From a virus (lineage: Duplodnaviria > Heunggongvirae > Uroviricota > Caudoviricetes): a stretch of DNA of 22,178 nt. The notes beneath the pieces were generated by a model, which did not search any database, had not been told where the DNA came from, and saw only the letters and a list, made by a program, of their open reading frames with translations. The stretch covers positions 1 to 22,178 of IMG/VR virus record IMGVR_UViG_2917865565_000002; one strand, given 5' to 3'. Positions 1-22,178 of the stretch are shown here, in pieces. The first letter of the stretch is position 1, and each line of letters begins with the position of its first letter. A program made the position numbers and the translations under genes.

Positions 1-2946
1 TTAGTGCTTCCCTTCTATTAAGTCTAACCTAGCTTTTATTCTTTCTATTTCTCTGCGCTGCCATGCTGCCTCGATATAGAATAAGAGATCAGGTCTGCCC
101 CCCCATCTAGATCCTGCTGGCGTTATTTCAACGCGCTCAATGATGTCTTCCATTACCATCACTAGATTATCATCCTCATCAACAATGATGCTCCCGTCAT
201 TATCAGTCAGCGGCATTTCCCTTTGGCCAGTAATGACGTCATCATATACTGCGGGATAATCGTCATAACAAAGAAAGGCATAGCGGCATGTTGTGCTTTC
301 TTCTTCCATGAGTCCGTGAGAAATAAGAACATCACGAAGTTGCTGCGCGATTACACCATGATGTATCCTCGCCCCTTCTTCCCCCTTTATAGCGACAGCG
401 TTCAGCCATTTATAAGCGATATACCTGACGTCACCCCAGGCATCCAGCAATGCTTCATCAGGAGAGACCGGCTCTGTCTTTAATGTTCCGTCACTGGTAA
501 CTACAGGGTTGGAGCCAAGATAAACTGTCGAGAACCTGTTTCCCGGACCACCAAGAGCATTTACATTATCAAGATAAGGTTTAACATCTCCGTTCTCAAA
601 AAGATGTTCGAGTGCGTTATATACCGCGCGACGTGGAGTACTGCTTCCGGAACCATGCAACGTTATCATTGCACCATCTGCTGAAGACGTTGTTTCACCG
701 CCGCTAACGATTAATCTCTGAGCGGTAACATCATCAGACGGTACTTTCTTCGCAATAATGGCGTAATTACCCTCAAGTTTGACTTCCGCGCGAACTTGTC
801 CTGATGTACCTGCATGGACAGTCAGTGACTGGACGGCAACATCATCTGTGAAATCAACGGGTACAGGGACCGTCCTCACGCCTGACGTCGACATAAAAGT
901 AGGAAGCGTTCTGTTAGGAGTGGCTCCGTAGACAAAATCCCTTGAAACAAATTCTTCCTGTTTAATTTTCACCCTGAAACAATACAAATCAGCCGGGTGA
1001 CCATCGTGAACATAAGGATATTTTCTGTTGTTATCCCCTATGCTCCATGGGTTTAGAAAGTCTTCCCCACCGAAAATGTAGTACAGCCAGTTGTCTTTGA
1101 TACAAACTGAACCAACACCAACCGCAGAGTTAACTATTCCGCCCTGATAAATCTGATCAGTAACATTAACCCACTCTACATTATCCAGACTCCACTCATT
1201 GACGTTAACTCTGGTCATAAATGTTCTTGGATAATTTCCTGCATAACGGTTATCAGGTTCTCCTCCTTCCCACTCACCAAATGCGCGCTCACTGCCAAAA
1301 ATAATCAGCTCATCGCCAACTTTGGCAAAAGGAAGGTTTGAGTGATGAACATTATTTGGGAAGCGAAGAGAATTCCATGATGCACCTAAATCAGAGCTTC
1401 TGTGTAATGAACTACCGGGTTGAGTACTTAATGTTCCCCTGGTCGTCAGATACAGAATGCCATCATAATATTTTACACATGGCTCAGATGCATTCGCCTC
1501 ATATTCTGCAGGTATGCGTCTGCGAACAAAGCTACCAGGAGAACCGAAAGCATCAGAGAAATAGAGTATCCCAAGCTCGCGTGGCCCAATATCACCATTA
1601 TGGTAGCCAACAGCAAAACTGTTATCGCTAATCGTCGCAAAACTGTGAATCTCAGTAACAGGAGTGCTTCCGTCAACAAAAGAAGGAATAGTTCCAAGAC
1701 GGGTTTTTCTCCATGGTGACGAGTGAAATGATGTACCAAAACTCCAGTATCTACCCTCGTTATTCTGATCCACATCCTGGGTATTTTGCGTCGTAACTGT
1801 AAAAGTATTTTTATCAATAACAGTAGTCACCGTCATATTCCCGGTAACACCTGTAACACCTGAGTTTGAGAAGTTGACAAAATCACCAGCAAATAATCCG
1901 TGATCAGTAATGCGAATATAAGCGACTTGCTGATTTGCTGCTTTCGTTATACCACCATAAACGCGAAGGCTGCGACTCATTGGGCGATCCCACAACTCTG
2001 CAACCTGCAGTTGATTTCCGCTCACGGTCCGCGTCTCAATTACAGCAAAAAGGCGATTTCTGACAACCCCCATACTCATGCAGTGATAGTTAACTGTGGG
2101 ATAGTTTTCATGTAAATCTGTAAGCCATTCCGGCGTTGTCCAGGTCTTCCCGTCATCTCCTGAGCGAACCCATGCAACATGGAGGTTATTTACACCATGG
2201 CGGTCTCCAGCCATAAAAGGCGCATAGATGACATTGTCATATACAAACGTCTTATCCTGCGTCCAGGCGTTGTACCACGGTGTATCTGTAATTTTAAACA
2301 ACTCTCCCTGGATAAAATCTTCAGAAGCATAAAAAAGAGGCTGACCCGGTATTCTCTCAAATAAAAAACGAGCATTTTTAAATCGACTGACATCCGGAAG
2401 AGTTGACACTTTAAAAGTAAGCCCTCGCCCATCTATCTTTTCACCACCTGTTGCAACAGAAAGTAATTCTGATAGAGCTGATGTGTCATCATGAACACCA
2501 TCACCAATAGCCCCCCAACCTCTTAGATCATAACTGTCTCTCCATCTTGCTATCTGAAGTTTTGGGTATTTATTCGCTCCATCTGGGTCTTCTAATTGCT
2601 GCCGTAGCTGATCAGGATCATACTTCAGCACATTAGGAAAATAGAACTGCTGTGCACCATACGCGTCATAAACAGCCATAGAATGGCCTTGCACAGTTAC
2701 GAATTTGGCAATCTTCCCGTTATATACTGGGAATCCTGCTGCGTTAATAACAATTGGCTGTGCTACCTGAACATGTTTACCATCTTCTCGTTCCAGATAT
2801 ACAGGGATCTGGTTTTCAGGATTTACAGGGTCAGTGTCAATTTTGCCGATATAAATTTTGCCATTGGCTACGGCTTTAAAAGAACGCGCCATAGTGAAGA
2901 GTTGCGAAGGCATACTCACTACAACATTGGCTGTAATGTCTGTCAT
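1..2946 (-). CDS. Tailspike protein: P22-type head-binding N-terminal domain fused to an endosialidase-like (endo-N-acetylneuraminidase) body with a C-terminal intramolecular-chaperone-like domain
   Basis: 981 aa. The first ~110 aa ([11 protein letters not shown]...KYDPDQ) closely resemble the P22 gp9 head-binding domain as I recall it. Two Asp-box motifs are visible ([17 protein letters not shown]). The central region resembles K1-phage endosialidase as I recall it (e.g. GWGAxGDGVxDDT, [20 protein letters not shown]). The C-terminal ~150 aa ([10 protein letters not shown]...[10 protein letters not shown]...) resembles the autocleaving chaperone domain of endosialidases and tail fibres. RBS GGAG lies upstream of the ATG at 2946. 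Confidence 0.85.
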
Positions 2947-3110
2947 TTAATTTTCTCCAGACGTAGCAATGCGGAACAAGATGCAACTTGCCCGGCATTG
3001 CATTAATGTCAGTTATGATTTGTTAACTATGAGATGAGTCTATGCAAAAAGATCTGTTGAATATTGCGTTCTATATATTTGGTTTTTGCACATTCCTGGT
3101 GTTTGCAAAG

Positions 3111-5108
3111 CTATTCTGACAACGAATCAGACTTCGCACCCTGCGTCAGGGCGTTAATTGCCTTTTGTGCCTGCTGCATGGCTTTCTCAAACGCTGTTGA
3201 TCCGCGTGGGGTGTTTGCCATTCGGAGCATTGCATTTCTGAATGGCTCGCTCTCATAGGCGCGAGTAAGAAGTCCGTAGCTTACTGCTGCGCCAGTTGTC
3301 GCCGGGTTCATTGCCGTCCCATATCCAATAATGAACGGGATGGTTTGCTGCCCTGTGGGTGTTGTTACTGCCGCTTTTGCTGCCTGCTGAGTGGACTGAA
3401 GGTAGTTTTTCAATCCTTTCAGATAAGCAGCGTCCTGACCCTTAAATGTGATGCCAGTCTGGTTTTGCAGGATGTTAAGCTGTCGAAGGAACTGGTCAGG
3501 GGAACCGCCTGATTTCTCCATTGCCTTGGCAATGATGCCATTGCGCATTTGCGCCCTGCCAACACGACCAACTGAGTTATACAGCGTCTTAATTTCCGAT
3601 TTGTTCTTGCTGAATAGCATGTTGTTGACAACTTCCGGCGTCAGGTCGCCTTTCATGAGAACATTCTTCAGCCTGGTATTCTTTAGTTTCGCCGCTTCGT
3701 CAGCGTAGACGGCATTGGCCTGCTGATATTTACGGAGAGTATCGTTGCCAAGATTCTGACCAATGGCACCATTGATATCGTCAGTCATAGCCTTGTAAAC
3801 GCGCTGAATGGCGGCATCGGAACGGTTTGGTAACACAGGTCGCTCACCCTTCACGTCCATTCTGAACTGGCTGCGCAGATCGCTTAATTGCTTCAAATCA
3901 AGATTAACCGGACCATCAGGGCCGGCATTGCGAACAAGCTCATCACGATATGACTGAAGTTTTGAAATCGTCTCGTTATCAGCGACCTTACCAAGTTTCT
4001 GCAGGTTAGATATCTCAGTATCAATCTGCTGAATTGCTCGTACAGGATGAATGTTTACTCCTGCCATAGCATTCTGAACCTGTTCAAGTCGATTGCCTGC
4101 GGCACGACGAATTCCTGATGTTTTCGCTTTGAGGCTGTCAATAACAACCGATGGCTCATACTCACCGAATTTATCAGCAAATCTCTGAACCAACTGGCTT
4201 CTCGCTTCCTGTTGCGTTGCTCTCATTCCGCTTGTGCCAGCCAGAGGGATATTTTCTGCTGTAGTCTGCGCCATTTTTCCGACGCGGGAAGTAGGTTGTA
4301 ACAGGTCCGTGGTGTGCAGAGGCACTCCTTCACGCTCTGCAAATCTGATAGCCTGCAGTGCTTCTGGCGCAATAGCACCTCGAACGCCACGATAAGCAGC
4401 ACCTAATCCACGTCCGGCAGCGTTAATAGCTCCGCCAGCCAGAACGCCAACGCCTAAGTCGGTGGCTAGTGCTTCCGCATCATCTTTCGCACTATTTGCA
4501 GCAAGTGATCCAACTGCGTTTTCTGCTAGAAGGCGAGTTGCCCCCTGAGCAATTCGACCAGCAAGTGTTGGTGCCTGTGTTGCCGCTCTCTCAACGCCGG
4601 CAGGAGTGAGGTACGGCAATGCTTCAGCAAATACCCTGCCCTCTGTCGTTTGTGGAGTCAGCGCACCTTGCTGAAGGCCAAAGTCCTGCTCTAATCCCTG
4701 CGTTGTTACTCGTGGCGCTGGTTGATATGTTCCATCACCAATGCCGAGTTTACCGCCAGCCCATGCCGCCGCGCTTGTTACAGCATCGGCAACTGATGCA
4801 GGTATGTTTGCCACGTTCACGCCAGCCTGCACCAGTCCGCGACCAGTCTCTTTTACTGCTTCGCCAAGATCAGACATAAATCCACTTTGCTGTGGTTGTT
4901 GCTGTGCTACTGGTTGCTGTGTCTCCACTGACTGCACAGATGGCAATGGATAGGCAGCATAGAAAGCTTGCTTAGCCTGCTCTGCATTTTCTCCGGCTTG
5001 CGGGGCCACGACTTCATTGAAGTATTGCTCCTGAGCCTGCGCTTTTTGTTCTGGTGCTAACGCCTGATACTGTGGAGAGGCGATAACATCTTTCCATGCT
5101 TTAGCCAT
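3111..5108 (-). CDS. Ejection (DNA-transfer) protein, P22 gp16-like
   Basis: 665 aa, last of three consecutive ejection-protein-sized ORFs directly upstream of the tailspike, as in P22/Sf6 gene order. Ala/Gln/Gly-rich low-complexity segments. Start overlaps the stop of the upstream gene by 1 nt. Confidence 0.75.
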   Translation of the reverse strand: MAKAWKDVIASPQYQALAPEQKAQAQEQYFNEVVAPQAGENAEQAKQAFYAAYPLPSVQSVETQQPVAQQQPQQSGFMSDLGEAVKETGRGLVQAGVNVANIPASVADAVTSAAAWAGGKLGIGDGTYQPAPRVTTQGLEQDFGLQQGALTPQTTEGRVFAEALPYLTPAGVERAATQAPTLAGRIAQGATRLLAENAVGSLAANSAKDDAEALATDLGVGVLAGGAINAAGRGLGAAYRGVRGAIAPEALQAIRFAEREGVPLHTTDLLQPTSRVGKMAQTTAENIPLAGTSGMRATQQEARSQLVQRFADKFGEYEPSVVIDSLKAKTSGIRRAAGNRLEQVQNAMAGVNIHPVRAIQQIDTEISNLQKLGKVADNETISKLQSYRDELVRNAGPDGPVNLDLKQLSDLRSQFRMDVKGERPVLPNRSDAAIQRVYKAMTDDINGAIGQNLGNDTLRKYQQANAVYADEAAKLKNTRLKNVLMKGDLTPEVVNNMLFSKNKSEIKTLYNSVGRVGRAQMRNGIIAKAMEKSGGSPDQFLRQLNILQNQTGITFKGQDAAYLKGLKNYLQSTQQAAKAAVTTPTGQQTIPFIIGYGTAMNPATTGAAVSYGLLTRAYESEPFRNAMLRMANTPRGSTAFEKAMQQAQKAINALTQGAKSDSLSE

Positions 5109-6403
5109 TAATCACCCCATAGTGAAGAAAAGTTACTGCCAGTAGGAGATTGTTGTCCTGGCGTATTCTGCACCGGCTCCTGGTAATCAAACTGTTTTTT
5201 AACAGTGCTCAACTTGCTTTCAAGCTGATTTCGAATCTTTCCGATAGAGTCACGAAAAGCCTTTTCACTCATTTTGGGACTTAGAGCACCAACCGCATCG
5301 GATAATTTTTTACCCTCAGCATCTGAAAGAGCCCCCATCCCCTTCAGGGACTGCACCATAGGGAGGAAAGTTTGAGCTTTAAAGGTGTCGAGTCTTGCTT
5401 CAAAGTTAGCCGCATCAGATCCAGGAACTGTCGGAAACGCTGAGCGAATACCAACTGCTTTTGAAAGTCCAGGGCTTTGCTCTATCTCGTTGAGAGAATC
5501 AAGCGCAGTGCTGAACGTATCAACAGCGCCCTGAGCGGCGGCCTGCCTGTCAGCACGAGCTATTTCAGCCTTTTGCCGAACATCTGCCTGTTTCTGCTTT
5601 AGCTCTTCAAGCTTTAACTGATTGCTTTCTCTGGCTATCTGTCTGTCCAGAGCCTTTTCTTGTAATTCTGCTCTTTGTATTTCGCGGGAAAGAGCAGCAT
5701 TCTGTGCGCTGATGTTCTGGCCACGTATCTGGATGTCCTGACCTCGTGCTGTTAGTGCCTCGCCAGCCTGATTGCTGCGGATTGTCTCTGTCAGCCTACC
5801 TCGGTCAATCTCACGACCAGCCATCTTGTCCTGAACATTGAAGTAATCAATCGGACCAAGAGCAGCCATCCCAAGGTGATCAACAAACTCACCAAATCCT
5901 GAAGGATTCTGCTGATACATCTGAGCAACGTTATTAGGGTCAACACCGACGCGAGTCAGTTCCTTGGCGTTGTTTTGCAGCCATGATTGCATTGCTTCTG
6001 GAGACGATGCTGCAAGACGAGCGCCAGCCGCTAAGGTGCCGATAGAATTGCGCTGGTCTTCATCAATGAATCCCATGCCTTTACGAACAGATTCAATCTG
6101 GTCTGGATATTGAGTAGACAACTGACGCAAAGCACCGCGATCACCAGACGCATAAGCATTAGCGTACGCCTGCTGAAATTCTTTCTGCCGCTGAGCCTGC
6201 TTTTCCTGCTGAAAAACACCAGCAATACCAGAAAGACCTTGCAAAGCAGTCAGCCCAACATTGTTAGCGCCTGAACGCTCAATATCATTGTTCTGCCTGA
6301 TAAGCTGAAGCGTATTGCCGATGTCATTTACGCTAGGAGCGTTTGAGTTGACACCACCGATACCAGCCAACAATCCGCCGTTTGTTCCTTGCCAAGTAGC
6401 CAT
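5108..6403 (-). CDS. Ejection protein, P22 gp20-like
   Basis: 431 aa. Position between gp7-like and gp16-like ORFs. Central charged coiled-coil-like region (e.g. REIQRAELQEKALDRQIARESNQLKLEELKQKQADVRQKAEIARADRQ). Confidence 0.75.
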   Translation of the reverse strand: MATWQGTNGGLLAGIGGVNSNAPSVNDIGNTLQLIRQNNDIERSGANNVGLTALQGLSGIAGVFQQEKQAQRQKEFQQAYANAYASGDRGALRQLSTQYPDQIESVRKGMGFIDEDQRNSIGTLAAGARLAASSPEAMQSWLQNNAKELTRVGVDPNNVAQMYQQNPSGFGEFVDHLGMAALGPIDYFNVQDKMAGREIDRGRLTETIRSNQAGEALTARGQDIQIRGQNISAQNAALSREIQRAELQEKALDRQIARESNQLKLEELKQKQADVRQKAEIARADRQAAAQGAVDTFSTALDSLNEIEQSPGLSKAVGIRSAFPTVPGSDAANFEARLDTFKAQTFLPMVQSLKGMGALSDAEGKKLSDAVGALSPKMSEKAFRDSIGKIRNQLESKLSTVKKQFDYQEPVQNTPGQQSPTGSNFSSLWGD

Positions 6404-6412
6404 GATTACCCC

Positions 6413-7108
6413 TTAAAACAACGAGCCAAGCAGGCCAAGTCCGCCACCGATTGCGGCGCCTAATCCAGTACCAAGACCGGGAACAATAGAACCAAGAGCG
6501 GCACCAGTCATAGCTCCTGAAGCTCCGCCGCTAATTGCTGTCTGAAGACCTGATGGTTTATTGGCATTAGCAGCGGCAAGTGCTGCGCTTTGCTGTGCAA
6601 TGCTGCTCATGTTGTTGGCGTATGTCTGCCCAGCGTTTGCCTGACCTTGCAACGCACCAAGGCCAATGTTTGCCAGATTGTTGTAGTTGCTCATCTGGTT
6701 TGATAACCACGACTGACCTAGAGTCGGGGCAATCGTGGCCAGTTGATTGCTTGTGGCTGTCGAGCCAAGTCCCCCCGTCGCCTCCGCAGCAGCAAGACTC
6801 TGGTAACGCGCCTGACCTGCAAGGTCTTTATACTGCTGAGAATTGTAATACTGATTAAGTGCCTGCCCCTGACCTTCTAAACTGGAAAGATTCTGAAGCT
6901 GGTTAACATACTGCTCCGCAAGCGGCGTGAACGGAGCAAGGTTTTTCATGATCGTCTGCCACTGCTGATTTTGCAGGTCTGCGGCATACTTCTGGGCTTC
7001 TGCTGCATACTTTGCGCTTTTATCAGAACTGCCACCTTTCCCGCCTTTTTCAGGGCAATAAGGTTCCTCGCTGCGCAGTTTTCTGCCCAGCTTAAATGCA
7101 TATAACAT
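6413..7108 (-). CDS. Ejection protein, P22 gp7-like
   Basis: 231 aa. N-terminus MLYAFKLGRKLRSEEPYCPEKGGKGGSSDKSAKYAAEAQKYAA matches my recollection of P22 gp7. Gly-rich hydrophobic C-terminus. Confidence 0.8.
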   Translation of the reverse strand: MLYAFKLGRKLRSEEPYCPEKGGKGGSSDKSAKYAAEAQKYAADLQNQQWQTIMKNLAPFTPLAEQYVNQLQNLSSLEGQGQALNQYYNSQQYKDLAGQARYQSLAAAEATGGLGSTATSNQLATIAPTLGQSWLSNQMSNYNNLANIGLGALQGQANAGQTYANNMSSIAQQSAALAAANANKPSGLQTAISGGASGAMTGAALGSIVPGLGTGLGAAIGGGLGLLGSLF

Positions 7109-7110
7109 GG

Positions 7111-7566
7111 CTATCTCCCGTGATTCAGGAAGTCGATTAGTTCTTCGCGTGTGGCGCTGTAAAACGTCACGTCATCCACGCCTTTGAAGTATTTCTTGAT
7201 GGTTCCTACACGCTTAAGGCCAATCATTGCGCAGTACATCTGACCGTGGCGGAATTTGCGCGCAGCGAACGATGTGACGCACTGAACGGCGGTGTTAGTC
7301 AGAATGTATCGCCAGAACGCCAGCCCTATTTCCTTGCTGAATCCGCGAATCTCTGGCAGGTACATGGCGTGGCAATCAAAGGTCAGCGGCTGAATCTCCT
7401 GATAGTAAACAATTCCGCCGAACTGCCCGTGCACGTTCACCTCAAAGTAACGGCATTCAGGTTTGTAGTCGTATCCATCACCGTTGTTGCTTCCGGCAAT
7501 AATGTCAGGGTGATTTCCGACTGCTTCTATCAGGTCGATGTTTCGCGTTGGTTTGAATGTAATCAT
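7111..7566 (-). CDS. gp14-like protein (P22 gene 14 position; Sf6 gp10 equivalent)
   Basis: 151 aa ORF between the tail needle and gp7-like genes. ATG overlaps the upstream stop (ATGA). Assignment is by synteny only. Confidence 0.5.
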   Translation of the reverse strand: MITFKPTRNIDLIEAVGNHPDIIAGSNNGDGYDYKPECRYFEVNVHGQFGGIVYYQEIQPLTFDCHAMYLPEIRGFSKEIGLAFWRYILTNTAVQCVTSFAARKFRHGQMYCAMIGLKRVGTIKKYFKGVDDVTFYSATREELIDFLNHGR

Positions 7567-8267
7567 CAGTCAATCAGCCCATGTAATCTAAGTGCTGTTT
7601 CAAGCGCCAGAATACGCTGCCGCGACTGCTGCAAACCTGTAGCGAGAGCCGCGACTTCGGATTGTGTGTACGTAGTGCCGACCGTGTATGACTGGTTAGC
7701 GTTGAATGAGCCAAGAAGAGGTGTACCTGTGGCTGCAGTCCATCCGGTATTTCTTGCTCCAACAACCTGAATTCCATCAACTGAATATGATGTTTTTACA
7801 TCCAGCGGTGACGCAAGAGACTGCGATTCGGTTACGGTTTTCGATACGTAATCACTCTTAATGTCAGATACATCGCTTTCTACGTCATCCAGTCTTTGGT
7901 CAACAGTGACCAGATGCGCCTGAATATCGATAACCTCATCCAGCAAGTAATCAACATCGCTACGCAGTACGACTATCTTCCCTTCGGCAGTTGTTAACCT
8001 GACCTCAAGGAGATTTATCGCTTTTGTGTTTGCGGTGATTCTTGAATCGTGATCTGCCAGTTCGACGTCCTGTTCATCGTTTTTCACCTGAGCATCGTAA
8101 GCGCCCTGACCAGCCTGATTTGCCTTCCCGGCAATTGCGCCGACATCAGCCCCCTGATTAATGACATACAGCAGGTAAGACTGGCTGAATATATTGCGTG
8201 GAAGGATTGATGTATCGAGTCGTGTAGCCTGAATTGTTACCGGCTCATTGAGATTCGAATCAGCCAT
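7566..8267 (-). CDS. Tail needle protein, P22 gp26-like
   Basis: 233 aa. N-terminus [73 protein letters not shown] is near-identical to P22 gp26 as I recall it. Coiled-coil heptads follow. Confidence 0.85.
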
Positions 8268-9685
8268 TACTCAATCCTTATCTGGCAACCAGACAGAGTG
8301 ACAGGTGACTTCGTGATAACGCGCAATTTGAAGCCGACATTTTTCCTGATGCGCCCTACTCGCTTCCACAAAACACGCTTGTCGTAAACGAACGGTTCAT
8401 TCTGCTCAATCATCTGCTCACGGCCGTAATTGATGCCGTCAGTGGTTGCAGAGAGAAAAAGGCGGTCAGCATACTGCGCAACTCCAGTTGACGATTCAAC
8501 TTCAAGGTCGAAAACTCTGGCGTTATCCGCTTTGAACAACGGAGTAAACAGCAGGTGTTCCTGCTGCTTGTCGTACTGGCTGCTGATATCGAACTGCAAT
8601 TTCCCGGTCACGGATTCCAGCTTATCGCCGCACGTTATCTGATTGCCTTCGTAAATGAAGTCGATAGCGCGGTACACATCGTCATACAAGCCAGTTTTCA
8701 ACACACACCATTGCGGACCATTGGCGCTTGAAGATGCGTCGTACACGAGAACATGGCGCGGAAGGTGGATAATCAGCAACTCATGAGCATCAAATCGCAG
8801 CGATTCCATCACACCATCAGCCAGTTCATCAGCAGTGTAGGAGCGGAGGATTTTCTCAATGCTCGCGCTGGCGATTGGTGACACCTGACCGGATCCGATG
8901 ATGTACACAGACGGCGCACCTGTTGCAGGATTGCTGATGAACGCATAAGAATCAGCAAACGGCGTTTTGCAGTAGGTTCCGGCTATTCCTTTTTGCACCA
9001 TCAGCGATGGCTGTGCGACATACAAAGCGGCACCAACAGTGGTTGCGCCAGTCAGGGAGAAATATTCAATCGTCGATGAACCAAAGCAGACGATGAAGTC
9101 TCGCCATGTTGCGATGCCGATGATTCCGTCAGGCTGAGACTCGGCACGATATTGTGCACTGTAGCGGTCAGGATGCGATTCATCTTCAAGGTCAGTGATA
9201 AACCATGAATCAGTACCGTCTTTTGACCACGCATAACGCCCACGTAAGCGCGTAATATCGCGGACTGAGCCTAACTCATACTGCGTGAATCCGCTGTCTG
9301 TAGGCCAGTTTGAGACGGTTTTAACCGTACCATCATAGCGATACTCGACCAGTTGACCATTAACGCCTACCGCCTGAGATGTTCGACCATGCGCCATTGA
9401 TACGCGACCACTTCCGGCAACATCACCGACCTCGCTTTCTCCTTTGTACAGCTTGCCACCACATACGCGATAAACAGCATTCTGCGCCATGTTGTACTCG
9501 ACTCCGCGAGATGCACCGTTCACATCAGAACGTTTGGCAATGCCCGGGAATGAGCGAAGATATCCGCTGCTGTTAAGGATTTCTTTGGGTGTAGCCAACA
9601 TATTCACTGGCAGATAGTCGATATAGTCGGCGTTTCGAAAGTCTTTGCCGACACCTTTCATAAGCGGAAGTTGCTGAATCGGCAT
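8267..9685 (-). CDS. Tail accessory/hub protein, P22 gp10-like
   Basis: 472 aa, the same length as P22 gp10. Lies between gp4-like and the tail needle. Translationally coupled to neighbours. Confidence 0.8.
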
Positions 9686-9694
9686 TTATTCACC

Positions 9695-10156
9695 TCACGT
9701 ACTCGAATCATCTTTCTCGATGTAAAACCGATTCCACGTAAACGCGCTTTTGTTACCACTACCGCGAGGCATGTCATTTCGTCGCTCAAGTGGTGGTATT
9801 TTGGTTAAAGCGATACAGATTGTCTGATATGCACTGTCAGCAGCGGTCAGGAGAGCATCCGACGGCTGAATGACGTTATCCATGCACACCTGCACAGCGA
9901 GCTTCAAAGCGACGCCATCATTTGCCCATGCAGGGATACCTGAATCATCGTCAGGTAACGGCATGATGCCGTTTTCTGTATCAGCAAACTGATATCCAAG
10001 CTCGATACCTTTCGCCTGCCATGCTGCCATCATGTCTTCGAGGTCATTAATGGCATCTTCAATTGCCTGAGGGTCGGCATCTGTCAACGTGGCATTGGAA
10101 TACAGCCCGGCTTTTCGTAAAGCCTTAAGAACGAGATCACCCTTCGTTTTCGCCAT
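9695..10156 (-). CDS. Head-to-tail adaptor, P22 gp4-like
   Basis: 153 aa. N-terminus MAKTKGDLVLKALRKAGLYSNATLTDADPQAIEDAINDLEDMMAAWQ resembles P22 gp4. Position downstream of coat. Confidence 0.8.
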   Translation of the reverse strand: MAKTKGDLVLKALRKAGLYSNATLTDADPQAIEDAINDLEDMMAAWQAKGIELGYQFADTENGIMPLPDDDSGIPAWANDGVALKLAVQVCMDNVIQPSDALLTAADSAYQTICIALTKIPPLERRNDMPRGSGNKSAFTWNRFYIEKDDSST

Positions 10157-10325
10157 CTTCTTCCGCCTTAGCCACTTTTTGCTTCGTTGCGGTTTCTTCA
10201 GGAGTTTTTACCCAGCCTTTTTTCAGGTGAGATTTAACTTCTTCGTCATCAACAATGATGTAATCGACAGCAAACTGACCACAGGTGATCATGTTGCCCG
10301 GCTTATAGAGCATTGTTCGTGCCAT
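10137..10325 (-). CDS. Small hypothetical protein between coat and gp4-like genes (Sf6 gp6 position)
   Basis: 62 aa from ATG at 10325 (MARTMLYKPGNMITCGQFAVDYIIVDDEEV...), preceded by GGGAGAAG. The ORF-track start at 10364 is a TTG inside the upstream hairpin and seems less likely. C-terminus acidic/Lys-rich. Confidence 0.45.
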   Translation of the reverse strand: MARTMLYKPGNMITCGQFAVDYIIVDDEEVKSHLKKGWVKTPEETATKQKVAKAEEDGENEG

Positions 10326-10336
10326 TGTCTTCTCCC

Positions 10337-10359
10337 AATAAAAATGGGGCCGAAGCCCC
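10337..10359 (-). terminator. Candidate intrinsic terminator/attenuator immediately downstream of the coat gene
   Basis: Minus strand reads GGGGC-UUCG-GCCCC (5-bp GC stem, UUCG tetraloop) followed by AUUUUUAUU. Lies between coat stop (10367) and the small ORF start. Confidence 0.5.
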
Positions 10360-10366
10360 ACCAAAA

Positions 10367-11620
10367 TTACTGCCCGGCAATAACGATGCCCGTATATTCA
10401 GGAACAAGTACAGAGCAACCGTACAGCGTGGTGAAACGAGCAGTGGTTACGCCTTTGATGTGGTCGAAGGCGTAAGACATGATCAGCGTAGCGCCCTGCT
10501 CGGTGGTTGCTGTCATTACCTGTGGACCCTGACCAGTCGGGAACGCCAGTTTGCCGTACATCAGTTCAACAGAACCATCAGCCCAGAACAGGTTAGCCGG
10601 TGCGGCATTTTTGTTGAGAATGATAATTGCTGCACCATTTGCCGCGTTAGCATCAACGTTTGCATATGGACGGCTGGCGACATCCGCGTTGTCAGGCGGC
10701 AGAATTTTCGGGGATATAGTTACTGTCGTTCCGCTAACTGCCAGAACGCGGAATACCTGCGGCTGCCCGGTGGTATCTTTGGTGATCTGGTGTACGGAAT
10801 TCACCCCTGCGATGGTAAACGCATCGCCAACCTGCAAACCTTCAGCAGATACCGTAATGGTCCCCTGTCGGTTATCCACTGGCATATCGTTAGCATCTTT
10901 CGCTTCAACCTTGTGCGCAGGTGCTGCTGCCAGCGTAATGGAAGTTGCTGTACCCTTCGGAACACGACCAGAAATATCGGTCTTGTAGCTATCGAAGGAC
11001 GCAACCGGAGGGATCTGCGCTTTTTCGTATGCTGTCAGGGTTGCGCCCTGAGCATAGGCACGGTGACCAAGCTCGCCAGCAAGGTCTTTGTAGTTGAAGG
11101 GGTTCCAGAAAGAGCGGCGGTTGATACCCTGTGGTACACCAATCGCCGTCATGGTGGCATCAATACCTGCCGCACAGTTCCACAAATCACGGCCCTGTGA
11201 ACCAGTGGTTGAGTCAGCCATTGTGATCACGTTAGTAGCACGCTGCGTGACCATGGAAATCAGGTCAGAGTCAATCTGTGCAGCAAGGCGCATACCTGCG
11301 GCGCGACCAGCTTCAGTTTTATGTTCCGGGTCACGCATTTCACGCGCATCCAGAGTGTACAGAATGTTTTTCGGCTCCTTGAACACAGAAGGAACAAGGC
11401 GCTGAACCAGTGCTGTTGGCGTTTTGCTGCTGAGGTCGAGGCCTTCCTCAATGTTCATGTGGTAATGCTGCGGACGATACAGAACATCACCTGCTCGCTG
11501 CATTGCTGTATCACCGGGACGGAATTTTTTAGCGTTACGGGAAACTACGCAGGCGGCCTCAAAGCCTTCAACGTAGTTTTCGAACATGATTTCAAGGTCT
11601 TTTGCTAATTGGTTAGCCAT
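10367..11620 (-). CDS. Major capsid (coat) protein, P22 gp5/Sf6 gp5-like
   Basis: 417 aa. Position after scaffold. Shares the FWADGS / FWADDA-type motif and overall architecture with P22 coat as I recall it. Confidence 0.85.
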   Translation of the reverse strand: MANQLAKDLEIMFENYVEGFEAACVVSRNAKKFRPGDTAMQRAGDVLYRPQHYHMNIEEGLDLSSKTPTALVQRLVPSVFKEPKNILYTLDAREMRDPEHKTEAGRAAGMRLAAQIDSDLISMVTQRATNVITMADSTTGSQGRDLWNCAAGIDATMTAIGVPQGINRRSFWNPFNYKDLAGELGHRAYAQGATLTAYEKAQIPPVASFDSYKTDISGRVPKGTATSITLAAAPAHKVEAKDANDMPVDNRQGTITVSAEGLQVGDAFTIAGVNSVHQITKDTTGQPQVFRVLAVSGTTVTISPKILPPDNADVASRPYANVDANAANGAAIIILNKNAAPANLFWADGSVELMYGKLAFPTGQGPQVMTATTEQGATLIMSYAFDHIKGVTTARFTTLYGCSVLVPEYTGIVIAGQ

Positions 11621-11638
11621 GCTTAATGCTCCGATAGG

Positions 11639-12532
11639 TTATTTTTTTGCCTTTTTAGCGGCGAAATACGGCGTCCAGTCACCAGTTTCCAGCGCCTTGG
11701 CTTTCAGTTTGTCGAGGTTGTTGATTACTGCGCCGTTGCTCCCCTTAACTGTTGGGGTTGTGGCTGCCGTGGTTTTTGCTTTTGGCATGATTCTGGCCTT
11801 CGATTCGATACGTTCCAGCAGACGACCAATTGCTACGGGGTTGGTAGCTTCTGCCAGTTGCTTGCGCAGTTCAGCGTTGCGACCGAGTGCCAGAACAACG
11901 ATTTCCGGCTTCTCTGACTCAAACAGGATCGCGTTTTGTGTCTCGATGGGGATTTCCTCGAGTACGGCCTGTTCAGCTTCCTGATAGCCAGGAACCTTGA
12001 GAGCCTTAACACGTTGCTGATATTTGGATAATCGCTCTTGATAGGCAGCCTGAAGCTCCTGCTCCTTCTGCTTGCGAGCCATCTCCTGTTGCTGGTATTT
12101 GCCGTTGTCCTCCGCCCACTTAGCCATGCGTTGCTGGTAGATTTCTTCATCGAAACCGATGTCCTCATCATCCAGTTTTGGCATTCGCGGTGGTTGAGTG
12201 ATTACCGGCTGCTGCTCGACGGGTTTCTGAGACTGACGCATCAGCTCTTTCAGCTCACGGTCTTTCTCTTTAATCGTCTTGCGCAGGTGTTTTACCAGTC
12301 CATGCTCTGCGCCATCTTCGCTGGTTGGCGAATCCAGCTTTTCGTCACCAAAGTAGAATTCCTGTTCTGATTCGTCGTCATCAGTGTCAGTAGCTTCCTC
12401 TGCATCATTTCCTGAGGACTCACTGCCATCTTCTGTTTCGACTTCTTCAGCCAGTTCGACATCATCAGGAATCTGCTCTGACGCGTCGGTTTCGATTTCA
12501 ACTTCTGGTGTGTTTTCTGCCATCTGGTCCAT
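11639..12532 (-). CDS. Scaffolding protein
   Basis: 297 aa. Highly acidic N-terminus (DDVELAEEVETEDGSESSGNDAEEATDTDDDESEQE), long charged helical middle, basic C-terminus (…KAKALETGDWTPYFAAKKAKK). Sits between portal and coat, as gene 8 does in P22. Confidence 0.7.
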   Translation of the reverse strand: MDQMAENTPEVEIETDASEQIPDDVELAEEVETEDGSESSGNDAEEATDTDDDESEQEFYFGDEKLDSPTSEDGAEHGLVKHLRKTIKEKDRELKELMRQSQKPVEQQPVITQPPRMPKLDDEDIGFDEEIYQQRMAKWAEDNGKYQQQEMARKQKEQELQAAYQERLSKYQQRVKALKVPGYQEAEQAVLEEIPIETQNAILFESEKPEIVVLALGRNAELRKQLAEATNPVAIGRLLERIESKARIMPKAKTTAATTPTVKGSNGAVINNLDKLKAKALETGDWTPYFAAKKAKK

Positions 12533-12622
12533 TTGTTACCCCTGTTTACTCGATGTTCAGCCCATCGGAAGGCAATAGGGTGCCAGGCCTCATAAAGACA
12601 GCCATTGCACGTTATGGGTTAA

Positions 12623-14821
12623 TTACTGCTGTGGTTGTTGCTGAGTTGATTTTTGCAGGATGCTGCTGATGTCCATGCGCTGCGCATGACCCTGTGCCTG
12701 ACTTTTCAGGACAAGCTCTGCATCAGCACGGGCATTGTCTCCTTGCTGTTGCTGGAACTGCCCGAGCAGTTTCAGAGCCTCGCGGATATCAGATTTCTGC
12801 TGGCTATCGGCAGATGCGAGGATTTTCACAACGTTTGCCGCTGCAACCTGAGCATCAGTCTGTGCCTGGAATGCTTTAACCTGAATGGCTGCCTGTTCGT
12901 TCTGCGCTTTCTGCAATTCAGCCTGACCAGCAAGAAGCTGACCTTGCGCAGCAACCATAGCCGGATCTGGCTGACTGGCCTGTTGTTGTTTCGCCTGCTC
13001 AACCATTTGCTGCTCTTCTGGCGTTCTCGGCTTGATAACTCCAGACAGAAGCAACTGATTGCGGTTGTATTCTTTCAGGTCTTCCATCCCTTCGCCGTCC
13101 ATATTGTCGAGAATCATCGACGATACAAGGTCGTGCTTCGGCGTTCCTGGTGGGATAAGTGCCAGCATGGAAAGTAACGACTTAACCGTTGCATCACGGC
13201 GAGTAGCGAACGACTGACCGACATCGACAGTCACTTCATAGTTGCCCTGCGAAAGGTCATTAAGCGCGATAACCTGCCCTGTCTGACGGTCAACCACTTC
13301 ACCAGTCATCAGCGCCACGTCATCGCTGCCGTCCTCATTAACGATACGCATCGGCGTATCACTGCCATAGACCTCACGCGCCATAGAAAGCCACACAACG
13401 CCAGCGCGACGCATGGATTTAGCCATGTTGTCCATGTAGATATAGGACTGCGTATCCATCCGGTTAAAGATGCTATCAACGGTATCGGTGGCGACGTTGC
13501 TCGGCATGTTCTCAAGCTGCGACGCACCTGTAATTTTCTGAATAGCCGTTCCTGTGTACTGCAATAGCCCGGCAAGAGCTGGAGGCATTTGTGTCGGAGG
13601 CGTATAACTGCTGACCTGAGCCTGCGCAGTAATATCTCCGTTTTTGTTTTTCAGACTGACCATCGGCAGGAACGCCGGGCGATTTTTGTTGCGCTCCGCC
13701 CAATGAGTGGCAAGAGGACCAGGAATCATGTCAACATCAACTACAGGAATGCCATCACCGCCAGCCTGAGTAGCGTTATCTGCAATCATGGAAACCATCA
13801 GGTTCTCAAGACGCTGCGCATCCATCGCTTTTGCTGCGTGGCCTTCGATTCGCTCCTGATTATCAACAAATGAGCGACGCCCATATACCGGGATGAGAGG
13901 AATATGTTCGCCCGGAATACGCTTCGGTTCTTCCAGCCATTCAGCGCCAGACAGAAGGCCGCAATAAACGCGGCGTTTCTTCACCGTTCGCTCACCAATC
14001 AGTTCGAATGCGCCATCGGTTAGCTCGTCGACAACATCTTTGATTTGCTCTTCATCATAGATTGCCGTTTCTCCGCTAATAGGGTTACGCCATGCTGTGA
14101 GCTTCACTTTCTCTATGCGAACTTCGTAGTAGCGTCCAACATAGATGGCATCAGGCGTTGACCAGTCATACTGAGTACCAGCGTCATCACGAGAAAGACT
14201 TGCCGCGATGGAATCAGGGTATTCAGCCTCGAACGCTTTAGGCGTCATGGAGAACATTTCCATAGCCCACATAGCATCAGAGCGGTCATATTGCTTGCTG
14301 TCCTGATCGAAGAAGACGCATGTCGCTGGGTCGTAAACAGGAAGAAGGCTTATACGGCGTTGCTCGTTACTCGGATCCATTTCATCTTCGTAATCGGCAC
14401 ACATGCGGAAACAACCGAATCCGCCCGTTACAGCATCATCAAATGCGTTATCACACGCTTCGCCACCGGATGTTTCCTGATAGTCAGCGCGGAATTTGCC
14501 GTTCATCTTTTCGGCCAACGCTTCCGATGCCTTATCGTCCTTCGGCCTGAATTTAACGCTGATGCGATTCTGTCGATACTCGCCAATGATGCGATCACAT
14601 TCACGGGCAATCTTATTCAGTTCAAAGCGCGGGTAATGCTCAAACCTGCCCTCATCAAATGAGTAACCAGCGTTTGTGCTGCCTTCCCACTGTGCGCCGG
14701 ACACCCGTACGAAACGTTGAGCCTCAATAATCTGCTCACGCATATCCTGCGTTGCTGACCAGGCATTATCAAAGTTGCACAGCACCTTGCGATGCCAGTC
14801 AGTCATCTTTTTTTCTGCCAT
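12623..14821 (-). CDS. Portal protein, P22 gp1-like
   Basis: 732 aa. Internal segments (RRVYCGLLSG, IPGEHIPLIPVYG, TPEEQQMVEQAKQQQASQPDPAMVAAQGQLLAGQAELQKAQNEQ…) match my recollection of the P22 portal, including the Gln/Ala-rich C-terminal barrel helix. Confidence 0.9.
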   Translation of the reverse strand: MAEKKMTDWHRKVLCNFDNAWSATQDMREQIIEAQRFVRVSGAQWEGSTNAGYSFDEGRFEHYPRFELNKIARECDRIIGEYRQNRISVKFRPKDDKASEALAEKMNGKFRADYQETSGGEACDNAFDDAVTGGFGCFRMCADYEDEMDPSNEQRRISLLPVYDPATCVFFDQDSKQYDRSDAMWAMEMFSMTPKAFEAEYPDSIAASLSRDDAGTQYDWSTPDAIYVGRYYEVRIEKVKLTAWRNPISGETAIYDEEQIKDVVDELTDGAFELIGERTVKKRRVYCGLLSGAEWLEEPKRIPGEHIPLIPVYGRRSFVDNQERIEGHAAKAMDAQRLENLMVSMIADNATQAGGDGIPVVDVDMIPGPLATHWAERNKNRPAFLPMVSLKNKNGDITAQAQVSSYTPPTQMPPALAGLLQYTGTAIQKITGASQLENMPSNVATDTVDSIFNRMDTQSYIYMDNMAKSMRRAGVVWLSMAREVYGSDTPMRIVNEDGSDDVALMTGEVVDRQTGQVIALNDLSQGNYEVTVDVGQSFATRRDATVKSLLSMLALIPPGTPKHDLVSSMILDNMDGEGMEDLKEYNRNQLLLSGVIKPRTPEEQQMVEQAKQQQASQPDPAMVAAQGQLLAGQAELQKAQNEQAAIQVKAFQAQTDAQVAAANVVKILASADSQQKSDIREALKLLGQFQQQQGDNARADAELVLKSQAQGHAQRMDISSILQKSTQQQPQQ

Positions 14822-14822
14822 A

Positions 14823-16238
14823 TCAACCTACACCACAAGGAATTGAGTAACTGGAATAGTCGGGTTGCGCAGCCGACTCCGGGCAATGCATACACATCAT
14901 CAGCGCATCAGCCAGGTTAGGAGATGGAATGCCGAGCTTCTGCTTCATTTCGACCTTAGTCATAAGCTCCAGCTTCCCGTTGTTATTGAATTTGCGCTGA
15001 ATCTGCGTCAGTTCTGCAAACAGCTTCTCCAGCATCTTCTCGCCTATCGCTTCTTTGTCGAAACTCAGCATGTCGTCAGGATCTGCATACTCCCCATAGA
15101 CAACCGCCCGATATGTCAGATACAGCCTGTCAGCCAGTGCGTAATAGAATTGCGCTCGCTTATTGCGGAATACATCGCCAATAGTGCGAACGTTGTCGCC
15201 CTGTACGACTTCATCAGCCCATGCTCCGGCCTGATACGGCGCATCTTCATTGAATGGCGATTCGCTGCCTTTGAACATCGTGGCGGTGATTTTCTTGCCG
15301 GAGAACGCTTCCGTTGTCTGTCTGCGTAGCCCGGCACCAACACCATCACCATCCCACAGGTAATGGTCAGCGCCGTCTTCAATCGCCAGCGAAGTAGCCC
15401 AGTCAGCACCCTCGTTGATGTCCATCAGCAGACCTTCGGCAATGCGCTTAACAACCGAACCGTGACGCGATGCATAACCTTTAGCATCTGGCCCTGTATC
15501 TGATGGGTCATGCGCAGAAACAACCGCGCCTTTCGCTTTCCATCCGAGTGTCTTGTGCGCATCGGTTGCGGCTTCAAGCCATTCACGTTTGATGATTGCC
15601 ATATCACTTGCGCTTACTGGCTCACCAAGCCAGATGTGACGATACAGTGTCGGGTTTCTGCGTTTACACTCTTCCATCTCCAGACGGAGAACTTCAGGAA
15701 AGTGCGGGTTGTCGGTGTAGTTCACCGTCAGCAGGCAAATATCATCTGGAGGATTTACGACGAATCGCTGATAGGTATCGTCGAGTATGTTCTTAGGGTT
15801 AAAGCTCACCCATATTTCGGAAAACGGCTTGCGGATGGTTGGTATCAGGATATCCCATGATTCCTTCGTTACCGCTTCAGCTTCTTCCACCCAACAGATA
15901 TCAATGCCTTCGAGCGATTTAATCTTCGTCGGGTTGTTTTTGATGCCGTAGAACATGAATTCAGCATTCGTTCCGAGATGACGAATCATTGAACGCTGAA
16001 TTTCAAACTCAGCCGAATATCCTTCACGCTCGATGGTATCTTCAAGCAACCGGATTACCGAATCGCTGATACTGTTTTGCAGTTCACGAGCGCAGAGAAT
16101 ACGCACTGGCTGCCGACGCGCCGCTTCAACAAGCAGTCTCGCAATTGCCCATGACTTACCGCTACCTCGACCGCCTTTGGCGACTTTGTAGCGATGCGCC
16201 TCAATGAACGGTTCAAAGATAGGATTAATCGAGGTCAT
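14823..16238 (-). CDS. Terminase large subunit
   Basis: 471 aa. Walker A-like motif VAKGGRGSGKSW near the N-terminus. Located between small terminase and portal. ATGA overlap with the small terminase. Confidence 0.9.
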   Translation of the reverse strand: MTSINPIFEPFIEAHRYKVAKGGRGSGKSWAIARLLVEAARRQPVRILCARELQNSISDSVIRLLEDTIEREGYSAEFEIQRSMIRHLGTNAEFMFYGIKNNPTKIKSLEGIDICWVEEAEAVTKESWDILIPTIRKPFSEIWVSFNPKNILDDTYQRFVVNPPDDICLLTVNYTDNPHFPEVLRLEMEECKRRNPTLYRHIWLGEPVSASDMAIIKREWLEAATDAHKTLGWKAKGAVVSAHDPSDTGPDAKGYASRHGSVVKRIAEGLLMDINEGADWATSLAIEDGADHYLWDGDGVGAGLRRQTTEAFSGKKITATMFKGSESPFNEDAPYQAGAWADEVVQGDNVRTIGDVFRNKRAQFYYALADRLYLTYRAVVYGEYADPDDMLSFDKEAIGEKMLEKLFAELTQIQRKFNNNGKLELMTKVEMKQKLGIPSPNLADALMMCMHCPESAAQPDYSSYSIPCGVG

Positions 16239-16660
16239 TTTCCGAACAGAGTGCTCATCGGTGATGTTTCAATCTGGATTGCGCCGCCGTCCTTACCGAC
16301 AAGCTCGTTAGTTACCTTGTCGCCATACTTACGGGGATTCATTCGGGCCAGCGCCCATTTGCGGGTATCAACGCGAAGTCTTGCCTTTGCCACCTCAGCA
16401 GCATCTGGAATCGCAGTGTCAGCAATTTCGAATATCTCTTCGAAAATAGAATCAGCTCGCGCCTCAGTTGCCTTCGCGTACTTGTCTCTAAATTCGTCAT
16501 GCTCTGACAGCCAGCGAAATACAGTAGCCTTTGCTGGCATGCCGGGGCGCTTGCAAACCTTAACCAGACTTTCCCCGGAGGCAAGCAGCGCACAGATATC
16601 ATCAGCCACCTCCGGCAGGTAATCCGAAGGGCGACCGACATTCTTTTTCTCAGTCGCCAT
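16235..16660 (-). CDS. Terminase small subunit, Sf6 gp1-like
   Basis: 141 aa. MATEKKNVGRPSDYLPEVADDICALLASGESLVKVCKRPGMPAKATVFRWL… is near-identical to Sf6 gp1 as I recall it. RBS AAGGGA upstream. Confidence 0.85.
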   Translation of the reverse strand: MATEKKNVGRPSDYLPEVADDICALLASGESLVKVCKRPGMPAKATVFRWLSEHDEFRDKYAKATEARADSIFEEIFEIADTAIPDAAEVAKARLRVDTRKWALARMNPRKYGDKVTNELVGKDGGAIQIETSPMSTLFGK

Positions 16661-16739
16661 ATTGATTATTTCCCTTCTGCTTGCTTATCCCATTCATCGC
16701 GGAATTTGGATGGGTTGTCGAAACCTTGAGTTGCCATGT

Positions 16740-16982
16740 TTATGCTCCGGTAGTGAACAGGTCTAACGCTTCCTTCGATTTACGTACCGCTTCGATTGTG
16801 CGGGTTGTGATATCTGAATTAGCGCCGCCTGACTGGAAGTGAATTTTGAATAGCTCAAGCTTCAACTCGTCAGTACCAATGAACTGAAATGCTTCTTCTG
16901 CGGCTGCGTTCTGGTTCATGACCAGTTTGTAAATCTCTAACTGGAATTTCTGTTCTTCAGTCATGGGAATAATCTCTGCCAT
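16740..16982 (-). CDS. Hypothetical protein (80 aa)
   Basis: ATG with GGAG RBS; same strand as the operon. No family recognised. P22 has a similarly sized ORF between lysis and terminase genes by my recollection. Confidence 0.5.
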   Translation of the reverse strand: MAEIIPMTEEQKFQLEIYKLVMNQNAAAEEAFQFIGTDELKLELFKIHFQSGGANSDITTRTIEAVRKSKEALDLFTTGA

Positions 16983-17209
16983 TGTTGGCTCCGTTTATCC
17001 GTTAAAAGGGATATCAGTTAAGTTATCCCGTGTAGGGTATAAGCCATTGTCGAGACCACTCATTGAATGGTCTCTGCAATAACCGATGTCTTTCCATCAG
17101 TCCGCCACCACAAAGAATCTTTTTTGCCATAAGGCTGGAGGTTCATCTTTCAGTGGCTGCCAGTGTTATTTCCCCACTTTCTGGCTTGGATTGCTTCGTG
17201 GTACTGCCG

Positions 17210-17752
17210 TTAATTGGTGAGTCCGGGGATTACGGTTTGCCCGTGCTGTTCAAGGCGTTCAATTCTCGCCATTAACTGAGGATTCTTAATTTTTCCCCAG
17301 CGATTGAGCAGGCGACCTGACATGCTGGCAACATCCTTCTCTTTCATGTACTCCAGCATTACGGCATTTCTCTCTTCTTCAAATTGACGATGACCAACCT
17401 GAAGCATGGCGTACATCCAGTTAAATGCGTTGATGTAAGCAATTTTGATACGCATTGCTTCTTTTTTGGTGTAGGACATAACCAAAAGCATCAACCCATC
17501 CTTGCGGAGACGGTAGAATTTTTGCGGCTTACCATTCTGTAACTCATTGTTTTTATAGCAAAGCTCAAAGTTGAGCTTTGTATCAAACTCAGGAGGGCAA
17601 GCTTCTATGGTTCGTTCAATGTCACGAACCACGTTCTTAGGCAGCTTTCCAAATGCTTTTGCCACCATAAAAGAATCTGTAACCGGATCGTTGTTTGCCA
17701 CAAAAATCAGATCTCGGAAATCGATGCCGTTAACGATAGTTGGATAATTCAT
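17210..17752 (-). CDS. rha: Phage regulatory protein, Rha family
   Basis: 180 aa. The typical Rha N-terminal pattern is visible: AKAFGKLPKNVVRDIERTIE … NF … KFYRLRKDGLMLLVMSYTKKEAMRIKIAYINAFNWM. RBS AGGTGA upstream. Confidence 0.7.
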   Translation of the reverse strand: MNYPTIVNGIDFRDLIFVANNDPVTDSFMVAKAFGKLPKNVVRDIERTIEACPPEFDTKLNFELCYKNNELQNGKPQKFYRLRKDGLMLLVMSYTKKEAMRIKIAYINAFNWMYAMLQVGHRQFEEERNAVMLEYMKEKDVASMSGRLLNRWGKIKNPQLMARIERLEQHGQTVIPGLTN

Positions 17753-17897
17753 CAGTGCTCACCTTTTAGTGATGAACCTTGTCACACAGGATTCCGGCCC
17801 ACAGAAAGGCACCGATCACCAAACCGGCATCCTCAAGGGTCATCCTGAAAGGTTCTGTGTTCATAAGTCGCGCGTGTGAAGCGCGTTTACTGCGGAC

Positions 17898-17923
17898 ATA
17901 AAAAAAGCCCCGCATCGCGAGGC
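17898..17923 (-). terminator. Intrinsic terminator downstream of the lysis cassette
   Basis: Minus strand reads GCCUCGC-GAU-GCGGGGC (7-bp stem with one G-U pair) followed by UUUUUUUAU, about 35 nt after the Rz stop. Confidence 0.6.
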
Positions 17924-17955
17924 TCATTAAATTGACTTTGTGATTTGCAAAAAAA

Positions 17956-18393
17956 TTATTTCAGGCATTGCGTCCTGATGTACTCCTGCAGATAGTTAAC
18001 CTGCGCGGTTATCCTGTCGATTCCACTTCGGAGACGGTAATAATTGAGTTCAGCATCTGCTGTAAGTCTTGGGCTTTCTCCATCGCCCATGCCGCTGGCT
18101 CCGGTCTTTGACTTTGCACAGGAGGCGGCGACTTGCAGCCGCTTACGCCCAGCAGAAACATCATCACGGAGACTTTCGATAGTCGCGTTAGCATCAGCAA
18201 GCTCCTTTGTATATCTGGCGTCGAGTTCTGCTACATCACGTTGACGCTTCTGCATGTCAGCGATAATGGATGCGGCCTTATCGCGCTGTTCTTTGTAGGC
18301 GATGGCGTTATCACGGTAATGATTAACTGCCCATGACAGGCAGACGATGATGCAGATAACCAGAGCGGAGATAATCGCGGTTACTCTGCTCAT
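17956..18393 (-). CDS. Rz: Rz i-spanin
   Basis: 145 aa. N-terminal transmembrane segment ([18 protein letters not shown]) followed by a charged coiled-coil periplasmic domain. Directly follows endolysin with a 4-nt overlap. Similar to lambda Rz. Confidence 0.85.
18009..18200 (-). CDS. Rz1: Rz1 o-spanin, embedded in the +1 frame of Rz
   Basis: 63-aa ORF wholly inside Rz. Signal peptide with lipobox LGVSGC, then a proline-rich mature region ([16 protein letters not shown]), the standard Rz1 signature. The true start may be an internal Met. Confidence 0.7.
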
Positions 18394-18866
18394 ACCTCAA
18401 TCTCTCTGACCGTTCCGCCAGCTTCTTTGAATTTTGCAATCAGGCTGTCAGCCTTATGCTCGAACTGACCATAACCAGCGCCCGGCAGTGAAGCCCAGAT
18501 ATTGCTGCAACGGTCGATTGCCTGACGGATATCACCGCGATCAATCATCGGTAAAGCGCCACGCTCCTTAATCTGCTGCAGTGCAACAGCATCCTGGCTT
18601 TTCGGAGAGAAGTCTTTCAGGCCAAGCTGCTTGCGATAGGCATCCCACCAACGGGAAAGAAGCTGGTAACGTCCGGCGGCTGTTGATTTGAGTTTTGGGT
18701 TTAGCGTGACAAGTTTGCGAGGGTGATCAGAGTAATCAGTGAATAGCTCTCCGCCAACAATGACGTCATAACCATGATTTCTGGTTTTCTGTCGTCCGTT
18801 ATCAGTTCCCTCTGACCACGCCAGCATATCGAGGAACGCCTTACGTTGATTATTGATTTCCACCAT
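18390..18866 (-). CDS. R: Endolysin, lambda R-type lytic transglycosylase
   Basis: 158 aa. [51 protein letters not shown]… is near-identical to lambda R as I recall it, including the catalytic Glu in AWSEGTD. Confidence 0.9.
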
Positions 18867-19173
18867 CTTCTACTCCGGCTTTTTTAGCAGCGAAGCGTTT
18901 GATAAGCGAACCAATCGAGTCAGTACCGATGTAGCCGATGAACACGCTCGTTATATAAGCGAGATTGCTACTTAGTCCGGCGAAGTCGAGAAGGTCACGA
19001 ATGAACCAGGCGATAATGGCGCACATCGTTGCGTCGATTACTGTTTTTGTAAACGCACCGCCATTATATCTGCCGCGAAGGTACGCCATTGCAAACGCAA
19101 GGATTGCCCCGATGCCTTGTTCCTTTGCCGCGAGAATGGCGGCTAACAGGTCATGTTTTTCTGGCATCTTCAT
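18850..19173 (-). CDS. S: Holin, lambda S-type with dual-start motif
   Basis: 107 aa. [39 protein letters not shown]… is essentially lambda S. Met1-Lys2-Met3 gives the S107/S105 antiholin/holin dual start. Upstream leader (CCCCUUAUUGGGGGUAAGAC-AUG) resembles the lambda sdi stem-loop region. Confidence 0.9.
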
Positions 19174-19415
19174 GTCTTACCCCCAATAAGGGGATTTGCT
19201 CTATTTAATTAGGAATAAGGTCGATTACTGATAGAACAAATCCAGGCTACTGTGTTTAGTAATCAGATTTGTTCGTGACCGATATGCACGGGCAAAACGG
19301 CAGGAGGTTGTTAGCGCAGCCTCTTGCCACCCGCTTTCACGAAGGTCATGTGTAGAAGGCCGCAGCGTAACTATCACTGATGAATTCAGGATAGCCAGTG
19401 GCTACGGCTCAGTTA

Positions 19416-19491
19416 TGGTGCTGGTTAACGGACTTGAACCGCTACCCATTCGCTTACAAGGCGACTGCTCTACCATTGGAGCTAAACCAGC
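19416..19491 (-). tRNA. tRNA, anticodon UGU (Thr) by manual folding
   Basis: Minus strand GCTGGTTTAGCTCCAATGGTAGAGCAGTCGCCTTGTAAGCGAATGGGTAGCGGTTCAAGTCCGTTAACCAGCACCA. 7-bp acceptor stem, D-arm GCTC/GAGC, anticodon loop CUUGUAA, T-arm AGCGG-TTCAAGT-CCGTT, encoded CCA. One mismatch at the base of the anticodon stem. Confidence 0.65.
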
Positions 19492-19496
19492 ATATT

Positions 19497-19571
19497 TGGC
19501 GGGACAGCGTGGACTCGAACCACGATAAGAAGGTTAACAGCCTTCCGTAATAACCTTTATACGACTGACCC
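19497..19571 (-). tRNA. tRNA-like gene, anticodon GUU (Asn) by manual folding; possibly degenerate
   Basis: Minus strand GGGTCAGTCGTATAAAGGTTATTACGGAAGGCTGTTAACCTTCTTATCGTGGTTCGAGTCCACGCTGTCCCGCCA. Good T-arm (CGTGG-TTCGAGT-CCACG) and anticodon arm (GAAGG-CUGUUAA-CCUUC), encoded CCA. One U-U mismatch in the acceptor stem and a 3-bp D-stem. Sits 5 nt from the other tRNA. Confidence 0.55.
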
Positions 19572-19617
19572 AAATAAAAAAAGCCACCGTTGCAACTTAA
19601 GAGTCACTAACGGCAGC
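19572..19617 (-). terminator. Candidate tR'-like intrinsic terminator in the late leader
   Basis: Minus strand reads GCUGCCGUU-(17-nt loop)-AACGGUGGC followed by UUUUUUUAUUU. 9-bp stem with two G-U pairs. The large loop makes this tentative. Confidence 0.4.
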
Positions 19618-19627
19618 TTACCTTCTA

Positions 19628-19657
19628 ATTATGGCTAAATGGCTAATTGCATGTCAA
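19628..19657 (-). promoter_or_regulatory. Candidate sigma70 late promoter (pR'-like) overlapping the 3' end of the Q-like gene
   Basis: Minus strand has TTGACA (19657..19652), an 18-bp spacer, then CATAAT (19633..19628). The Q stop codon lies in the spacer. This position, just downstream of Q, is where lambdoid late promoters sit. Confidence 0.4.
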
Positions 19658-20153
19658 GACTTTTAACAGCAATATGCTTAACTTTCTCAACACGTTTACG
19701 CATTTTGAAAGCATTTTGCATTGGCTGGTATAAAACAAATAATGACGCTTTCAGGATATCGTCAATTTCGTTTCTACAGGTTGCCAGTGAAGGTTTTCTC
19801 CATCCCTCACCACCACGTCCACACATCTTGCGTGGCTTTGCAGTCGCGTGATAGTAGGATGCAATTGCTCGCTTAGATGAACCATGAGCGTAGTAGCTGA
19901 GGAGGATGCCAAAGGCTTTCTTGTCAATGCACATGACGGAATCGACGACCTGAGAAATCAACATTCCATCATCATCATTACACATTGGCCTTGTCATAAC
20001 TCTTCCCGGCTCTACGCTCTCCATGAACTTCGCTATTACGCTGCTCATGCGCTTTTCCAGACGACCTGAATAAACCCATGCGCCCCACAGTTCAAGCCAG
20101 CCATTCAGCCACTCGTGCTGTTCTTTGGTGAGGTTTAGTTCTCTTATGCCCAT
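19635..20153 (-). CDS. Putative late-gene antiterminator Q (non-lambda family)
   Basis: 172 aa ORF between ninI and the lysis cassette, which is the position of Q in lambdoid phages. Not similar to lambda Q by my recollection; the size fits the phage 21/82-type Q proteins. Several Cys/His residues present. Assigned by synteny. Confidence 0.6.
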
Positions 20154-20815
20154 GCGCCTTCTCCCTGTACCTGAATCAATGTGAGGTTTCCGCAGAACAC
20201 TGCGCCGGTATCGATATACATCTGGTTGGCAAATTTGAGTGGTTTCACTGCTGGCGTATGACCAAAGATGAACGTGTCCGCGCCTTTGATTTCTTTCACG
20301 ATCCCGTCTTGTGAGTTGCTGATTCGTTCGCGGTTCCAGATTACCTTCTGATGATCAACTGGCTTTCCAAACTCGTATTCGTCACAAGGATAATCGGCGT
20401 GGCAGATGACATATTTTTTATCTTTGCTCACCAGTTCGATGATTAACGGAAGTTCTTCTGCTTTATGGGCAAGAGCTTTAGCCAGAATTTCTTTGTCGTA
20501 ATCGAGATTAAAGAACCAGCCACCGCCATTAAGCAGCCAGTGATTGACGTTTCCACGCTCTGATAAGCCATCAATCATCATGTGCTCATGGTTTCCACGT
20601 ACAGCTCTGAACCAGGGGAATGTGATTAATTCCAGGCATTCAACGTTCTCTGCACCACGATCAACCAAATCGCCAACCGAGATAAGCAGGTCTTTTTTGG
20701 TGTCGAATCCAATCGTATCCAGTTTGTTCATCAGGTTCGTGTAGCATCCGTGCAGGTCGCCAGCTACCCAAATATTTCGGTATTTGCTGCCATCAATTCT
20801 TTCGTAGATATTCAT
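20144..20815 (-). CDS. ninI: Ser/Thr protein phosphatase, lambda NinI-like (calcineurin-type metallophosphoesterase)
   Basis: 223 aa. Metallophosphatase signature motifs are visible: GDLHG, GDLVDRG, GNHE. Overall similar to lambda phosphatase. Confidence 0.85.
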
Positions 20816-21423
20816 GCTGCCTCACTTCTGCTGTTTCGCAGATTTTTAAGTTTCTGCTGATACTCCGCCTTGATGGCCCTGCACTCTTCGACAGTCCAGC
20901 GATGGCGGTTATGGTTTGATTCGATTTCGTCTACTGCTTCCTGCCCGATGCGATTAATCAGTTCGACGCGATACGGAACGAGATTTCCGCTTTTGTGCTG
21001 GTTGCACACCACGCATTGCTTGTGAATATTGCGTTCATCAAATCGGAGTTGAGGTGCCGCAGCAGTTGTCCGGTAATGTCCGGCATCCCACTGAGCAGAC
21101 GTGAGCGTTCCGCACGAGATACATGGTAAGTCGCGGTCTCTTTCTCTGATGAAGGCGTTTACGGCTTGTTGGGCTTGTTTAATCCAGTAACTGCGGGGCT
21201 TTAAGGCGAGTTTTCGAATCTTAAGTTTATCTTTCTGTTTCTGCTCCTCTCGTCGTCGTTTCTTCTCTGCTGCTTTTTCCGCTTTTTCGCGTTCTTTACT
21301 TCGTCGTTCGAGTGCTATCTTGGTTCCACACTCTGGAGAGCACCACCACTGATTAGCGAATGCAGGATGAAACCATTCCCGACATTCATCGTTTTTACAT
21401 CGTCTTCGCGCTGGTTTAGCCAT
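20812..21423 (-). CDS. ninG: NinG / Rap recombination protein (Holliday-junction endonuclease)
   Basis: 203 aa. Basic N-terminus with Cys clusters (CKNDEC…CSPEC, CISCG…CVVCNQH). Position and length match lambda NinG. Confidence 0.85.
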
Positions 21424-21628
21424 CGTCTTCTTCCTCGTGCATCGAGCTATTCGGATCGCTCATCAGTTCTGCGCAGCAGTACTCACACACGTGAACTTCC
21501 AGCACATGCAGCTTCTGACCGCAGTTAGCGCACGTTAAAGCCTGCTCGACGCTTTCTTGTTCGTAACTTCGATTTGGGTCAATCACCTTGTTTTCCTCGC
21601 ACGATGTCTTAGCCACCGGATATCCCAC
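21416..21628 (-). CDS. ninF: NinF
   Basis: C-terminal 45 aa ([45 protein letters not shown]) match lambda NinF as I recall it. The ORF-track ATG start overlaps ninE by 46 nt. An alternative GTG start at 21586, forming GTGA with the ninE stop, gives a 56-aa product closer to the lambda NinF length. Confidence 0.7.
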
Positions 21629-21765
21629 AGGTGAGCCGTGTAATTGAAGGTTTTTACGTCAGATTCTTTTGGGATTGGCTTGCGTTTATTTCTGGAGCGT
21701 TTCGTTGGAAGGTATTTGCAGTTTTCGCAGATGATGTCGGTGAAACTTCGTCGCTGTCGTCTCAT
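21583..21765 (-). CDS. ninE: NinE
   Basis: 60 aa. [52 protein letters not shown]… is near-identical to lambda NinE as I recall it. Confidence 0.8.
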
Positions 21766-22178
21766 TCGTACCTCCTGTTGGTAAATCTGACACCCTGACC
21801 AATAGCCCAGGCTGTTGTGTACTCGATCAGACTTGCCATACGCTTCACGCTCATCTGCGCGCTGCTTTCGCGAATGTTGACGTATTCGCCTTCAAGGCCG
21901 GGCAAAACATCAGCTTCCTGCTTTGTTGCCACTGCATGACCGCTGATCAACAAAACCTTCCATTGTTCTGGTTTTAACCATTTATCGCGCCACTGAACTT
22001 GCCTAGCGATATCTGCGACCATCGCGTGAAATTTTGCGTTCTGGTCAAGGTTGCGCTTGTAGTCAGTAATGCGGATGGTGACTGGCTTGTCTTTATCGAG
22101 TGGTGTTGCGAGGATGGCATTTATTGCAGCTTGCTGTTGTTGCTTAGTTCGGAGGAAGATTGTTGCTTCATCGAAAAT
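21762..22178 (-). CDS. ninB: NinB (Orf family recombination mediator), 5'-truncated by the window edge
   Basis: The minus-strand frame is open to the window edge. The translated C-terminal part (…[33 protein letters not shown]…) resembles lambda NinB. Stop overlaps the ninE start. Confidence 0.75.

Follow-up and report, generated by a model that had tools for sequence, protein, structure and literature searches.

The 22,178-nt stretch of prophage DNA analysed here (the window) opens with a gene for a tailspike, and the question that this locus raises is which host surface such a spike would be made for and whether the phage encoding it would still put it to use. The first-pass annotation had placed a chimeric tailspike at positions 1–2946, and these coordinates proved exact: the gene is a single minus-strand ORF whose reading frame is uninterrupted from the ATG at 2946–2944 to the TAA at 3–1. 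The last base of this stop codon is position 1 of the window. A scan of positions 1–3400 for promoters and terminators gave a number of sites that was not above that of shuffled controls, and the spacer 5′ of the tailspike gene held no site of either kind. The features discussed below are collected in Table 1.

Table 1. Features of the tailspike gene and its surroundings, in window coordinates except where the source contig is named
Feature	Position	Strand	Basis
Tailspike gene, siaK1-type; precursor 981 aa, 109.3 kDa	1..2946	-	ORF list and translation
Peptidase_S74 C-terminal intramolecular chaperone, aa 818-981, 18.7 kDa, predicted to be released	4..495	-	PF13884, PDB
Ser818 codon, predicted autocleavage nucleophile; scissile bond Thr817/Ser818	493..495	-	aligns with endoNF S911
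End_tail_spike PF12219, stalk, aa 663-817, includes R804	496..960	-	Pfam E 7e-78, entire model
End_beta_propel PF12217, catalytic six-bladed beta-propeller, aa 213-662	961..2310	-	Pfam E 9.5e-233
Active-site R554 (endoNF R647)	1285-1287	-	alignment
Asp-box SSDLGASW, aa 517-524	1375-1398	-	sequence
Active-site R503 (endoNF R596)	1438-1440	-	alignment
Active-site E488 (endoNF E581)	1483-1485	-	alignment
Active-site R456 (endoNF R549)	1579-1581	-	alignment
End_beta_barrel PF12195, inserted in propeller, aa 324-406	1729..1977	-	Pfam E 1.2e-46
Asp-box SGDDGKTW, aa 262-269	2140-2163	-	sequence
Active-site H250 (endoNF H350)	2197-2199	-	alignment
End_N_terminal PF12218, N-terminal extension, aa 146-212	2311..2511	-	Pfam E 8.6e-37
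Linker / start of endosialidase module, aa 114-145, 56% identical to K1F gp17	2512..2607	-	alignment
Head_binding PF09008, tail-docking, P22 gp9 / Sf6 gp14 type, aa 1-113	2608..2946	-	Pfam E 4.5e-64
Divergent patch in head-binding domain, ~aa 43-78	2695..2850	-	mismatch positions
Spacer, 164 bp, gp16-type gene to tailspike gene, no immI genes	2947..3110	.	ORF list
Shine-Dalgarno GGAG, 9 nt 5′ of ATG	2955..2958	-	sequence reading
gp26 needle	7566-8267	-	PHROG tail needle
gp10, tail hub	8267-9685	-	Pfam P22_Tail-4 / Phage_stabilise matches
gp4, tail hub	9695-10156	-	Pfam P22_Tail-4 / Phage_stabilise matches
neuO, polysialic-acid O-acetyltransferase, outside the window	source contig L010 13100-13806		98.6% nt identity to CUS-3 neuO

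Domains, active site and autocleavage residues

Six Pfam domains were found in the tailspike, each scoring far better than its curated cut-off, and chance would not come near to producing this three-part architecture. The first ~110 residues had been called P22 gp9-like, and this is borne out: positions 1–113 of the PF09008 model are matched by tailspike residues 1–113, which are 75% identical to the same residues of P22 gp9. Past the head-binding domain, the likeness to P22 gp9 is a weak gapped extension only. The best PDB match for this domain is Sf6 gp14 (7SG7, E 4e-60); P22 gp9 structures (1LKT, 2VKY, 2XC1) are matched as well, and E values for the Sf6 and P22 head-binding structures range from 1e-45 to 4e-60.

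The body had been likened to the endosialidases of K1 phages from about residue 120 onward. The likeness stands, on the Pfam domains, on endoNF structures matched at E = 0, on an identity to endoNF of 70% for the propeller (56% for stalk and C-terminal domain) and on the retention of active-site residues; the start does not, since K1-phage endosialidases align from aa 114 in tblastn searches. The PF12217 propeller model is matched end to end (1–367). The PDB search paired residues 145–817 with the K1F endosialidase catalytic fragments 1V0E and 3GVL and mutants, paired residues 698–979 with the endoNF stalk and chaperone fragment 3GW6 (E 1.3e-93), and also matched the phi92 endosialidase 4HIZ to the tailspike. 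Solved structures cover every module of the protein at 56–75% identity. Judged by these matches, the body is a GH58-type endosialidase consisting of beta-propeller, inserted beta-barrel and stalk. A non-sialidase fold, which the first-pass annotation had named as the counter-reading, is excluded by the Pfam and PDB results, because solved endosialidase structures are among the matches. The pectate-lyase-type beta-helix was rejected as a candidate for the body, Pfam and PDB giving it no support.

Functional residues were mapped by aligning the tailspike to K1F gp17, K1E gp47, CUS-3 SiaK1, 720R6 and ZX5. Residues of endoNF that are catalytic or intolerant of substitution include H350, R549, E581, R596 and R647, and further Q330, D331, H527, S528, K585 and N699 (PMC12632334). 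The equivalents of the first five are listed in Table 1, those of the other six are Q230, D231, H434, S435, K492 and N606, and all of the endoNF functional residues examined are kept in the tailspike. Both of the strings that had been quoted as sialidase Asp-box motifs are likewise present.

The C-terminus had been described as chaperone-like, ~150 aa long and beginning near residue 830. An S74 domain is indeed there (the PF13884 match spans aa 818–878, E 1.6e-10), but its boundary falls at 817/818, which makes the C-terminal domain 164 aa long. The conserved cleavage serine that the annotation had suggested looking for is S818. Its dyad partner K823, five residues further on, aligns with endoNF K916, and the stalk residue R804 with endoNF R897; in endoNF, the S911/K916 Ser-Lys dyad and the helper R897 drive autocleavage (PMC8326128). 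The last residue of the crystallised mature endoNF chains is the Thr equivalent to T817 (PDB). From the 109.3-kDa precursor, mass calculation predicts a 90.6-kDa mature subunit and an 18.7-kDa fragment; the CUS-3 spike protein is given as 109 kDa in a review (PMC5380687).

Compared with CUS-3, 720R6 and ZX5, the tailspike has five private substitutions: K312Q, S416R, T522A, P928L and V950G. At position 950, where the tailspike has Gly, K1F and K1E also have Val. Some of these substitutions could be errors, since the assembly is an Ion Torrent one.

Relatives of the spike and exchange of its modules

The alignment of the tailspike gene with CUS-3 siaK1 (from E. coli RS218; CP000711, ABQ88383) is free of gaps and shows 97.6% nucleotide and 97.8% amino acid identity, and the two proteins have their length of 981 aa and their domain order in common. 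The CUS-3 GenBank record tags SiaK1 with 'endo-alpha-sialidase activity, evidence IDA, PMID 16689790' (Stummeyer et al. 2006). The spike gene of vB_EcoP-720R6 is 97.8% identical at the nucleotide level. The enzyme body (window 1–2425) was found in 194 of the 5,426 complete E. coli genomes, at ≥99% identity in 138 of them, and lineages with a 99% identical body include APEC O18 and F11; roughly 3% of complete E. coli genomes carry near-identical copies. With CUS-3 SiaK1 equal in length and so similar in sequence, and with the body common in E. coli, the architecture is already known, as the first-pass annotation had held in calling it CUS-3-type and probably not new; on sequence, the tailspike is one of an ordinary, well-characterised kind. 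Among GTDB species-representative genomes scanned with the tailspike, a set to which the source assembly does not belong, only relatives of the head-binding domain were detected (in E. coli, Pantoea, Arsenophonus and Yokenella).

Comparison with CUS-3 also brings out differences. The body, stalk and chaperone domain of SiaK1 are 98–99% identical to those of the window tailspike, and neuO lies directly downstream in both, but the head-binding domains are merely 90% identical. In CUS-3 the immI genes ant/mnt separate the spike from the gp16 gene, whereas in the window prophage the spike abuts the gp16 gene; CUS-3 has int next to neuO, where the window prophage has an int remnant only; and the host of CUS-3 is E. 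coli ST95, that of the window prophage a cryptic clade II strain. The CUS-3 gene order, int - neuO - siaK1 - ant/mnt - gp16 gene, is not found in the window prophage, which by its sequence is a mosaic relative of CUS-3 and not CUS-3 itself.

EndoNF, the K1F gp17 protein (1V0E, 3GVL, 3GW6; CAZy GH58), shares the catalytic fold and residues, the stalk and the S74 Ser-Lys dyad with the window tailspike, but it has a T7-type N-terminal adaptor instead of a P22 head-binding domain, and a loop in its C-terminal domain is shorter. The CUS-3 lineage carries a seven-residue insert, FVDGSTP, that is lacking from K1F gp17 and from K1E. It also has a Met at the position of endoNF Q853, which we take to be part of the stalk sialic-acid site.

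The enzyme body, stalk and chaperone domain recur in the tail fibre (ORF7) of ZX5 (vB_EcoP_ZX5, MW722083), a temperate, epsilon15-like Uetakevirus, with 99.0% nucleotide identity over window 33–2425 (aa 175–971). The ZX5 protein, however, is 1,039 aa long, differs in its last ~15 residues, and carries another adaptor at its N-terminus, epsilon15-like in our reading but termed a phage T7-like tail fibre domain by the ZX5 authors (PMC9782041). One and the same enzyme cassette therefore sits on at least three adaptors (P22 type, ZX5 type and K1F/T7 type), the version in K1F being a more distant one. The tailspikes of P22 (gp9), Sf6 (gp14), HK620 and Sf101 have head-binding domains homologous to that of the window tailspike (identity for Sf101 is 85% over aa 1–113/124), and their genes occupy the same place, after the ejection-protein genes, but the receptor-binding bodies of these spikes are O-antigen endoglycosidases folded as a right-handed beta-helix, which have no relationship to the sialidase propeller, and an S74 domain is absent.

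Sf6-like phages (Sf6, Sf101, Huey, Kapi1 and IME10) align starting at window position 2608, which is the boundary between codons 113 and 114. The receptor-binding-domain swapping proposed earlier for this gene agrees well with such a layout, a P22-type docking domain being joined at this boundary to an enzyme body that is found on other adaptors; the tailspike would have originated by module exchange at ~aa 113/114. This module-swap reading has been published for CUS-3, HK620, Sf6, P22 and K1F (PMC5380687).

Mismatches are unevenly spread along the gene. Of its 72 nucleotide differences from CUS-3, 46 lie within 2601–2946 (346 nt) and 26 in the remaining 2,600 nt, and the patch at 2695–2850 holds most of the differences both from CUS-3 and from 720R6. 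This clustering suggests that the docking domain has a mosaic history of its own.

Genomic setting and source strain

The genes upstream of the spike, encoded on its strand, include a full P22-type virion module, identified with Pfam and PHROG: gp16, gp20, gp7 (ejection), gp14, gp26, gp10, gp4, coat, scaffold, portal, TerL and a Sf6-type TerS. Beyond it come a Rha-type regulator, Rz, endolysin, holin and two tRNA genes, and on the late-regulation side Q, a phosphoesterase, NinG, NinF, NinE and NinB. With this module in place, the hub proteins for docking are encoded beside the spike. In the ORF list the spike follows the gp16 gene with no immI genes (ant, mnt, arc) intervening, unlike in CUS-3 and 720R6; Sf6 has the same immI-less layout as the window prophage. 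When the spacer was aligned, Sf6 and 683R2 ran contiguously across it, whereas CUS-3 and 720R6 broke at 2961. The combination of immI-less layout and endosialidase spike is absent from all 5,426 complete E. coli genomes.

Contig PDIJ01000010.1 (GCA_004745205.1) encodes the exact tailspike protein, and the window reproduces its reverse complement without a difference. An identical spike is present in a second sample. The source is Escherichia cryptic clade II strain E2562, a marine-sediment isolate, so that the host foreseen by the first-pass annotation ('E. coli K1 or similar') has to be corrected in its E. coli part. In line with this source, identity to each complete E. coli genome is only ~92.5% in the chromosomal flank, yegL to dgcE, against 96–99% between the phage DNA and its E. 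coli copies, a gap that would imply recent transfer of the phage across species.

The neuO gene lies 160 bp past the tailspike stop. Its 5′ heptanucleotide repeats number eight, with the consequence that the ATG frame ends after 38 codons. Expression of neuO is 'on' solely at repeat numbers that are multiples of three (PMC3046976); eight is not, and the gene is therefore phase off as assembled. Of a CUS-3-type int, the last 84 nt are present, followed by host DNA beside ibsB/ibsA.

Searching the protein collection with NeuS of UTI89 revealed no K1-type cluster; the best match reached 82% identity, and its contig comes from another assembly. Nothing usable was found in the literature on clade II / E. 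whittamii capsules, and the paper on K1 evolution does not mention the cryptic clades. That spike and host match in E2562 is something we infer.

Function of the spike and what it may say about its host

The tailspike is very probably the receptor-destroying spike of a P22-like (Lederbergvirus, CUS-3-type) temperate phage, and no sequence evidence was found against reading it as an endosialidase tailspike. By analogy with endoNF and CUS-3 SiaK1, the C-terminal domain would assist three chains in folding, and after the stalk has formed the Ser818/Lys823 dyad, assisted by Arg804, would cut between Thr817 and Ser818. This predicted autoproteolytic release after trimer folding would free the 18.7-kDa fragment and leave the 90.6-kDa mature subunit. 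The trimer would then dock through aa 1–113 on the gp4/gp10 hub, encoded a few kb upstream. The 98–99% identity of the body to CUS-3 SiaK1 points to endo-cleavage of alpha-2,8-polysialic acid by the homotrimer: on the virion, the spike would bind and endo-cleave this polymer (the K1 capsule), allowing the phage to reach the outer membrane. Binding and cleaving the K1 capsule in this way, the spike would be the host-range determinant, as had been proposed.

A possible objection is that the prophage is defective or rearranged and the gene a relic that only looks intact, unused for infectious particles and uninformative about the present host surface. We regard this as possible but unlikely. The reduction of int to its last 84 nt at the prophage/host junction, with no int on this side, could be taken as a sign of decay, but P22 prophages normally lack int at their tailspike end, and the int evidence covers that end of the prophage only. 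The same holds for neuO, which is out of frame as assembled, although the off state is one of its normal phase states (PMC3046976). Spike genes split by IS elements in prophage phiv205-1 and in E. coli MS1657 indicate that decay of this gene does occur, and the host here is an environmental sediment isolate. Against this, the virion, lysis and late-regulation ORFs of the 22-kb window are all full length with strong family matches, and the spike ORF carries no frameshift even though homopolymer sequencing is error-prone.

A far less probable reading, to which we give very little credence, accepts an active spike but shifts its specificity from plain K1 to K92-type alternating alpha-2,8/2,9 polysialic acid, to O-acetylated polysialic acid or to a capsule specific to clade II. 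The host is not E. coli, and three of the private substitutions (K312Q, S416R, T522A) fall in the propeller/barrel region, but the active-site residues are all unchanged, and spikes from E. coli lineages match the body at 99% identity. The Met at endoNF Q853 and the insert missing from K1F and K1E could be cited in its favour too; CUS-3 has both as well, so that the window copy is not set apart by them, and the near-identical CUS-3 SiaK1 is annotated with endosialidase activity from direct assay.

As an endosialidase tailspike of the CUS-3 type, the protein would set the host range of the prophage and mark it as specific for polysialic acid. The architecture, enzymology and structure of such spikes, and the module-swap reading, have been in the literature since 2005–2010. 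The value added here is ecological only, in that this copy comes from a sediment-derived Escherichia of cryptic clade II; that host, the Sf6-like immI-less layout and the patch of mosaic sequence in the docking domain are mildly interesting as context. The cryptic clade II copy is a cheap pointer to the question whether K1-type capsules occur in such strains. We see an evenly balanced case for the wider proposal that a CUS-3-type K1 phage with neuO, lysogenic in a sediment clade II strain, signals K1-type capsules and dedicated temperate phages in non-coli Escherichia outside animals. If this is true, non-coli Escherichia would be a reservoir for a virulence-linked capsule/phage pair.

Source contig and chromosomal junction

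The whole window, taken as its reverse complement, matches contig PDIJ01000010.1 exactly; this contig belongs to Escherichia cryptic clade II strain E2562, recovered from Hong Kong intertidal sediment and read by Ion Torrent. Across all complete E. coli genomes, the host genes adjoining the prophage (yegL to dgcE) show only ~92.5% identity, against 96-99% for the phage DNA compared with E. coli prophages.

Past the window, this contig keeps just the final 84 nt of a CUS-3-type integrase gene, and from ~14143 the sequence is E. coli-like chromosome adjoining ibsB/ibsA-yegL. Positions 14130-14284 of the contig also match the phage 720R6 record near ybhB/bio, at 96.9% identity. On the same side of ibsB, E. 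coli TUM3755 has nleA/nleG effector genes of a kind characteristic of lambdoid prophages, and this side may therefore be a recurrent insertion site.

Between the junction and the spike gene lies neuO, the polysialic-acid O-acetyltransferase gene, with 98.6% nucleotide identity to that of CUS-3. It has eight heptanucleotide repeats, three of them AAAACTC variants; with this number the ATG is not in frame, and neuO is therefore phase-off as assembled.

Coordinates of features in the window and in related sequences
Feature	Sequence	Positions	Strand	Remark
V950G (aa 950)	window	94-99	-	chaperone domain
P928L (aa 928)	window	160-165	-	chaperone domain
Endosialidase body	window	33-2425	-	
164-bp spacer	window	2947-3110		between gp16 gene and spike gene
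Rha-family regulator	window	17210-17752	-	C-terminal ORF11CD3 (antirepressor-like) domain
Holin gene	window	18850-19173		on one side of the tRNA pair
tRNA-Thr(TGT), tRNA-Asn(GTT)	window	19416-19571	-	two tRNA genes
Q antiterminator gene	window	19635-20153		on the other side of the tRNA pair
neuO	PDIJ01000010.1	13100-13806		outside window, at a distance of 160 bp from window position 1
Integrase remnant and junction	PDIJ01000010.1	14046-14284		outside window
IS-split spike gene	phage phiv205-1	6310-8754		

The spacer in place of immI

In CUS-3, in 720R6 and in all the closest E. coli prophages, the gp16 (ejection-protein) gene is separated from the spike gene by immI (ant, mnt, arc), whereas here only a short spacer is present. 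Window segment 2962-3039 runs on without a break in Sf6 and 683R2 but has no counterpart in the CUS-3 record, the 720R6 record or those of the closest E. coli prophages. Because immI is missing, this part of the phage may have no antirepressor-type gene other than that of the Rha-family regulator, which is placed between the small terminase gene and the lysis cassette.

The spike gene and its relatives

The chaperone domain of the spike has two private substitutions, V950G and P928L. The first falls within the WGVRP motif, at a position occupied by Val in CUS-3, 720R6 and ZX5 as well as in K1F and K1E. These substitutions could be either real or Ion Torrent/assembly errors.

Elsewhere, inactivated copies of the CUS-3-type spike exist, since in some E. 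coli prophages the gene is split by transposase insertion: it is interrupted in phage phiv205-1 and likewise in E. coli MS1657, by an IS66-family or other transposase element inserted close to where the head-binding domain meets the body.

The endosialidase body shares 99.0% DNA identity with the tail fibre of vB_EcoP_ZX5, a temperate Uetakevirus, a closer match than that of CUS-3 over the whole gene. This level of sequence identity suggests that two different lineages of temperate podoviruses have exchanged the cassette very recently.

Follow-up and report, generated by a model that had tools for sequence, protein, structure and literature searches.

Two questions are raised by a short interval between a late antiterminator gene and a lysis cassette, namely how the two tRNA genes in it are expressed and why a temperate phage keeps them. 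The interval was analysed within a window of 22,178 nt, which is the whole stretch of DNA under study, and all of the named elements were located on its minus strand (Table 1). The locus is best read as the phage-21-type late-gene switch of a temperate phage related to P22 (CUS-3/Sf6-like), whose late leader also contains a tRNA cassette; the probability of this reading was put at roughly 0.88. Sequence and homology show the identity of each element, the constraint on the cloverleaves and the modular borders.

Table 1. Positions of the elements of the late-gene switch, tRNA cassette and lysis region in the window.
Feature	Position	Strand	Basis
Q gene, 172 aa, phage-21-type late antiterminator, Sf6/ST64T/L subtype	19635..20153	-	ORF, Pfam, PDB
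pR' -35 TTGACA, within last Q codons	19652..19657	-	promoter scan, 11/12 match
Probable Q-binding element (QBE), tandem 8-bp repeats AATTAGCC/ATTTAGCC in promoter spacer	19633..19648	-	sequence, alignment
Q stop codon TAG, inside pR' spacer	19635..19637	-	ORF/sequence
pR' -10 CATAAT	19628..19633	-	promoter scan; aligns with phage-21-lineage -10 region
Predicted late start, +1 G	19621	-	7 nt past -10; QBE C:G registration
Putative -10-like sigma-dependent pause element TAAGCT, +2..+7	19615..19620	-	alignment
tR' intrinsic terminator, bulged 17-bp hairpin (19619-19581), U7AUUU tail to 19572	19572..19619	-	folding, homology
tRNA-Asn (GUU), CCA encoded, G73 discriminator, U4·U69 and U13·U22 mismatches	19497..19571	-	ARAGORN, Rfam, covariation
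tRNA-Thr (UGU), CCA encoded, A73, G1-C72, C2-G71	19416..19491	-	ARAGORN, Rfam, covariation
Lambda-homologous untranslated lysis leader, stem-loop just 5' of S starts	19174..19414	-	blastn
Holin/antiholin S, lambda type, dual MKM start	18850..19173	-	Pfam Phage_holin_3_1 105 bits; Sf6 genes 60/61, lambda S
Endolysin R, lambda type	18390..18866	-	ORF; collinear with Sf6 gene 62, lambda R
Spanin Rz	17956..18393	-	Pfam Phage_lysis 121.6 bits; Sf6 genes 63/64
Rz1, embedded in Rz	~18009-18194	-	ORF with lipobox

Nearest Relatives of the Locus

A 521-bp segment was 97.7–98.5% identical to Sf6 (97.7%), HF4s, vB_EcoP-720R6 and BTP1, and the identity to Sf6 was ~97.3% across 2.2 kb. In the GenBank record of Sf6 (AF547987), Q, pR', qut, tR', tRNA-Asn, tRNA-Thr and lambda-like S/R/Rz are given in the identical order, and curated notes of similarity to phage 21 are attached to Q, pR', qut, tR' and both tRNAs. 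Sf6 and the window share a 99% identical Q, both TTAGCC repeats and the lambda-like S/R/Rz genes; the differences are point differences only, including one U fewer in the U-tract of Sf6 and one D-loop base of tRNA-Asn (C20 to U) that is private to the window. The late switch with two tRNAs is an already known and already annotated module of E. coli prophages, and at least 80% of a 245-bp block was carried by 265 of 5426 complete E. coli genomes. The remaining window was nearer to vB_EcoP-720R6 and CUS-3, and an endosialidase tailspike was present.

Q Antiterminator and Late Promoter

Q matched the Pfam family PF06530 (Phage_antitermQ) with 90.1 bits, the cutoff being 26, and it aligned with PDB 6JNX over residues 1–162 (E 3.4e-91) and with PDB 6P18 (E 1.1e-90). 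It was 99% identical to gene 59 of Sf6 and 85% identical to the Q of Nil2 and SfI, which has 162 aa. The Q of lambda comes from a different sequence family with no relation to this one. SfI and Nil2 stood in for the phage 21 lineage, and the published QBE oligonucleotide GCAAATGAGCAACA occurs in their sequence. Q has 172 residues in the window and 162 in phage 21 (Q21, structures 6JNX and 6P18–6P1C), and the two proteins diverge from about residue 95 onward. Only two differences, C75 for Y and R95 for H, were found within residues 1–102, whereas the C-terminal DNA-binding third has diverged, and two residues reported as base-contacting are changed (H95 to R and R128 to N). For the late region of phage 21, the primary report is that of Guo, Kainz and Roberts from 1991.

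A promoter overlapping the Q stop codon had been claimed as TTGACA-N18-CATAAT, and it was present at 19657..19628 on the minus strand with a match of 11/12. It was the sole match of at least 11/12 on both strands of the window, where 0.27 were expected and at least one occurred in 22% of resamples. pR' is annotated in Sf6 and HK75. The late regions of six phages (the window, Sf6, BTP1, HK75, Nil2 and SfI) were aligned, and the -35 hexamer was unchanged in the five others. As the earlier note had suggested, the module could be aligned with its counterpart in the 21 lineage, and register was kept at the terminator, the -10-like element and the QBE-like repeats.

The spacer of the promoter contains two repeats with the core TTAGCC (19646–19641 and 19638–19633, minus strand), and this repeat was unique within the window. 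The position between the -35 and -10 elements and the 8-bp period match those of the phage 21 QBE, which is TGAGCA twice (PMC6606751). The two TTAGCC repeats are probably the Q-binding element of this Q, judging from their sequence and placement. The equivalent repeats AATTATCC/ATTTAGCC were proposed as the QBE of phage L (PMC8022706), and the upstream core is TTATCC in L, BTP1 and HK75 instead of the TTAGCC of the window. Phage 21 and the window share the -35 element but differ in the repeats (TGAGCA and TTAGCC) and in the -10 region (AACACT and CATAAT). The window cassette would thereby represent a specificity variant of Q21 that was previously described for phage L. The divergence of this Q and its QBE from phage 21 was already noted by the authors of the phage L paper; hence, the co-variation of Q and QBE was rejected as a new finding (PMC8022706).

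The predicted start was reached by two routes, the distance from the -10 element and the registration of the C:G pairs of the QBE at -21 and -13 as in phage 21 (PMC6606751). The TAAGCT element that would follow directly was unchanged in the six phages, which span both Q21 subtypes, and it may act as a pause element by analogy with the mechanism of Q21 (10.1101/651190, PMC6606751). A literature search on BTP1/D23580 yielded no usable transcript mapping for this type of promoter.

Terminator and Leader

A hairpin with a U-tract had been expected downstream of the promoter, and folding recovered it at -20.2 kcal/mol (z = -5.4), with none of 200 shuffled sequences being as stable. A simple consensus scan for terminators failed to report tR' because its stem carries a bulge. 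The terminator is annotated in Sf6, HK75, Nil2 and phage L, and the U tail differed by one base in Sf6 and HK75 in the alignment. The predicted pR' leader comprises about 50 nt and ends at tR', whereas the pR' leader of lambda comprises ~194 nt.

The Two tRNA Genes

Both tRNA genes were called by ARAGORN, as tRNA-Asn(gtt) and tRNA-Thr(tgt), and they scored 55.5 and 61.5 bits, respectively, against the Rfam RF00005 gathering score of 29. The anticodons UGU and GUU and the 5-nt gap proposed beforehand were found, but the proposed order of Thr and then Asn was reversed, with tRNA-Asn coming first in the transcript. Asparaginyl-tRNA synthetase recognizes G73 and the GUU anticodon, and threonyl-tRNA synthetase recognizes G1-C72, C2-G71, G35 and U36. 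All of these bases are present in the respective genes, together with A73 in tRNA-Thr and an encoded CCA in both. tRNA-Asn is annotated in Sf6, BTP1, SfI and E. coli genomes.

The mismatch suspected in the acceptor stem of tRNA-Asn was real (U4·U69), and a second mismatch, U13·U22, was located in the D stem. The pair U4·U69 occurred in all 13 distinct tRNA-Asn variants, while three other stem pairs showed compensated changes. Three compensated pairs were counted for each tRNA, those of tRNA-Thr being in the acceptor stem; none of 500 shuffles matched the observed value, and slid controls gave 0–1 pairs. The copy in a Klebsiella lambdoid phage carried three compensated pairs in tRNA-Asn and two in tRNA-Thr and retained U4·U69, and the sequence L022 contributed one further compensated pair in tRNA-Thr. 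The covariation support was modest because only these two diverged sequences supplied changes. The suggestion that tRNA-Asn is a pseudo-tRNA was rejected, since its mismatch is conserved and the Klebsiella-phage copy has compensated stem changes.

Lysis Cassette and Module Borders

The earlier note had contrasted a Q that is not lambda-type with a lambda-type S-R-Rz cassette, and both parts were borne out by the structural matches of Q (E ~1e-91) and by a lysis region that was 92.9% identical to lambda from 19414 to 18134 in blastn. A dual-start class I holin, an endolysin and a spanin with an embedded lipoprotein gene were found, as in a lambda-type lysis cassette; no match was obtained for R in the Pfam search. 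Lambda homology ended at the start of Q (20151) and restarted at 19414, 2 nt beyond the CCA of tRNA-Thr, which supports the idea of a recombination joint at this junction. Two other candidates in the lysis leader were set aside. A 50-aa ORF at 19225-19377(-) was taken as non-coding and is unannotated in lambda and Sf6, and a snoU85 match at 19227-19273(+) was attributed to chance (E 0.16, 15 bits against a threshold of 41).

In the compared sequences, the two tRNA genes form a sharply bordered mosaic cassette that is not always present. The scan of related loci covered loci at no less than 97% identity; hence, it provided presence and absence statistics and added little covariation. Of the 80 loci that share this Q subtype, 30 had no tRNA called by ARAGORN, which makes the cassette dispensable. 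The commonest tRNA-Asn allele was shared by 38 loci and the commonest tRNA-Thr allele by 36, with differing Q and lysis modules, and the tRNA-Thr of the window recurred unchanged in 36 other loci. Some prophage copies, several of them singletons, had stem-breaking mutations in the tRNAs.

Different combinations of the same parts were found in other phages. The tRNA-Asn/Thr pair likewise follows tR' in SfI of the 21 lineage. L/ST64T and BTP1 resemble the window in the Q subtype, the QBE-type repeats, tR' and the tRNA-Asn right behind it, but their lysis genes are non-lambda, and in L/ST64T the second tRNA has degenerated; it is annotated as tRNA-Leu(UAA) and was negative in ARAGORN. Lambda follows the same logic, in which Q is followed by a promoter that contains the QBE, then by a sigma-dependent pause, a terminator and S-R-Rz, but it carries no tRNAs. 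In HK446, a lambda-type Q/pR'/tR' is joined to the very same tRNA pair directly at the U-tract. In the Stx phages 933W, Sakai and Nil2, the interval from tR' to the first late genes (cargo or lysis) contains tRNAs as well, ileZ-argN-argO, which differ in species from the window pair. Nil2 has a 21-type Q and the same tR', and its tRNA-Asn is cut by an IS-like insertion so that the first 24 nt remain, while in HK75 the final 26 nt of tRNA-Thr are left. Asn(GUU) and Thr(UGU) also occur together in P1 (2 nt apart and in the same order), in N4 and in the Klebsiella lambdoid phage.

Proposed Mechanism and Codon Supply

Transcription would begin at ~19621 from the sigma-70 promoter over the end of Q, and RNA polymerase would pause at the -10-like TAAGCT. 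Without Q, the transcript would end at the hairpin and U-tract of tR', ~45–50 nt further on. Once Q has accumulated, two Q protomers on the two TTAGCC repeats would be loaded onto the paused polymerase. The nozzle that Q21 builds on the RNA exit channel blocks formation of the terminator hairpin (10.1101/651190, PMC6606751), and a similar nozzle may let polymerase pass tR' here. Readthrough would then cover tRNA-Asn(GUU) from +51, tRNA-Thr(UGU), the lambda-like leader, S-R-Rz/Rz1 and the virion genes. The tRNAs, whose CCA ends are encoded, would presumably be released by RNase P and by trimming at the 3' side, and may add decoding of ACA and AAC/AAU during late protein synthesis. The start site, the efficiency of tR' and the Q-dependent readthrough are assigned to this locus by analogy, and we infer that expression of the tRNAs depends on Q, that they are processed and that they are of benefit.

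The codon usage of the late genes, a comparison suggested earlier for both tRNAs, spoke for one of them and not for the other. In the window, the 17 late genes use ACA at 17.1 per 1000 codons and for 29% of their Thr codons, against 7.1 per 1000 in the Shigella host according to the SfI paper. Asn codon use in the late genes was only slightly high, and the SfI paper found no Asn codon bias. In the coat gene, 17 of the 20 Asn codons are AAC. Codon supply accounts for Thr(UGU) but hardly for Asn.

Alternative Explanations

The presence of tRNA-Asn, which codon bias leaves unexplained, might be accounted for if the Asn(GUU)-Thr(UGU) cassette were an anti-defence module against AriB, the nuclease of the PARIS defence, and late translation continued after the defence fires. 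This explanation is compatible with late-switch expression and differs on why the tRNAs are kept. By sequence, the window tRNAs would be two of the three main AriB targets, and both lack the motif base U39. The change of U39 to A alone abolishes cleavage of tRNA-Lys by AriB, and T5 variants of tRNA-Lys, tRNA-Thr and tRNA-Asn rescue infection (PMC12409363). Positions 36–41 read UAAGCG in the window tRNA-Thr and UAACCU in tRNA-Asn, whereas the host tRNAs have UAAUCA and UAAUCC; both genes are thus substituted at or near the 40|41 cleavage site (U39 and position 41). The tRNA-Thr of T5 also has G39, and the recurrence of the pair in P1, N4 and the Klebsiella phage fits the same explanation, as does the fact that the cassette carries exactly Thr(UGU) and Asn(GUU) among the AriB targets.

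The primary AriB target, tRNA-Lys(UUU), is absent from the cassette, however, although the tRNA-Lys of T5 was needed for rescue (PMC12409363). The window further differs from T5 in that its tRNAs are only ~65% identical to the T5 genes and its phage is temperate. The phage tRNA-Thr genes (window, P1, N4 and Klebsiella) are related, with 63–70 of 76 positions identical, so G39 was perhaps inherited once and not repeatedly selected, and the tRNA-Asn of P1 retains the full UAAUCA motif. Moreover, the window tRNAs are only 62–72% identical to the host genes, and a non-host stem pair is expected by chance; the substitutions at the cleavage site are weak evidence because these stems differ from the host anyway. 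In the literature searched, no statement was found on PARIS evasion by an Asn/Thr cassette in temperate phages, and the PARIS papers covered by it did not mention temperate phages. A role against PARIS was considered doubtful, though it fared best among the alternatives.

A second explanation concerns the leader. In addition to its role in antitermination, the ~45–50-nt transcript from pR' to tR', constitutive in lysogens, might serve as a regulatory sRNA by analogy with StxS, a terminated pR' leader that acts as an Hfq-dependent sRNA (PMC7547250). The stretch from TAAGCT (+2) to the end of the hairpin was identical in all six aligned phages, though their promoters were only ~81% identical, and the mean identity of the leader over 78 IMG/VR loci was 99.2%. 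The pause element and the terminator suffice to explain this conservation, however, and the RNA is almost wholly one hairpin with no obvious free seed and without a match to an Rfam family. Such a function was judged improbable.

Expression of the tRNAs from their own promoter, independent of Q and also in lysogens as for ileZ-argN-argO of the Stx phages, was judged still less probable. For the Sakai Stx phage, the tRNAs seem to be transcribed from a start that lies upstream of them, between tR' and stx2 (PMC7547250), and the phage L authors left undecided the choice between excision of the tRNAs from the late mRNA and a separate tRNA promoter (PMC8022706). In the window, tRNA-Asn starts 1 nt past the end of the tR' tail, 4 nt past the 7-U run and 50 nt past the predicted pR' start, and a scan of this strand between Q and S found no second promoter-like site. 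The HK446 cassette is likewise fused straight to the U-tract of a lambda-type tR'. Since tRNA-Asn abuts the tR' tail and no other promoter-like site was found, the antiterminated late transcript would be, by geometry, the sole obvious origin of the tRNAs.

It is equally hard to credit that the cassette is a functionless relic, with a pseudo-tRNA-Asn and a pair that persists only as a scar of recombination or as a linker joining mosaic modules: the two mismatches of tRNA-Asn, the loci without the cassette, the fragments in HK75 and Nil2, the degenerate second tRNA of L/ST64T and the broken stems of several prophage singletons would suit it, but both tRNAs are far over the Rfam threshold and keep CCA and the class discriminator and anticodon bases, compensated pairs occur in the Klebsiella-phage copy and L022, and the commonest alleles are identical across different modules.

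Biological Significance

The gain in annotation from the late-switch reading is small. The module was curated in Sf6 (2004) and treated for SfI, ST64T, PS3, phage 21 and L, and PGAP calls it routinely in hundreds of E. coli genomes. The locus is of value as a natural specificity variant of Q21, in which Q residues (H95R and R128N) and both QBE half-sites appear to have changed together. The pause element and the terminator are constant despite this change, and the two systems would hence form a ready pair for testing how Q reads its site. If the cassette does act against PARIS, the puzzling tRNA-Asn would be explained, as would the movement of the cassette as a unit among unrelated Q and lysis modules. 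Furthermore, the cassette comprises exactly two tRNA species cut by PARIS, which makes the question of why small temperate phages carry one or two tRNAs directly testable.

Results

The structure at this locus is a textbook late-gene module, which is already annotated and already known. Over the 521 bp around it, Escherichia phages HF4s and vB_EcoP-720R6, Shigella phage Sf6 and many Salmonella P22-like phages (e.g., BTP1) matched the window at 97.7–98.5% identity. In the Sf6 annotation (AF547987), gene 59 ("similar to phage 21 Q") is followed by a promoter labelled "nearly identical to phage 21 late promoter", by a qut site and the tR′ terminator, then by tRNA-Asn and tRNA-Thr (both "similar to phage 21"), and last by S, R, Rz and Rz1 of lambda-like type. 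The SfI genome paper (PMC3636060) reports the same Asn(GUU) and Thr(UGU) genes in tandem, or just one of the two, 3′ of Q in Sf6, ST64T, PS3 and phage 21. Among 5426 complete E. coli genomes, 831 matched part of a 245-bp block and 265 matched at least 80% of it; the PGAP labels in matching genomes were tRNA-Thr, tRNA-Asn and antiterminator Q family protein. The observation of the earlier note was confirmed and its interpretation was essentially right, the only corrections being the transcript order of the tRNAs (Asn, then Thr) and the position of the acceptor mismatch (U4·U69).

Features of the late module in the window
Feature	Position	Strand	Basis or remark
Gene Q, 172 aa	20153–19635	−	ORF
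pR′ −35, TTGACA	19657–19652	−	promoter scan
Q stop codon, TAG	19637–19635	−	inside pR′ spacer
pR′ −10, CATAAT	19633–19628	−	promoter scan; 18-nt spacer; 11/12 match overall
Predicted late start, +1	19621	−	repeats registered as in phage 21
tR′, bulged 17-bp hairpin	19619–19581	−	RNA fold from predicted start; U7AUUU next
tRNA-Asn(GUU)	19571–19497	−	ARAGORN; Rfam 55.5 bits
tRNA-Thr(UGU)	19491–19416	−	ARAGORN; Rfam 61.5 bits
Leader, 241 nt	3′ of tRNA-Thr, before S	−	lambda-homologous, untranslated
Holin S	19173–18850	−	downstream of leader; then endolysin R, Rz/Rz1, virion genes

The sequence directly 3′ of Q reads gtcTTGACAtgcAATTAGCCATTTAGCCATAATtagaagGTAAGCT... on the minus strand. The late promoter (pR′) claimed over the Q stop codon was recovered there, and it was the sole match of at least 11/12 on both strands of the 22-kb window. 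Such matches were expected 0.27 times and occurred at least once in 22% of resamples; hence the putative promoter is credible mainly by its position and homology, not by statistics alone. The hairpin with a U-tract was likewise found past it, with a fold of −20.2 kcal/mol (z = −5.4) that was equalled in stability by 0/200 shuffles.

As the earlier note stated, Q is not of the lambda type: it matched Pfam Phage_antitermQ and, at E ~1e-91, two solved structures of Q21 (6JNX and 6P18). The ~100 N-terminal residues were nearly identical to Q21 (two differences in residues 1–102), and the C-terminal third was diverged. The region was aligned with the true phage-21 lineage, represented by SfI and Nil2 (162-aa Q), and two subtypes of Q and its site emerged. 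In SfI and Nil2 the spacer carries TGAGCA-N2-TGAGCA, which is the Q-binding element (QBE) observed in Q21 complexes; its C:G pairs lie at −21 and −13 (PMC6606751). At the same positions, the putative QBE of the window, Sf6, BTP1 and HK75 was TTAGCC-N2-TTAGCC, the upstream repeat being TTATCC in BTP1 and HK75; registering these repeats as in phage 21 placed the start. Two of the five residues reported to read bases in Q21 (H95, R113, A124, R127 and R128; PMC6606751) were changed, to R95 and N128. The reading head of Q and its site thus appear to co-vary. This is not new, because the phage L paper (PMC8022706) states it explicitly for L/ST64T, with repeats AATTATCC/ATTTAGCC, Q divergence past residue 94 and a late start ~46 bp ahead of the first tRNA.

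The six aligned phages differed in their QBE repeats but were identical from TAAGCT (+2 to +7, a −10-like pause element) to the end of the terminator hairpin. This late leader (19572–19620, minus strand) stood beside a promoter and Q 3′ ends that were only ~81% identical. Its mean identity was 99.2% across 78 IMG/VR loci.

Both tRNAs, claimed with anticodons UGU and GUU and 5 nt apart, were called by ARAGORN and exceeded the gathering score of the Rfam tRNA model (29); no other element of the window reached any Rfam threshold. tRNA-Asn directly abuts the terminator tail (19572), 4 nt past the 7-U run. Both genes encode CCA ends, and their discriminator and anticodon bases fit their class under the E. 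coli AsnRS and ThrRS identity rules. All distinct alleles were taken from 88 related loci, the commonest being identical in 38 (tRNA-Asn) and 36 (tRNA-Thr). The copies of a lambdoid Klebsiella phage were diverged (67/75 positions identical for Asn and 70/76 for Thr), with changes on both sides of pairs 6:67, 7:66 and 28:42 in tRNA-Asn and 3:70 and 6:67 in tRNA-Thr, to which locus L022 adds 5:68. Three compensated pairs per tRNA on the cloverleaf were reached in 0/500 shuffles, and slid controls gave 0–1. This pattern lends modest support to real tRNAs, with few sequences behind it and in one direction. The mismatch noticed in the acceptor stem of tRNA-Asn was present, and none of the 13 distinct variants pairs these positions: 11, the Klebsiella copy among them, have U·U, and the other two have U·C. 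It is a conserved trait and not decay. Together with the three compensated pairs elsewhere, its retention argues against a pseudo-tRNA. Identity to E. coli was 62% (tRNA-Asn, asnT) and 72% (tRNA-Thr, thrU), so neither was captured recently from the host.

At 19552 (minus strand), D-loop position 20 of tRNA-Asn, the window has U, found in no other sampled locus, and the common allele has C, their single difference; the position appears unconstrained, because other copies carry G or A. Decay was seen in several prophage singletons with broken stems. In phage L/ST64T, the second tRNA (L007, 781–852), annotated tRNA-Leu(UAA), is a rearranged tRNA-Thr derivative that has lost 4 nt from the D arm and has a changed anticodon arm, and it received no ARAGORN call. 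In two IMG/VR loci (L019 and L028), the first tRNA past tR′ is an Asn tRNA in which U35→A makes the anticodon GAU, with two further changes. ARAGORN accordingly reports a tRNA-Ile there, and either a switch of anticodon or simple decay could lie behind it.

Lambda homology stopped at the Q start (20151). It began again at 19414, 2 nt beyond the CCA of tRNA-Thr, with 92.9% identity across S, R and into Rz. HK446 has lambda-type Q and pR′ but the same, unannotated tRNA pair, joined at the terminator U-tract (19581), and HK75 and CUS-3 have Q/pR′/tR′ of the window without tRNAs. The last 26 nt of tRNA-Thr remain in HK75 (L004, 1208–1233). In the Stx2 phage Nil2 (L003, ~1028–1051), the first 24 nt of tRNA-Asn remain, and an IS-like insertion, ileZ-argN-argO and stx2 come next. 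Both lineages therefore carried the cassette at one time. Of the 80 IMG/VR loci that carry this Q subtype, 44 had Asn and Thr and 30 had no tRNA called by ARAGORN; the other six comprised two with the GAU tRNA and tRNA-Thr, two with Asn and an unrelated tRNA-Gly, one with Asn only and one without a recognisable promoter. The tRNA-Gly(UCC) occupies the second position in place of tRNA-Thr (L041 and L043), so the slot past tR′ takes different tRNAs. The cassette occurred both with and without a lambda-type S region. The pair thus appears to be a mobile cassette with sharp borders, and the proposed recombination joint was right in substance.

The best overall match of the window was Escherichia phage vB_EcoP-720R6 (82% coverage, 96.5% identity). 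The tailspike (1–2946, minus strand) combines P22-type head-binding and endosialidase domains with a C-terminal chaperone domain; the window is therefore a CUS-3-like phage or prophage of P22 type, specific for the K1 capsule. The gene for a 180-aa protein bearing Rha (Phage_pRha) and ORF11CD3 domains (17210–17752, minus strand) lies in the late operon, with the spanin genes on one side and the small terminase gene on the other.

Discussion

Codon supply, the usual rationale for these tRNAs, fits tRNA-Thr: across the 17 late genes, ACA was used 17.1 times per 1000 codons and accounted for 29% of the codons for Thr, and SfI has 17.3 against 7.1 in its Shigella host (PMC3636060). It suits tRNA-Asn poorly, because the SfI authors found no Asn bias (PMC3636060) and strong AAC preference was confined to the coat and scaffold genes.

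The cassette might instead replace tRNAs cut by AriB, the nuclease of the PARIS defence system, a tentative reading that we consider rather unlikely. T5 tRNAs for Lys, Thr and Asn jointly neutralise PARIS, and U39→A alone abolishes tRNA-Lys cleavage (PMC12409363). The species carried are exactly Thr(UGU) and Asn(GUU), but tRNA-Lys is missing. Positions 36–41 are UAAGCG (Thr) and UAACCU (Asn) versus UAAUCA in thrU and UAAUCC in asnT, but such stems differ from those of the host anyway. G39, also present in T5 tRNA-Thr, occurred in 5/5 phage Thr(UGU) genes checked, and U39 was absent from 4/5 Asn genes; however, the Thr genes are interrelated, so G39 may reflect a single inheritance, and the P1 Asn retains the full motif. 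Both species are also found in N4, in the Klebsiella phage and in P1, where trnA-trnT keep this order with a 2-nt gap. The P1 locus is L093 1849–2002, and N4 carries Asn, Ser, Thr and Pro tRNAs (L094, 1337–1586). The tRNA-Thr of the window shared 83–88% identity with those of P1 and N4, and its tRNA-Asn was unrelated to theirs (46–48 of 75 positions). A literature search found no paper tying PARIS to these temperate phages.

The pause element and the terminator are enough to account for the conservation of the leader; a role for it as a small RNA, like StxS, is improbable.

Expression of the tRNAs is best modelled on phage 21 (10.1101/651190, PMC6606751). By that homology, pR′ would fire constitutively, sigma-70 would re-bind TAAGCT and the polymerase would pause. 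Two Q protomers on the repeats would then load onto it, forming a nozzle on the RNA exit channel, and the modified polymerase would ignore tR′; without Q, only a 45–50-nt leader would be made. For the tRNAs of phage L, its authors allow both excision from the late mRNA and transcription from a separate promoter (PMC8022706). Unrelated late-leader tRNAs of the Sakai Stx phage seem to be transcribed from a promoter of their own (PMC7547250), but such Q-independent expression is highly improbable here, because the promoter scan found no other promoter-like site ahead of tRNA-Asn, which adjoins the terminator tail at +51 from the predicted start. For the same reason, readthrough from pR′ is almost the only way in which the tRNAs could be made, and RNase P and 3′ trimming would presumably free them from the transcript. 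In a module otherwise already known, the PARIS connection is the one testable idea from this locus.
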